A DNA stretch of 55,417 nt from a virus (taxonomy: Duplodnaviria; Caudoviricetes). The stretch lies in IMG/VR virus record IMGVR_UViG_3300025674_000052, positions 1 to 55,417 of that record, one strand, 5' to 3'. A program made the translations under genes and the position numbers. The notes under the pieces were generated by a model. The model was not told the DNA's origin, searched no databases, and was given only the letters and a program-made list of their open reading frames with translations. Below are positions 1 to 55,417 of the stretch, piece after piece; within the stretch, counting starts at the first letter, position 1, and each line of letters starts with the position of its first letter.

Positions 1-142
1 TGTAGCAGAACAGGAACCCGCTCTCGGTCGGCGTGACAGCCGAGCCGGGGTTCTGGTGGCCGTCGAGGACCTGCACAACATCGTTGTCGTCGTAGGTCAA
101 GCCGCCGCTGGGCTTCGCGGTGATAATGAGGGCGTGTGCCAT
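1..142 (-). CDS. 5' part (cut by the window edge) of a second copy of the 120-aa tail-associated gene (MAHALIITAKPSGG...)
   Basis: ATG at 142-140, 3 nt after the stop of 146..2257. Same translation as the N-terminus of 54121..54483. Confidence 0.8.
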   Translation of the reverse strand, partial: MAHALIITAKPSGGLTYDDNDVVQVLDGHQNPGSAVTPTESGFLFCY

Positions 143-149
143 AGGTCAG
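1..149. repeat. Direct repeat copy A of 54342..54490
   Basis: Positions 1-124 are identical to 54342-54465. Mismatches occur only at 125, 137 and 143, and the copies diverge after 149. Confidence 0.95.
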
Positions 150-2257
150 AGTTCTGGGTTGTAGGTCTGCGCGGAAAACACCTCGACCAGCTCAAACGAG
201 GCGTTGTAGCCGTAGTCGGCCTCGCCGTTCTCGGCAAACGACATCGTATCGTCACCGAACAAGACGGTGTGCGCCTCGCCGGTGTAGGGGTGCGTCCAGG
301 AGAACGGCGTGTGGCCCCCGTTCGCGGACAGCAGGGCGGTGAGGGCCTCCCACTGCTCGCGCTCCATGACGGCGCTGACCTGCCACACGCGGCGACCTAT
401 GGCTTGGTTCGCGATGGTCTGCTCCTTCCCACCCTCGAACGTGTGCCGCCAGTAGCCGGCCTTGACGGTCTCCCGCACAGTCGCGTCCAGGGGGATCGTC
501 AGCGACCCGGAGGCCGTGTCCGCCTCAGCGCTCACAGGGACCGACGCCTGCTCGTCAGGGCGGATGACAGGCGGATCTGTGAGGGTCAGGGCCTGGAACG
601 CGCCTGCTGCGACGAGCGGGCCGCCGGTACTCTGGGCGTCGACGGTCAGGAAGATGCCCGACGCGCCCCTGGTTCCCGTTGCGGCGCTCCTAGTGTCAAC
701 GAGGTAGCCGTCCTGCTCTTGGATGCCCGCAAGGTTCTCCGGCGTCGGCGTAATCTGGACGCTATCAACCTTCACGATGAGCGCCACGAAGGTGCCCTGC
801 CCGAACTGGTCTCCGTCGAAGTTCCGGGTCTCGACATCAAGGGTGAACGCTGTGCCGATGCTGAGCCCAGCAGTAGTCAGGTCCGCCGTTGCGAGCACCT
901 GCCCCTCGTAGGCGATGCTCGTTGCGGGCTCGAAGTGTCGGATCTCCAGAGACCAGACCGGCGAGGCTGATGCGTCATAGAGCACTGACACAGCGTAGCC
1001 GGTCTTGTTGCGACCGTTGATCTGGCTGGAACTTGGGCGAGTGCCAGAGCAATCGAAGATGCCTGTCGTGCCCTGCTCGCGGATGGTCAGGCGCGACAGG
1101 ATCCCCATGCGGGTGCGCGTGCTCAGGTCTTGATTCAGACGCACGAGGGTCGCCTGATATCGCTGCTCTGTGCCTGAGGGAGGGATCTGGTGAATGTGGA
1201 AACCGGGCCGCCCTGTTCCGCTGTTTGACCCCGTGTTCTGCTCGCCAGCGACTACGCGGTCAGCGGTAGCTGTGTCCCGTCGAAGCTGGCAGCGGATGAC
1301 ATTTGAGGATCCAGTCTCGCCGTCGCCCGCCCACGCGGTGCCGATGCTGTGCCCGGTGAGGACGCCGCTTGATACGTCGCGGCCCAGGCGAGGCTGCGAC
1401 CTCTCGAACGTGTCCGCGAAGATCAGCTCCGTGTTGCCTGAGTCGCGGATGGTGAACAGGTTGCAGACGCCGACACAGTCGCAGCCCTCCGATGTGATCC
1501 TGCGGGTCTGAAGCCCGAAGCCGCAACGACCGTCCGCTAGGCCAGACAAGGTGAAGAAGCCCGTGCCGAAGAGCTGCCTCTCCACTCCTGTCAGGTCGGT
1601 TCGGTAAGCCCGAACGCGGCGCTGCACGCCGACTTCCTGCACGTTGAGGCGAAGGGCTCCAGGGCGGAAGAAGTCGAACGCATTCCCCTGAGCGTGGATC
1701 TCGTCCGTCTCTTGGACTTCTTCATCTCCAAGGACCGTGATGGCACCTGCAGCCAGACGAAGGAGTAGCACCCGGTGGCGCGTTGCTGTCTCCTTCTCTT
1801 CGATCAGGAACAGGCCACTGACGTCTTCGTAGTAGTCGCCGGGTCGGCCCAGCCCCGTGTTCGTGACGAGGGTGCCGCCGCTAACGTGCGAGCAGATGCC
1901 GAACTGCTTGAAGCTATCGAAGTCGGGCGTGCCGTTGATGGCGTACAGGGCTGGAGCAAACGAGACGTTGCTGTTGGCTCTCTCGTTCTGGCGCTCAACG
2001 AACCACGCGGCGTCTCCGTCTGCGCCGAAGCCTGCGCCCGAGAGGGGCTGCGGTATCGCTCCGCCGACGCCACTGGACTGCCCTAGGGCTTGCTGAAAGA
2101 TGTCCGTCAGCGCTCCGTTCGTGACTCGCAGGCTGTAACCCGTAGTGGTCTCCGGCTGAGTCGACCACGGCTGCACCTTGACGTACAGGTTCGGGTTGGG
2201 GCCGTAGGCGGTTGCGCCGTCTGCGAATAGTTCGTCGCCCCATGTCTGGTCAACCAC
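146..2257 (-). CDS. Tail protein, 703 aa, with beta-rich N-terminal domains and a C-terminal distal-tail (lambda gpM/Dit-like) domain
   Basis: Lies directly after the tape measure gene. The C-terminus RRVWQVSAVM...GGHTPFSWTHPYTGE...ASFELVEVF resembles gpM-type proteins. Confidence 0.7.
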   Translation of the reverse strand: MVDQTWGDELFADGATAYGPNPNLYVKVQPWSTQPETTTGYSLRVTNGALTDIFQQALGQSSGVGGAIPQPLSGAGFGADGDAAWFVERQNERANSNVSFAPALYAINGTPDFDSFKQFGICSHVSGGTLVTNTGLGRPGDYYEDVSGLFLIEEKETATRHRVLLLRLAAGAITVLGDEEVQETDEIHAQGNAFDFFRPGALRLNVQEVGVQRRVRAYRTDLTGVERQLFGTGFFTLSGLADGRCGFGLQTRRITSEGCDCVGVCNLFTIRDSGNTELIFADTFERSQPRLGRDVSSGVLTGHSIGTAWAGDGETGSSNVIRCQLRRDTATADRVVAGEQNTGSNSGTGRPGFHIHQIPPSGTEQRYQATLVRLNQDLSTRTRMGILSRLTIREQGTTGIFDCSGTRPSSSQINGRNKTGYAVSVLYDASASPVWSLEIRHFEPATSIAYEGQVLATADLTTAGLSIGTAFTLDVETRNFDGDQFGQGTFVALIVKVDSVQITPTPENLAGIQEQDGYLVDTRSAATGTRGASGIFLTVDAQSTGGPLVAAGAFQALTLTDPPVIRPDEQASVPVSAEADTASGSLTIPLDATVRETVKAGYWRHTFEGGKEQTIANQAIGRRVWQVSAVMEREQWEALTALLSANGGHTPFSWTHPYTGEAHTVLFGDDTMSFAENGEADYGYNASFELVEVFSAQTYNPEL

Positions 2258-4463
2258 GCCCCACCGCCTGGACCAGCTTGCGGTCCTGCCCGCTCAGGAT
2301 CGCGTTTGCAACTCCGCTGGTGATGGTCGGCAAGTTTGCCTGGATGACCTCAGCGGCGGTCTTCGGGTCCAGCGACGGCACTGTGATGTTCACGGTCACG
2401 CCTTGGCCTCCGCCTTCCATCTTGACTGGGATGTTCTTGCCGTCCGGCAGGGGGACGAACGCTTCCGCTCCTCGGCCCTCCCCGAAGATCGCCATCTGCG
2501 GGCTGTTGGCAATGCCTCCGTTCGCGTAGCCATTGATGGGCAGGCTGTTGCTCATCTGGCCCTGCATGACGCCGCCGTTGGCGAGGCCCTTGATGCTGTC
2601 TCCGAAGCCGAAGCCGCTGAAGAGGCCGCCGGCGCTGAAGCCAAGGCCGTCCCTCAGGGCTCGCAAGATGTAGAACTGCGCGATGATCGAGCCGATGGAC
2701 CGTGCCACTCCTCGCGCGAACTCCGAGAACGACGACTCGCCTGCGATAAGAGCGTCGGTCACATCCGCGAGCCCTCGCGTAATTGTTTGGAAGACCGCCT
2801 GGGTCGCTCCTCTTGCGAGGTTGAACTCCGACAGGCTCTCCCCGAACGCGGTGAACGCATCCTGGGCTCCGGCTGTAGCACTCGCGAACTTGATCTCTTG
2901 GGCTACCACGCTGGTGATCTTGTCGATGAACGCGCCTGCGAACTCTGTCGCTTTCGCAAAGGCGCCAGCGGTCTCTTCGATGCTCTTGTCGAGGGCGGTG
3001 AGGCTCTTCTTTGCCTGCGACACGGCTCGGTTCAGGGCCGCGTCAAGGGCTCCGCCGAACTCCGGCAGGCCAGGGATCAGCCTGTCGAGGTTGCTGTCCT
3101 TGATGAGCTTGCCGAAGGCTGTGCTGATGTTGTCGAACCCTTCCTTCAGCTTGGCCGTCTCGATGCCCGCCCTGGCAATCCCGATCCCGAAGTCCTTGAC
3201 GGCCTCAGCGTTCGCCTTGACGCCATCCGCCACAATCTCCAGAACGCTGCCTGTCTCCTTGAAGTTGGCGGCGAGGTTGCTCACCTCCGTCGACCCTGCC
3301 AGCGTGTTGAATGCGTTGATCAGAACGTCGAGGCCAACTGCGATGGTCCTGAAGTTCTTGGACGCCAACCGAGCGATGATCTCGAAGTTGTTCTTGGCCG
3401 TGCGGCCAAGGAACACGATGGTCTCCACGAGCACCTGGAAGGCACCGGAGAGGACGGCGACTGCGGTGCCCACTCGTTTCAGGGATCCCACCGTGCCGTC
3501 TGATCCGCCGAAGGAATCTGCGAGCTGACGCCCGGCCTTGATTAGGCTCACGACTGCGCGGATGAAGCCAGCGGTCACGAAGGATGCGGCAGTCGCGACG
3601 AATCGGTAGTCGTTCGTAACCTCGGCGGCTCCTCCTAGCTCAACGATTGCGCCCTTGATCTCCTTGATGAGGTTCTGGCCCAGTTCGATGCGGACGTCCT
3701 TTGTGGACTCTCTGAGGGCACGCAGGCTGTTGGCGTAGCTGTCGGAGGTCCTCTGGACGTCGCCTAGGTCTTTGTCGAAGGCTGCGTAGATGATCGACAG
3801 CCGGGCAACAATCTTGTCCTGCTGCGTCAGCTCCTTGGCTGTGTCAGCAAGGCCAAGCTCTAGCGCCTTCTGCTGAACAGCGGCCTCGCGGATGTCCGCG
3901 CCATACTTCAGCAGCGGCTCGCTCTGCCCAACGAGACCAGAACGGATATCGCGGAGAACGTCCTCGAACTTGACGTTCCTGAAAGACTCAACGTCCTGGC
4001 TCAGGCGAGTGATCTCGAACGAAAGGCCAGCCGCCTCTTCTGCGGAAAAGCCGAGAGGCAGGATTAGCGCCTGCAGGTCGGACGCTGCGTTCTGAAGCGT
4101 TGATTGGCTGCGGCCCAGATTGGTCGCCAGCAATTCAAGCTGCGCATTCGCCTCAGGCAGTTGCCCCGAGAACAGCTCCTCGAATTTCGATCGTGACTCT
4201 TCAACGTCACCTGCCAACTCTACGAAGCCGAAGCCGGCGGTCACGGCAGCGCGGATGCCACGGATTGCGGACTGGATGCCGACGAACGCTACCGCGACTG
4301 CTCCAAGACGCTTGGCGAGTTTGCCTGCGGCGGTGTCGACCTTGTTGAACGCCTCCTTGCCTCGCCGGCCACTCCGAGTCGCGTTCTGCTCGAACTCCTT
4401 CAGCTCCTTCGTGGCGAGGTCGCGGAGCCTCAGCTCCACTGTGATCTTGTTCTTGTCCGCCAC
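2250..4463 (-). CDS. Tail tape measure protein, 737 aa
   Basis: Long Ala/Gly-rich helical protein after the chaperones, with a typical C-terminal ANGG...GEGRGAEAFVPL motif. Confidence 0.9.
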   Translation of the reverse strand: MADKNKITVELRLRDLATKELKEFEQNATRSGRRGKEAFNKVDTAAGKLAKRLGAVAVAFVGIQSAIRGIRAAVTAGFGFVELAGDVEESRSKFEELFSGQLPEANAQLELLATNLGRSQSTLQNAASDLQALILPLGFSAEEAAGLSFEITRLSQDVESFRNVKFEDVLRDIRSGLVGQSEPLLKYGADIREAAVQQKALELGLADTAKELTQQDKIVARLSIIYAAFDKDLGDVQRTSDSYANSLRALRESTKDVRIELGQNLIKEIKGAIVELGGAAEVTNDYRFVATAASFVTAGFIRAVVSLIKAGRQLADSFGGSDGTVGSLKRVGTAVAVLSGAFQVLVETIVFLGRTAKNNFEIIARLASKNFRTIAVGLDVLINAFNTLAGSTEVSNLAANFKETGSVLEIVADGVKANAEAVKDFGIGIARAGIETAKLKEGFDNISTAFGKLIKDSNLDRLIPGLPEFGGALDAALNRAVSQAKKSLTALDKSIEETAGAFAKATEFAGAFIDKITSVVAQEIKFASATAGAQDAFTAFGESLSEFNLARGATQAVFQTITRGLADVTDALIAGESSFSEFARGVARSIGSIIAQFYILRALRDGLGFSAGGLFSGFGFGDSIKGLANGGVMQGQMSNSLPINGYANGGIANSPQMAIFGEGRGAEAFVPLPDGKNIPVKMEGGGQGVTVNITVPSLDPKTAAEVIQANLPTITSGVANAILSGQDRKLVQAVGRG

Positions 4464-4916
4464 CTAGCCCTCCTTCTGCTGCTCGCGGATCGTCTCCGCC
4501 TTCTCGCGCTCGTACACCGCTCGGAAGTCCACGAAGCTGATCGTCTGCTCCCCGAGTCCGCCCTCCGCCGGCAAGATGTGATGTTGCGCCAGCCAAGTCA
4601 TCGAGTCCAGCGCGGCGAGCACATCTGGGCTGGCCTGAGAAGCCGGGCAGCGTCTCATGTGAACGAAACCTGGGTTTTCGTCCCCGCACATCCCGCACTC
4701 TGTGCCGTATGCGGCGGCTCCGTCGCACCTGGGGCAACGGATCGCGTAGTGGGACCTCTGGCCCTCAGGGATGGGCTCGTCGCAGCCGTGGCGCGTGCGG
4801 TGCCGCCTCTTGGCCTCAGGGAGTAGGTCAAGGCAGGCGTGCGGCCCTCCACACTCCTCCGGGCAAGCCGGTAGAGTTTCCAAGAAGAGGCCACGCGCCA
4901 CGGCTCTCACTTTCCC
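4464..4916 (-). CDS. gpT-like extension of the tail assembly chaperone, reached by -1 frameshift; Cys-rich
   Basis: The -1 frame is open from the slippery site (GKVRAVARG...) to the stop at 4464, which abuts the tape measure start. Contains an ILPAEGGLGEQ motif. Confidence 0.8.
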   Translation of the reverse strand, partial: GKVRAVARGLFLETLPACPEECGGPHACLDLLPEAKRRHRTRHGCDEPIPEGQRSHYAIRCPRCDGAAAYGTECGMCGDENPGFVHMRRCPASQASPDVLAALDSMTWLAQHHILPAEGGLGEQTISFVDFRAVYEREKAETIREQQKEG

Positions 4917-5293
4917 TTGTCCTCCTCCGACGCGAACGTGTCTTCGAGGATCGCGTCCATTAGCTCGCGCTTGGCCTCCCAGGGCAGCAGCGCAAGGCCC
5001 TCGTCCGTGATCTCGCCTCTGCTGTCCGTTGGGCACTCAACCTCCTGGCCTTTCTCGTCGCTGAGGTTGAGCCAGCCCCTCAGGCCGGCCTTGCAGGCGA
5101 TATAGACGCGCTGGCCCACGCCGCCGATGCTGCCCTCCCCGTCGCTGAGCTGGATCTGCAGGGCGTCCATGATGCGGACGCGATCCTTCTCCTTCAGGTC
5201 GTCCAGAAGGAACTTGGTCTGCTGGTTCTCAGGAAGGTCGCGCTCTTCTTCGAGGACGTATTCGCGGCGTCCTCGGGGTCGGGTGATGATCAT
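4907..5293 (-). CDS. Tail assembly chaperone (gpG-like), 128 aa
   Basis: Between the tail tube and tape measure genes. Ends in G GGA AAG TGA. Confidence 0.85.
   Translation of the reverse strand: MIITRPRGRREYVLEEERDLPENQQTKFLLDDLKEKDRVRIMDALQIQLSDGEGSIGGVGQRVYIACKAGLRGWLNLSDEKGQEVECPTDSRGEITDEGLALLPWEAKRELMDAILEDTFASEEDKGK
4910..4916 (-). other. Programmed -1 ribosomal frameshift slippery site GGGAAAG
   Basis: X XXY YYZ phasing (G GGA AAG), the same heptamer as lambda G/GT, immediately before the stop codon. Confidence 0.85.
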
Positions 5294-5390
5294 GCTTGGG
5301 AGCTTGGTCTGGGAGCTTGGGAGGACGAACAGCGGCAGGCGCTCCCATCTGGCCTGCCGCTGTCCTGGGGGGCGTCTAGCAGCGCCCCCG
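5294..5390 (-). promoter_or_regulatory. Structured intergenic leader with two hairpins and short direct repeats
   Basis: 12-bp stem ACAGCGGCAGGC/GCCTGCCGCTGT, a second GGGGGCG/CGCCCCC stem, and three TGGGAG repeats on the + strand. Confidence 0.55.
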
Positions 5391-5395
5391 TGCGG

Positions 5396-6895
5396 TCACG
5401 AGGTATGGTAAACGAGCACCAGCTCGTTGTCGCCGCCGATCGACGTCAGGTTCGTCGGCGTGTCCAGGTCGAACAGGTTGCCTCCGGTTAGACGGAACGT
5501 CATGTCCTGCGTGACGATGCCGTCCGTGTCGCCCTCGCTGTGCTGCGTGAACTGGATGCCAGGCATCGAGAACGTGAACCGGTTGCCATCCGTCGCCCCG
5601 ACCGAGCAGCGCAGGCGGACGCACTGGTTGTCTTGGATGCGGGTCAGCCAGCCGATGTCGGCCTCCAGCGCGTCCTCGACGTTCATCGTGCCTGAGCCGT
5701 CGCGGGCAGAGATGTAGACCTCGACGAGCCCATCTGCGGCTCCAGCGCACTTGCGGTCCACAAGCTGGTTGCCCATGTCGATGGTCAAGGTCTTGAGGCA
5801 CGGATCCAGTTCAGCGGACTCTGCCTGATCTGCCGCCGTCTCGTTGTCGGCGTAGCCGATGCTGCTGGTCTCCCAGAGCGGCGGGTCCGTGTTCTCGTAG
5901 TCGATCCCGGTGATGAGGGGCGCGTCCGCCACGCTGTCCAGCGTGCCTCGGAACGTGAAGTCCATTCTGACGGGCCTGTTGACCTCCAGGTTGAACGACA
6001 CGTTGCCACGGCACTGTCGTCCCGTGATCGACTTGCCGTCCGTGTAGAGCCTCAGAGCGAGCGGCGGCATGAGGTCGAACGACTCGCCGGTGTTGCTGGC
6101 GTTCAGCGAACCGATGTCAGCGTCAGCGTTTGGGCTGATTCGCTGCATCGTCTCCCCGGTCACGAAGGTGCCTCTGACGGGTCGATACTCGACGATCGTG
6201 TTCGGGCTGGGGCTCACTGCTTCGGTCACGATGCCGCGTGCGCCGGAGGTCACACCTGCGATCAAGTCGCCGGCGGCCAGCGCGTCGGTCAGGCCGGTCG
6301 CGTCAAACAGGATGACCTTCTCGACTTGGCTCGCGGGCCAGTAGGCGTAGCCCTCGCTGCTCGGGGAACTGGATGTCGTCGCGGTCGCACCGCTGTCGCT
6401 GCCGGTGATGTCCTCGGTGCCGTTGAACCCAGCGCCGCTCTCGTTGAAGAAGTAGATCTCCGAGGCTCCGTTATGGGTGTCCATTACGACGGTCGCGGTC
6501 GTGCTTGTTACGCTGCCCGTGATCGTCTCCAGGTGCCTGAAGGTCGTTGAGCCGCCTCCGCCTGCGGAGATCGCGCCGATGTCCATCGACTTGATCGCCT
6601 CGCCCTGGAACCCGCAGCTCTCCAACACCTTGGCCCAGTCCGGCTCAGCAGTGCCGTTGTTGCTGCCTCGCATCTCCAGGCCGAACGTGATGTCCACAGC
6701 CTTCTGCCCGGCAAGGTCCTTGATCGCGGTCAGGGACGATGTGGCGAAGTTGCGGTCAATCCTTTCGGCGTCGATGGTCGCGACAGCGTCGAGGGGGATG
6801 TTAGTCGCCGCTGTCCCGTTTCCGATGCCGGCGGGTAGCGCGGTCACTCGGTGCGGTTCGGCGGTCAGGACCTTCTTGCGGGTCAGAAGAGGCAT
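5396..6895 (-). CDS. Major tail tube protein with an inserted beta domain, 499 aa
   Basis: Position before the chaperone. Tube-like N- and C-terminal halves flank an insert with repeated E.ITG..SGATA motifs. Confidence 0.75.
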   Translation of the reverse strand: MPLLTRKKVLTAEPHRVTALPAGIGNGTAATNIPLDAVATIDAERIDRNFATSSLTAIKDLAGQKAVDITFGLEMRGSNNGTAEPDWAKVLESCGFQGEAIKSMDIGAISAGGGGSTTFRHLETITGSVTSTTATVVMDTHNGASEIYFFNESGAGFNGTEDITGSDSGATATTSSSPSSEGYAYWPASQVEKVILFDATGLTDALAAGDLIAGVTSGARGIVTEAVSPSPNTIVEYRPVRGTFVTGETMQRISPNADADIGSLNASNTGESFDLMPPLALRLYTDGKSITGRQCRGNVSFNLEVNRPVRMDFTFRGTLDSVADAPLITGIDYENTDPPLWETSSIGYADNETAADQAESAELDPCLKTLTIDMGNQLVDRKCAGAADGLVEVYISARDGSGTMNVEDALEADIGWLTRIQDNQCVRLRCSVGATDGNRFTFSMPGIQFTQHSEGDTDGIVTQDMTFRLTGGNLFDLDTPTNLTSIGGDNELVLVYHTS

Positions 6896-6908
6896 AGCGG
6901 TGCTCCGG

Positions 6909-7385
6909 TTAGGTTGTGACGTCGGAGACCCCGACGCGGTACACGATTGAGGCGGTGACGACGCAAACGGCCAAGGTGCGCGAGCCCTCGGTGCTGGCGT
7001 CGGAGATGTCGAGGTTCTCCACCTCGACGTAGATCGCCTTGCCGCTCAGTTGGCGGTCGTTGGCGATGGTCTGCTGGATGTCGCCTGCGAGCAGGCTGAT
7101 CTTATCCTTCCAGGCGTTCGCGCTCGCGTCCACGCGCATGACTCCGATGATCTGCGCGGTCATCTGGTACTCGTCGCTGTCGCAGGTCAGCGCCCGGAGC
7201 CTCAGGTCGCCCACCGGCACGATGGCGATGGCCGGGTTCTGGCCGCCAAGGACGAGGCGCTGCGCTTGATACGTCAGGACTCGCTTCACCTCGATGCTGT
7301 TCGTCGGCGGTGCGATCGCAGCGAGGTTCGCGTGAAGCTGCGCCAGCACTTGGCTGCGCTTCGTGGTGCTGTTGGCGTAGGCCAT
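6909..7385 (-). CDS. Putative tail terminator / tail completion protein, 158 aa
   Basis: Position before the tube gene. PAIAIVP motif. TAATG coupling to the upstream gene gives the start at 7385. Confidence 0.6.
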   Translation of the reverse strand: MAYANSTTKRSQVLAQLHANLAAIAPPTNSIEVKRVLTYQAQRLVLGGQNPAIAIVPVGDLRLRALTCDSDEYQMTAQIIGVMRVDASANAWKDKISLLAGDIQQTIANDRQLSGKAIYVEVENLDISDASTEGSRTLAVCVVTASIVYRVGVSDVTT

Positions 7386-7762
7386 TATCGCTGCTCCGTG
7401 AGCCGCCACTCCACCGCTGCGGTGTTTGCGGTCAGGTAGGTGATGAAGGGCGCGTCTGGGCCAAGCACAGTGACGGGCTCGTCGCCGTCGTCAGGCGTGT
7501 AGTAGAGAGGCAGCGTGCCCCTGCCCGCAGCTTCCCACAGCGTGTAGATACTCCGGGCCTCCTCGTGGGACAGGGCCACCCAACCGAGCAGGTACTCGCG
7601 CTTCGGCGTGTCGTAGATAGCGCGACCAAACACGGGGCCGCCGCTGCCGTCCGTCGTGACGACGCCGGCCTTCTGCACGACGCGCTGCGTCTCCGGTGCA
7701 AGCTCGCCAGAGAAGCCACGCTCGGTGCCCGCTCCGGGGTAGACGAGGCGCAGAAACGTCAC
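7385..7762 (-). CDS. Virion protein, 125 aa, with a gpM/Dit-like pattern
   Basis: Coupled on both sides within the morphogenesis operon. Pattern resembles the C-terminus of 146..2257. Confidence 0.55.
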   Translation of the reverse strand: MTFLRLVYPGAGTERGFSGELAPETQRVVQKAGVVTTDGSGGPVFGRAIYDTPKREYLLGWVALSHEEARSIYTLWEAAGRGTLPLYYTPDDGDEPVTVLGPDAPFITYLTANTAAVEWRLTEQR

Positions 7763-8394
7763 AGCAGCCCTGCTACCTTCAGGGTCTTGTCGATACGGAA
7801 CTGCAGCGTGCGCTGGATGTTGTTCCGGTTCTCCTCAGAGAACCAAGTCTTCTTGAATCCGAGCCTCGGCTTGATCTTGACCTGCTTCTTGAGCAGGAAG
7901 AGGAACTCCAGCCCCTCCCCGCTCGCGCTCTTGCGGACGAGGAAGGCTCGTCGGTCCACGCGCAGCACGAAGATGCTCTTGTCCGTCCTGGGCCGCTGGA
8001 CCCTCGTGCGGCCTGTCGGAGTCAGGTTCGCCGGCATCGGAATCGTGAGGAACCCTCCGGGCTTCTTCGCCCTGACGGTCCCGCCCTCTTCTTGGATCCG
8101 GGCATAGGGCGCAGTCGTGGCGTCGCCAATCGTGGCTCGCAGCTTCAGGTTGTTCAGGGTCGTGCCCGTCACCGGCTTGCGGATGCTGCGCCTGAGGTTG
8201 CCGTAGCGGTTGGCGAGCTTGTCCCCTTCGTTGCGTTTCCAGGGTCCGCTGAGCTGCCCGCTGAACTGCCCCTGCATCTGGTTCTCAAAGTCGAGCCCGA
8301 TCTGCTCGAAGCCTTCCTTCATGCTCGTGTTCAGCAGCTTCGGCACCTGCTTGAAGGCCAGCTTCAGCTTGGCTGTGTCGAACTCCAGCGGCAT
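7759..8394 (-). CDS. Neck / tail completion protein (HK97 gp10 or Mu gpG-like), 211 aa
   Basis: Basic protein with RYGNLRRSI, PYARIQEEGG and IKPR motifs typical of this family. Confidence 0.7.
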   Translation of the reverse strand: MPLEFDTAKLKLAFKQVPKLLNTSMKEGFEQIGLDFENQMQGQFSGQLSGPWKRNEGDKLANRYGNLRRSIRKPVTGTTLNNLKLRATIGDATTAPYARIQEEGGTVRAKKPGGFLTIPMPANLTPTGRTRVQRPRTDKSIFVLRVDRRAFLVRKSASGEGLEFLFLLKKQVKIKPRLGFKKTWFSEENRNNIQRTLQFRIDKTLKVAGLL

Positions 8395-9014
8395 TAGACG
8401 ATCACCCGGCGATGCGCTTGCAGCGCCCTCCTGACCGTGGACAGCAGACCGTACTCGCCGGCGCTGAAGCTCGTGCCACCGCCCTGCGAGGTGTCCACGT
8501 TGCCGCCGAGGGTGTCCTGCCGCTGGAGGCGGTAGAGCACCTGCATTTCAGCGGCGTTGGTCAGCCACTCGTGCTTGCTGCCGATCTCGCCGGTGTTGGC
8601 GAAAAAGCCGCCGGTGTAGGTCACCTCTGCGAATGCTGGATCGTAGGGCTGCTGGTCGAACAGCATGATCGTGCCCGTGCGGGCATCCAGCCGGTAGGTC
8701 GTGTCGAGGGTCTCCGCCGTCGTGGTGGCGAGGTCGCTGGGAATCCTCGCCACCTTCAGCGTCGTCGTGCCGGTGATCGCGACTGCGTCCAGGGAGAACG
8801 TCTTCGAGAACCTTCTGACCTCGTACCGCTCAGTGCGCTCGGCCTGCAAGAGGTGCAGGCCGAGGTACTGCCCGATCTGGCTGCTCACCTCCTCGATCAT
8901 CGACTCGATGAACGCGGTGCGGCTGTCCCCAGCGTCGGACAGGTCCATCTTCGCGATGATCCGGGCCGCCGTGGACAGGTTGATCGGCTGGAGCGTGTTG
9001 GTCAGGTTCGGCAC
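8394..9014 (-). CDS. Head-tail connector / adaptor protein, 206 aa
   Basis: Position after the capsid cluster. EVTYTGG motif and C-terminal VRRALQAHRR. Confidence 0.7.
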   Translation of the reverse strand: MPNLTNTLQPINLSTAARIIAKMDLSDAGDSRTAFIESMIEEVSSQIGQYLGLHLLQAERTERYEVRRFSKTFSLDAVAITGTTTLKVARIPSDLATTTAETLDTTYRLDARTGTIMLFDQQPYDPAFAEVTYTGGFFANTGEIGSKHEWLTNAAEMQVLYRLQRQDTLGGNVDTSQGGGTSFSAGEYGLLSTVRRALQAHRRVIV

Positions 9015-9017
9015 GCT

Positions 9018-9245
9018 TTACTCCTCGGGGTCTCCAAGCCGCTCCAGCGGCTCCGGGCTCGTCTCCGGCTCCTCGGTCGTCTCGTCCGGCATCACGGCCT
9101 GGAAGAGGGCAGGGTGGGCCTGGACGACCGCTGAGGTCGCGGTGTATCGCAGTCCTGGGAAGAAGACCTGTCCACCGACGCGAACCGGCTCTCCGCCCAC
9201 GAGGACGACGTAGTCCGCGCCTCGCCATCGGAGTTGCTCAGTCAT
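9018..9245 (-). CDS. Hypothetical protein, 75 aa
   Basis: Fills the operon gap and overlaps the upstream stop. Confidence 0.55.
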   Translation of the reverse strand: MTEQLRWRGADYVVLVGGEPVRVGGQVFFPGLRYTATSAVVQAHPALFQAVMPDETTEEPETSPEPLERLGDPEE

Positions 9246-9720
9246 CAGAGGGCTCCTCCGGCTTCGGCTCGTAGGCGAGGTCCGCCGGCGGCTCGGGCAG
9301 AGACTCCTGAGCCGGAGCCTTGGCTTTCGCCTTCCGCTTGGGCTTCGGCTTGGCCTCGGGCTCCGGCGCTGCGCTCGGCAGCGCGGAGAAGTCGATCTGG
9401 CGGGCAGGCTCAGTGAAGCGTTGAGGGCTGTCTGCGGGCTTGCCTGCTTCGTACTCTTGGAGCCTGCTTCGGATCTCGTGCGGGATGTCGTCGATGCCGA
9501 TCAGTGCCGCGTCTGCGGGCACTTCCTCGACTTTTTCCAGCTTGTGATACTGGCCGGTCTTCTGAGCGATCTCGCACAGGTACGGCGAGCGCAGGTCGAC
9601 GACCTCGCCGGCTCGTGCCCAGATCATGGGCTTGCCGTCCTGGGACGGCCAGTGGAGAGCGCGGCCTCGCAGGACGCGGTAGAAGCCTTCACGGCCAGGG
9701 ACTTGCTGGAACTTGTTCAT
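9238..9720 (-). CDS. Hypothetical head-associated protein, 160 aa, with a Pro/Lys-rich tail
   Basis: ATG at 9720 (MNKFQQVP) after a hairpin. Typical position downstream of capsid genes. Confidence 0.65.
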   Translation of the reverse strand: MNKFQQVPGREGFYRVLRGRALHWPSQDGKPMIWARAGEVVDLRSPYLCEIAQKTGQYHKLEKVEEVPADAALIGIDDIPHEIRSRLQEYEAGKPADSPQRFTEPARQIDFSALPSAAPEPEAKPKPKRKAKAKAPAQESLPEPPADLAYEPKPEEPSDD

Positions 9721-9745
9721 GTCTTGCGGGCAGGTGTGGGGAGCA

Positions 9746-9782
9746 GAGGCCCCCAGAGCCCTGCCAAGCTCTGAGGGCCTCC
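9746..9782. terminator. Hairpin after the capsid and decoration genes (terminator or mRNA-stability element)
   Basis: Imperfect inverted repeat GAGGCCCCCAGAGC/GCTCTGAGGGCCTC, with no strong U tract. Confidence 0.4.
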
Positions 9783-9790
9783 TAGGAAGA

Positions 9791-10234
9791 TCAGGTGAGG
9801 ACCGTGAAGGCCAGCTCATCAGCGCCACCGGCGGTGGCGTCGATGTACTCGGCGGTGTTGGCGCAACCGTACAGGACGCCGACGACGGAAATGTCCGTCG
9901 CCCCCGTCGCTCCGACCGTGCCTGCCACCTTGATGTAGCGGCTTTGCTGCTCCAGGTCGATCATGCCGTGCAGGACAGCTCCGTCGTCGCCGGCGGTCAG
10001 CGTGAAAGCTGCGCCAGTGATGTTAGCAAACGCGCCGCCGGAGGTCGTGGCCTCCTGAACTGTTACGCTGCCGTCGCCTGCCGTCGCCATCGTGCCGATG
10101 GTGATGGTGACATGGAGCCAGCGCCAGCCCTTGCTGTCTAGCTCGATTCCCGTCAGGGATCCGCCGCCGGACACAGCGTCCGGGGCAACTAGCGAGACCA
10201 CGCGGCCTGCTGAGGTGAAGTCGGTTGCAGCCAT
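9791..10234 (-). CDS. Putative capsid decoration / accessory protein, 147 aa
   Basis: Beta-rich, Gly/Ala/Thr-rich protein directly after the major capsid gene. Confidence 0.65.
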   Translation of the reverse strand: MAATDFTSAGRVVSLVAPDAVSGGGSLTGIELDSKGWRWLHVTITIGTMATAGDGSVTVQEATTSGGAFANITGAAFTLTAGDDGAVLHGMIDLEQQSRYIKVAGTVGATGATDISVVGVLYGCANTAEYIDATAGGADELAFTVLT

Positions 10235-10249
10235 TGAAATGGTCTCCGA

Positions 10250-11494
10250 TCAGAGGTTAGTGGTGTCCAGGTTCTGCGTGACGCAGAACGCGGTCGGCTG
10301 GGTGACGGCCACATCAACGTCGATGTAAGCCACGATGTGCGTCTGGCGCTTCTGAAGAGCGTCGTCCGCGACGTTGGAAGCCTCGATGCTGAGGTTGTTC
10401 CAGGTAGCGAGCACGGCCTTCGAGAAGTCCCCGAAGATCGCCTCGGTGTTAGCGCCCGAAGCAAGCTGCGTCGTGCGGCGGTAGCGGTAGCCGAGGATGA
10501 AGTCCTCAGCGCCTGCCGAGAAGATCTTGCGGCCCATCTCCAGGTGATCGGCGGTGCTGTCCTCGCTCTTGATCTGGCGAGCAGCCCGCAGGAATCGGTT
10601 GGCGACGGCGAAGCCGAGCGACTGCGCTCCGGTGAGCGCGTTGGCGTCAGCCAGCGTGTCCTCCATCGCAAGCAGATCGGTGTAGAAGTCGGCGGTGACG
10701 ACTGCGCCGGAGCCCGAGGTCGCTGAGGTGAAGTCGACGGTATTCACGCCGGCGGTGTTGTAGATGCCGATCGGGTTGCCGTCAGCGCCGGTGCCCTTCA
10801 GGATCCACTCGTTCCACTTCAGCGCAAGCTCCTCCGCCATGCGACGGCGGATGAACTGGTCAGCGCCAACGCCGAGCTGCAGGAACCTGCGGCTGGCCTT
10901 GACGTAGGACTGAGCGCAGTGGGGCTCCAGGCGGTGGTTCCCGAAGCTGAGGTCCGTCGCCGTGTTGGCGGCGTTCTCGGCCACGTTGTCGACCGCCGGG
11001 CCGCTGACCTCGCGGGGGATCTCAACGACACCAGCGCCCGTCACGGGGAGCTGCGTGATGCCAAGGTCCATCGCGATCACCTGCGGACGCAGGAGCGGGA
11101 TGATCTGGTCTTCGAAGACCTGCGTGGGCACAAGGAAGCCTCCCGCAGTGTCCGGCACGGTGCCCATGTCGTACAGCTCGCGCGACATGGCAAGCTCCAT
11201 CGGGCACTCCTTCTCGGGGTTGCCCAGGGTGAGCCCTCGGAAGACGCGACCGAAGTTGTAGGTCTCGCCCTCGTGGGTCTCCTCCATCGAGCCGGGCAGG
11301 TTGTGCTTCCTGCCTTCCTTCTCGGCGGCGTCCTGCTCCGCCTCCCAGCGGTTCATGCGTTCGGTGACGACGGACATCGCGTTCGTGACGTCCACCATGT
11401 TGGCCTTGACGGCCTCCGAGACCTCGTCTCGAAGGAGCGTGCGGAACTCCTGCCGCTTCTCGTCCCGGCCCTTCTCGATGTTTTCGTCGAGCAT
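10250..11494 (-). CDS. Major capsid protein (HK97 fold), 414 aa
   Basis: N-terminal coiled (delta-like) region, AGGFLVP, LKGTG..NPIGI and IFGDFS motifs. Confidence 0.93.
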   Translation of the reverse strand: MLDENIEKGRDEKRQEFRTLLRDEVSEAVKANMVDVTNAMSVVTERMNRWEAEQDAAEKEGRKHNLPGSMEETHEGETYNFGRVFRGLTLGNPEKECPMELAMSRELYDMGTVPDTAGGFLVPTQVFEDQIIPLLRPQVIAMDLGITQLPVTGAGVVEIPREVSGPAVDNVAENAANTATDLSFGNHRLEPHCAQSYVKASRRFLQLGVGADQFIRRRMAEELALKWNEWILKGTGADGNPIGIYNTAGVNTVDFTSATSGSGAVVTADFYTDLLAMEDTLADANALTGAQSLGFAVANRFLRAARQIKSEDSTADHLEMGRKIFSAGAEDFILGYRYRRTTQLASGANTEAIFGDFSKAVLATWNNLSIEASNVADDALQKRQTHIVAYIDVDVAVTQPTAFCVTQNLDTTNL

Positions 11495-11501
11495 ATTGGG
11501 T

Positions 11502-12842
11502 TCAGTTGTCGGGCGTGAAGCCCAGGTCTCTGGCGAGGGTGTAGAGGTCCGAAGAGCCGTCGCCAGTTGCCGGCTCGTCGGTGGAAGGTGCGGCGCTCAG
11601 CTCAGTCAGCGCCTCGTACAGGTCTGTCTGGGACTGGACCTTGATGTCGTCCAACTCCTGACGGAGCGAAGCGATCTCGGTGCGGAGGTCGTCGAGTTGC
11701 TCTCGCGCCTTGACGTCTGCGAAGGTGATCGGGTTCTGCGCGTTGCTGATCTCGGTGCTGTCCCAGCTGACAGAAGCCTCGGCCTCCGGCTCAGGCATTT
11801 CGGGGACCGTGACCGAGAGCTTCGTGGCTGTTCCACGGTCTCGGGCCAGCGTCTCGCGGAACTCTCCGAGCACGCTATCCGCGTGGATGCCAGCCTCCGC
11901 GAACTCTGCGAGCTTCTGCTCCAGCAGGTCCGTGCCGTCTGCGCTGAGCAGACGGGCGTTCTTGTCGCGCCCGAGCGGCGTGATCGAGAACTCGATCAGG
12001 TTGGCTTTCTGGATGACGGCGGAGAACGGCTTCATACCCATCGTCTCCTGCTCGTCCTCGGTGGGCGGACGCATCTTCATGACGTCGAAGCCGACGCTGC
12101 CGTTGCTCAGGAGCTTGGCCTCCACGAGGTCCTCGACGAGGCCAGCGAAGTCATAGATCGCTCGGTCTGCGAACTCAACGTCGCCGGTCAGGGCCTTGAA
12201 GGTCTTGCCGCCCCTCCGCAGCTCAACGCCCTTCTGCATCGCCGTCACCTTGCCGATCGGCGGGCGCGACTCTTGGATGTTGTGGTCGTAGAGGACGTTG
12301 CTGCCTCGGTACACGAACTCCTTCGTGTCCCAGGCGCTCGCCATCACCTTGTCCTTGAGGGGCGGGATCAGGTCGTCGCTGACCATGACGTAGCCGTAGC
12401 TCCGCCGGCCCATCTTGTCCTCGTCATCCTTCTTGCCGCGACCGTAGCTCGCCTTGCCCTTGCTGATCTTCGTCAAGGTCGAGAACTTGTGACCCACGCG
12501 AGTGTCGCTGGGCTCGCCGTCTCGGTAGACCTGGATCAGGGCTGCCGGGTCGTCCTCAGTGCCCTTGACCTTGAAGTCGGCACCGGGGACGTTGATGGTC
12601 CCGTTGCGCTCAATGCGCTCGATGCGGCCCTCGGCGCTGCCGCCGGAGCTTCGCCAGCGGACCATGTCGCCGGTCTTCAGGCCGTCTGGGGCTGCGTATG
12701 CCTCATCGGTCAGGGCGTAGCGCAGGATGCCGTCACCAGCCTCCTGGCGTACCTGCATCCAATCCTCGGCACTGACGCCTGCAAGGTCGGCATCGGTGAC
12801 GGTGCCTGCGCGGAACTTCTCGACGAGCTGGGCGTACTTCAT
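11502..12842 (-). CDS. Prohead protease / scaffold, 446 aa, with an inserted DUF2945 (Tudor-like) domain
   Basis: VLYDHN, PIGKV, GSVGF and LIEFSITPLG motifs of HK97-type proteases, plus a C-terminal coiled coil. Insert at about aa 50-126. Confidence 0.85.
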   Translation of the reverse strand: MKYAQLVEKFRAGTVTDADLAGVSAEDWMQVRQEAGDGILRYALTDEAYAAPDGLKTGDMVRWRSSGGSAEGRIERIERNGTINVPGADFKVKGTEDDPAALIQVYRDGEPSDTRVGHKFSTLTKISKGKASYGRGKKDDEDKMGRRSYGYVMVSDDLIPPLKDKVMASAWDTKEFVYRGSNVLYDHNIQESRPPIGKVTAMQKGVELRRGGKTFKALTGDVEFADRAIYDFAGLVEDLVEAKLLSNGSVGFDVMKMRPPTEDEQETMGMKPFSAVIQKANLIEFSITPLGRDKNARLLSADGTDLLEQKLAEFAEAGIHADSVLGEFRETLARDRGTATKLSVTVPEMPEPEAEASVSWDSTEISNAQNPITFADVKAREQLDDLRTEIASLRQELDDIKVQSQTDLYEALTELSAAPSTDEPATGDGSSDLYTLARDLGFTPDN

Positions 12843-15646
12843 GCGATTTCGATGTCAGGGTCGTCGAGCGCGTCTCGGCGCTCCACGGCGGTGTAGGTAC
12901 ACCGGCAGTTGATGACCTCGCTGGCACTGCCATTCGGGTCGTGCGGGTAGCGCAGGCCGTTCGGGAACAGCTCCCCCATTGTGCGGACGAGGCCGTTGGC
13001 GGAGATGTGCGTCGGGCGGGTGAACTTGTCGTTGCTGGCTCGCCACCGGATCTTCGTGACGTTGCTCGCCTCGTACTGGGTGAACTTGCCCTGGTTCTGA
13101 GCCTTGCCCGTCTCGGTCGCTGCGATAGTCGCCGCTCGCGCCTCCTTCGTGCCGAAGACTCGACGCAGCTCCTCCGTCAGCTCGGGGAGTGCCTGCTGTA
13201 CTACCTGCCGCAGGTTGCCCGGAGGGTGAAGTTTCGTGAACACGCCAGCGATGGCGTCTCGCACACGACGCTCAGTCACGCTATTCACGCCCTCGACGAG
13301 CCCGATGCGCTGAGTTGCGATGCGCTGGATGACGGTCGGGTCGGTGCTGCTCACCACGCCGGCCCCAAGCTCGCTGGCTGCGTCCTGCATCGCCTCCGCG
13401 AAGACCTCCGCAAGTCGGGCCTGCACGGCGACATCGAGCTTCTCAGCCCACTTGGGCGCGTCCAGGAGGATTGCAGCCCACGCCGTCGTCGTCAGCCCTT
13501 CGGGGTTGATGCTCTCGTCGAAGATGCTGAGCCGCCGGAAGCTGCCGTTGGCGATGCGTCGGAGCTTCGCGAGCTGGGCCTTCTCGTAGTCTTCGAGCCA
13601 CTCTAGGGCGGCGCTGTATAGTGGCTTGTCGACGTAGTCGTCGAGGCCCTCGTGGCGTGTGAGGGCAACGCCGACGCCATCATCCCACAGGTGCGCGTAT
13701 AGCTCGCCGGCGTCCCGTTCCAAGGCCACCGGCTCTCCCACTCCTTCTCCGCAGCACCCTTCGACGCCGGCGTTGCTCTCTAGGCTGTTGCGGCCCGATC
13801 CGGGGTCGTATCCCCAGTTCTTCAGCGAGATGTCGCGCTTGCTCGGGCAGTCTCCAACGGGCTTGCCCCGAGGCATCCCTCGCATCCGCGAGATGAACGA
13901 GATTGCCCTGTTGGCGGCCTTGACCTCGCGGGTGCCCCACTCGGACTTCTTTTTCCGCATCAGCGCCACGTTGCGCTTGATGACGGCTCCAGGGTTTAGC
14001 GAAGCCTTGCGGCTGCACTCGGTCTCGCCCCACGCCTCAAGGCTGCTGGCACTCATGTTGACGACCTTGCGCCACGCGGCGTACACCTCGTCGACCCTCT
14101 CCTTGTCGGCCAGAGTCGTGCGGCTGGCCTGCTCGGTGTCGTCGTCCTCGGGCTCCTGGGGCTCCGGCGCAGACTCCGGCGCAGGCTCAGGCGCGTCAAG
14201 GTCGATGAGCGTGGCGAGGCCCCACTTGCGGTCGCCTTTCTCCGGCTGCTCAACCTCGACGCCCTGCTGCTGAAGCACCTCGTTGTACGAGACACCGATG
14301 CCCTTGGCGGAGATGTTTGCAGCTCGCTCCAACTGCTCGCCCACGTCGCGCTGGAGCGCCTCAATGTGGCTACTGTTGAAGTAGGCGACGGTCCCCTGCG
14401 GGCTGCCGATCCGCAGCATCCGGGGCAGCAGATCATTCGTCAGAACGTCCGCTGTGCTGTTTGCCAGCGACAGGATCCCGTTGGGACCGGTCCACAACTC
14501 CCTGTGCGCTGTCTCGACGTTGTTGTAGGTCGCGTTGTCGTACACCCCCACACAAGGAGGCGGGACGCCGAGGCCGGCAAGGATGCTGTCCCTCAGCCAA
14601 GTCAGCAGCGTCTCGTACTGCATATCGCTCGGCTTCACCGGGTTCGGCACGAACTTGGCGCTGCTCTGCAAGAGCTTCATGCGGCGCTGATTCGGGCCGC
14701 TGAACTCGTCGTCAGCAAGCTCTTGCCGCCGCTGCATCTCCGCAGCGTCCACCTCGTGGTCGTAGATGATGAAGCCGCCAGGGTCCCCGCCGTTGCGGAC
14801 GCTGGCGTCCATCGCGCGGAACGCCTGGAAGTAGAGGTCAGTCTCCCGCTCCAGGGAGTCAACGTCGCCCAGACCTCGTGCGAAGTTGTAGGGGTCGTAG
14901 TCGCGGTAGTGGACGACCGAGCCCACGGGGAAGGCTGGGCTGACCTTGCTGCTCTGCCGGCTGTAGGAAGTCGTGTAGCGGTACGTCGCGGGCATCCCGC
15001 CGGCGTCGTACTGGATCTCGACAAGGCTGCCTCGCACAGGCACCACGCTGGCCGGCATCGCCCCGAGCAGGCGCGTCTGAGCGTTGCTCTGCACCGGGTC
15101 GCCGTTCTCGTCCATCATGAACCAGATGCACTCGCCATCGTGCTTCATGTTGATGGCGTGCGCCCTCCAGAACTGCGTCGGTGTCATGACGCGGTTCGGG
15201 TCCGCGAGCAGGTCGAGGAGCGGGTGCGAGGCCAGTGGCTCGACGCCCTGGTCCGGCTCCTGAGGGTAGAGCTGCAGCGGCATCCGCACGAAGCCCTCGC
15301 TGATCGCCTTGATGCCTGCTCGGACCCAGACGTTCTCCTCGTAGGGGCGATCCGACTCCTCGCGATCGGCTACTGGGTTCGCCAGCTTATAGAGGTCGCT
15401 GCTGCCGACGACGCTCAGAAGCTCGCTCGCGCCCTCCCGCAGCTTGCCGGTGTCGTCGAAGAACCGGCCCTCGCCCGTCTGAGCGGCCACCTTCTGTAGC
15501 AGACTCCTGCCTGCCTTGGCCTTCCAGAGAGGCTCCGCACGAGTTGCGCGGTGCCACTCAAGTCGGTCTCGGGACCTTGCGTCAGAGGACTCGTGGGCGA
15601 TCACAGCGCCTAGGAGGCCCCTCGCGCCTGCTGGAATCACGCGCAA
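12839..15646 (-). CDS. Portal protein fused to a DUF3140-like domain and a C-terminal MuF/gp7-like minor head domain (start codon uncertain)
   Basis: Portal motifs (HPLLDLLADPN, GLG, ILAGLGVPP, ATYNN). MuF C-terminus RAATIAATE...W...TRPTH...LRYPHDP...EVINCRC. Confidence 0.88.
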   Translation of the reverse strand: MRVIPAGARGLLGAVIAHESSDARSRDRLEWHRATRAEPLWKAKAGRSLLQKVAAQTGEGRFFDDTGKLREGASELLSVVGSSDLYKLANPVADREESDRPYEENVWVRAGIKAISEGFVRMPLQLYPQEPDQGVEPLASHPLLDLLADPNRVMTPTQFWRAHAINMKHDGECIWFMMDENGDPVQSNAQTRLLGAMPASVVPVRGSLVEIQYDAGGMPATYRYTTSYSRQSSKVSPAFPVGSVVHYRDYDPYNFARGLGDVDSLERETDLYFQAFRAMDASVRNGGDPGGFIIYDHEVDAAEMQRRQELADDEFSGPNQRRMKLLQSSAKFVPNPVKPSDMQYETLLTWLRDSILAGLGVPPPCVGVYDNATYNNVETAHRELWTGPNGILSLANSTADVLTNDLLPRMLRIGSPQGTVAYFNSSHIEALQRDVGEQLERAANISAKGIGVSYNEVLQQQGVEVEQPEKGDRKWGLATLIDLDAPEPAPESAPEPQEPEDDDTEQASRTTLADKERVDEVYAAWRKVVNMSASSLEAWGETECSRKASLNPGAVIKRNVALMRKKKSEWGTREVKAANRAISFISRMRGMPRGKPVGDCPSKRDISLKNWGYDPGSGRNSLESNAGVEGCCGEGVGEPVALERDAGELYAHLWDDGVGVALTRHEGLDDYVDKPLYSAALEWLEDYEKAQLAKLRRIANGSFRRLSIFDESINPEGLTTTAWAAILLDAPKWAEKLDVAVQARLAEVFAEAMQDAASELGAGVVSSTDPTVIQRIATQRIGLVEGVNSVTERRVRDAIAGVFTKLHPPGNLRQVVQQALPELTEELRRVFGTKEARAATIAATETGKAQNQGKFTQYEASNVTKIRWRASNDKFTRPTHISANGLVRTMGELFPNGLRYPHDPNGSASEVINCRCTYTAVERRDALDDPDIEIA

Positions 15647-15659
15647 ACTCTAGATTTTC

Positions 15660-16202
15660 TCAGCGGTTGATCGTGTAGATCAAGGCTGCCCCCACGACGC
15701 CGACCTGCCCGGTCAGCTCCGTACCGTCCGCGATGGCTGTTCGCGTGAGCACCCCCACGATCTGCCCTGCCGTTGCGGAGGCGTACACTGCCGTACTCAG
15801 AGGGATCGTCACGATTTGCAGCGTGCCTGCCGTGGCCCCAAGGGCGATGTCGCCCGAGGCGGCAGACTGCGCTCCGGTGCCCGCGACCGGGTTGGCGCTC
15901 GCCGTCACGGTGTCTGACGCGAAGGTGAGGGCGGCCTCCTTGCTTGTCTCCGTCGTCAGGGGCATCAGCGCGACCTGGAGGGACGGGGCCGCCGTGATGT
16001 CCGCCCTTGGGGGGATCGGAACGGTCACGCTGAGCGTCTCAGAGAGGTCGAACGCCCACGCTGCGACGAAGGCCGTGTTCAGGCTCGCTGGGCTGCCTGG
16101 GCCTGTCAGGAGCGAGCACGGGACCGCTCTGGAGGTGACTCCGTTGAGGATGTCGGGGATCTCCGAGACGAGCGTGCTGGCGGTCAGGGTCGTGTAGGCC
16201 AT
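15660..16202 (-). CDS. Putative virion structural protein, 180 aa
   Basis: AGGAGG before the ATG at 16202. Ala/Thr-rich beta protein leading the portal operon. Confidence 0.65.
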   Translation of the reverse strand: MAYTTLTASTLVSEIPDILNGVTSRAVPCSLLTGPGSPASLNTAFVAAWAFDLSETLSVTVPIPPRADITAAPSLQVALMPLTTETSKEAALTFASDTVTASANPVAGTGAQSAASGDIALGATAGTLQIVTIPLSTAVYASATAGQIVGVLTRTAIADGTELTGQVGVVGAALIYTINR

Positions 16203-16239
16203 GCGGCCACCCTCCTGGGCCGCTGGGCCGGCGTCAACG

Positions 16240-16268
16240 AAAAAAGGCCGCCCGGTGAGGGCGGCCTT
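16240..16268 (-). terminator. Rho-independent terminator
   Basis: AAGGCCGCCC-TCACC-GGGCGGCC followed by TTTTTT on the minus strand. Confidence 0.85.
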
Positions 16269-16290
16269 GGCCGAGGGCGGCGGAGGGCGA

Positions 16291-16641
16291 TCAGCGCTGG
16301 GTGACGCGCTCCATCGCACTGATGGCGTCGTCCAGCTCGGAGCGGATCTCAAGGATTCGTTCCGCAGCGCGGCTGTACCCGTCACACTCAAGGATGTCCC
16401 AGATGTCGGTGAGCACCGAGCGCAGGAACACCGTGCGGGACTTGCCCTCGACGAGGTCTGCGAACTTCCAGTTGACGTTGATGCCGCGAGCGCGGCGGTA
16501 AACCTCAACGGCGGGGACGTTTTCGCAGGAGGCCGTGTCGAAGATCGACTCCGCGCGGAGGTAGGTCAGCGCAGTACGCGCCATCGCGTTCCAGCAGAAG
16601 GAGGGGATCCGAATCGAGGGGCCGGGGTGGTTGGCAGTCAT
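16291..16641 (-). CDS. Hypothetical early protein, 116 aa (MTANHPG...)
   Basis: ATG downstream of promoter cassette P1 and followed by a terminator. Confidence 0.7.
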   Translation of the reverse strand: MTANHPGPSIRIPSFCWNAMARTALTYLRAESIFDTASCENVPAVEVYRRARGINVNWKFADLVEGKSRTVFLRSVLTDIWDILECDGYSRAAERILEIRSELDDAISAMERVTQR

Positions 16642-16730
16642 TGCTTCGTAGGGGTTGCTGGCGAGGGCTGATTCCCTCGACACACTTACTTTCGGCTCTT
16701 CGGCTCGTTTCCGCAAGCCCTTTTTCTGAT
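16642..16730 (-). promoter_or_regulatory. Promoter-hairpin cassette P1
   Basis: A-tract, TTGCGG (16716-16711), N17, GAAAGT, then hairpin CGAGGG-AATCAG-CCCTCG and CAGCAAC. Confidence 0.8.
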
Positions 16731-16746
16731 TCTGCCTGGGAAATCC

Positions 16747-17115
16747 TCAGAGGTCAAAGTCCTCCGCCTCGATGACCAGCTCCGCAGCGCCCTCCGCTGC
16801 TCGCCGGATGTCGAAGTGACTGTGACTCGGGCAGGTGTCGTGCGGGTCCGGGTTGACCTCGCCGGCCTCGTGCCTCTCCACAGCCGCCACGAGCGCCTCT
16901 CCTGCGTGCGGATAGTTGAAACGGATCTCGGCTCGCTGCACCGGGCAGAGCCGGGAGAGGAGCACCCAGCACGACTCTAGGGAGTCGTCCAGCAACTCGG
17001 TGTTCTGGATTTCCTCGATGTCGCTGTCTCGGTCTTGGGTCCACGAGAACAGGAAGCCATGCGCCTCGTGCTCGCACCAGTATTCGGTCGGGTCGTGTCG
17101 CTCAGGAAGAGGCAT
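16747..17115 (-). CDS. Hypothetical acidic protein, 122 aa (MPLPERHDP...)
   Basis: TGATG coupling with the upstream gene. Confidence 0.65.
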   Translation of the reverse strand: MPLPERHDPTEYWCEHEAHGFLFSWTQDRDSDIEEIQNTELLDDSLESCWVLLSRLCPVQRAEIRFNYPHAGEALVAAVERHEAGEVNPDPHDTCPSHSHFDIRRAAEGAAELVIEAEDFDL

Positions 17116-17444
17116 CAGAGCACCTCCGGCTTGCTGCTCATGGCTGCTTGGATCTTGGCGCGGATGCGCTTGCAGTAGCTCCGGCGGCGGCTGGGGCTCG
17201 TGCCGTAGCGGTGCGGGTAGCTCTCCACATGATCCAGGTGATCGAGGAGGTCCCACCATGTCGAGCGGGTGAGGAGATTCATGCCGGTCACGGTGCGGGA
17301 CTCAATGCAGCACCAGCGGCGCTCGGCGCTGGTGAGGCGAAGTCCGTGGATCTGGCGGTCACGCTCCTGGCGCTCGGCCTTCTGGCGGTCGTCGGCCTTG
17401 CGGTCGGCTGCGGTGAGGATGATCTGGCGGAAGGGGTCGTTCAT
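17115..17444 (-). CDS. Hypothetical basic protein, 109 aa
   Basis: ATG-initiated ORF in the P2 operon. Confidence 0.6.
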   Translation of the reverse strand: MNDPFRQIILTAADRKADDRQKAERQERDRQIHGLRLTSAERRWCCIESRTVTGMNLLTRSTWWDLLDHLDHVESYPHRYGTSPSRRRSYCKRIRAKIQAAMSSKPEVL

Positions 17445-17472
17445 GGGATCTTGCTAGAGAGGTGGAAGGGGA

Positions 17473-17688
17473 TCAGGCACCGTGCGCGGCGGCTTGCTCT
17501 TCGGTGATGGCTCCTGCGGCAAGAGCGGCTTGCGCGAGGATTGCGCGGACGTGTGCAGCGCTTCCGGCTTGGCTCCAGTTCGCTCCGTAGCAACCGTCGC
17601 GGCTGTCGAGGATGGCTTGGGCAAGTTGCTCGATCGCGAAGTTGTGTTGGGCGAGTGCGGCGTCGGCGGTCTTAGTGGTGTCGGTCAT
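17473..17688 (-). CDS. Hypothetical early protein, 71 aa (MTDTTKT...)
   Basis: ATG at the same distance from cassette P2 as in P1 and P4. Confidence 0.7.
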   Translation of the reverse strand: MTDTTKTADAALAQHNFAIEQLAQAILDSRDGCYGANWSQAGSAAHVRAILAQAALAAGAITEEQAAAHGA

Positions 17689-17777
17689 CGGTTCGTAGGG
17701 GTTGCTGGCGAGGGCTGATTCCCTCGACACACCTACCTTCGGCTCTTCGGCTCGTTTCCGCAAGGTCTTTTTCGGAT
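17689..17777 (-). promoter_or_regulatory. Promoter-hairpin cassette P2, near-identical to P1
   Basis: TTGCGG (17763), N17, GAAGGT, then CGAGGGAATCAGCCCTCG and CCAGCAACCCCTACGAA. Confidence 0.8.
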
Positions 17778-17805
17778 TCTTTTGGGAGCGGGCCTCCAGG
17801 GCACG

Positions 17806-17833
17806 AAGAAGGCCGCCCCGTCAAGGGCGGCCT
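17806..17833 (-). terminator. Putative terminator with the same stem as 16240..16268
   Basis: AGGCCGCCC-TTGACG-GGGCGGCCT followed by TCTT. Confidence 0.6.
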
Positions 17834-17851
17834 GTTGTGGGTCGAGCGGGA

Positions 17852-18058
17852 TCAGCGAGCGGCGTAGAAGTCGTAGTCGTAGCCGCCGTCCTTGAGTCCG
17901 TAGCTCGGGCTGAGGTCGCGGCGCTGTCCGAGGTAGACTTCCTTGCCGCCGGGGAGGACAGCGTGCCAGCGGCTCATGCCGTCTTGGTAGACGACGGTGC
18001 CATCCGCGAGAAGGATGTCCGTCTGGCCGGTGTAAGCGTCAGCGGGGATGATGGTCAT
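17852..18058 (-). CDS. Hypothetical early protein, 68 aa
   Basis: Lies between cassette P3 and a terminator. Confidence 0.7.
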   Translation of the reverse strand: MTIIPADAYTGQTDILLADGTVVYQDGMSRWHAVLPGGKEVYLGQRRDLSPSYGLKDGGYDYDFYAAR

Positions 18059-18160
18059 CGCGTTCTTGGGTTCGAGTTGTCAGGGTCGTCGAGGGCTCGT
18101 TCCCCCGACCTCCTAACCTTCGGCTTTGCTGTCCGTTTCCGCAAGTCCCTTTTCCGATTT
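18059..18160 (-). promoter_or_regulatory. Promoter-hairpin cassette P3
   Basis: TTGCGG (18144-18139), N17, GAAGGT, then variant hairpin TCGGGGG-AACGAG-CCCTCGA. Confidence 0.75.
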
Positions 18161-18346
18161 CTCGTCTACGTGCCTCCATGTCTTCCGAGTCACGACGTAA
18201 TGAATCGCCACATGGCTGACGCCGTACTTCTGCCCGAGGGCTGCTAGGGTCGCGCCCTGGGCGGCCTGCTTGCGGATCGCGCGGACACTCTGGGCCGTCA
18301 GGCGGGCCATGCCGTTCTTCTCGCCTTTGCGGTTCTCAAGTTTCAT
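18113..18346 (-). CDS. Small HTH DNA-binding protein, 77 aa, resembling the C-terminal domain of phage HNH endonucleases
   Basis: GEKNGMARLT...IR...LGQKYGVS...TWRHV pattern. ATGA coupling with the MTase stop. Confidence 0.65.
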   Translation of the reverse strand: MKLENRKGEKNGMARLTAQSVRAIRKQAAQGATLAALGQKYGVSHVAIHYVVTRKTWRHVDEKSEKGLAETDSKAEG

Positions 18347-19239
18347 GCGGTCACCTCAATGTCCATGCGAGCTCTCACGAACGCCTCCGCTTGCGGAGCG
18401 CAGAGGGCGTTGCCGTAGGCGCGCAGGCGTCCCACTCGGGCGGCAATCCCATCAGCCAACGGGAAAGAGCCGGGTTCAATCGGACGCCATCGGGGACCGC
18501 TCGGGTCGTTACAGTAGACCCACTCCGCACAATCCCAGAACGTGCTACTCCCGCAGGTCCCGCCAGCCGAGACTTCTTCACTAGGTGCTCTAGGTCCAGA
18601 GCCTGTCCTGTGTCCTTGTGATCTCGCGCTGTCGGGGTCGGCCACGCAGCTCGACTTGCGGGAACCGCTAGGCGCGACTTGGACTGCTGGGTTTCTGGAT
18701 CGAAGTTGGTCCAGCTGTCCTTGTGATCTCGTGAACACGGCGTCGGCCACGAAATACAGTCGCTGCCGCCTGTGCGGAGCCCCGACGCCCGCAGCGCAGG
18801 TATCAAGGCCGCTGACGGTGTAGCCCTCTCGGTCCATGTCAGATTGAACAATGTCGAACCAGCCGAGGCCGTCCTTGCTTGAAACCTGCTCGCCAAAGAT
18901 CGTGCGCGGGCGTCGTGCTTGAGCGAGCCAAAGAACGGCAGGCCATGCGTGCCGCTCGTCAGCAAGCCCTGCTCCCTTGCCTGCGCTGCTGAAAGGCTGG
19001 CACGGACAGGAGGCGGTCCAGACAGGTCGGTCGTCGGGCCAGCCTGCGGATCGCAGGGCGTGGCTCCAGACTCCGATCCCTGCGAAGAAGTGGCATTGTG
19101 TGTATCCATCAAGTTCCTCAGGTGCGATGTCCCAGATTGAACGCTCGTCCACGACGCCGGGGGCGATGTTCCCCGCGTCGATCAGGTTCCGCAGCCACTG
19201 CGCTGCGAACGGGTCGATTTCGTTGTAAAAGGCGGCCAT
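18343..19239 (-). CDS. DNA (cytosine-5) methyltransferase, alpha-type chain, 298 aa
   Basis: Motif I FFAGIG, IV SCPCQPFS, VI GEQV, VIII PHRRQRLYFVA and X RLRAYGNAL. No evident motif IX. Confidence 0.9.
   Translation of the reverse strand: MAAFYNEIDPFAAQWLRNLIDAGNIAPGVVDERSIWDIAPEELDGYTQCHFFAGIGVWSHALRSAGWPDDRPVWTASCPCQPFSSAGKGAGLADERHAWPAVLWLAQARRPRTIFGEQVSSKDGLGWFDIVQSDMDREGYTVSGLDTCAAGVGAPHRRQRLYFVADAVFTRSQGQLDQLRSRNPAVQVAPSGSRKSSCVADPDSARSQGHRTGSGPRAPSEEVSAGGTCGSSTFWDCAEWVYCNDPSGPRWRPIEPGSFPLADGIAARVGRLRAYGNALCAPQAEAFVRARMDIEVTA
18375..18965 (-). CDS. Nested alternative-frame C5-MTase beta-type subunit (start uncertain; frame open to 19112)
   Basis: Open frame inside the MTase gene with two WPTP..RDHKD repeats and the motif IX-like RLNPALSRWLMGLPPEW. 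Candidate TTG start at 18965. Confidence 0.75.
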   Translation of the reverse strand: MLTSGTHGLPFFGSLKHDARARSLASRFQARTASAGSTLFNLTWTERATPSAALIPALRASGLRTGGSDCISWPTPCSRDHKDSWTNFDPETQQSKSRLAVPASRAAWPTPTARDHKDTGQALDLEHLVKKSRLAGPAGVARSGIVRSGSTVTTRAVPDGVRLNPALSRWLMGLPPEWDACAPTATPSALRKRRRS

Positions 19240-19241
19240 CT

Positions 19242-19829
19242 TTACTCAGGCGCTGACAGCGCATGGATCACGCCGGTGTACCGTTCGAGGCGCTCGTGGT
19301 TTCTGCGGCCTTGGCTCAGCACGCTCCCCACGCGGTCCTGCGCGTCAAGGTGCGCGTCCTCCACCAAGGCAAGGTACTCGTCCGCCGACAGGTCGAGCAG
19401 GTTCTTGCCGCCCGACGAGTATCCGTCGATGGCTGCGTGATGCGCCACCTCTTCCTTCAGGCGGGCACAGGAGGCCGCTGTCGCGATCTCGACGAACATC
19501 ACCGCCTCGGCCTCGGTCCACTCCGCCGTGCGCTCCAGAAGCTCACAGCGGCTGATAAGCTGCGCTCGCAGCATCGTGACGACGTCGCGGCTCGCGCGGA
19601 GCGCCTCGCGCCGGATCATCGACTTCCTGCCCTTGCCTGTCTTGTTGCGCTCCAGGGCCGCCAGGAGCGTCTTGCGGACGTTCTCGGGGAGCCGTCCGTG
19701 GATGCCGTCGTCGTCGAGGTAGATCGCTCCTGCCCCATCCGTGTTGCCGTCCTTGGCGGACAGCAGCTCCTCAAGGATCTCGTCGAAGGATCGGGCCGGC
19801 TGGTCTTCTTGGTTCTCGTGCTCGCTCAT
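19242..19829 (-). CDS. Hypothetical helical protein, 195 aa
   Basis: ATGA-coupled operon member. Confidence 0.7.
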   Translation of the reverse strand: MSEHENQEDQPARSFDEILEELLSAKDGNTDGAGAIYLDDDGIHGRLPENVRKTLLAALERNKTGKGRKSMIRREALRASRDVVTMLRAQLISRCELLERTAEWTEAEAVMFVEIATAASCARLKEEVAHHAAIDGYSSGGKNLLDLSADEYLALVEDAHLDAQDRVGSVLSQGRRNHERLERYTGVIHALSAPE

Positions 19830-20074
19830 GTCAGGTCCTCTGTTGCTTCGTAGGTGATGCGCGGCGCTTCATAGCGCACGCCGTAGTAGTCGTTCTCCGT
19901 CAGCTCCTCGTGCAGGACACGAAGGGCTCGGCGTACAGCGGTCCTGCGGCGACCGGTCAGCACCGGCTGTGCCCACAAGACCTCTTTCTTCTTGCTGCCC
20001 TTGGCCTTGGCCTCAATGCGGACTATGCCCTCGACGCCCGGTCGCGGACTGTGCCCGTGCCACTTGACCATCAT
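19826..20074 (-). CDS. Hypothetical basic protein, 82 aa (MMVKWHG...)
   Basis: TGATG and ATGA coupling on either side. Confidence 0.6.
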   Translation of the reverse strand: MMVKWHGHSPRPGVEGIVRIEAKAKGSKKKEVLWAQPVLTGRRRTAVRRALRVLHEELTENDYYGVRYEAPRITYEATEDLT

Positions 20075-20688
20075 CACGAGGCGTCGCCGCCCTCGGCGCT
20101 GCCAGCGGAAAACTCTCTCAGCATCCGCTGCAGGCTCGCCTCCTTGACGCCGACCCTGCGGGCTGCGTCGAAGGTCTCCTCGATCATCTCCCTCGTCGGG
20201 CCGAAGTCGAGCAGAGCAGCCACGGGCAGGCCGACGTCGGCGCACATTTCCTTCGTCGCCTTCAGGATCGTCCTGATCTCAGCGCGAACGAGGTGCTGCT
20301 TCGCCATGCGGAATCGCTCCAGCTTGGCCTCGACCTCCGGCATCTCGTCTGGGTGCCCGTCGAGGACATCGACGACAAAGCCGGCGGCCTCGTTGAGGGC
20401 GCACAGGCAAAGCTGCCACTCGGAGCGGCTGAGCCGAGCGATGGTGCTCGACTCACCAGCGCGGTCTCGGTCGATCATGCGCTGGAGCTGCTTGGCGTGA
20501 CCCTGCTTCACGACGTCCATGACGCCGCTGATGTACTGCGCGGCTCGCTGGCAGAAGTCGATGTCCTCCTTGCCGCCGGTCGGGTGATACGCCCGAAGAA
20601 GGAACGCCTCTCCGATCAGCGATGCTCGGGTCTCGTGAAGTTCGGCCTCCACCTGCACCTGCCTCTTGATGTAGTCGGGAATCTTCAT
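20074..20688 (-). CDS. Hypothetical helical protein, 204 aa
   Basis: First gene of the coupled operon that ends in the C5-MTase and HTH genes. Confidence 0.7.
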   Translation of the reverse strand: MKIPDYIKRQVQVEAELHETRASLIGEAFLLRAYHPTGGKEDIDFCQRAAQYISGVMDVVKQGHAKQLQRMIDRDRAGESSTIARLSRSEWQLCLCALNEAAGFVVDVLDGHPDEMPEVEAKLERFRMAKQHLVRAEIRTILKATKEMCADVGLPVAALLDFGPTREMIEETFDAARRVGVKEASLQRMLREFSAGSAEGGDAS

Positions 20689-20828
20689 GCTGCTCTTATC
20701 GCCTGATCGGCCCTGGCTGGGTTGAACTTTCTGTCCTTTCTGGCAAAGGTTGCCCCCGAAACCTGTCGATGAACGGAGTCAGGTACGGCGCGTTTGCCGC
20801 TGGCCCTCACTTCAACCAACACATCGAC

Positions 20829-21398
20829 ATGAAGCACCGCAACTCTGACCCTGATTCCTTTGCCATTCTCGCCACTGTTGCCCTGTGGCTTGCCGCAGCC
20901 GCCGCTCTCCTCCTGCCGGCCTGCTCGCCTGTGGGCGAGGGCTCCGGGCCGGGCTCCGGCAGCGGAGGCCCAGGCGGCTCTCCTGACGCCTACGAGCAGG
21001 AGCCCAACGACACCGTGACGACGCCCGACCGGCTGCCCCTCCTGCTCACGCCGGGATCCGTCCTGCGCGTCCGTGGCACCCTCGGCGGCGACACCATCAA
21101 CGCCAACGGCCACCCCGGCACCCGCGACTGGTTCCGCATCGACGCGGCTGCGCCCTGCACCTGCAACGTCAGGGTCTGGATCGACGGGATCGGCTTCGTG
21201 CAGGTCGCCCTCGTCGAATGGGAGGCGGAGGGCGACTACCGCCTCGTGGCCTCGGACCACTCCGGCTCCGGCTACATCGAGCAGACGGTCACGCTCGCGG
21301 GAGCTGCGTTCGGCTCGGGCCTCGGCATCGGGATCCTGGAGTCGAGCCTCAGCGCCGATCCAGGCACTGTCTACGACATCGAGGTCTCCGTCTGGTGA
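20829..21398 (+). CDS. Lipoprotein with a PPC-like (pre-peptidase C-terminal) domain, 189 aa
   Basis: Hydrophobic signal and lipobox LPAC, Gly/Ser linker, EQEPNDT...DWFRI motif. Confidence 0.7.
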   Translation: MKHRNSDPDSFAILATVALWLAAAAALLLPACSPVGEGSGPGSGSGGPGGSPDAYEQEPNDTVTTPDRLPLLLTPGSVLRVRGTLGGDTINANGHPGTRDWFRIDAAAPCTCNVRVWIDGIGFVQVALVEWEAEGDYRLVASDHSGSGYIEQTVTLAGAAFGSGLGIGILESSLSADPGTVYDIEVSVW

Positions 21399-21503
21399 TT
21401 TTTGGAAAAGAGGCTTGCGGAATCCTGCGGGATTGCCGACAGTATGCGTGTCGAGGGAATCAGCCCTCGGCCTTCCCCCCCCCCCAGCCTCAGGAGGCTT
21501 CCC
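21399..21503 (+). promoter_or_regulatory. Promoter-hairpin cassette P5 with a C11 tract
   Basis: TTGCGG (21415-21420), N17, GACAGT, hairpin CGAGGGAATCAGCCCTCG at 21452-21469, then AGGAGG before the ATG. Confidence 0.8.
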
Positions 21504-21761
21504 ATGAGCAACTGCTCCCCCACCCTCTCCTTCCTCTCCGGCGCTGAGAAGCGCCCGACCGTTGGCTCCCTTGTCGAGGCTCCGGTCATCGGCTGCGCTG
21601 GGACCTTCCGGGTCATCAGGAACCCTCTCCGCCACAAGGGCATCGAGACTCGCGAGGGTCACGTCTGGCTCCGCGAGACGGGGCTGCACATCTGCAAGGG
21701 CTACGAGCCCTTCGTGATCGAGTGGCCGATCGACGACATCCACGTCATCGAGCAAGCCTGA
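21504..21761 (+). CDS. Hypothetical early protein, 85 aa (MSNCSPT...)
   Basis: Downstream of P5 with an SD-like AGGAGG. Confidence 0.7.
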   Translation: MSNCSPTLSFLSGAEKRPTVGSLVEAPVIGCAGTFRVIRNPLRHKGIETREGHVWLRETGLHICKGYEPFVIEWPIDDIHVIEQA

Positions 21762-21794
21762 TCGCCTCCGGGCGCAGCAGCGGAGGTCGCCGGC

Positions 21795-23591
21795 TCACCC
21801 GATCCGGCGGCCTCCCTTCAGTTTGGTCGGGCGCAGCCGCCCGTTCCGCACCGGCTGCCCACTGTGAGGCGTGAGCACCGGCGGACCCTCCTGCCGGATG
21901 ATGCTGTCCCGAGCCGGCAGGCGCATCGCCAGGATGTCGGCGTCGAACGTGTCAGGGCTGTGCCCGTGACGCTTCACGACCTTCTCCTTCGGCTCCAGCT
22001 TCAGCACCGGCCCCTTGCTGTCCCAGGACCGCTCGTACAGCGTCCAGGTCGCTTCGGACCAGCTGCGGGTGAACTGTCGCGGGATCACGAAGACGCCCTC
22101 CTGAAGGCCACGGCGGGCGACCCAGTGCATCTCCGTGCGCTGGTTTACGCATCGCTGAGTCCCGACGAGGTCGCGCCACTGGCCGCTCGCGCCTCGGGCG
22201 AAGTTCACTCGGTCGACGAGGCAGCCTCGGCTCGCGAGGATGTCGCACACGCCGACGAGCCCTGAGTCGTCAATGCTGATGCGGTCGCCTGGGATCGGGC
22301 TGCCGTCCCAGGTCGAGTTGCCAGGGCCGGTGCCCTCGACCTCAGATCCCCACTTCTCCGCCAGCGCGAGGATCGTCGTCGCGATGGTGATCTGGCCCTC
22401 GCGGTCATCCATACTCGGAGCGAATCGGTGCTCCTGGCGCTTCTCGCCGTCGACGAACAGCGAGGCCACGCACATATCTGGGTTCCCCGTGCCGATGTCC
22501 ACGCCCATCCTCGGGCCGATGGGCCGGAGGTTCTGACGTTTCGTCCCGAGGGCCGCCTCCAGGGCTGTCCTGGGCACCACGTTCCAATCGGTGCTGCCGC
22601 TCGGGAAGGTGCCTCCCCAGTCCGCCAGCAGGATCGGGTCGTCCTCGTCGTACTGCCTCAGGGCGGCCTCGATGTCGGTGGACTGCACGAGGTACTGCGG
22701 CACCGGATGGTAGACCGAGTCGTACACGACACCTGAGGGTGCCGGGAACTTGTCCGGGTCTAAGCTGCTGACTCGGATCCGGTGCCAGTGGCTGCCGTCG
22801 CGGAACGCTCGGACGTACTCGTGATCCTCGTCGGCACCGAGGGTCGGGTTGCCTGTCATCACAAAGTAGACGTTCGGCTTCGTCAGCATCCCGTCGAGGA
22901 CGCGGAACGCTTCGGTGCTGACGCCGGCGGCCTCGTCCACCACGACGAGTAGCCTCGTGCTGTCGTCGTCGCCCTGCTCCGCCAGCCACGCGAGGTCCTC
23001 CTCGGACATCGTATCGGCGTCGGGGTCGCCGGGCACTGCCGGGCTCGCGTGGAAGCCACGCATCGCGTCTGGGTCGCGGCTCGGCAGGGCAAGGCACCAG
23101 TGCCGCTCGTCGATGCGGATCTCGCTGGCGTTGTTCACCTCCAGCGGCAGCTCTGTCGTCGCGTTTGCGATGGCCGCCCTGGCCTCCCCGAGCACGCCCT
23201 TCTGCGCCTGCCGCATCGTCGGGCTGATGACGAGCACGCGGCTTGGCTCTTGGAAGAGGAAGGCGGCTACGAGATGCCCGAGAGCGTGCGTCTTGCCGGT
23301 GGATCGGCTAGAGGTCACGGCCACCCGCCGGCGGCGGTACACCGCGCGGATCAGGTCCCGCTGGAACCTCCACATCTGGAGGCCGCCTGTCCTCGGGTGC
23401 CGCAGGCCCAGCCTTTCACGCACGAAGCGCAGGCACCCGTCTCCAGGCTCATCGTCTTCAAGATCGCGATACTGTACACAGAAAGGGCCTGCCGTCGCGG
23501 CAGGGTCAGGTGTGGAGCTGCTAGTCCCGAGCCTCCTCCTGAGCTTCTCCACTGCCGCTGGTGAGACCCAGGGCTCCTCCGCAGACCTCAT
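21795..23591 (-). CDS. terL: Terminase large subunit (start uncertain)
   Basis: Walker A SSRSTGKT, Walker B VVVDEAAG, TGNP coupling motif, nuclease motifs GVDIG and SPDTFDA. Confidence 0.9.
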   Translation of the reverse strand: MRSAEEPWVSPAAVEKLRRRLGTSSSTPDPAATAGPFCVQYRDLEDDEPGDGCLRFVRERLGLRHPRTGGLQMWRFQRDLIRAVYRRRRVAVTSSRSTGKTHALGHLVAAFLFQEPSRVLVISPTMRQAQKGVLGEARAAIANATTELPLEVNNASEIRIDERHWCLALPSRDPDAMRGFHASPAVPGDPDADTMSEEDLAWLAEQGDDDSTRLLVVVDEAAGVSTEAFRVLDGMLTKPNVYFVMTGNPTLGADEDHEYVRAFRDGSHWHRIRVSSLDPDKFPAPSGVVYDSVYHPVPQYLVQSTDIEAALRQYDEDDPILLADWGGTFPSGSTDWNVVPRTALEAALGTKRQNLRPIGPRMGVDIGTGNPDMCVASLFVDGEKRQEHRFAPSMDDREGQITIATTILALAEKWGSEVEGTGPGNSTWDGSPIPGDRISIDDSGLVGVCDILASRGCLVDRVNFARGASGQWRDLVGTQRCVNQRTEMHWVARRGLQEGVFVIPRQFTRSWSEATWTLYERSWDSKGPVLKLEPKEKVVKRHGHSPDTFDADILAMRLPARDSIIRQEGPPVLTPHSGQPVRNGRLRPTKLKGGRRIG

Positions 23592-24222
23592 GGTCCGTGC
23601 GCTCCAGAATCCGTCTCGCTGCATCTCTGTCCACCTCCGTCTCAATGATGTCCGCCATGCGGAACATGAGTGCCATGAACTCCTCAGGGCTGATCGCCCG
23701 AGCCGCGTGCATGGCCGTCTGCCAGTATCGGATCTGGCTCTTGTTGAGCTTGTCCGCTGCCTCGTGCATCCCGAGCAGCGCCCGGCTCTCCTCCACGCCT
23801 CGCTCGACGTAGCCGGTCAGCCGGCGAAGGATCGAGAGACCCTCCGCTGGGTCCTCCTTCATCTTCTCAAGGCCCTCGCGGAGCTGAGTCTTGACGCCCT
23901 GCCGGAACTCCGGGCTGTCGGCCTGCTCCACAAGATCCGCGAGCCGAGCCATCGTGGCCTCCTGCACCGCCATGCTGCGCCTTGGGTCAAGCAGCTTCGG
24001 GTCGTTCACTCGGTCGCTGAAGTCGTCGTCGAGCTTCTGGAGCGCCTTGGAGTAACGCCCAGTCTTGAAGTTCGGGGCCTGGAGCCCGCTGAGGCTCTTG
24101 CCACCGTGGTTGCGGCAGCGCCCGTTGGGCATGGCCTTGGCGTGGCAGATTCCGCCTGCGCGGTTCTTCGCTCCACAGATCCCGCCGGTGGGCGAGGACT
24201 CATCCTCTCCTCGCTTGTTCAT
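23521..24222 (-). CDS. Putative terminase small subunit with an HGGxSTG-type zinc motif, 233 aa
   Basis: CGAKNRAG..C...NGRCRNHGGKS motif, directly upstream of terL. Confidence 0.7.
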   Translation of the reverse strand: MNKRGEDESSPTGGICGAKNRAGGICHAKAMPNGRCRNHGGKSLSGLQAPNFKTGRYSKALQKLDDDFSDRVNDPKLLDPRRSMAVQEATMARLADLVEQADSPEFRQGVKTQLREGLEKMKEDPAEGLSILRRLTGYVERGVEESRALLGMHEAADKLNKSQIRYWQTAMHAARAISPEEFMALMFRMADIIETEVDRDAARRILERTDHEVCGGALGLTSGSGEAQEEARD

Positions 24223-24836
24223 AGGGCTCTGGGCCGGATGGCCGAAGCTCGGCCCAGGTCGCCATCCTTTACGAACTGGCGCACGGCCTCAGCGCCTTCC
24301 TCGGTGTGACACACTACCGTAGTGGCAAAACACTGCGCGGTCGAACCTGACAGCTCAGATTCGCCCTTGCCGCTGGTCTGCACGGTGCCCTCTGGGTCCT
24401 CACCATCGCCCTCCAGTGCCCTCCTGATGCCTTCCAGGTCCGCCTCGTCAAACCCCGTCGCCTCCAGCATCTCGGCTTCCTGAGCGGCGTCCAGGGCTCG
24501 AAGGAGCTGCGCGTCGTTCCAGTACGCCAGCTCTGCCGTGCGGTTGTCTGCCACAGCAAACGCTCGTGCCTGAGCCGGGGACAGGTCCGCGACTTGGCAC
24601 TCCAGGGCCTCCCATCCGAGCATCTTGGCAGCGTCGAGGGTCCCGTTGCCAGCGATGACGACTCCGCCCTCGGTGACGACGATGGGCTTCTGCTGACCGA
24701 AGGCATCGAGGCTCCGAGCGATGGCTTCGACGGCACGAGGCCCTCTGGCGCGAGCGTTGTCGGGGTCGTGGGTCAGGCGATGAACCGAGATGCGAGCAAG
24801 ACGCATCTGGCTGGGCTGGCTTGCTTCGCTGCTCAT
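24219..24836 (-). CDS. ParB/Srx N-terminal domain protein, 205 aa, without an MTase domain
   Basis: DPDNAR...FGQQKPIVV...IAGNGT...ADNRTAE motifs. Confidence 0.85.
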   Translation of the reverse strand: MSSEASQPSQMRLARISVHRLTHDPDNARARGPRAVEAIARSLDAFGQQKPIVVTEGGVVIAGNGTLDAAKMLGWEALECQVADLSPAQARAFAVADNRTAELAYWNDAQLLRALDAAQEAEMLEATGFDEADLEGIRRALEGDGEDPEGTVQTSGKGESELSGSTAQCFATTVVCHTEEGAEAVRQFVKDGDLGRASAIRPRAL

Positions 24837-26053
24837 TGTTGGAGGACCGCCTTCTCTCCGGTGAGGTTCTCCCAGCGGCGAACGATCACATCGCAGTACG
24901 CAGGGCTCAGCTCCATGCCGTAGCAGGAACGGCCAAGCTGTTCGGCGGCGATCAAGGTCGTGCCTGATCCGAGGAAGAGGTCAAGGACAGAGCCTTCTGG
25001 GCCGGATCCGTGCTCGATGGCGTTAGCCACCAGCGCAACGGGCTTCATTGTTGGGTGCAGGTCGTTTTTGTTTGTTCGATCGAACTCCCAAACATCATCT
25101 TCTGAATACGGAGTGCCGAAGAAGTCACCAGAGAAGTTGCCATAAACGATGGGTTCATATCGGCGGCGATATGCTCCACCACCCATAGGCGACTGGTTTT
25201 TGACCCAAATGACAATCGACTTGTACCCGATTGAATCAGAGACAGGAGTTAGCAGTTCGTGCAAATTGCCGCTACTGAAAGAGATGTAGTATGCCCCAGA
25301 GCAGTGCTGCCGGATGGCTGAGGCGATGGATTGAATGAATGCTCGAAACTCCTCTGGTGTCTTTTTGTCGTTTTGCATGGCTGCGTGCAGGCCGTTGGCT
25401 CCAACGTGAGGGATAAGCTCCCCATCTTTGGTTGTGTTGCTCATCGTTCCCTGGAACGCAATGTTGTACGGCGGGTCCGTAAACACCATGTCGGCCTTGC
25501 CAGCATTCATCAAGCGACTCACGTCGGCCTCATTCGTTGAGTCCCCGCAGAGCAGCCGATGTCTTCCCAAGATCCAGAGGTCGCCCACCTTTGCGACAGG
25601 CTCCTCTACCGCGTTCGGTATATCGTCCTGGACCACTTCGCCGGTCTTCTGACCGCCCGCCGCCTTCTGAACCTCTGCCAACTCCTCCGCTGTGAAGCCG
25701 GTGTCCTCTAGGGGGACATCAGCCTCTTCCAAGGCCCGAAGCGTTGCCACCAGCACCTCGTCATCCCACTCGGCCAGCTCAGCGGTTCGGTTGTCCGCAA
25801 TAGCAAAGGCCGTCATCTCGTCGTCGCTGAGGTCGGACTCAACGACGGCCACTTCGGTCCAGCCGAGATTCTTCGCCGCCTCAAGCGTGCCGTTTCCTGC
25901 TCGGACCACACCTGAAGAGTCCACCACGATCGGCTTTTGCTGCCCAAACCTTCGCAGGCTGGCAGCGATGGCTTCGAGGTTGCGCGGCGAGTGCTTCCGA
26001 GCGTTGCTCGGGTCTGAGCGAAGCTCTCCTACTGATTTCTTCGTCGTCTTCAT
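24833..26053 (-). CDS. ParB-N domain plus N4/N6 (beta-class) DNA methyltransferase, 406 aa
   Basis: ParB motifs, TDPPY, HPTMKP and DLFLGSGTT. ATGA coupling gives the start at 26053. Confidence 0.92.
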   Translation of the reverse strand: MKTTKKSVGELRSDPSNARKHSPRNLEAIAASLRRFGQQKPIVVDSSGVVRAGNGTLEAAKNLGWTEVAVVESDLSDDEMTAFAIADNRTAELAEWDDEVLVATLRALEEADVPLEDTGFTAEELAEVQKAAGGQKTGEVVQDDIPNAVEEPVAKVGDLWILGRHRLLCGDSTNEADVSRLMNAGKADMVFTDPPYNIAFQGTMSNTTKDGELIPHVGANGLHAAMQNDKKTPEEFRAFIQSIASAIRQHCSGAYYISFSSGNLHELLTPVSDSIGYKSIVIWVKNQSPMGGGAYRRRYEPIVYGNFSGDFFGTPYSEDDVWEFDRTNKNDLHPTMKPVALVANAIEHGSGPEGSVLDLFLGSGTTLIAAEQLGRSCYGMELSPAYCDVIVRRWENLTGEKAVLQQ

Positions 26054-27267
26054 GCCAACACGGCCTTCTCTCCGGTGAGGTTCTCCCAGCGGCGGACGAT
26101 CACATCGCAGTAGGCCGGGCTCAACTCCATGCCGTAGCAAGAGCGGCCCAGCTGTTCAGCGGCGATCAAGGTCGTGCCGGAGCCAAGGAACGGGTCATAC
26201 ACATCGCCTGAATGGTTCCGCATCAGGTTGCTCATGCAAGCCAGGGCCTTCTGCGTCGGGTGAGGCGTGCGCTCCTCTTTGGAGCCAGACATGATGTGGT
26301 TCGGAGGAGCCGCGTCGATCACAGTGGTCTGCTTGCGATCTCCGATCCAGTCGTGGGTCGCGCCCTTGCGGACACAATACCAGCACGGCTCATGCTTGAA
26401 GTGGTAACTGCTACGGCCAAGGATCAGCACGCTCTTGTTCCAGATGATCTGTTGGGTTGGGATCAAGTCTACCGCTCGTAGGCTGTCCATAACCACGTCG
26501 GTGAACGCAGATGCGTGCCAGACGTAGGCGATGTCACCTTTGAACAGGCCCCAGACGCCTCTCCAATCCGCGACATCGTCTGACTGAATAATGTCGCTGT
26601 TTGCCTTTCCAAGCGCCTTGTCGCCTAGTGCCTTGTCTCTCCAGGCTGGCCTGTAGTTCACGCCATACGGCGGATCGGTGACCATCATGTTTGGATTGTC
26701 GCCGTTCATGAGTCTCTCGACATCATCTGCCTTTGTCGAGTCTCCGCACAGAAGGCGGTGCTTACCAAGTAACCAGAGGTCGCCCACCTTCGTGATCGGC
26801 TCGTCCGGCGTCTCCGGCACCTCGTCCTCGACGACGTCGCCTGCCGATGCCACGCCTGCCGCTTTCTTGACCTCCGCAAGTTCCTCTGCCGTGAAGCCAG
26901 TGTCTTCCATCGGAACCTCAGCCTCCTCCAGTGCTTGGAGAGTTGCTGCGAGGACCTCTGCGTCCCACTCGGCCAGCTCCGCGCTGCGGTTGTCCGCAAT
27001 GGCAAAGGCGGTCATCTCGTCTCCTGAGAGGTCAGAGACGACCACGCTCAGCTCCTCCCACCCAAGGGACCGCGCAGCTTCGAGCGTGCCGTTCCCGGCT
27101 CGCACAACACCGGCAGAGTCCACGACGATGGGCTTCTGCTGCCCAAAGCGTTGCAGGCTGCGCCTGATGGCGTCGAGGTTTGCTTCTGAGTGGGTCCGCG
27201 CGTTGGCCGGGTCACAGGATAGGCTTGCCACATCCCGTCTTTCGACTCTGAGGCTGGTCGTGTTCAT
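26050..27267 (-). CDS. ParB-N domain plus N4/N6 (beta-class) DNA methyltransferase, 405 aa
   Basis: ParB motifs, TDPPY, HPTQK and DPFLGSGTT. Confidence 0.92.
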   Translation of the reverse strand: MNTTSLRVERRDVASLSCDPANARTHSEANLDAIRRSLQRFGQQKPIVVDSAGVVRAGNGTLEAARSLGWEELSVVVSDLSGDEMTAFAIADNRSAELAEWDAEVLAATLQALEEAEVPMEDTGFTAEELAEVKKAAGVASAGDVVEDEVPETPDEPITKVGDLWLLGKHRLLCGDSTKADDVERLMNGDNPNMMVTDPPYGVNYRPAWRDKALGDKALGKANSDIIQSDDVADWRGVWGLFKGDIAYVWHASAFTDVVMDSLRAVDLIPTQQIIWNKSVLILGRSSYHFKHEPCWYCVRKGATHDWIGDRKQTTVIDAAPPNHIMSGSKEERTPHPTQKALACMSNLMRNHSGDVYDPFLGSGTTLIAAEQLGRSCYGMELSPAYCDVIVRRWENLTGEKAVLA

Positions 27268-27276
27268 GCAAGGAGT

Positions 27277-27825
27277 CTAGCAACTGCTCGGCGGCGTAAG
27301 GCTGGCAAGCCGAGCCGTCGCAGCAATAAGCGCAGCATCCGCGAGCCCCCACCGAGCTTTCACCTGGAGGTCTGCCGTTAGCTCAGGCCACCGCTCGCCA
27401 GCGACGAGTGCGGCGCTCGCCTTGATCTGCTCGCGGCTGCCCTTGCGGTGCCCTCGGAGGAACGTGCGCTGCCAGTCCTTCGGGCTGATCTCGACCGTAG
27501 CGGCACCGATGGCTTCCGCGAAGTCAAAGCAGACCTGGAGGCTGCGCCCGAAGCTGAAGGCCGAGACCACTCCGTCGCTCGGAGCGGAGGAGACGCGCTC
27601 AATGGCGACGGTCACGGTCTCGTGCGGTGTCGCGGCGTCTCGGTATCTGATGCCCTCCTGGGTTGCCTCTAGCCAACGGAGGAGCAGGGCGAGGCTGGGT
27701 CGGGAGCGTTTCGTGCCCTTGCCCACCACCGGCATGAGGCTGTGCCCGACGAGCCGGCCACCCCTGTCGAGGATGACCAGCCCGCCGGTCTTGCCGGGGT
27801 CGATACCGATCCACAAGTCGGTCAC
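27277..27825 (-). CDS. RuvC-like Holliday junction resolvase, 182 aa
   Basis: IGIDPGKTG, VAIERV, SAFSFG and ADAALIA motifs. GTGA coupling. Confidence 0.85.
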   Translation of the reverse strand: MTDLWIGIDPGKTGGLVILDRGGRLVGHSLMPVVGKGTKRSRPSLALLLRWLEATQEGIRYRDAATPHETVTVAIERVSSAPSDGVVSAFSFGRSLQVCFDFAEAIGAATVEISPKDWQRTFLRGHRKGSREQIKASAALVAGERWPELTADLQVKARWGLADAALIAATARLASLTPPSSC

Positions 27826-29054
27826 CCGATCGGCTGGCCGGTGATGCCGTCGAACACAAGCTCTCCGCCGGGGCAGTCGATGTCGTGCTTGACGGACTGC
27901 TGCTGCCCCTGAGCGTTGGCGGCGAGCAGGATGTTCAGCCGAACGCCCTTGCTGCGGCAGTTGCGGAACACGATGCGCTTGGTCTTCGTGCCGTCCAGGT
28001 TGCCGTAGTCCTTGTCGACGCTGATGAAGGGCAAGTTGTGATCCCGAGCAATGAACGCACAGTCCTCGAAGACGACCTCGTCCACCGAGCGCAGCTCGGC
28101 TAGGGCGCGGTCGCCTGCCGTGAAGTCGAACAGGCAATTCTTCAGGAACACCTCCCGCATCATGTTCTGCCCTGCGAGCGGCTCGTTCCCCTGCGAGGGC
28201 GTGACGACGAGGCCGCCGGTGCTTCGCTTGCCTGACCGCTCTTCGTCCCACCGGCAGACGAAGCTGCTGTCCTCAATGGCAATCGAGCCGGGGAACTCTG
28301 AGGTGCCAGGGCTGAAGTACGTCAGGTTGAAGCTCGGTCGGGTGCCTCCATCGGCGCAGTCGACGAAGTGCGAGTCGAGCACAATGTGCTCTGGCTCCGC
28401 GTCGTACGGCATATTGTCGCCGTCGTACTGCTGGTAAGGCAGCGGTCGATATGCCCACTGCGCTCCCTGGCTCCCGACACGCAGGAAGGTGCAGCCATCG
28501 AGCCTTGTGTTGCCGCTGTTGGAGACGTACAGGCCGTGCTCCTGCGTGATCTCCGTGAAGTCGCAGTCGATGAACGAGCGGTCGGGAGTGTTGTACTCGC
28601 GGGTGCCCCACTTGAGCTGTCGCGCGTCTTCAGCGGCGGTCACGCCGATGTTCCGCCACTCGTAGCTGCCGCCTCGGCGCTTCAGCTCGCCTCGGTGCAT
28701 ATTGGAAGACCACTGGGCGTAGCCCTGCGGGACGAGCGACTCCTTGTTCTGCCACACGAGGTCTTCGCCGGTCTGCCAGTCGTTGGCGCGGATGTCCCCG
28801 AGGGTGCCGACGTCCTCACGCGCAGCGCGGCTCTCCCTGAGCGCCGGCAACCTGACCAGCTTGTTGGTCTCGACGTCGTTGTCGATGCAGTCAAGCGCCT
28901 TGAACTCTCCGGGCACCGGCTCGGGCGGGTCCGGCGGTTCGGGCGGGTCGGGCGGCTGCGGAGGGTCAGGCGGGTTGATCGCAGGGAGGATCGGTTTCGC
29001 GAGCGCGGCCTCGATGCGGGCCACCCTCCGGCTGAGGTCGTTGATGTTGCTCAT
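27822..29054 (-). CDS. Putative right-handed beta-helix (pectin lyase-like) protein with an N-terminal coil and Pro-rich linker, 410 aa
   Basis: Repeated F.DC.F / L..C.F strands, EHGLYVSN motif, (PPD/PPE)n linker. Confidence 0.6.
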   Translation of the reverse strand: MSNINDLSRRVARIEAALAKPILPAINPPDPPQPPDPPEPPDPPEPVPGEFKALDCIDNDVETNKLVRLPALRESRAAREDVGTLGDIRANDWQTGEDLVWQNKESLVPQGYAQWSSNMHRGELKRRGGSYEWRNIGVTAAEDARQLKWGTREYNTPDRSFIDCDFTEITQEHGLYVSNSGNTRLDGCTFLRVGSQGAQWAYRPLPYQQYDGDNMPYDAEPEHIVLDSHFVDCADGGTRPSFNLTYFSPGTSEFPGSIAIEDSSFVCRWDEERSGKRSTGGLVVTPSQGNEPLAGQNMMREVFLKNCLFDFTAGDRALAELRSVDEVVFEDCAFIARDHNLPFISVDKDYGNLDGTKTKRIVFRNCRSKGVRLNILLAANAQGQQQSVKHDIDCPGGELVFDGITGQPIG

Positions 29055-29064
29055 GGTTTCTGGG

Positions 29065-29172
29065 CTACAGGGTTTCTCGGATGGCGGCGGTGCATTGCGA
29101 TGCCATGAGGCAGAGCAGTGCCACGATAAGGTAGGGGATGCACCCGCTTCGGGGCTCGTCTTCGATCTTCAC
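29065..29172 (-). CDS. Small membrane peptide, 35 aa (MKIEDEPRSGCIPYLIVALLCLMASQCTAAIRETL)
   Basis: GTGA overlap with the helicase stop. Fills the intergenic gap and has a hydrophobic core. Below the ORF-track cutoff. Confidence 0.45.
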   Translation of the reverse strand: MKIEDEPRSGCIPYLIVALLCLMASQCTAAIRETL

Positions 29173-30983
29173 AGGTCTGCGTACTGCCTCTTGCGGCGGT
29201 ACTTCGGGGCTGGGTCCAAGAGAAAGAGCCGCGAGCTTGCCCTTGTCGCGCCAACGTACATCAGGCGGATGATCTCGTCATGGCCGTCTGGTGACTGCGT
29301 AAACTCCTCGTGGTGTTTCTTCAGGAGGTCTGGTGCTAGGAACACGCTGCCGGCGGTGCCTCCCTTCACACTGTGGATGGTGCCGACGATGAGCCTCGGC
29401 TCGGTCGTCAGGGCTCGAAGGTCCTTGCGGGCCACCTGGATCGGGTAGCGGAGCCGGGCGGCGTTGGCCGGCGTCATGTGCGCCACGAGCCAGTCGAGCG
29501 CCTTCTGCTCAAGGTGCGGGTCGCGGACCATCGGCAGGAGGTAGTTCGCGACGAAGCCGGGGTCCACGAAGATCCGGGCGAGGTCGGCCTTGTCGATGAT
29601 GGCCCTGGGGCGCTTCTTCGCCCACTCGGGGATCAGCCGTGTCTTGGCTCCCTTCACAAACAGGTCCTTCGCGGCGCAGATGCTCGCCCAGTCGTGCAGC
29701 TCGCCCCACCTCCATATGCGAGGCTCAGAAGGATCCGGTGCGCCTTCTGAGATCGAGTCCGACATCGCGTTACTGATGGCGAAAAAGGATCCGATGTGCC
29801 TGTGGGCCGTCTTCAGCGGGTTCCAATCACCTCGGGCGAGGGCGTAGGGGTTGTAGAACCGCATCCCTCGTCGCCTCAGCTCCGCGAGCAGGCTGTTGAG
29901 CAGGAATCCGGCGGAGGCCAGCACCATGACTCGTGCGTTGTCGCCGGTCGCGCCCTCGCGGTCGAGCCGCCTCACCTCCTCGTCGACCAGGCTGGCGAGG
30001 TCGTAGTGTCCTCGGACCTTGCCGGTGATGGAGCAGGCAGGCCGGAGCACCTCGCCGGGGTCGCCGGGCTTGGGCTGGTAGCTGACCGGAACGTGCCGGT
30101 GTGCCCGTTTCGCAAGGCTCTCCGCGAACGTCTGGATGGCCGGCGGCAACCGGAAGGACTGGCCGAGCACCTCGGTCTGCTCCTCAGGGAACGTCGCCGG
30201 GTCGTGGAACGCGGCCCTGGCCGCTCCTCGGAACCCGTAGATGGACTGGTTCGGGTCGCCGGCGAGGGCGAGGAGGTCAATGCCCTCTGCCCACTGCCGG
30301 ATCAGGGCCACCTCCAGCTCGGTGCAATCCTGAGCCTCGTCGACGATCAGGGCCTTGACTGGCGTGTCGTCGTACAGCGGCATCTCAGCGCCCTCGTCGA
30401 GGCACCGCTCGATCAGGTCGGTGAAGTCGGTCATCTGGTTCTGGAGCTTGAAGTCGCTCCAGGCGGCCCAGAACGGCTTGACGTCCGCCGGCCATTGCTC
30501 CGGCGGAACGCGGCGCTGCCGGAGCACCTCGATGCGGGCCAGGGTCGAGTCGCCCGTGATGGGCCTGTAAGCCGCTCTGCCGCGTCTTGGGCCGTTCGCG
30601 ACTCCGTGGTCGACTTGTTCCGCCGCAGCGGCCTCAGGGTCGTCCAGAGCCCTTCCAGCGGATGATGTGAGCTGGAGCAGCGGATCAAGGCCAGCGTGCT
30701 CGTTCCAGGCGGCGAGGCCCTCAGGCGTCTGGATGAGCACAGGTGCCCCCATGAAGTCCGCCAGAGCCCTTCGGGCGAGACTGTGCAGGGTCGCCACCCG
30801 CTCCTTCGGCAGGTGGACGCCAGGGCGGGATGCAATCTCCTTGGCGGCGGCTCGGGTGAGCGAGACCACAGCCACAGCGTGCGGCCCGTACTTCTCGATG
30901 GCCCTTGGAATCCAGCGTGCGGCGAGACGGGTCGTCTTGCCGGTGCCCGGCGGCCCGATCAGGTGATATTCAGTCGCGGTCAT
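29169..30983 (-). CDS. UvrD/Rep-like SF1 helicase, 604 aa
   Basis: GPPGTGKT, VDEAQD, GDPNQSIYGFRGA, TIHSVKG and YVGATRA motifs. Confidence 0.92.
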   Translation of the reverse strand: MTATEYHLIGPPGTGKTTRLAARWIPRAIEKYGPHAVAVVSLTRAAAKEIASRPGVHLPKERVATLHSLARRALADFMGAPVLIQTPEGLAAWNEHAGLDPLLQLTSSAGRALDDPEAAAAEQVDHGVANGPRRGRAAYRPITGDSTLARIEVLRQRRVPPEQWPADVKPFWAAWSDFKLQNQMTDFTDLIERCLDEGAEMPLYDDTPVKALIVDEAQDCTELEVALIRQWAEGIDLLALAGDPNQSIYGFRGAARAAFHDPATFPEEQTEVLGQSFRLPPAIQTFAESLAKRAHRHVPVSYQPKPGDPGEVLRPACSITGKVRGHYDLASLVDEEVRRLDREGATGDNARVMVLASAGFLLNSLLAELRRRGMRFYNPYALARGDWNPLKTAHRHIGSFFAISNAMSDSISEGAPDPSEPRIWRWGELHDWASICAAKDLFVKGAKTRLIPEWAKKRPRAIIDKADLARIFVDPGFVANYLLPMVRDPHLEQKALDWLVAHMTPANAARLRYPIQVARKDLRALTTEPRLIVGTIHSVKGGTAGSVFLAPDLLKKHHEEFTQSPDGHDEIIRLMYVGATRASSRLFLLDPAPKYRRKRQYADL

Positions 30984-31175
30984 GATAAAGCCTCCCCCGA
31001 GGCTCGGTTTTTCGCTGCTTCAGGTGGTCAAATCGCTGCTTCAGATTGCGCCCGATGGGCCTTCTTGGGGTCACGAAGGCCGATTCGCTGAAAACGCTGA
31101 GTGCATTGGCCCCCCCCCCATTCTCGTGTGCGTTTTCGAATCGTCCCCTCATTTCCCCCCCTATAAAGGCTGCGG
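30984..31175. other. Possible replication origin / control region
   Basis: Gap between primase and helicase genes, less GC-rich by eye. TCGCTGCTTCAG repeats at 31012 and 31033 (21-bp period), plus C10 and C7 runs. Confidence 0.35.
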
Positions 31176-33176
31176 TCACGCTGCCTCGTCCGTCAGGCCG
31201 TCCTCGAAGGCGGTGTCGAGCCACTGCCCGATCTCCGGCGGCCCATGCTCTTGGAGCACAGCTCGCGGCACCCGGAGGTAGCCGGAGCGGCTCGTGCGCT
31301 TGCCTGAGCCGTCCACGCACTGCACGGCGATGAACTTGCAGCCAGCGTTGGCGCTCTCGATCAGCAGCCTCAGCGTCCGCCGGGCCATCGCGGGGCACTG
31401 CGGATCCTCGTCGATCCAGTTCGTGAGGGCTTGCCCGTCGATGACGACGCTGCGCCCCTCCTTCCCCTTACCGTTCTCGTACAGCAGGCAGGGCTGACGG
31501 AGCGCCACCTGATGGCCCCAGCTCTTGGTCTTGGGCAGCCACGCCGGCTGGCCCACCCCGAGGAGGCGGTCCACAGCAAATCGGACGACGCTCCTGAGGA
31601 TCTGGCTCGCCTCGTCGCCTGAGTCGAACTCCACCGAGGCCAGCCGGATCGCCGTGAGCACCGGTGCCCACTGGCGCTTCTTCCCGGGCTTCGTCGTGAA
31701 CGGCTCCACGATGGCCCCCGTGGCGCTCCAAAGGTTCGACAGGAAGTCGTGACTCGATGCGAACAGGCTCTGGCTCGTGCACTCAAACATCGCCCCTGGG
31801 CCGGTCTGGAAGATCCAGACGCTCCTGGCCGCTGCGGTCGCGGCGCTGAACTTGACCAGTGCGATCTCCCGCTCGTCCTTCAAGCCCAGCGCGCTGTTGA
31901 GCGCCTCCAGGGCTCGCTGCCGAACCGTCGCGTCCAAGCTCTCCGTCTCCACGAGGATGACCTGCGCTCGCTCCTTAGCCGCCGGCGGTGCCGCTGGGTC
32001 TTGGGCCACCTTCTCAGCCTCCTCGCGGCGCTCGACGATCTTGGCGCACTCCTCGATGGCCTGCTTGTTCCTCTGATCCTCGTCCACGGCGCGGAGCGCC
32101 TTCTGGATCGTCCCGAGGTAGTAGTCGGCGCGGTGGACCTTCTTGCTGTCGGTCGCGTTGCCCTGCATCCGGTGGTAGCGGAGCAGGTCCACGATCTCCT
32201 GCACAGGCATATCCGTCGCCGCGAGCCTCGTGGCAAGGCTCAGGTCCATCTCGCTCTGCGAGGGTAGGCTGCGGCGCTTGCGGTCCCAGACGATCCTCAG
32301 GTCGTCGTCGATCTCGCACAGGTCGTAGATCCGCTCCTTCAGCTCCTGAGAGATCGCGCTCGGGTCCTTGTCGAGCGTGAACTGGATGCGGTCGTCGAAC
32401 TGGGCAGCGGCCTCCTGGGCGACCGACTTGGGCGCGGCCAGCGTCAGGTCGCTCGGCACGCTCATCCACAGGGTGTCGATGCTGTAGCGCGGCCCTGTCT
32501 CCTTCCATGTCACCGGCCTCGGATCGCCGTGCGACAGGTTCTGGCCGCCGGGGATCCGCATGACTCGGGGCAACGCCCAGGTCTGGTCATCGGCCCAGCC
32601 GTTGGCGGCAAGCTCGTCGCGGACCATCGCCTGGATGCTCTGGCAGAGCCGCTCCAGCGCCTCGCGGCTGCGCTCGGTGCCCTCCTCGAACTCGACGACG
32701 CCCTCCTCAAACAGGTAGTAGGCGTGGATGCCTCCGCCGGTCCACACGGTGATCGTCGGCGGCCCGATGGGCACGGCGCGGAGCAGGGCCGCGTACGCCT
32801 CGTCGGTGTCAGGGCAGAGGTGCTTCTTCTTGTGCCCGTCGCTTCGGATGTCGATGTCGACCCAGACGCCGGGCATCGCGCAGAGGTCCTCCGTGGCCCC
32901 TTGGAGCTGCTCGATGTTCTTGCCCTGGTCTCGGGCCTTCTCGCGCAGGGCTCGGTCGTCGCGGGCGCAGACGCCGAAGTAGCTGACGTTCTCGAACCCT
33001 CCGGTGAACGCCTTGTCGGCGGCGTCGTCGGCGGAGTAGGAGAGCCGGGTCAGCTTGCTGGCCTTGCTCCAGACCGTGATGCAGCCCTTCGGGAGCCGCT
33101 CTCCGTCCGGCTCAAAGATCAGGGCAAGGAACTTGCGGGCGACGGCGGCGGGGCTACGATCTTCAGTGCTGGTCAT
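31176..33176 (-). CDS. RepB/AEP-like DNA primase-domain replication protein, 666 aa
   Basis: VWVDID, WTGGGIHAYY and RVMRIPG motifs, plus a SQSEMDLSLA primase C-terminal-like motif. Confidence 0.75.
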   Translation of the reverse strand: MTSTEDRSPAAVARKFLALIFEPDGERLPKGCITVWSKASKLTRLSYSADDAADKAFTGGFENVSYFGVCARDDRALREKARDQGKNIEQLQGATEDLCAMPGVWVDIDIRSDGHKKKHLCPDTDEAYAALLRAVPIGPPTITVWTGGGIHAYYLFEEGVVEFEEGTERSREALERLCQSIQAMVRDELAANGWADDQTWALPRVMRIPGGQNLSHGDPRPVTWKETGPRYSIDTLWMSVPSDLTLAAPKSVAQEAAAQFDDRIQFTLDKDPSAISQELKERIYDLCEIDDDLRIVWDRKRRSLPSQSEMDLSLATRLAATDMPVQEIVDLLRYHRMQGNATDSKKVHRADYYLGTIQKALRAVDEDQRNKQAIEECAKIVERREEAEKVAQDPAAPPAAKERAQVILVETESLDATVRQRALEALNSALGLKDEREIALVKFSAATAAARSVWIFQTGPGAMFECTSQSLFASSHDFLSNLWSATGAIVEPFTTKPGKKRQWAPVLTAIRLASVEFDSGDEASQILRSVVRFAVDRLLGVGQPAWLPKTKSWGHQVALRQPCLLYENGKGKEGRSVVIDGQALTNWIDEDPQCPAMARRTLRLLIESANAGCKFIAVQCVDGSGKRTSRSGYLRVPRAVLQEHGPPEIGQWLDTAFEDGLTDEAA

Positions 33177-33271
33177 GTACGGCTTCGGCTGTCTTGAACG
33201 GTGCGAATTGTGCTTCCCCCTCTGCACGGCGAGCCGCCAGGGTCCCCCCACCCTGACGGCTCGCTTCTTTG

Positions 33272-33988
33272 TCAGGCCCTTTGCGCGGCGTCGGCAAGGA
33301 TGCCCGACAGCTCTGCGAGGCGGCCAGTCTCGTCCTCGGTGAGGTCGCGGACGAAGCTGAACTCGACGGTGTAGTAGTCCGGGGATCCGCTTTGCTTCGC
33401 GAGCGACAGCCTCGTGACGGATCGGCTGAGGCGCTTACGTCCGTTCACTAGCTTCATCTTGTACTGCTTGAACGGCTTCAGCGTGGCCGCCGGGATCTGC
33501 AACACCATCGGCAGGAGTGCGTCTCCGTTGAAGATCACGAGCCTGACGCGCTGCTTGCACGCCTGCCCCTTCCCTCCGCCGAGGTCGCTGCCGAACTTGC
33601 TGAACGCGCAGGACGCGCAGTCCTGCTCGGTCACGGGCAGGTCGTCGTTGCTGGCGCTCGCATGGATGGCGTCGATGTCTCGACACCCGTGCCCGACGCG
33701 ACCGTCAGCGCTGGAGCAGTGCGGCGGCCCTCCGTCGCCCTCGTCGATGCCGGTGGCGTAGAAGCTCCGCTCGATGGGCGACTCGTAGGCCACTACAACG
33801 TCGAGGGTCTTCTCGAACCGCTCGCCGTCGAGCGACTCGATGACGAAGGCTGCGCCTCCGGCGCCTGACGGCACCACGAGCTTCTGGAGGTCCGCCGGCG
33901 TCGGCTGCACTTCTGCGATCATTGCAGCGGCCTCCGGGTCGGTCAGGGAGAGGAACGTGTCGGCTTTCTTGGCTACTTCTTTGGTCAT
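33272..33988 (-). CDS. Conserved phage replication protein, possibly ssDNA-binding, Cys-containing, 238 aa
   Basis: PPHCSSADG...CASCAFSKFGS...GQACK pattern in the replication module. Confidence 0.6.
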   Translation of the reverse strand: MTKEVAKKADTFLSLTDPEAAAMIAEVQPTPADLQKLVVPSGAGGAAFVIESLDGERFEKTLDVVVAYESPIERSFYATGIDEGDGGPPHCSSADGRVGHGCRDIDAIHASASNDDLPVTEQDCASCAFSKFGSDLGGGKGQACKQRVRLVIFNGDALLPMVLQIPAATLKPFKQYKMKLVNGRKRLSRSVTRLSLAKQSGSPDYYTVEFSFVRDLTEDETGRLAELSGILADAAQRA

Positions 33989-34052
33989 GGTTCTGGGTGG
34001 GTTGGGCCGCCCTGGGCGGCGGTGTGCAACCTCAGCGTTCGCTGAAGCTGTG

Positions 34053-34232
34053 CTAGTAGTCGCCGTAGTAGGAGTCGGGCGGCTCGGGGTTGTAGTCGTT
34101 GAACTTGCGGTCCTGATATCCACGGTCGTAGGCGGCCTTCCGGTGGCGTGCGTTGCACTCGCCCACAAACCAGAGGAGAACAAAGACGGCGATGAGGAGG
34201 CCGCAGCCTCCGTCCTTGGGTTGGTAGGTCAT
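34053..34232 (-). CDS. Small membrane protein, 59 aa (MTYQPKDGGCGLLIAVFVLLWF...)
   Basis: ATG 2 nt after the upstream stop. One TM helix. Below the ORF-track cutoff. Confidence 0.55.
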   Translation of the reverse strand: MTYQPKDGGCGLLIAVFVLLWFVGECNARHRKAAYDRGYQDRKFNDYNPEPPDSYYGDY

Positions 34233-34234
34233 GG

Positions 34235-34342
34235 TTACTCGGGGCCTCTGTACCAGATGGGAGCGGTGACTCCTGCCAGGAGGACGAACAAGCCGAGGGC
34301 TGCGGCTGCTCCAAACGCGATCAGCTTGAGGGCGAACAACAT
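34235..34342 (-). CDS. Small membrane peptide, 35 aa (MLFALKLIAFGAAAALGLFVLLAGVTAPIWYRGPE)
   Basis: TGATG coupling and a hydrophobic sequence. Confidence 0.5.
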   Translation of the reverse strand: MLFALKLIAFGAAAALGLFVLLAGVTAPIWYRGPE

Positions 34343-34800
34343 CAGACCCTCTTGATCCCGAGGGTCAACGTCGTGTCCACCTTGAGGACCTCACCCAGCT
34401 TGCCGGGCAGGGCCTCCGCGATCACAGACGCGGTCGCGTCCCTCACGTTAGCCTCGTCGGCCATTTCGCGCACGATGGCGCTCAGGCTGTTCGTGTTGAC
34501 GGACTCCTTGATGAGGTGCTCGTAGCCCTGCTCGCGGAGGGCGTCGAGGAACGCGCCCTCGTCGGCGTCCTTGTTGCGCCGGGCGAACAGCCGGTTGATC
34601 GGGTAGACGCGGGCGCGGCCTCCGTCTGGGGCGAACACCTCGACGCTGGGGGCCTCGGCGTACAGCATCTCGTCGACGAGCTGGTCCCGCATTCCGTCGC
34701 GGGTCTTCTTGGCGGCCTTGAGTTTCTCTTCGAGGACGCGGACATCCTCGTCGGCGGCAACGAAGTCGCGAGCAAGGTCTTGGACTGAATTGAGTGTCAT
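34342..34800 (-). CDS. Conserved phage coiled-coil protein, 152 aa
   Basis: N-terminal coiled coil and LIKESVNTNSLSA motif. A protein type often seen beside phage SNF2/SSB genes. Confidence 0.7.
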   Translation of the reverse strand: MTLNSVQDLARDFVAADEDVRVLEEKLKAAKKTRDGMRDQLVDEMLYAEAPSVEVFAPDGGRARVYPINRLFARRNKDADEGAFLDALREQGYEHLIKESVNTNSLSAIVREMADEANVRDATASVIAEALPGKLGEVLKVDTTLTLGIKRV

Positions 34801-34894
34801 GGGTTGGAACGGGTGCGAGGATGAGCTTTGCAGCTCAGCCTCAAGGGATGGGAGCCCTCCGGCGGCGGTGCGCCGGAGGCGTGCGGGTCGCGGG

Positions 34895-35125
34895 CTATGC
34901 CCAGTCGCAGGAGGTCTTGCCGCGCTCAAAGCCGCCACCCTCAAGTTGGCCCTGCCACTCGGACCAAGCATCCCGAGCCAGCTGAGCTGAGGCAAAGGCT
35001 TGGCGTCGGAGACATTCGTTTGCCCCTCCCGCTGTGTTCACGAGGAAAAGGGTGCAGGTCTTCGAGTTGAAGGACAGGCGGCGGACGTTGACGTTGTTGC
35101 GGGTGAACTTGCGGGTGATGGTCAT
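34895..35125 (-). CDS. Hypothetical early protein, 76 aa (MTITRKF...)
   Basis: ATG downstream of cassette P4 at the same spacing as in P1 and P2. Confidence 0.65.
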   Translation of the reverse strand: MTITRKFTRNNVNVRRLSFNSKTCTLFLVNTAGGANECLRRQAFASAQLARDAWSEWQGQLEGGGFERGKTSCDWA

Positions 35126-35218
35126 GGCTGGATCCGTGTTGCTGGCGAGGGCTGATTCCCTTGACCTCCTTACCTTCGGCTGTTCGGCTCGTTTCCGCAA
35201 GACTCTTTCGGAAAAACA
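35126..35218 (-). promoter_or_regulatory. Promoter-hairpin cassette P4
   Basis: TTGCGG (35200), N17, GAAGGT, then AGGGAATCAGCCCT and CGCCAGCAAC. Confidence 0.8.
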
Positions 35219-35219
35219 G

Positions 35220-36635
35220 TCAGCGGACGCCCTTCAAGACCCCTGAGACCAGTTCCTCCCTCCGGCCCAAAACGCGGTAGACGACCTCGTCGATGGTCTC
35301 CCTGGCGTGAACGTGGTAGTAGGTCACTGGCCGGCCCTGCCCTGGCCGATGGACGCGGGCAAGGCTCTGGAGGTAGAGCCCGAGGTTGAACCCAGTGCTC
35401 AGGTAGACGCAGATCCGGGCTCGGGTCAGGTCGATGCCTTCAGCGCCGCTCGCGATCTGGACGACAAGCACGCGGGCTCCGCCGTTGCGCCACAGCTCCA
35501 GGTCGTTCGCCTCGCCGGACAGCTCCGCAACACTGGTGCCGGCCAGGGCTGCCGCCTCGCGCGTCACGCGGATGTCTTGGCGGAACTGCCCGAAGACCAC
35601 GACCGGCTCGTCGGTGCTTTCTAGGATGTCGATCAGCGCCTGCTTCTTCGCCGTACACACCTCGACCTCCTCTCGGTCTTCGTGGCCCAGCAGGTTCGCT
35701 ACCAGCGAGGCATCGTCTGTGCCGGTGGGCTCGTTCCGCTCAACGACGGCGAGTCCGCTGCACAGTTGCTGCATCCTGAGGAGCCGCACGAGGCCGTTCT
35801 GCGCGTTGATCTCGCCCTCCGCGATGGCGGCCTGGAGGTCGTTCGCGAGGGCGTCGTATAGCCTCCTGGCCTTGCTGTCGAGGTCCACTGTGATCGTCTC
35901 GTGACGAGCCTCCGGCAGGTTGAGCTGCACAGCATCGTCAGGCGGGCTGTGCATGAGGGCCGACATCCGGTCAGTCATCTCCTCTTGGCGCTGGTAGCCG
36001 ACGACCTGCTTCGCCTTGTACCCGCCCATCTGGGCGTACCGTGCGCGGAACGACACGAAGCTCCGCCCGAATACGCTGGGGTCCAGCGTGCGGAACTGGG
36101 CGAAGACGTCCATCGGGGAGTGCGGCATAGGCGTACCCGAGAGCATGACCACGCGCCCGGCGGTCTGCGTGAGCCGCGCTGCCGCCTTGCTGGTCTTGCC
36201 GTGCGGGCTCTTCAGTTTCTGGGCCTCGTCGAAGACCACGAGGTCGAAGGCGACGGTCCTGAGCCACGCGGTCGCCTCGCGGGACAGCAGCATCTGGTAG
36301 TTGATGACGGCGACGAACGGCGCTCGGTCGTACCGGGCTCGCTCGTACTGCTTCTTCATGCCGCCGACGCGGGCCTTCACGCTGCGGCCCAGCTTGGTCG
36401 CGGGTGCGACTCGCCAGGGCCGCTCGCTCCAGGTCGAGAACTGGTTCGGCCACACAGACGCGACCACGCTCTTGGGCGCGACGATCAGGACAGCCTGAGC
36501 GTGCGTTTCGTCGGCGGCGCTGACAACGCAACGGCTCTTGCCTGCGCCCATCGTCAGGTGCAGGTAGCTCGCTCGGCGCTCGCGCACCCAGTCGATGGCG
36601 GCACGCTGATGCGGCCAAGGCTCGGGGATCGGCAT
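35220..36635 (-). CDS. SNF2-family (SF2) helicase, 471 aa
   Basis: MGAGKS, VFDEAQ, LSGTP, GAEGIDL and QSLARVHRPGQ motifs. Confidence 0.92.
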   Translation of the reverse strand: MPIPEPWPHQRAAIDWVRERRASYLHLTMGAGKSRCVVSAADETHAQAVLIVAPKSVVASVWPNQFSTWSERPWRVAPATKLGRSVKARVGGMKKQYERARYDRAPFVAVINYQMLLSREATAWLRTVAFDLVVFDEAQKLKSPHGKTSKAAARLTQTAGRVVMLSGTPMPHSPMDVFAQFRTLDPSVFGRSFVSFRARYAQMGGYKAKQVVGYQRQEEMTDRMSALMHSPPDDAVQLNLPEARHETITVDLDSKARRLYDALANDLQAAIAEGEINAQNGLVRLLRMQQLCSGLAVVERNEPTGTDDASLVANLLGHEDREEVEVCTAKKQALIDILESTDEPVVVFGQFRQDIRVTREAAALAGTSVAELSGEANDLELWRNGGARVLVVQIASGAEGIDLTRARICVYLSTGFNLGLYLQSLARVHRPGQGRPVTYYHVHARETIDEVVYRVLGRREELVSGVLKGVR

Positions 36636-36961
36636 CAGCGAGCGAACACGACCTTCATGTCGTCGAAGTCTCGGGCGAGGTCCTTGGGCTTGATCCTCCT
36701 GCCGAGCTTCTCGGTCAGGAGCTGAGCGACGGCTGCGGCCTGATCGACGGTGGGCTTCCTCCCCACGCGGGCGGATTGCCAGCAATACACGAGGTGCGTC
36801 GAGACGCCGATCTCCTGAGCCATCTGGGCCGGACTAAAGCCAGCCATCTGAGCGAGGAACTTGTAGGTGCCTGGGCTCCACTCCGCGCGTTCGAGCCGGG
36901 GTCGCCCGACTCGTGCGGGCTTGCTGGCGGTCTTGCGGGGAGTCTTCTTGCGGGTCGTCAT
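36635..36961 (-). CDS. Cro/CI-like HTH transcriptional regulator, 108 aa
   Basis: SPAQMAQEIGVSTHLVYCWQS..RKP HTH pattern. Divergent from P6. Confidence 0.7.
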   Translation of the reverse strand: MTTRKKTPRKTASKPARVGRPRLERAEWSPGTYKFLAQMAGFSPAQMAQEIGVSTHLVYCWQSARVGRKPTVDQAAAVAQLLTEKLGRRIKPKDLARDFDDMKVVFAR

Positions 36962-37050
36962 AGGGCTTGGCCGGCGCTGCCGGCGTCTCGGGGTGATCTG
37001 CACGGCCTCCATCATGGGGCGGTGCTGGGCGTTCAACAAGCCCCAGAGCG

Positions 37051-37161
37051 CCTTTTCGGAAAATACCCTTGCGAATGCCTCGCTGAGGTCCGATGGTTGT
37101 GTCAGTGCCGGTCACCGGCGCAGCAACAACAACACCGACCCTTAGCCAACGAGGTTCCACG
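37051..37161 (+). promoter_or_regulatory. Promoter-hairpin cassette P6
   Basis: TTTTCGGAAAA, TTGCGA (37069-37074), N17, GATGGT, a different hairpin GTGCCGG-TCA-CCGGCGC, then CAGCAAC. Confidence 0.7.
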
Positions 37162-38451
37162 ATGACTCCCTACACCTGCTTCTCTTCCTCTCACCAGGGC
37201 TGCGGCTCTGTCCACCGCACCCTCAAGGCCGCCTACGGATGCTGCAAGGTCGCAGAAACGCGATTCGGTGAGGTGCGCCAGCCGGTGCCCGTCGCCAGCC
37301 GTGCAGAGAAGGACGAGAAGTACCCGGCATCCGAGGCGGCTGCTGCTCGTTACGCCGAGTGGGCCGCGAAGAACGGCGTCAACACGAAGGGCAAGCCGAC
37401 TGCCTCCAGCGAAGCGCCTTCCGCCGAGCCCGCTCAGGAGCCCGAGCCCGCTGAGGCGGAGGCGGGTCCGGGCGCTCTCAACGGCGCGGACATCGCCGTT
37501 GCCGCTGCCGCTGCGGCTGCGACCGACGCCCACCCGCTCGCCGGCCTCGCGGAGCAGCTCCAGCCGCTCCTGGCTCCGCCGATCATCGAGGACGTCTGCG
37601 GCTCCGTCCAGACGATGCTCGACTCCGCGATGAAGCAGGTCGAGGTCAAGCCGAAGGTGATCGAGGTCGTCACGCCCGACGCTGAGCCGGTGCAGATCGA
37701 AGGCGACCAGCATGAGAATTTCGAGCTGCTCCTCAAGCTCGTCGGCGCTGGCGAGAACGTGTTCATGTCCGGCCCTGCCGGCTCGGGCAAGACGACCGGC
37801 GCGAAGAACGTCGCGGAGGCGCTCGGCTTGGACTTGATCGTCCAGCCGGTCGCCCTCGACAAGTTCGAGGCCACGGGCTTCGTCGACGCTGGCGGCAGCT
37901 ACCGCGAGTCGGCGGTGTACCGCTGGGCCACCTCCGAGAAGCCGGCGCTCCTCCTGCTCGACGAGGTGGACGGCTGGATGCCTCAGGCGCTCGTCGCCCT
38001 CAACCCGATCCTCGACAATTGCCTTGGCATCTTCCCTGGCGGTCAGCAGTTCGAGATCGACCCTCGCCACCGGGTCATCGCCACGGCGAACACCTGGGGC
38101 CTCGGTGCCGACGCCGAGTACGTCGGGCGGAACCGCCTCGACGCGGCCTCGCTCGATCGGTTCGGCGCTCGCATCGGCTGGGGCTACGACGAGAAGTTTG
38201 AGCGCAAGATGGTCAAGGCCAAGTTCGGCCACGAGATCGGAAAGGCCGCCGTGGACGCCTCCCTGCAGGTCCGCAAGCGCCTGAAGGACACCGGCACGAA
38301 GGTGCTCTGGGGGCCTCGCCAGACGCTCGGGCTGGCAGCCCGACTCGCGGCCAAGTTCACCCTCGCTGAGGCGTTCGAGGTTTCCGCCCTGGCTCAGCTT
38401 GCGGACGCCAACCGCAAGCGCATCCTCGAAGGTATCGCTGGCGCGAGCTGA
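37162..38451 (+). CDS. MoxR/CbbQ/CobS-like AAA+ ATPase with an N-terminal Cys/His motif, 429 aa
   Basis: GPAGSGKT, LLLDEVD, IATANTWG, YVGRNRLDAASLDRF motifs. Confidence 0.88.
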   Translation: MTPYTCFSSSHQGCGSVHRTLKAAYGCCKVAETRFGEVRQPVPVASRAEKDEKYPASEAAAARYAEWAAKNGVNTKGKPTASSEAPSAEPAQEPEPAEAEAGPGALNGADIAVAAAAAAATDAHPLAGLAEQLQPLLAPPIIEDVCGSVQTMLDSAMKQVEVKPKVIEVVTPDAEPVQIEGDQHENFELLLKLVGAGENVFMSGPAGSGKTTGAKNVAEALGLDLIVQPVALDKFEATGFVDAGGSYRESAVYRWATSEKPALLLLDEVDGWMPQALVALNPILDNCLGIFPGGQQFEIDPRHRVIATANTWGLGADAEYVGRNRLDAASLDRFGARIGWGYDEKFERKMVKAKFGHEIGKAAVDASLQVRKRLKDTGTKVLWGPRQTLGLAARLAAKFTLAEAFEVSALAQLADANRKRILEGIAGAS

Positions 38452-38473
38452 TTCTCGCGCGGTGTGTTGTTGC

Positions 38474-38514
38474 GGCGGCGGCGGTCCTTCGGGGTCGTCG
38501 CCGCCTTTCTTTTT
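38474..38514 (+). terminator. Rho-independent terminator
   Basis: GC-rich stem with a TTCG loop followed by TTTCTTTTT. Confidence 0.75.
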
Positions 38515-38561
38515 CGGAAAAGGCCCTTGCGAGATCCTGCGGAGTTGCCGATGGTTAGGTC
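38510..38561 (+). promoter_or_regulatory. Promoter P7 (predicted leaderless transcript)
   Basis: TTGCGA (38527-38532), N17, GATGGT (38550-38555), 6 nt, then ATG at 38562. Confidence 0.7.
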
Positions 38562-39551
38562 ATGCAGAAGCAACAGCACACCCCCTCCACCGTCATGGTC
38601 TCCGACGAAGACGGCTCGCAGCACCGCTGCCTCAACGGAAACGTCCTCGCGGACATCTTCGCCAACTCGCCCGTCTACCGTCGCGAGACCCCTCCCGAGA
38701 CCATCGCGCCTGACCTCAGCCGGATTGGCTACGAGGCCAACGGCGAGCGCATCGTGCGCGTCTTCGGGGACTACGAGTCGGCCTTGGCTCGCATGGAGGA
38801 CATCTGGGGCACCCGCGACCAAGACACCCTCAAGGGCTTGCTGGCTGACCGCTACAAGCCCGTGCTCGGCGCAACGAAGGCTGCGGAGGCGCTCTTCGAT
38901 CGCGTGCAGCGCGAGGTCCCCATCGAGACCCTGCGCTCGCAGATGGAGGCGTCCGTCTGCGGCGGCTCTCCTCGCATCGGCGCGTACCTCGCCAACGAGC
39001 CACTCTCGATGAACCGCTTCGTCAGCCAGCTCAACGAGCAGGGCGCGATCCGAGTCTTCTACGATCTGAGCACCTCCGCCTCGACGGCGTCAGACACCGT
39101 GCTCGGTCGCGGCGTTGCCGCCCTGGCCTTGGTCACCTGCCTCCAGCAGGTCCGCCCGGTGGAGCTGTGGATCACGACCAGCGGCACCGCTCGGAGCGCC
39201 TCAGGCGGCCAGTGCCACACCCTCTTCGGCCTCCGCCTCAGCACAGCACCGCTCGACCTGTCGGTTGCGTCTCGCGCCCTAGCGGACTACCGGATGCGGA
39301 ACTTCCTCTACCGGGGCGAGATGCGGATGATCGGCGCTGGGTTGCACGAGCCGAGCCGCCTCGCATGGTCCCCGATCCCTTACGCTGTCAAGTGTGGCGC
39401 GACCCCGAACGACATCGTGATCGGGCCACACAAGGAGGGCGAGAAGAACAGCGTCTCCCCGACGCACTCGCCGGTGGACTGGATCAAACGGGAACTTGAA
39501 CTGTGGCTGACGAACAGCGGGAACAGCGCGGCGATGGCCTCGCTCGGGTGA
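38562..39551 (+). CDS. vWA/CobT-like partner of the AAA+ ATPase, 329 aa
   Basis: MIDAS-like RVFYDLSTSAS motif, adjacent to the MoxR-type ATPase. Confidence 0.65.
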   Translation: MQKQQHTPSTVMVSDEDGSQHRCLNGNVLADIFANSPVYRRETPPETIAPDLSRIGYEANGERIVRVFGDYESALARMEDIWGTRDQDTLKGLLADRYKPVLGATKAAEALFDRVQREVPIETLRSQMEASVCGGSPRIGAYLANEPLSMNRFVSQLNEQGAIRVFYDLSTSASTASDTVLGRGVAALALVTCLQQVRPVELWITTSGTARSASGGQCHTLFGLRLSTAPLDLSVASRALADYRMRNFLYRGEMRMIGAGLHEPSRLAWSPIPYAVKCGATPNDIVIGPHKEGEKNSVSPTHSPVDWIKRELELWLTNSGNSAAMASLG

Positions 39552-39793
39552 GCGCGGAATGGCAAGCCCAGCTCCTCCGGCACGCGCTCGAACACGCGGC
39601 GGAGGGGCTGGCTCACATTCAGGAGGCGTCTGCTGCGCTCCAGGCGGCGTTGGACGGCTCGCCGGGCTCAGCGGTCGCGGAAGCGCCCGGATCGCCTGAG
39701 GGCGAACCCAGGGCGCTTCTGCGGATAGGCGACGTCGAGCTTGTCGACGGCGACGAGGGCGTGGAGCTTCGCCCGGCTACTCCGGCACGGTGA
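39548..39793 (+). CDS. Hypothetical protein, 81 aa
   Basis: GTGA coupling with the upstream gene. Confidence 0.5.
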   Translation: MSAEWQAQLLRHALEHAAEGLAHIQEASAALQAALDGSPGSAVAEAPGSPEGEPRALLRIGDVELVDGDEGVELRPATPAR

Positions 39794-40031
39794 CCGGGGC
39801 GCTCGGGTCGTCTGCCACGATGGCTCGAAGGAGGGCGCTCTCGCCCCTCCAGGTCTCGTACTCGACGGCGTTCATGTCGTTATGCTGAACGGCAAGATCC
39901 AGAAGCTCGTCGAACTTGCCGGTGACGGCTTCCACGCTGGGGGCGATGGCGTCTCGGCGGATCATCCCCTTCCCGCCAGGGCAGGCGGTCAGAAGGAGGC
40001 ACGCGGCTGCTGCGGTGAGGGCTCGTCTCAT
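39777..40031 (-). CDS. Lipoprotein, 84 aa (possibly spanin-like)
   Basis: Signal and lipobox MRRALTAAAACLLLTAC, at the end of the late operon. Confidence 0.65.
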   Translation of the reverse strand: MRRALTAAAACLLLTACPGGKGMIRRDAIAPSVEAVTGKFDELLDLAVQHNDMNAVEYETWRGESALLRAIVADDPSAPVTVPE

Positions 40032-40240
40032 TTCTTCCTCGGGGCCTTCTTGGCCGGCTCGGGCTTCTCCTGCGTGACGGCTCGGTAGCCGAGCACGCCG
40101 ACCACGGCGGCGATGATGGTGCCGCCGGCGGTCTGGGTCGTGACGTCTTCGGCCTTGCCGCCCATGACGAGGAGCACTGCTCCAGTCACGAGGGCGGCGA
40201 TGGACAGGCCGTAGCGTTGCTTGGGGCTGAGGTCACTCAT
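40028..40240 (-). CDS. Holin-like two-TM protein, 70 aa
   Basis: Two hydrophobic helices and a basic C-terminal tail. Confidence 0.55.
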   Translation of the reverse strand: MSDLSPKQRYGLSIAALVTGAVLLVMGGKAEDVTTQTAGGTIIAAVVGVLGYRAVTQEKPEPAKKAPRKK

Positions 40241-41222
40241 CGGTGTCAATCGGCACGACTGCCGTGCGTACGTCTGCGGTGGCCTGGATCGGCTGGCTGC
40301 CAGTTCTCTGGCGTGCGGCATACAACGCCTCTCCCACGCGGAGCATCGCCTCAGCGGTGTAGTGGGCGTCGTCCGTCTTCAGGGTGAAGTCGTTACCGTC
40401 AATGACCTGCGCTGGGTTGGGCGTGATTTGCAGGAATCGGTCGTACTGGTCTCGGACGTCGCGGATGTCCTGAAGCCCAGTCGTGGCATTGACCTGCGCG
40501 TTGATGATGTATTGCACCGGCGGCTTCACGCCGACAAACGGGAGGCTGCCTCGCGGCACGGAAAGATAGAACTCCGTGGCGGCGACCATGTCCTGGAGGC
40601 CCCCAGCGACCATGAACCGAGTCTTCTGCGAGGCGAAAGCTCCTGGCACTGCAACAGTGCCAGGGTCGTAGGCGGCGGTCTCGTCTCCGAGGTAGTAGAA
40701 CCCGTCGTACAGGATCCGGTCGATGCTTGGGTCGTCCTGAAGGTTCTGGATCGCCTCGGTCATGTATCCCTCCGCGAAGATTTGCCACAGCGGAGTGTCG
40801 GAGACGTTCTCGCTGCCTGGGTGGATCGCGCTGTTCGGGCTCACCTCCGTCGCGGTGTCGAGAGGGCATCGCATCGTGCTGAACGCGAACTGGATGATGT
40901 AGACGTTCTTGGGCGCGGAGACCGGCTGGCCTTTGGCTGCGGGCGAATAGAACCGCTCGTAATACTTCCTGCCGATGGCGTAAGGCGGAGCCATCCCGGT
41001 GGCCTGGAAGTTCCGCGTGCTCGTCATGTCCTCCCAGTCGTAGCTGCCGTTGAGGTTGCCCTTGTTGCCGCTGTTGTACCGCCCCCACATCTTGATGTTG
41101 GGCAAGGTCGCCGGCGTCAGCGTGTCGCTGACAACCAGATCGTTGTCGGTCTGCCACCCCGCCATGTTGGAGGAGCCGACGCACATGATGACCAGCGCGT
41201 CTCGGTCGGTGTATTGGGTCAT
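40233..41222 (-). CDS. SGNH / sialate O-acetylesterase-like hydrolase, 329 aa
   Basis: Block I VGSSNMAG (GQSNM-like), YLGDET and C-terminal DDAHY (DxxH). Confidence 0.7.
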   Translation of the reverse strand: MTQYTDRDALVIMCVGSSNMAGWQTDNDLVVSDTLTPATLPNIKMWGRYNSGNKGNLNGSYDWEDMTSTRNFQATGMAPPYAIGRKYYERFYSPAAKGQPVSAPKNVYIIQFAFSTMRCPLDTATEVSPNSAIHPGSENVSDTPLWQIFAEGYMTEAIQNLQDDPSIDRILYDGFYYLGDETAAYDPGTVAVPGAFASQKTRFMVAGGLQDMVAATEFYLSVPRGSLPFVGVKPPVQYIINAQVNATTGLQDIRDVRDQYDRFLQITPNPAQVIDGNDFTLKTDDAHYTAEAMLRVGEALYAARQRTGSQPIQATADVRTAVVPIDTDE

Positions 41223-41223
41223 G

Positions 41224-41574
41224 TCAGGGTGCGGCGATCGTTGCGCCTTTGGTCATGAGGGTCGTGATGATCCGCAGGCTGACTCCTGCGGCCTTGCTGA
41301 CGACGGCGTAGAACGTGTCCCACGCGGCGTCGTTGGCGCGGATGCGTTGCAGCTCCGCGAGCAGTCGCGCCTGTCGCCCGGCGCTCGCGAGGATGTCTTC
41401 GTTTCCTGTCTGGTGAGCGTAGATCACCTGCGCGGCGAGCCTGTTCGCGAAGAGGTTGAGGTCCTGCTGGCCCACCTCCAGGAACTCTCTCGCGGCCTCG
41501 CGGATGAGAGTCTCAATCTCCCCGAGGACGTCTCCGCCCTCCATGAGGTTCGCGATATCAGAGGTGTCGGTCAT
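41224..41574 (-). CDS. Hypothetical helical protein, 116 aa
   Basis: ATGA-coupled operon member. Confidence 0.65.
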   Translation of the reverse strand: MTDTSDIANLMEGGDVLGEIETLIREAAREFLEVGQQDLNLFANRLAAQVIYAHQTGNEDILASAGRQARLLAELQRIRANDAAWDTFYAVVSKAAGVSLRIITTLMTKGATIAAP

Positions 41575-41942
41575 TTCGTGAAGAAGGTGATGATGGCAAT
41601 GACGAGCGCCGTGATCGAGCTGAGCACGGCTGGGATCATGGCTGCGCGGAAGGTCGCCGTCAGCCTTCGCCGCTCGGCGCTGGATGCTTTCTGGTCCTGC
41701 ACGAAGGTCTCAATCATCATGGTGAGCTGCGGCACCGCCTGCGAGAGCGGAGGCTGCTGCCCTCGACCGGTCAGCACGATCTCATCGAGCACCTGCACCG
41801 TGTCGGCAACGTGCTTGATCTCGACCTTGATCTCGGCCATGTCAAGCGAAACGGCCTTCAGCGTCTCGCTGTCTTTGTCGAGTTGCCTGGACAGACTCTT
41901 AATGAGGGCCGCCAGCTCGTCGTGGGTCATTTCAGGCATCAC
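41571..41942 (-). CDS. Coiled-coil protein with a C-terminal TM helix, 123 aa (possible lysis accessory)
   Basis: Heptad region followed by a hydrophobic C-terminus. Confidence 0.6.
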   Translation of the reverse strand: MMPEMTHDELAALIKSLSRQLDKDSETLKAVSLDMAEIKVEIKHVADTVQVLDEIVLTGRGQQPPLSQAVPQLTMMIETFVQDQKASSAERRRLTATFRAAMIPAVLSSITALVIAIITFFTK

Positions 41943-43210
41943 GAGTACGTCAGGGCCTGCACTGCCGCAAGCGTCGTGGGGAGGTTGCTGGTCTGCACCG
42001 CTGTCTGGGCCATGCCCGCCGACCCGGCGCGTGTCGCCTTCCAGTTACCGTTGGCACCGTAGACGGTGTAGACGTAGCCGTTGGTAGCGTCGAAGAACTG
42101 GTTCTGCGGGAGGACGTTGCGCCCCTGGTGCTTGATGGAATCCTCGAAGTCGGCGCTGCCGCTCGGCGTGATCGTCCAGTTCGTCGTGCCCTGATTCACG
42201 CCACTAAGATCGCCGTAGTATTCGCCGCCAAGGCAGGTCACCAGCGGACCCTGCGAAAGGCTCATCCGCGTACCGAAGTAGCTGATGTTCGATACCCCGA
42301 CGCGATTGCCTGTATCCGACGATTGCGGCGTCATGGTCAACTCGATGTCGGTCACGTAGTTGCCGCCAAGCTGCACGGACCAACTGTTGATGTACGTCTG
42401 GTTCTGCGGGCTTGAGCTGTGCTCCTTACGCACCGTGCGGGTCGTCCAGTTGCCATTCCGGTCCTTCGTGCGAGCGGTCATGGCGGTCGGCGTCCATGCG
42501 GAATAGAACGAGACCAGCACCCATCCCTGCGCGTAGGTGAAGCCGTTGCTGCTCGTCAGCCCGTTCGTTGTGAAGTTGATGTTCAACACAGCGTCTGGGT
42601 CGCCCGCGTTCGCCATCGTCACGGCGGACCAGACTTGGTTGAACATCGCGTTCTTCGAGTTTTCCGACAGCGTGCTGCCATTTAGCGTGCAGTGCAGTTC
42701 GCTGGACCTGCCGAGGAAGCGGCAGTTGTAGAACGTGTTGAGCGGCTTTCGTGGGAAGCCGAAGTAGGCCCCGCTGATCGTCTGCCCAGTCCAGGGCTTC
42801 AGCGGTTCCTGCGCCCCCTCGTTGTACAGGAACTTTGCTTCAAGACTGGGTTCCAACTTTGCGGTGGTCACGTTGCCGGTCGCAATCTTGTCTGCCGTCA
42901 CTGCGCCAGTGTCGATCTTGATGGAACTTATCGAGTAGCTGCCGATCTTGTCCTGGGTGACGGCACCACTGGCGAGCTTGGCTGTCGTAATCGCACCGTC
43001 GCTTACGGTCGTGGTGCCAGAAGGCCCCTGTGGCCCCTGAGGCCCTTGCGGACCCTGCGGACCCTGCGGACCCGTACCAGCGGACGCGAACTCAAGGGAG
43101 CCGTCTGCTCCCGCACGCAAGAACAGGCCGTCGTTCAAGGCGCTGGCGTCAGGCATCCCGGTGCGGCGCTTCATGCGCTGCAGGGCATCTCTGCTAGGGT
43201 TCGTCGCCAT
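41939..43210 (-). CDS. Tail fibre-like protein with a collagen (GPQ)n segment, 423 aa
   Basis: GPQ repeats and GAVT..KI 10-mer fibre repeats. The C-terminal domain appears lower in GC. Confidence 0.75.
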   Translation of the reverse strand: MATNPSRDALQRMKRRTGMPDASALNDGLFLRAGADGSLEFASAGTGPQGPQGPQGPQGPQGPSGTTTVSDGAITTAKLASGAVTQDKIGSYSISSIKIDTGAVTADKIATGNVTTAKLEPSLEAKFLYNEGAQEPLKPWTGQTISGAYFGFPRKPLNTFYNCRFLGRSSELHCTLNGSTLSENSKNAMFNQVWSAVTMANAGDPDAVLNINFTTNGLTSSNGFTYAQGWVLVSFYSAWTPTAMTARTKDRNGNWTTRTVRKEHSSSPQNQTYINSWSVQLGGNYVTDIELTMTPQSSDTGNRVGVSNISYFGTRMSLSQGPLVTCLGGEYYGDLSGVNQGTTNWTITPSGSADFEDSIKHQGRNVLPQNQFFDATNGYVYTVYGANGNWKATRAGSAGMAQTAVQTSNLPTTLAAVQALTYS

Positions 43211-43629
43211 CAGTAGATTGAGGTCCCCCTTGTCCGAACAACGTAGCCCGTGATTTTGAGGCGGCCTACATCTGCGGCGTCGACGTAGCCGGTGATCGTC
43301 GTGGTGTTGCTGCCCCGCAGGCGGAAGGAGTCCCCTTGTAGCACCCAGAGGCTGTCATGCTGCGGGATGATGACATCCGTGGTTACGCTGTCGATGGCGG
43401 AGGTGCTCGTGTCGTCGGATGGGTTTAGGACAAGGCTGAGCGTGACGTTATGGGCGCTCGCGTTGTGGACCTGCACCCAGACCGAATCAACGTGCCCGGC
43501 GGTCACATGATGAATCGGCGTGACGTCTGCCGCGTTGGTGTAGTCGGCATCCACGCTGATCGCCCCTCCACTGCTCGCGGCGCTTAGGTGATCTCGGCGG
43601 CTGTCTTGTTCGTTGAGCTGGATCGGCAT
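43210..43629 (-). CDS. Hypothetical tail-associated protein, 139 aa
   Basis: TGATG-coupled between the gpJ-like and fibre genes. Confidence 0.65.
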   Translation of the reverse strand: MPIQLNEQDSRRDHLSAASSGGAISVDADYTNAADVTPIHHVTAGHVDSVWVQVHNASAHNVTLSLVLNPSDDTSTSAIDSVTTDVIIPQHDSLWVLQGDSFRLRGSNTTTITGYVDAADVGRLKITGYVVRTRGTSIY

Positions 43630-46600
43630 CAGAAAAGCTCGTTGCGGCTGTGCAGCTCGGTCGGGCCTTGCTCGACGTTGCTCCGCCTTGGGACGATGAT
43701 GTTTGTGTGGAACCGTTTGATCCGCACGTTGTAGGTGTCGTTGGGCCGCGTTGCGATGAGCCTCATCCTGACCATCACAGCCGTGTAGACCCCGCAGGTG
43801 AACGGCTGCCAGTCAGACCAGCCCGATGCCGTGCCGTCCACGTTCGTGCGGATCTGAACCTTGAGCGTGCAGTTCGCTGGGTCGTCCGCCGCCACCTCAG
43901 TCGGGCCTTCAAAGCTCCACCGCTGAAGATCCAGCGAGTCGAGCGGCAACGCCGTTCCTCCGATAGTCCTTGGGTGGACCTGCTCAGCCTCAGCGGCAGC
44001 AGTCACGAGGAGGCGGCGAGGGGCCTGGGCGCTCGTGTCCACGATCGTCGTGTTGTCCCAGCGCGTGATGTAGGTCCCGACGAGCCCGCTGCCGGTGAAC
44101 TCCAGTTCGCCGTCCGCGTTCTGCGTCAGGGCACCCGACACTGCCGGGCCGTCAACGTCAGGGAAGCCTGGGTACCACGAACCGGCGGAGTAGGTCTCCC
44201 AGGTCGCGGTGCCACCCATCGCGAAGTTCACGCTGTCGTAGGCGGCTGCGAGGACCGAGAGGCTCGGGTCCACTGTGGCCTCTGCTGAGAACGTGTCGCT
44301 CCGGGCCTTGCTCCGGGCGTGGAGCCGGCCAACGCTGGCGTCCGACACAGGGACGAACAGGTCCGGCGTGATCGCGGTCAGCTGCCCCTCGCGGGTCTCG
44401 GCTACACGTTGCCCGAGGACCCATCCACCTCGTCGGGTCTCAATCGTCAGCACTCGACGCCGCTCAGGACCATCATTGCTCGGGATGTAGGCCGCCGTGT
44501 AGGTTGCCAGCAGGTCCTCCGCCTCGGCTGTCAGCGAGGCCGGTGCCTCGGGCCGGAACGACAGCCCCTTGATCCGGTGGACCGCCCGAGTGCCTGACTG
44601 AGGAGGCTGCGCCGGGAAGGCCGCTGTAATGGGCACCACGCTCGTTTCAATGAGCTGCCCGACCAGGGCTCCAGGCAGGACGCAGGATGCCGTAGAGGAG
44701 AGCCCAGAGACCTCTGAGCCCAGTGTCCAGCCGCCTTGCGCTGAACCGGCGCTCTCGAACACTCGCCAGAACACGCGGCACCCCGTCTGGGTCGCTGCCG
44801 TCGTAGGGCTGTTCGTCCACGTCACGCTGAGCTGGAGCTGGAAGTTGCCGGGCGTCGGCTCCGTGTTGTTGTCCGTGGCGCTGGAGGCCAGCGGCGAAGT
44901 TGGCTGAAGGTTCGGCGCTGGCTTCTGGTCAGGGAGCTGCCGGATCGCTCCTCCGGGCGTGTCCTCGATGGCGTCATCCGCGAACACGCCCTCGTTGTAT
45001 TCGACCCACTCAAAGTCGGCGCTCATGTCGCGCTTCCGGCTAATACCGCTGACCTCCACGATCAGCTCCTCAGCGGAGGAGGCCACAATGTACGCGGAGC
45101 CTCGGACGGCGATCGTGTTCAGCGTGTTGCTCGTGAACAGCGTGCTGCCCGCCTCGTAGGTGCCGGGCGGCGTCAGGGTCGTATCGAGGCTCGCGGAGAC
45201 GCTGTTGCCACGGAAGTCCTGCACGAACAGGGTGTAGTTCGTCGCAGCCTCAATTGTGACAGGCCGGTCGATGATGGCTCCCTTCGTCGGGATCGGGATC
45301 GCGCCGTACTCGCCCTGCGTGGCGTTGGCGAAGCTGAACCTCGCTGAGCCTGAGGCTCCGCCCGCCCTCGGGTAGATCCGCAAGGTGACCGAGGCCGTCT
45401 TCTCGCGGCCATCTGGGGCCTTGACGAAGAACGATGCGGAGAGGTATCGGTTGAAGCCGCCGAGGTCTTGGATGGAGCCTCGCGTCGGCTGGTCGAACGA
45501 GTCGTCGGCGGAGGCAGTGACTGCGCTGAGGTCAAAGGTCACCCCCGTCGTCGCCCGGTCGGTCACCAGCTCAATGCGCGGCGATGCGTTGAGGATCTGC
45601 TCGGCGCAAACGGTGACGCTCACCCACCCGTCGCTCTTGTCGGAGAAGCCGATCGCCTGCTCAACGTAGCCGGTGCCGTCGATTGTATCGGCGGTGCTGC
45701 CCCCGAACGGGTCCGCGCCCGTGTTCGCCGTCACCGTCACCGAGGAGGCGGTCCAGGAGCCGCCTGTGAAGTCTTGACGGTCCTGAAGGGCTTCGGGCTC
45801 GGATGGAGCGGCGGACGCAGCACAGCGGCCTGACGCGCCCCTGGGAAGGACCTCGCTCGACACGCGCAGGAGGTCGCCCACCTGATACGGCAGCGCGTCC
45901 ATCGCGGCGCTGAACTTGCCGCTCCTCTTCTGGAGCTGGTTAGTTAGCAGGATGTAGTTCCCGTGGCGCTCCGCCTGCCCTGCATCGGTGACCCCAAACA
46001 GTTGGCTGTTCTCCTGCCGGATGAACGTCTGGTTCGTGACGGAGTCCAGCTCCTCGCTCTGCACCTGCACGGGGACGGGCTCGAATCCCTGCTGAGCGTC
46101 AAGAATGTTCAGCGTGAGGGCGTTCGGGCGGGTCTTGGCGCTGCTGAAGTCGATCTCGAAGCTGCCCTCGATCATGTTGCTCGCCGTCAGCACACCGATG
46201 GGCGTCCTGGGCCGCGAGAATCGCACGCTAAGGCTGCTGCCGACAGGCACCGGTGCCGCTCGGCCCACCGCGCAAATCTCCAGCAGGGCGTCCCACGCGG
46301 ATCCTGTCCGGTCGAACACGCCGTTGAACTCGAACCGACGCTGGCCGCCCTCCACTGAGGCACCGTTGAGATCGGTGGGAGTCAGAACGTCTGCCCCGAG
46401 GCGCTGCCCGCTGGTCCACGGATCCGGCTCCGTCAGCCGGTCCCAGTAGCACTTGATGGTCCACACGCCGTCGAGTAGCTGGGCCTCGATGATCTCGTAT
46501 CCAGCCCCCGTGCCGCTGTTGATGTCGTTGCTGACGCCCGGCGTCGTCGCCGTAGGAAACCCAGCGAGTCGAAGGAAGTAGCCCGCCTTCCATGTGTCAG

Positions 46601-49097
46601 GCAGGACGCTCAGCTCTTGGATACCGATCTCGAACCAGATTGCGCCTCGGATCTCCCCAGAGGCCGGGTCGGTCGTCGTGTTGTCGAAGTAGATGTCTGC
46701 GTCATCCACGGCACCAGGGTTGGCGATGACCGTCCTGGGGCGTCCGTCGTAGACGACCTCGTCGCAGTAGTCTCCCCATGCCTTCCACTGCTCAAGGTCA
46801 ATGTCGGCTAGGTCGTAGAACCTGCCGAGGCCGTACCGCCGGTTGAGCACGAGGTCGAGCGCGACCCAGGCCGGGTTTGCCGTGAAGGTCAGCACCGTCG
46901 TGGGCAGCGTCGTGCTGATCCCGTCCCAGACTGGCACAGGGCGTCCCTTGACGATTGCCGTGGTTGTCGGGAGGCCACCGTTGAGCTGCTCGCTGGAGTC
47001 CACCTCGATGCCGAGGATGGGCGTGTTCGGGTAGGTGAAGTTCTGGCTCAGGACGCTGCTGATCGCCTGCACCTCGACGGCGTTGGCGATGCTGGCTCGG
47101 TTGCTGCGCTTCGTCGTGCGGAGGATCTCGACGCGCCACTTGCTGCGTTTGTAGGCCCCTGCTGCGCCAACGCGCACGACGCCCCCAGTAACGCCAGAGG
47201 TCGCGCCGACGTTCAGGGTCGGCGTTGCGGCCCACCACTCCTCTGCTGTGCTATGCGAGGAGGTGCCTGCCGAGTCCTCGAAGGGTGACCGGAAGCAGAG
47301 GAAGAGGCTGTTGCCTGCGACTGCCCCAGGGATACCGAACCCGTTGTTGTACTCGGCTGCGGCGAAGGTCTGATCGACGTAGATCGTGTAGCACTTCACC
47401 TCGTCGAAGCTGACGGACGAGCCAGGGTGTACGGCGTTTCTGTTGCCGACGACCAGCGGTGTGCCTGACCAGTTGAACCGGACGTTGTCGGTGACAGGGA
47501 TGAACGGCACTGACTGTCCGTTGATGAAGAGGCTGATGCGCTCGTTGCCCTGAGTGTCCCAGCTCGCACCGATGTGCAGCCACTGACCTTCTGCGCTCGA
47601 ATCGAACCGCCCCTCCGCAGGCGTTGCCGGAGGCGTGTCGGGGATGCAGGTCTCAAACCCTCCGCTAAGGAAGCAGAATGCGTTGCCCGCTCGGAACTGG
47701 AAGGTCGACGAACCTCTCTGCAGCGTGAGCGTCAGCACCGGCACCGTGCCGCCTGAGTTGAACGACACGTTCTCAACGGAAAGCGCCCAGCCGGTTCGGC
47801 TGCTCCCCGTCGTCGGGCCGAGGTTCGAGATCAAGTCCTGAGGGCCGCCGGTCGCGATCTTGACCCAGCCAAACACAGAGAACGTGAACGCCTCCTGCCC
47901 TGCGGCGTAGCCTCCCGTGCTCGATGCGTAGGACAAGTTGCTGCCGTTCGACCCAGTCGTGAGTGCCTTGTTGCCCGGCGTGGCTGGCACGTTGACCTGC
48001 GGGTCCTCAAACCTGTAGCTGTCTTGGATCTGGAAGCCTTCACGCTGGGCAAGGGCGATCGGGTCAACGACGGGCAATCGGACGTACCCGTCGTTGTTGT
48101 AGCCTCCGCTGGTGATCGGATTGCCGACGTTATCCAGCTCGATGTACCGGATCTGGTAGCCGAGGAACGCGCTCTGAATGGCTCCGCTGCTCGTGTTCTG
48201 AGCGTAGTACCCTCCGGGGAAGCTCAGGGTCCACACGAACCCGTCAACGTCCTCTGCCGTGAAGTCGTAGGTGACGGCGTTCGCCTCCCAGAGCGGATCG
48301 TTTACCGCTGTGAACTCGTCGTCGCCAGCGGTGCTGAAGCCGGTGATGAGGTTCGCAGTCTGAGCTGGAGAGAAGTTGCCGAAGTCATCCTCGGGCACGG
48401 TCAGGTCCGACTCGATCGGGAACGTCACGCGCGTCTCGTTGAAGCCAGGGACCGACTCCTGCTCGTTGTTGCCCATCCGCAGCCACACCTTCAGGTCCGG
48501 CGTGTTCTGCGCGTTGTTCCCGTTGATGAACACTTGGTTCGGGATGTTGCCGCCGGTCAGCGGCACCGTCGCCGGGGTGTCTGTCTCGATGCCTCCGATG
48601 GCGGTGATCGGCCCCTCTCCGAATCCGATCAACTGCCGGAGCGTGCTCTTCGGCGGGAGCCCCTGCACGCTTACGAACTCGTTGATGATCGTGCCGCCGA
48701 CTCGCATCGTTCCGTAGATGATCGGCAGCGGGTTGCCCTCAGCGCGGTCGTTGCTGACGCCTGCGAAGCCGTAGACCGCAGACGACTCATCGTCTCGGCG
48801 CTGCTTCGGCTTGGGCGGCGGGAAGAGCAGCGCGAAGGCTGCGCTGACGGCGATGGAGATCAGGAGGTTCTGAGCGACGAACGCAACCGTCAGCAGGTCC
48901 TCCGGCACCCGGAACACGACGACCATATCGTCCTCGCGCAGGCGGTAGTCGTCGGCCTCCTCGATGCCGTTGACGCGAACGGACACTGCGCCCCAGCCCT
49001 CCGGCTTCAGGCTCTCCACCGTCGCCCCGACCTCCGCAACGCTGATCTCTCGCTCGTCGCAGCGCAGCGGGTTGCTGATCGAGACGACTACAGGCAC
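43629..49097 (-). CDS. Tail tip / host-specificity protein (gpI-gpJ-like fusion) with LamG-like and other inserted domains, 1822 aa
   Basis: PIIYGTMRVGG, GFGEGPI, YPNT...VKGR, TANPAWVALD and YQVGD motifs. LamG-like segment WLHIGASWD...LFING...FDEV. Confidence 0.9.
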   Translation of the reverse strand: MPVVVSISNPLRCDEREISVAEVGATVESLKPEGWGAVSVRVNGIEEADDYRLREDDMVVVFRVPEDLLTVAFVAQNLLISIAVSAAFALLFPPPKPKQRRDDESSAVYGFAGVSNDRAEGNPLPIIYGTMRVGGTIINEFVSVQGLPPKSTLRQLIGFGEGPITAIGGIETDTPATVPLTGGNIPNQVFINGNNAQNTPDLKVWLRMGNNEQESVPGFNETRVTFPIESDLTVPEDDFGNFSPAQTANLITGFSTAGDDEFTAVNDPLWEANAVTYDFTAEDVDGFVWTLSFPGGYYAQNTSSGAIQSAFLGYQIRYIELDNVGNPITSGGYNNDGYVRLPVVDPIALAQREGFQIQDSYRFEDPQVNVPATPGNKALTTGSNGSNLSYASSTGGYAAGQEAFTFSVFGWVKIATGGPQDLISNLGPTTGSSRTGWALSVENVSFNSGGTVPVLTLTLQRGSSTFQFRAGNAFCFLSGGFETCIPDTPPATPAEGRFDSSAEGQWLHIGASWDTQGNERISLFINGQSVPFIPVTDNVRFNWSGTPLVVGNRNAVHPGSSVSFDEVKCYTIYVDQTFAAAEYNNGFGIPGAVAGNSLFLCFRSPFEDSAGTSSHSTAEEWWAATPTLNVGATSGVTGGVVRVGAAGAYKRSKWRVEILRTTKRSNRASIANAVEVQAISSVLSQNFTYPNTPILGIEVDSSEQLNGGLPTTTAIVKGRPVPVWDGISTTLPTTVLTFTANPAWVALDLVLNRRYGLGRFYDLADIDLEQWKAWGDYCDEVVYDGRPRTVIANPGAVDDADIYFDNTTTDPASGEIRGAIWFEIGIQELSVLPDTWKAGYFLRLAGFPTATTPGVSNDINSGTGAGYEIIEAQLLDGVWTIKCYWDRLTEPDPWTSGQRLGADVLTPTDLNGASVEGGQRRFEFNGVFDRTGSAWDALLEICAVGRAAPVPVGSSLSVRFSRPRTPIGVLTASNMIEGSFEIDFSSAKTRPNALTLNILDAQQGFEPVPVQVQSEELDSVTNQTFIRQENSQLFGVTDAGQAERHGNYILLTNQLQKRSGKFSAAMDALPYQVGDLLRVSSEVLPRGASGRCAASAAPSEPEALQDRQDFTGGSWTASSVTVTANTGADPFGGSTADTIDGTGYVEQAIGFSDKSDGWVSVTVCAEQILNASPRIELVTDRATTGVTFDLSAVTASADDSFDQPTRGSIQDLGGFNRYLSASFFVKAPDGREKTASVTLRIYPRAGGASGSARFSFANATQGEYGAIPIPTKGAIIDRPVTIEAATNYTLFVQDFRGNSVSASLDTTLTPPGTYEAGSTLFTSNTLNTIAVRGSAYIVASSAEELIVEVSGISRKRDMSADFEWVEYNEGVFADDAIEDTPGGAIRQLPDQKPAPNLQPTSPLASSATDNNTEPTPGNFQLQLSVTWTNSPTTAATQTGCRVFWRVFESAGSAQGGWTLGSEVSGLSSTASCVLPGALVGQLIETSVVPITAAFPAQPPQSGTRAVHRIKGLSFRPEAPASLTAEAEDLLATYTAAYIPSNDGPERRRVLTIETRRGGWVLGQRVAETREGQLTAITPDLFVPVSDASVGRLHARSKARSDTFSAEATVDPSLSVLAAAYDSVNFAMGGTATWETYSAGSWYPGFPDVDGPAVSGALTQNADGELEFTGSGLVGTYITRWDNTTIVDTSAQAPRRLLVTAAAEAEQVHPRTIGGTALPLDSLDLQRWSFEGPTEVAADDPANCTLKVQIRTNVDGTASGWSDWQPFTCGVYTAVMVRMRLIATRPNDTYNVRIKRFHTNIIVPRRSNVEQGPTELHSRNELF

Positions 49098-49468
49098 TGG
49101 GTCTCCGGGTCGCGGTAGATGCCCTGGACGTCCTTGACCGTGCTGAGGCGCTGCGCGTACACCCCGTAGCCCGTGGCCGCTGAAACCACGAGCGTCGGGC
49201 TCGTCGCCGCCACTCCGCTCACATGGAGCCCGTCTCCCGCAAGGCTTAGTACCACATCGCCTAGCCTCGCTGGTCCCTCGACCCGAATCCAGTTGTGCGT
49301 GGGTTTCTTCAGCAGGCCCAGGAATCTGTCCCTGGCTGCCTCCCCGTGCGCTCGGGCGACGATCTCGGCAGTCGCCCCATAGCAGTCCAACGCGCCGTTC
49401 TCGGGGTCATGAGAGCCTGCCTCGTACCGGAGCGCGAGCAGGTCGTCGTAGCGCATCATGCCCATCAC
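49088..49468 (-). CDS. NlpC/P60-like tail tip protein (gpK-like), about 126 aa
   Basis: LDCYG and GDVVL...LHVSG motifs, between the gpL- and gpJ-like genes. Confidence 0.75.
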   Translation of the reverse strand: MMGMMRYDDLLALRYEAGSHDPENGALDCYGATAEIVARAHGEAARDRFLGLLKKPTHNWIRVEGPARLGDVVLSLAGDGLHVSGVAATSPTLVVSAATGYGVYAQRLSTVKDVQGIYRDPETQCL

Positions 49469-52400
49469 TGGCCGGCTCGCGGGATGCCGGGGAATGCTCC
49501 GAACCGGGCAGGGTGCGCTCGGGCGAAGCCCTGGGCGACCTCGTCGTCCCCCCGCTCCTCGCAGTTCTCCAGGGTCTTGTTGCAGGTTGAGAACCCTGCG
49601 CCAGCCACCTCAGTGTTGTAGCCGCACTCGGCGGAGCCGAAGATCCACCGGCATCGCCTCCGGCTGTGAATGAAGGGCGGGAACTGGAGCTGGTACAGGT
49701 TGAAGGCTGACACCTGAAGAACGATGGCCTCGCTCTTCACAGCCGCCGAGACGACCTCCCCCTGCTGCGACACCGCTGGCTTACCGCTCGCGATGTCCAG
49801 GGCGCTCACCAGCATGATGCGCACAGGGAGGCCGACGAACCCGTCTGCCGCGTCCATCGTCGCACCTACCAGCGGCCCCGCGTGCCCGAGGGTGATCGGG
49901 ATGGTCGGCAGGCTGCCGTCCGTGCCCTCCTCCACGTTCCCGTGCGTGATCGGGGCCGGGGAGTAGGTCAAGGGCTGCCCGCTGGCGTTCAGGCCGAACT
50001 GGACGCTCTGCGTGAAGTTCGTCAGCCTGTACCGCCGGGGCGGGTCCTCGTTAGTCTGCAGCTCGTAGAGCCAGATCCAGGGGATCTGAGTCTCAAGCTG
50101 GTTCGCGTGGAGGGCCGAGTTGTTGCCAAGGGTCGACGAGACAGCGACCGCAATCACAGCGGCGGCCTCAAAGGCTCCGGGGTTGGCTGAGCCCGCTCCT
50201 CGCACAACGCCGAGGATGTCCAGCTTGGGCACTCCGGCGGTAGATGTGCCAGCACCGGCCTGCCAGACGGCGTTGCTCTCTAGGTCGTAGAGCTGCCCGG
50301 TGTCGGCGTCGTAGATCGCGAGGTCTGCGCCGGTCGCGAGGGTGTTCGTCGTCGGCGTGATCGGGTACGGGGAGCCCTGGAGGGCGGCGGGGAAGGCGAA
50401 ACTCGCATTCACTCGCGGGCCAAAGTTATTTGACCCAGAGAGCGCCACTGTGCCGGAGGACACAAAATCATAGTCCGCATCAAGGACGAGGTTATTGACG
50501 ACTTCTGCTGCTAACGTGCCTGTGCTGGTGTTGAAGGGATGGATCCCAGCGGTGCTAGACCCGGTGGTGCTGACCGTGTTGTTGACGATACGCACGGACC
50601 CATCAGCAGTCACGGCGCTGGTTCTTCGCGCAAGAATCGCACCGCCTTGCGCCAAGACTCGGCAGTTCTCAATGACCATCGGCGCAGAAGGTGAGCCGCC
50701 GTTCCCAGTCGCGTAGATACCGATCGACCCAGCGGACTGATCGACGATCAAGTTGCGGAGCACAATGCCCTCATCTCCACGCGGCTGCACGCCGTTTGAA
50801 TCCGTGACAGCGAACACAAGTCCGTCGAACGTCACGAAGCTGTCGTTGATGATAGGAGCGAGCCAAGTGCAGCGAACACCCGAGGCGGGGTCGCCGCCGT
50901 GATTGCTTCCCGCCGCGTAGGTCCATGTCACGTTCCTCGTCGCATCGCTCACAAGCGAGCTTGTGAAGCTCACATTTGCGCCGCTCTCCGAGTACGTCGC
51001 CGCATCCGCCAAGAACTCAATCCGCTCGTTCTCAAACACGAGGTCCGCGCTCCCGCCGATGTTCTCCACATCAGCCTCAGCCGCCGTGAACGTCGCGTAG
51101 TCTCGACCGACCGGCCCGATGGTCCTCGTCAGCACCGCTGTCGCCTGCGCCAGCGCGAACGCACCGGGGTTCGTCGTCGTACCCGACCGAGTGTCGCCAA
51201 GGATGTCGGTCGTCGGCACATCGCTGTTGGAGGCCGGGCCGACGCCACCGTTGATCACGTCGTTGTGCGGCGAGTCGAGGAGCGCCCCGTTCTTGCCGAC
51301 GTACAGCGCGAAGTCGCCGGAGCCAGGGTCGTAGGCGGTGGATGGCGTGAACTGCGCCCCGATCCCGAAGTGCGCGAACGTGAAGACAGAGGTCGGCGCA
51401 CCAGCGTTGCCGATGTTGTTCGAGCCCTGGACGTTTTTGCCGCCGCCGCCGATGTTGCAGTCGCTTGAGTTCGGCTCAAGAATGATGCAGTTGACGATCT
51501 CGTACAGGTCTGCCGTGACGCCCGATCCCCGCGAGGTGTTGAACACATTGGAGCCAACGCCTCGCCCCAAGTGGGTGCAGTTCAGGAACCGCTCGAAGCT
51601 CGGAAGATTTGCGCCGCCACCGCCTCCGGTAAAGGTCTGAACCTTGCAGACGAGGTTGCGGTAAGTGATCGGGAACAGATCGGTGCCGATGCTTCCAGGC
51701 GCGTAGTTGTTTCGGATCTCCACCATTTTTCCGCCAATCGCGCCGTTCGTCTCGTGTTCGCAGTCCTCGAAGATCATCCCCTCGACAGTCGGATGCGTTG
51801 CGTTGTTACCGATCCAAAAGCCACGGTGGGTGATGCTGTTGCTGTAGGCGTTTATGCCCGTCCAGCGAGTGAAGCTGTCCTGCACAGGGATATCGACATA
51901 ACCTGCACTGTAGACGCGCGGCGACTCTCCGGGTGCGGCCTTCCACCAGACATATCGCGTCGGGTCAGCCACGATGTCGCTGATGATGCCCACGTTGCTA
52001 AAGTCCGAGTCGGCGTAGCAGACGAACTCGATGCGCTCATTGCTGCGGGTGAGGTCTGCGCCACTGCTGCCGATGTTCTCAACGTCAGCCTCGGCCAACG
52101 CTAGCGAGGCGTAGTCCCGCGAAGCCGTGCCGACCGTCCTCGTGATGACCGTAGGCGCAACGAACCCGTCCGCCTCGAACGCCCCAGGGTTACAGCTCGC
52201 CCCGCTCCGCGCCACGCCGTTGATGTCCGTGGTGGGCACGTCGCTGTTGGTTCCAGGGCCGACGCCCTGTTGCCAGACATCGTTCCCGGTGACATCTGCA
52301 AGAGCTCCGGTCGCGCCCATGTAGACCGCGTAGTCCCCGGAGCCGAGGGGCGTGGAGAAGCTCGTGGTTGCGGTGATCGGGTAGGGGGAGCCTTGGAGGG

Positions 52401-54117
52401 CGGCGGGGAAGGGGTTGGTCGCGCCGCCGAAGTTGTTGGAGCCTGTAGGCGTCACTCCGGCGTTCGTCATGACACGATCAACTTCCAGCGCAAGGCAGTT
52501 GATGAATTCCGCGCCGACACTTGCTGTCCCTGAGGCGGACATAAAGATTGCCCTTTTGCCCGTTGCGGCGGCAGGTGCCCGCAGGAAGGTGCAGTTGACG
52601 ACGCTAAAGGTGGTCGTGCCCGAAGACTCCAGAATGTAAATGCTTTCCTGCGAGGGGGTGCTGAATACGCAGTTGACCAGCGACAGCGACGACACGTCCT
52701 CGTTGATTCTCACCGCCTTGTAGCTAGGGTTGCTTATAAGGCCCCGAGTGACACTAACTCCCGTTGTGGAAGGTTGAACTTGCAGGACCGATCCAATGAC
52801 TCCCGAAGCTGTGAACTCCAAACCGTCTAGGGTCATGTAATCGTCTTGGAGTTGATTATCTGTCCCTCCGGTAGCCGTAAGGACTACACCGCCTCCGAAC
52901 ACGCCGCCGTGCTCACTCCCAGCCGCAGGCTTATACGTCACCTGCCGCGTGGCATCTGTCGTCAGCGAGCTGCTGAACGTCACGCTCTCCGAGTACGTCC
53001 CCGCATCCGCCTCGAACACAAACGCTCGGTTCGTGAACGTGATGTCCTCCGCAGGAAGCGAAGCCTCAGCCAGCGTGAACGTCGCGAAGTCCCGGCCCAC
53101 AGGACCGATCGTCTGCGTCGTCACCGTGGGCGCAACAAACCCATCGGCCTCGAACGCGCCGGGGTTGCAGGTCGCTCCGCTTCGCGCCACGCCGTTGATG
53201 TCCGTGGTCGGAACGTCGGAGTTCGAGCCTGGGCCCACGCCCTGTTGCCACACGTCGTTGCCGGTGACGTTCGCGAGCGAGCCGTTGCTGCCCATGTAGA
53301 CAGCGAAGTCGCCAGCACCGAGCGGAGTGCTGAAGCTCGTGGTCGGCGTCTTCTCGGAGCCCACTCCATTCGTCGAGAAGCTCTGCCCCGAGACGCCCCC
53401 GAGCACGCCGATGTTGTTGCTGCCCGTGACGGTCGCGGTCGCTGCGAGTTGGCGGTCGGCGCGACTGTCGAGCACGATGCAGTTGACCAGTTTGCAGGCG
53501 CTCGATCCGGTGGCGAAAAACTGGTAATTAGTCTGCCCGGCGGGACTCGTCGTGCCTGGGAGGAATGTGCAGTTGATCACATCCACGAACAAGTCTACGC
53601 CGCTCGCGTTGACGCCAAACCGAGACTTTGTCACGACGTTGCGGACCACGCACGGAGCGGCTGCGGATCCGATATTCGCCCCGCTCTTGTTGAGGTACAC
53701 GCCTGCTCCGTCGCTCGTCGCTTCGCAGTTCTCGACGATGATCCCCACCTGAGAGTCGAACAGCTTGAACGCGCCGCCACTCGTATCGAAGGAGTCAATG
53801 CCATCAAAGCGCGTGAAGTCGTCACGCATTCGGACGGTCGTGCTCTGCGTGCCGTTCCCGATGACTGGACGGTTGGATCGGTCAGCGCAGCGATAGGTAG
53901 CGTTCCTCGTCGCGTCTGATACGAGCGTCGAGTCCACATTGAGGATCTCGACATAGGTGCCCGCGTCCGCCTCGAAGACGATGGCCCCGTCGTTGGCCAC
54001 CAGATCCGTCGAGCCGAACTCCGCAGTCGCGATGCTTCCCACCGCAGCTTCCGCCAGCGTGAACGTCGTGTAGTCGCGCCCCGTGGGGCCGATGGTCTTC
54101 GTGACGACGGTGACCAC
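49465..54117 (-). CDS. gpL-like tail tip protein with four N-terminal ~325-aa beta-helix-like repeats, 1550 aa
   Basis: C-terminal IWLYEL...CRWIFGSAECGY...CNKTLENC...RFGAFPG with the four gpL-type cysteines. Repeats start T.TIG..GRD and end NPGAF. Confidence 0.85.
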   Translation of the reverse strand: MVTVVTKTIGPTGRDYTTFTLAEAAVGSIATAEFGSTDLVANDGAIVFEADAGTYVEILNVDSTLVSDATRNATYRCADRSNRPVIGNGTQSTTVRMRDDFTRFDGIDSFDTSGGAFKLFDSQVGIIVENCEATSDGAGVYLNKSGANIGSAAAPCVVRNVVTKSRFGVNASGVDLFVDVINCTFLPGTTSPAGQTNYQFFATGSSACKLVNCIVLDSRADRQLAATATVTGSNNIGVLGGVSGQSFSTNGVGSEKTPTTSFSTPLGAGDFAVYMGSNGSLANVTGNDVWQQGVGPGSNSDVPTTDINGVARSGATCNPGAFEADGFVAPTVTTQTIGPVGRDFATFTLAEASLPAEDITFTNRAFVFEADAGTYSESVTFSSSLTTDATRQVTYKPAAGSEHGGVFGGGVVLTATGGTDNQLQDDYMTLDGLEFTASGVIGSVLQVQPSTTGVSVTRGLISNPSYKAVRINEDVSSLSLVNCVFSTPSQESIYILESSGTTTFSVVNCTFLRAPAAATGKRAIFMSASGTASVGAEFINCLALEVDRVMTNAGVTPTGSNNFGGATNPFPAALQGSPYPITATTSFSTPLGSGDYAVYMGATGALADVTGNDVWQQGVGPGTNSDVPTTDINGVARSGASCNPGAFEADGFVAPTVITRTVGTASRDYASLALAEADVENIGSSGADLTRSNERIEFVCYADSDFSNVGIISDIVADPTRYVWWKAAPGESPRVYSAGYVDIPVQDSFTRWTGINAYSNSITHRGFWIGNNATHPTVEGMIFEDCEHETNGAIGGKMVEIRNNYAPGSIGTDLFPITYRNLVCKVQTFTGGGGGANLPSFERFLNCTHLGRGVGSNVFNTSRGSGVTADLYEIVNCIILEPNSSDCNIGGGGKNVQGSNNIGNAGAPTSVFTFAHFGIGAQFTPSTAYDPGSGDFALYVGKNGALLDSPHNDVINGGVGPASNSDVPTTDILGDTRSGTTTNPGAFALAQATAVLTRTIGPVGRDYATFTAAEADVENIGGSADLVFENERIEFLADAATYSESGANVSFTSSLVSDATRNVTWTYAAGSNHGGDPASGVRCTWLAPIINDSFVTFDGLVFAVTDSNGVQPRGDEGIVLRNLIVDQSAGSIGIYATGNGGSPSAPMVIENCRVLAQGGAILARRTSAVTADGSVRIVNNTVSTTGSSTAGIHPFNTSTGTLAAEVVNNLVLDADYDFVSSGTVALSGSNNFGPRVNASFAFPAALQGSPYPITPTTNTLATGADLAIYDADTGQLYDLESNAVWQAGAGTSTAGVPKLDILGVVRGAGSANPGAFEAAAVIAVAVSSTLGNNSALHANQLETQIPWIWLYELQTNEDPPRRYRLTNFTQSVQFGLNASGQPLTYSPAPITHGNVEEGTDGSLPTIPITLGHAGPLVGATMDAADGFVGLPVRIMLVSALDIASGKPAVSQQGEVVSAAVKSEAIVLQVSAFNLYQLQFPPFIHSRRRCRWIFGSAECGYNTEVAGAGFSTCNKTLENCEERGDDEVAQGFARAHPARFGAFPGIPRAGQ
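50160..54110 (-). repeat. Four tandem ~1-kb intragenic cassettes
   Basis: Units start near 54105, 53122, 52146 and 51132, with conserved ends and divergent cores. Confidence 0.85.
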
Positions 54118-54120
54118 GGA

Positions 54121-54483
54121 TCACGCCTCCTTGTCGGTCGTGATCGCCTGGATCTCGGCCCAGGTCTTTTCGATCCCCGCGTCGTGCGCCTCGTCCTCCG
54201 GCACCCAGGTCTCAAACTCGGAGCCCGTCAACGTGACCTGATACCGACGCTTGCCGAGTTGCTCAGGCGGGTCCTGAGTGTCGTCCTCCCACGGCTCCAT
54301 GAGCGCCACGACCTCAGGGTCGTCGTGCTCCTTGTCGCTGATGTAGCAGAACAGGAACCCGCTCTCGGTCGGCGTGACAGCCGAGCCGGGGTTCTGGTGG
54401 CCGTCGAGGACCTGCACAACATCGTTGTCGTCGTAGGTCAAGCCGCCGCTGGGCTTCGCGGTGATGATGAGGGCGTGGGCCAT
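54121..54483 (-). CDS. Acidic 120-aa tail-associated protein (copy B)
   Basis: ATG ORF packed between two tail genes, duplicated at the window start. Confidence 0.8.
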   Translation of the reverse strand: MAHALIITAKPSGGLTYDDNDVVQVLDGHQNPGSAVTPTESGFLFCYISDKEHDDPEVVALMEPWEDDTQDPPEQLGKRRYQVTLTGSEFETWVPEDEAHDAGIEKTWAEIQAITTDKEA

Positions 54484-54490
54484 GGGTCAG
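54342..54490. repeat. Direct repeat copy B of 1..149
   Basis: 146 of 149 positions identical. Confidence 0.95.
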
Positions 54491-55417
54491 TCGGGGTCGA
54501 TGTAGGTCTGAACGAAGTCGTTCGGGTTCGTCGTGTCTGTCGTGGAGTCGGTCCAGATCATGCTCCGGCGGATTGCAGTCTGCGCCGCGCCGAAGCTGTT
54601 CTCCGCGTTGCCGTCGTGAGTCCAGAGGCCCATCTCCTTCGTGCCTCGAGTGAACAGGCCCTCGACCACTTCGTCCACGCTCGAGCCCGTAGCTGCCAGC
54701 CCCAGGCACGCTCGCTCGAAGAGGTCGTTCAGGACAATCGTATCCGTGTCCACCTGCCGCACAGTCAGGCGCTTGATCCCTTCGATCACGTTCACAAGCG
54801 CCGTGCTCGTCCCCGTCCACTCGCTCACGTCCACGATGCGGTCGCGGCCCAAGAGCACGCCGAAGGTCTGGTCCGCGAAGGTGGCGATCTTGCCTGAGCC
54901 GCTATCGGTGACGACGCCCGTGGTCGTGCTCACCGCTCCGTCGCCCGAAGGCCCGACCGTGATCGTCTCCCCCGTCCAAGCGCTGGCGACGAACACCTGC
55001 CGATCCTGCCCCCCGATCGGCCCGATGAACGCCTTCAGCTCCACGTCACCCCCGCCGTTCGTGTCCACCTCGAGGCGCAGCCGGAGCTCCTCGCGGAACT
55101 TGATCAGCTTGAAGCCATCTGCCACGACTTGCTTCGCGAGGAGCGTAGGGACGCCCACGCTGCCGCTGGCGCCGAAGTTCATGCGCCAGACCTCGAGGTA
55201 GAGGTCGATCGCGCTGGCGTTCTTCAGCGGGTAGGCGACGAACAGGTAGCCGTTGACGCCTGCCACGCTGTATTCGTTCTCGGAGCTCGTCGCGCTCACC
55301 GCAGGATGCCCGCCGCCTGCTCGCAGGAAGACCCCGTTCCCGAGCCATCCGTTGTAGATCGGCACCGGGTCGATCGGATCCTGGCCGATCATGCTCCCCG
55401 AGAAGTTGGCGCGACGA
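54487..55417 (-). CDS. Tail protein, probably 5'-truncated at the window edge; distant paralogue of the N-terminal part of 146..2257
   Basis: Frame is open to the edge. Shares the LRL.V...(R)Q.F and FG...R....L..D.FER patterns with the 703-aa protein. Confidence 0.7.
   Translation of the reverse strand, partial: RRANFSGSMIGQDPIDPVPIYNGWLGNGVFLRAGGGHPAVSATSSENEYSVAGVNGYLFVAYPLKNASAIDLYLEVWRMNFGASGSVGVPTLLAKQVVADGFKLIKFREELRLRLEVDTNGGGDVELKAFIGPIGGQDRQVFVASAWTGETITVGPSGDGAVSTTTGVVTDSGSGKIATFADQTFGVLLGRDRIVDVSEWTGTSTALVNVIEGIKRLTVRQVDTDTIVLNDLFERACLGLAATGSSVDEVVEGLFTRGTKEMGLWTHDGNAENSFGAAQTAIRRSMIWTDSTTDTTNPNDFVQTYIDPD

What the first reader, a model, noticed from the sequence alone, without database searches (positions are those of the whole stretch)
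12465..14110. Matched DUF3140-like and DUF2945 (Tudor)-like inserts in portal-MuF and prohead protease: a possible head-borne two-part module
Seen: the portal ORF has an extra ~100-aa domain at about 13802-14110 (VVNMSASSLEAW...RKKKSEW...ISLKNWGYDP) between the portal and MuF parts. The next gene, the protease, has a ~77-aa insert at about 12465-12695 (LKTGDMVRWRSSGGSAEGRI...GTEDDPA...VGHKFSTL). From memory these resemble DUF3140 (ending SLxNWGxDP) and DUF2945/Hva1-Tudor. I recall these families occurring as neighbours or fusions in bacteria, which needs checking. Established: MuF proteins can carry cargo domains into heads. Inference: the two domains form an interacting or jointly acting pair co-opted into the capsid, either docking the protease on the portal or released by the protease as effectors delivered with the DNA. 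I know of no description of this arrangement.
Basis: partly seen in the sequence, partly recalled or inferred. Interest (0 to 1): 0.7.

Follow-up and report, generated by a model that had tools for sequence, protein, structure and literature searches.

The report
Paired Tudor and DUF3140 head-protein inserts
Two small domains of unknown function that sit side by side as an operon in many bacteria have been built into two neighbouring head-assembly proteins of this uncultured phage, which links the two mystery families to each other and points to a role inside the virus capsid.

Summary
The portal-MuF fusion (12839-15646, minus strand) carries a 103-residue helical domain homologous to DUF3140. 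The next gene, a prohead protease-scaffold (11502-12842), carries a Hva1/DUF2945 Tudor domain as a clean 75-residue indel.

In 35 of 80 bacterial DUF3140 loci a Hva1_TUDOR gene lies directly upstream on the same strand. 20 of the 150 best representative proteins carrying the phage-type DUF3140 domain also carry the Tudor in the same chain, in both orders. Among 56 informative portal-MuF loci, the Tudor is in the protease in 11 of 22 with the portal insert and 1 of 34 without.

The pairing is facultative. 0 of 80 Tudor-fetched phage loci have the DUF3140-like domain, 34 of 80 loci have it as a free small gene, and one close relative kept it but lost the Tudor.

All identified carriers (four portal families, MuF, four protease types, the capsid-protein N-terminus) face the capsid interior. 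My best reading is a jointly acting lumenal cargo pair. Its activity is unknown, and direct binding is not shown. This is a new variant of the known portal- and MuF-fused cargo theme.

The parts
12839..15646 (-). Portal-MuF fusion gene (935 aa). Its stop overlaps the start of the next gene by 4 nt.
   Evidence: ORF. Pfam Phage_portal 1.4e-40 and Phage_Mu_F 2.8e-13 in one ORF. phrog_2662 portal protein 5e-74 over residues 97-925.
14276..15325 (-). Portal domain (residues 108-457)
   Evidence: Pfam PF04860, 139.9 bits.
14111..14209 (-). Acidic Pro/Glu-rich linker before the insert (about residues 480-512)
   Evidence: Sequence printed. Relatives vary in length and content here: L007 and L012 carry a further module of about 80 aa.
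13802..14110 (-). DUF3140-like helical domain (residues 513-615; P0001)
   Evidence: Pfam DUF3140 16.6 to 21.7 bits, below the cut-off of 25. hhalign to cellular DUF3140: probability 98.9 %, E 1.1e-17, 95 columns. 30 of 30 nearest ESM Atlas clusters carry PF11338. AlphaFold model pLDDT 95.1, five helices plus a short hairpin. 16-sequence alignment with 65 % mean identity across unrelated carrier proteins.
12842..13546 (-). MuF (SPP1 gp7-like head morphogenesis) part, residues about 700-935. The Pfam core is 822-918 (12893-13183).
   Evidence: Pfam PF04233, 51 to 53 bits. phrog_2468 head morphogenesis 6.9e-32.
11502..12842 (-). Prohead protease-scaffold gene (446 aa; P0004)
   Evidence: ORF. 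It lies between portal-MuF and the major capsid protein. The fold of residues 33-290 matches T4 gp21 protease 5jbl_A at Z 8.2. hhalign to an S78 alignment is weak (probability 23 %, E 8.7e-4) but pairs LYDHN with LVDH and NGSVGF with HSIGF.
12696..12842 (-). Conserved N-terminal helical segment (residues 1-49) before the Tudor insert
   Evidence: Conserved in all 18 relatives, with or without the Tudor. Helices 3-12 and 25-35 have pLDDT about 80.
12465..12695 (-). Hva1/DUF2945-type Tudor domain (residues 50-126; P0002). The Pfam core is 12516-12671.
   Evidence: PF11160 at 29.6, 34.1 and 33.5 bits, above the cut-off of 24.1. Clean indel, present in 5 of 18 relatives. 61.7 and 53.6 % identical to the same domain in Roseobacter phage CRP-811 and Limnohabitans phage DC31.
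11958..12401 (-). Protease core (about residues 148-295) with invariant His187 (12282-12284) and Ser249 (12096-12098)
   Evidence: Invariant columns H187 and S249 in 18 of 18. Fold match. Motif alignment.
11598..11723 (-). C-terminal long helix (residues 374-415), scaffold-like
   Evidence: DSSP helix 374-415 with pLDDT about 80. 'Scaffold-like' is an inference from its position and form.
10250..11494 (-). HK97-type major capsid protein gene, next downstream
   Evidence: Pfam Phage_capsid 8e-35.

Best explanation
The two inserts are phage-borne versions of a cellular two-gene unit, a Hva1-type Tudor protein followed by a DUF3140 protein. In this phage one half is attached to each of two adjacent head-assembly proteins. 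The DUF3140-like domain sits between the portal and MuF parts, so it should be present at the portal's copy number, conventionally twelve. The Tudor sits in front of the protease core of the protease-scaffold protein. Both positions face the inside of the procapsid. I read the two domains as a jointly acting lumenal cargo pair. They would be loaded by being part of proteins that assemble inside the shell, probably cut free at their flexible linkers by the prohead protease, and then either stay with the packed DNA or leave with it at infection. Shown here: homology to both families, the cellular operon, the tandem fusions, the association in head loci, and the lumen-facing carriers. Inferred: joint action, release by the protease, and presence in the mature virion. 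Unknown: the biochemical activity. The phage DUF3140-like domains are markedly basic, which fits contact with DNA, but this was not tested.
For: (1) Cellular linkage. In 35 of 80 genome loci fetched with cellular DUF3140, a Hva1_TUDOR gene ends 0-128 nt upstream on the same strand: Actinomycetota 31 of 50, Cyanobacteriota 2 of 3, Pseudomonadota 1 of 8, Bacteroidota 0 of 18, and 1 of 1 locus without an assigned phylum. Two further loci have overlapping genes and one has a fused ORF. Pfam confirmed the six upstream ORFs and two downstream ORFs tested, Tudor at 37.5-80 bits and DUF3140 at 132-138 bits.
(2) Fusions. Five S78 proteases carry protease-DUF3140-Tudor in one chain. 20 of the 150 best representative proteins (clusters at 50 % identity) with the phage-type domain also carry the Tudor in the same chain. 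Both orders occur, often 6-25 residues apart, in proteins of 250-1372 aa.
(3) Head loci. 19 of 80 IMG/VR loci fetched by the DUF3140-like domain also have the Tudor, in at least three layouts. In a sample fetched by the portal part alone, the 56 informative portal-MuF loci split D+T+ 11, D+T- 11, D-T+ 1, D-T- 33 (odds ratio 33, Fisher p 4e-5, uncorrected for relatedness). On a MuF tree, D+T+ stands at six or more places.
(4) Lumenal addresses. In 89 of the 150 representatives, the Pfam families found beside the domain are Phage_portal 14, Portal_Mu 7, Phage_portal_3 5, P23-45 portal 1, Phage_Mu_F 12, S78_2 8, S78 6, ClpP 1, SDH protease 1 and Phage_capsid 1. The Tudor is likewise on S78 proteases, protease-capsid fusions and portals.
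(5) Collinearity. Where the domain is a free gene, it lies between the portal and MuF genes: L068 reads TerL, portal, DUF3140-like, MuF, S78 protease, capsid.
(6) Constraint. In relative L008 the two inserts are 86 and 88 % identical to the window's, like the rest of the two proteins at 83-86 %.
(7) Charge. Phage domains have net charge +5 to +10 in 12 of 16. Cellular DUF3140 has a median of -2.
Against: The pairing is facultative. 0 of 80 loci fetched by the Tudor have the DUF3140-like domain; these are the 80 most similar and are mostly one kind of protease-capsid fusion. The complete phages CRP-811 and DC31 have the Tudor only, and HRTV-2 has the DUF3140-like domain only. 34 of 80 loci have a free DUF3140-like gene with no Tudor in the DNA held. 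L007, 86-89 % identical to this phage, keeps the portal insert but lacks the Tudor. The relatedness-corrected test (independent pairs on the tree) did not reach significance: median p 0.25-0.5, with 2-3 concordant pairs and usually none discordant. No virion proteomics, cleavage site or binding measurement supports release or packaging. One Tudor-DUF3140-X protein family in large phage contigs lies beside PhoH and a metallophosphoesterase, not beside recognisable head genes. Charge complementarity in cellular pairs is weak, with opposite signs in 9 of 29.
Confidence: 0.6

Rival explanations
1. Assembly tether. The DUF3140-like domain on the portal binds the Tudor on the protease. This recruits or positions the protease-scaffold at the portal vertex when the procapsid nucleates. 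The pair has no role after maturation.
For: The two domains sit on two proteins that must co-assemble, encoded by adjacent, overlapping genes. Within portal-MuF phages, the Tudor is in the protease almost only where the portal has the insert (11 of 12 Tudor-positive loci).
Against: The two domains are often in one chain next to each other (20 of 150 representatives), where a tether is pointless. They form an operon in bacteria that have no capsid. Half of the portal-insert loci have no Tudor (11 of 22; L007). The domain is a free small gene in 34 of 80 loci.
Confidence: 0.12
2. Two unrelated accessory modules. Each is one of many small domains that phages hang on lumen-facing head proteins. 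They meet in this phage by chance or by shared descent, because the portal-MuF junction and the protease N-terminal region are hot-spots for insertions.
For: Each occurs alone in many phages. The junction is a hot-spot: L007 and L012 carry another module of about 80 aa there, and L058 has a DUF5856 gene and a 128-aa gene there. The tree-corrected test is not significant.
Against: The conserved operon and a fusion in cellular genomes, and 20 independent-looking same-chain fusions in both orders, are hard to get by chance. Each domain is rare: 449 stretches, and 584 or more, among 2.9 million IMG/VR contigs.
Confidence: 0.15
3. Structural padding. The inserts only stabilise or space the carrier proteins, for example by lengthening the portal-MuF tether, and have no activity of their own.
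For: They are flanked by low-complexity linkers. Close relatives without them appear to be intact proteins.
Against: The sequence is highly conserved (55-70 % identity) across unrelated carriers, and 23 columns are invariant. The model is confident and compact. Homologues exist as free cellular proteins.
Confidence: 0.08

Closest known systems
Phage 'polyvalent proteins' and effector domains fused to portal or MuF (Iyer, Burroughs, Anand, de Souza, Aravind 2017, PMC5512222; passages read)
   Same: Extra, non-structural domains are joined to portal and MuF domains in the head module and are predicted to be packed into the virion. InPase, one of that paper's domains, is found beside the DUF3140-like domain in 4 of 89 representatives.
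   Different: The main text does not contain the words Tudor or DUF, and a full-text search for DUF3140 found no paper. Its supplements could not be seen and may list the domain under another name. Here the cargo is two small non-enzymatic-looking domains, split over two neighbouring proteins and traceable to a cellular operon.
Phage T4 internal proteins IPI-III and Alt (capsid-targeting sequence, gp21 processing, ejection with the DNA). Recalled knowledge, mentioned in the introduction of PMC5512222.
   Same: Small proteins are loaded into the procapsid lumen and freed by the prohead protease. The protease here has the gp21 fold.
   Different: No capsid-targeting sequence was looked for or found. 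Loading here would be by covalent fusion to assembly proteins. Ejection is not shown.
MuF-fused polymorphic toxins of temperate phages (Jamet et al. 2017; recalled, not read here)
   Same: The MuF domain serves as the vehicle for an added domain.
   Different: There the cargo is a C-terminal toxin with an immunity gene. Here the added domain is N-terminal to MuF and shows no toxin features, and no immunity gene was seen.
Cryptococcus neoformans Hva1 and bacterial DUF2945 proteins (PMC5008624, passages read; Pfam renaming in PMC6324024)
   Same: Same Pfam family (PF11160): a small Tudor-like barrel.
   Different: Hva1 is a free protein tied to metabolism, and possibly to NADPH, by indirect evidence. 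Nothing links it to viruses or to DUF3140 in the texts read.
'Prohead protease' gp10 of haloarchaeal viruses HSTV-2, HRTV-2/-7/-11 and HCTV-6/-15
   Same: It carries the same DUF3140-like domain (33 % identity over 99 % of the query; BFVD model TM 0.91) on a head-maturation protein next to the portal.
   Different: The domain is C-terminal in the protease, not in the portal. No Tudor was found in the whole HRTV-2 genome. The hosts are archaea.

Membership tests
Pfam PF11160 Hva1_TUDOR (DUF2945) | Family HMM score above the curated cut-off (24.1 bits) | tested here: met
   29.6 bits in the whole protein, 34.1 isolated, 33.5 in the six-frame genome scan.
Pfam PF11160 Hva1_TUDOR (DUF2945) | Small Tudor/SH3-like beta-barrel fold | tested here: inconclusive
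   The full-length model shows strands 60-65, 68-73, 102-107 and 110-117, but pLDDT is only 37-61 in this part. The domain was not folded alone.
Pfam PF11338 DUF3140 | Family HMM score above the curated cut-off (25 bits) | tested here: not met
   The window's own domain scores 16.6, 21.7 and 20.3 bits. Relatives at 56-66 % identity pass: P0164 27.8, P0169 31.6, P0171 29.2, P0170 26.1, P0163 25.5, P0186 31.7. I therefore call it DUF3140-like, a divergent phage-borne branch.
Pfam PF11338 DUF3140 | Full-length homology to cellular DUF3140 proteins | tested here: met
   hhalign of the phage alignment A2 against the cellular alignment A6: probability 98.9 %, E 1.1e-17, 95 aligned columns. 30 of 30 nearest Atlas clusters carry PF11338.
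Pfam PF11338 DUF3140 | Shared motifs: N-terminal NM(S/T)..EL..W and C-terminal SL.NWG..P. The motif list comes from my reading of alignments A2 and A6, not from a curated source. | tested here: met
   Both motifs are invariant or nearly so in the 16 phage sequences and present in the 3 cellular ones.
Tudor-DUF3140 two-gene unit of bacteria (defined here) | The two families are encoded next to each other or fused | tested here: met
   In the window the domains lie in adjacent, overlapping genes about 1.1 kb apart. Cellular loci: 35 of 80 adjacent, 1 fused.
Prohead serine protease (HK97 S78 / T4 gp21 / herpesvirus assemblin fold) | Pfam Peptidase_S78 or S78_2 match | tested here: not met
   No match at E up to 10 for the protein or for its C-terminal 320 residues. 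PHROGs gives only phrog_11321, of unknown function.
Prohead serine protease (HK97 S78 / T4 gp21 / herpesvirus assemblin fold) | Assemblin-type fold | tested here: met
   VIA-align over 48,161 chains: T4 gp21 5jbl_A at Z 8.2, rmsd 3.9, 139 of 165 residues aligned, with the next row at Z 5.1. The model is of low confidence overall (pLDDT 57.2; core blocks 57-85). Foldseek gave only weak rows for EBV, HCMV and VZV proteases, E 0.2-0.4.
Prohead serine protease (HK97 S78 / T4 gp21 / herpesvirus assemblin fold) | Conserved catalytic His and Ser | tested here: inconclusive
   H187 and S249 are invariant in 18 of 18 relatives. hhalign lines them up with the His and Ser motifs of S78 proteases, but at only 23 % probability.
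Cargo-bearing portal/MuF fusion proteins (polyvalent-type) | Portal and/or MuF domain joined in one ORF to a further, non-structural domain within the head module | tested here: met
   65 related proteins have the same insert, most of them portal-MuF fusions.
Cargo-bearing portal/MuF fusion proteins (polyvalent-type) | The added domain is present in virions and delivered to the host | not testable with these tools
   Needs virion proteomics and infection experiments.

The most novel reading that the evidence does not exclude
Hva1-type Tudor plus DUF3140 is an unrecognised two-component system that acts on condensed or dormant DNA, or on the cell's stress state. Bacteria of dry, irradiated or nutrient-poor habitats keep it as an operon. 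Many phages and haloarchaeal viruses have repeatedly loaded a basic version of it into the capsid lumen, either to guard the tightly packed genome or to act on the host at the moment of DNA entry. If so, the virion versions give a direct experimental handle on two widespread families of unknown function.
Probability: 0.2. Interest if true: 0.8.

Novelty: new variant of a known kind. Interest (0 to 1): 0.62.

Why it matters
Extra domains on portal, MuF and protease proteins are a known way for phages to carry cargo, so the general theme is not new. Three things are new.

1. Two families with no assigned function, DUF3140 and the bacterial Hva1/DUF2945 Tudor, are tied to each other by three independent kinds of evidence: a cellular operon, same-chain fusions, and co-occurrence in head modules.
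2. The pair, or either half, is attached to at least four portal families, MuF, four protease types and capsid-protein N-termini. This places it in the capsid interior across bacterial phages and haloarchaeal viruses.
3. The phage copies are strikingly conserved (55-70 % identity) while their carriers are unrelated. That points to a specific activity.

Full-text searches found no paper on DUF3140 or PF11338. The few papers naming DUF2945, PF11160 or Hva1 do not treat phages or DUF3140 in their titles and abstracts or, for two of them, the passages I read. Cultured carriers exist (HRTV-2, HSTV-2, CRP-811, DC31), so the question can be tested at the bench.

Tried and rejected
Complex prediction of the two domains (alignments A2 and A4): verdict 'no answer', score 0.24 against a mark of 0.32, controls not run. 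It says nothing either way.

Fold of the DUF3140-like domain. Foldseek against the PDB gave no match at E up to 0.001. VIA-align over 48,161 chains gave a best Z of 5.0, which is ordinary for helical bundles. In BFVD only the HSTV-2 prohead protease matched (E 4e-6), plus weak likeness of the last 37-47 residues to DUF6321 phage proteins (Pfam DUF6321 E 0.1). No function could be read from the fold.

Sequence search of the PDB: nothing for the protease, and nothing meaningful for the insert.

Charge complementarity as a hint of binding: opposite net charges in only 9 of 29 cellular pairs, so not used.

Further conserved neighbours of the bacterial pair: none beyond the Tudor. The other gene clusters were present in 13 or fewer of the 80 loci and were lineage-specific.

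Relatedness-corrected association test: too few independent pairs.

Genome-level co-occurrence in Bacteroidota: only 3 of 301 genomes have DUF3140. The two strong ones also have Hva1_TUDOR, but on other contigs. The sample is too small to use.

Five MAGs holding the phage-type domain had no Tudor.

Earlier notes of this scan: nothing on this sequence.

Supplements of PMC5512222 were closed and may name the domain.

Full report
WHAT IS THERE

The window is a 55,417-base IMG/VR virus record, estimated 98 % complete. Three head genes follow each other on the minus strand.

- A 935-aa portal-MuF fusion at 12839-15646. Pfam gives Phage_portal at residues 108-457 and Phage_Mu_F at 822-918.
- A 446-aa gene at 11502-12842, whose start overlaps the portal-MuF stop by 4 nt.
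- An HK97-type major capsid protein at 10250-11494.

Residues 513-615 of portal-MuF give a sub-threshold DUF3140 match of 16.6 to 21.7 bits against a cut-off of 25. Residues 50-126 of the next protein give an above-threshold Hva1_TUDOR match of 29.6 to 34.1 bits against 24.1.

IS THE SECOND GENE A PROTEASE?

Pfam and PHROGs do not say so. Three lines support the label.

- A low-confidence model (pLDDT 57.2, core better) matches the T4 prohead protease gp21 at Z 8.2, rmsd 3.9, 139 residues. This is three Z units above the next row among 48,161 chains.
- His187 and Ser249 are invariant in 18 relatives.
- A weak profile match (probability 23 %) lines them up with the His and Ser motifs of S78 proteases.

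Given also its place between portal and capsid genes and a long C-terminal helix, protease-scaffold is the best label. It is moderately supported.

ARE THE INSERTS REAL MODULES?

Yes. In 18 relatives of the protease, the Tudor is a clean block present in 5 and absent in 13.

The DUF3140-like domain folds with pLDDT 95.1 into five helices and a small hairpin. It is 55-70 % identical among proteins whose other parts are unrelated, with 23 invariant columns. Its profile matches cellular DUF3140 over the full length at 98.9 % probability, E 1e-17. Relatives pass Pfam's cut-off. All 30 nearest ESM Atlas clusters carry PF11338. I call it DUF3140-like, a divergent phage-borne branch.

ARE THE TWO FAMILIES LINKED?

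Bacteria. I fetched 80 genome loci with a cellular DUF3140 alignment; 560 or more stretches exist. In 35 of the 80, a Hva1_TUDOR gene ends 0-128 nt upstream on the same strand. By phylum: Actinomycetota 31 of 50, Cyanobacteriota 2 of 3, Pseudomonadota 1 of 8, Bacteroidota 0 of 18, and 1 of 1 locus without an assigned phylum. Two more loci overlap, and one Leptolyngbya contig has both in one ORF. Pfam confirmed all eight ORFs tested. No other neighbour is conserved.

Fusions in phage proteins. Five S78 proteases carry protease, DUF3140 and Tudor in one chain. A profile search of 1.84 billion representatives found 880 clusters with the phage-type domain at E up to 0.001. Of the best 150, 20 also carry the Tudor in the same chain. 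Both orders occur, usually a few residues apart, in proteins of 250 to 1372 aa.

Phage loci. 449 IMG/VR stretches encode the domain. Of the 80 loci kept, 19 also have the Tudor:
- ten as portal-insert-MuF followed by a Tudor-bearing protease, with the Tudor at different places in different proteases;
- two as protease-DUF3140-Tudor;
- seven as Tudor-DUF3140-X.

To avoid choosing by the trait, I fetched 80 loci with the portal part alone. Of these, 67 have a portal-MuF ORF and 56 have at least 1500 nt downstream. They split D+T+ 11, D+T- 11, D-T+ 1, D-T- 33 (odds ratio 33, Fisher p 4e-5). After clustering at 90 % identity the split is 8, 8, 1, 30. On a tree of the MuF part, the insert needs 13 changes and the Tudor 7, and D+T+ stands at six or more places. 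The independent-pairs test has too few pairs to be significant: median p 0.25-0.5, with discordant pairs absent in one direction and rare in the other.

THE LINK IS NOT OBLIGATE

- Of the 80 loci most similar to the window's Tudor, from 584 or more, none has the DUF3140-like domain. They are mostly protease-capsid fusions like that of Roseobacter phage CRP-811.
- Whole-genome scans find the Tudor only in CRP-811 and DC31, and the DUF3140-like domain only in HRTV-2.
- 34 of 80 loci have the domain as a free gene of 124-143 codons without a Tudor nearby.
- L007, 86-89 % identical to this phage, keeps the portal insert at 95 % identity but has a Tudor-less protease. L017 and L012 lack both.

WHERE DO THE DOMAINS SIT?

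The Pfam families recognised in the carriers are almost all parts that face the procapsid interior. I scanned 89 of the 150 representatives; the rest were left out only for the residue limit. Beside the domain the scan found Phage_portal 14, Portal_Mu 7, Phage_portal_3 5, P23-45 portal 1, Phage_Mu_F 12, S78_2 8, S78 6, ClpP 1, SDH protease 1 and Phage_capsid 1. It also found InPase 4, DUF3721 4, DUF5824 4 and DUF5872 2.

Free genes keep the same address. L068 reads terminase, portal, DUF3140-like, MuF, S78 protease, capsid. The Tudor is found on proteases, protease-capsid fusions and portal C-termini. One exception to the head context is a Tudor-DUF3140-X family in large contigs, next to PhoH and a metallophosphoesterase.

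MECHANISM

Best reading: a jointly acting pair carried in the capsid lumen. It would be loaded by covalent attachment to assembly proteins and probably freed by the prohead protease at the flexible acidic or Gly-rich linkers. It would then stay with the DNA or be ejected with it, as recalled for T4 internal proteins.

The phage domains are basic, with net charge +5 to +10 in 12 of 16, while cellular DUF3140 has a median of -2. This fits life beside DNA, but it is only a hint.

Docking of protease to portal is less likely as the primary role, because of the same-chain fusions, the free genes and the cellular operon. Pure coincidence is unlikely, given three independent kinds of linkage for two rare domains.

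WHAT IS KNOWN

Domains fused to portal and MuF and predicted to be packaged are described as polyvalent proteins (PMC5512222; passages read). That text names neither family, and its supplements were closed. Earlier notes of this scan had seen DUF3140-like modules in head-cargo polyproteins and on a portal, which agrees with the lumenal reading. Hva1 is a free fungal Tudor-like protein with an indirect link to NADPH (PMC5008624; passages read).

Full-text searches found no paper for DUF3140 or PF11338 and two each for DUF2945 and PF11160. For Hva1 they found five papers with 'Tudor' and four with 'hypervirulence-associated protein'. None concerns phages or the pairing, judging by titles and abstract starts, plus passages for two of them.

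VERDICT

It is a new variant of a known kind.

Noticed in passing
window 16632-16733, 17679-17780, 18090-18159: Three copies of a 70-102 nt repeat (77-93 % identical) lie at the 5' ends of minus-strand ORFs. ORFs 16291-16716 and 17473-17763 share nearly the same first 24 residues. This may be a repeated promoter or leader element upstream of the head module.
   Followed up: partly
L007 about 2136-2381; L012 about 4275-4679: The portal-MuF proteins of two relatives carry a further module of about 80 aa just after the portal part, with a conserved stretch of the form ...LNGAQIASLLSVVEQVAAGVLPKDTAIQIIVASFPFD... The junction is therefore a hot-spot for small inserts.
   Followed up: no
L058 1523-1888 and 2271-2657: Two more small genes lie around the free DUF3140-like gene, between the portal and MuF genes. 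One is DUF5856 (60.7 bits), which PHROGs labels 'starvation-inducible transcriptional regulator' (phrog_858). From memory, that wording resembles the name used for Dps. The other weakly matches a head maturation protease PHROG.
   Followed up: partly
L049-L052, L054, L059, L060 (e.g. L051 9749-11017): A 422-aa protein with Tudor, then the DUF3140-like domain, then about 230 residues with no match. It occurs in contigs of 35-139 kb beside PhoH and a metallophosphoesterase rather than beside recognisable head genes.
   Followed up: partly
L103 1-3102 (contig filed under a Paceibacterota MAG): An open frame of at least 1034 aa, running off both ends of the contig, strings together DUF5824, a Tudor (by my HMM), DUF3140-like and DUF3721. 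This is a polyvalent-style chain.
   Followed up: no
P0001 residues 63-99 (window about 13814-13924): The C-terminal third of the insert weakly resembles DUF6321 phage proteins (Pfam E 0.1; BFVD rows at 38-42 % identity over 37 residues). This may be a shared C-terminal motif between two phage families.
   Followed up: no
L246 1-1932 versus L210 and L211: A portal-MuF whose MuF part is almost identical to that of two D+T+ loci lacks the DUF3140-like insert, yet its protease keeps the Tudor. This looks like a very recent loss or gain.
   Followed up: partly
L257-L274 (Hymenobacter loci): In Hymenobacter the DUF3140 gene is not next to a Tudor. Its conserved neighbours look, by eye, like a DnaJ/CbpA-type J-protein, a small MerR-like partner and an Hsp20-type protein. 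These labels are my reading of the sequences and were not tested with Pfam.
   Followed up: no
window 18343-19239 (-): A 298-aa ORF has motifs that I recall as typical of DNA cytosine-5 methyltransferases (FAGIG and PCQPFS; sequence). A 245-aa ORF overlaps it in another frame. Not tested with any tool.
   Followed up: no
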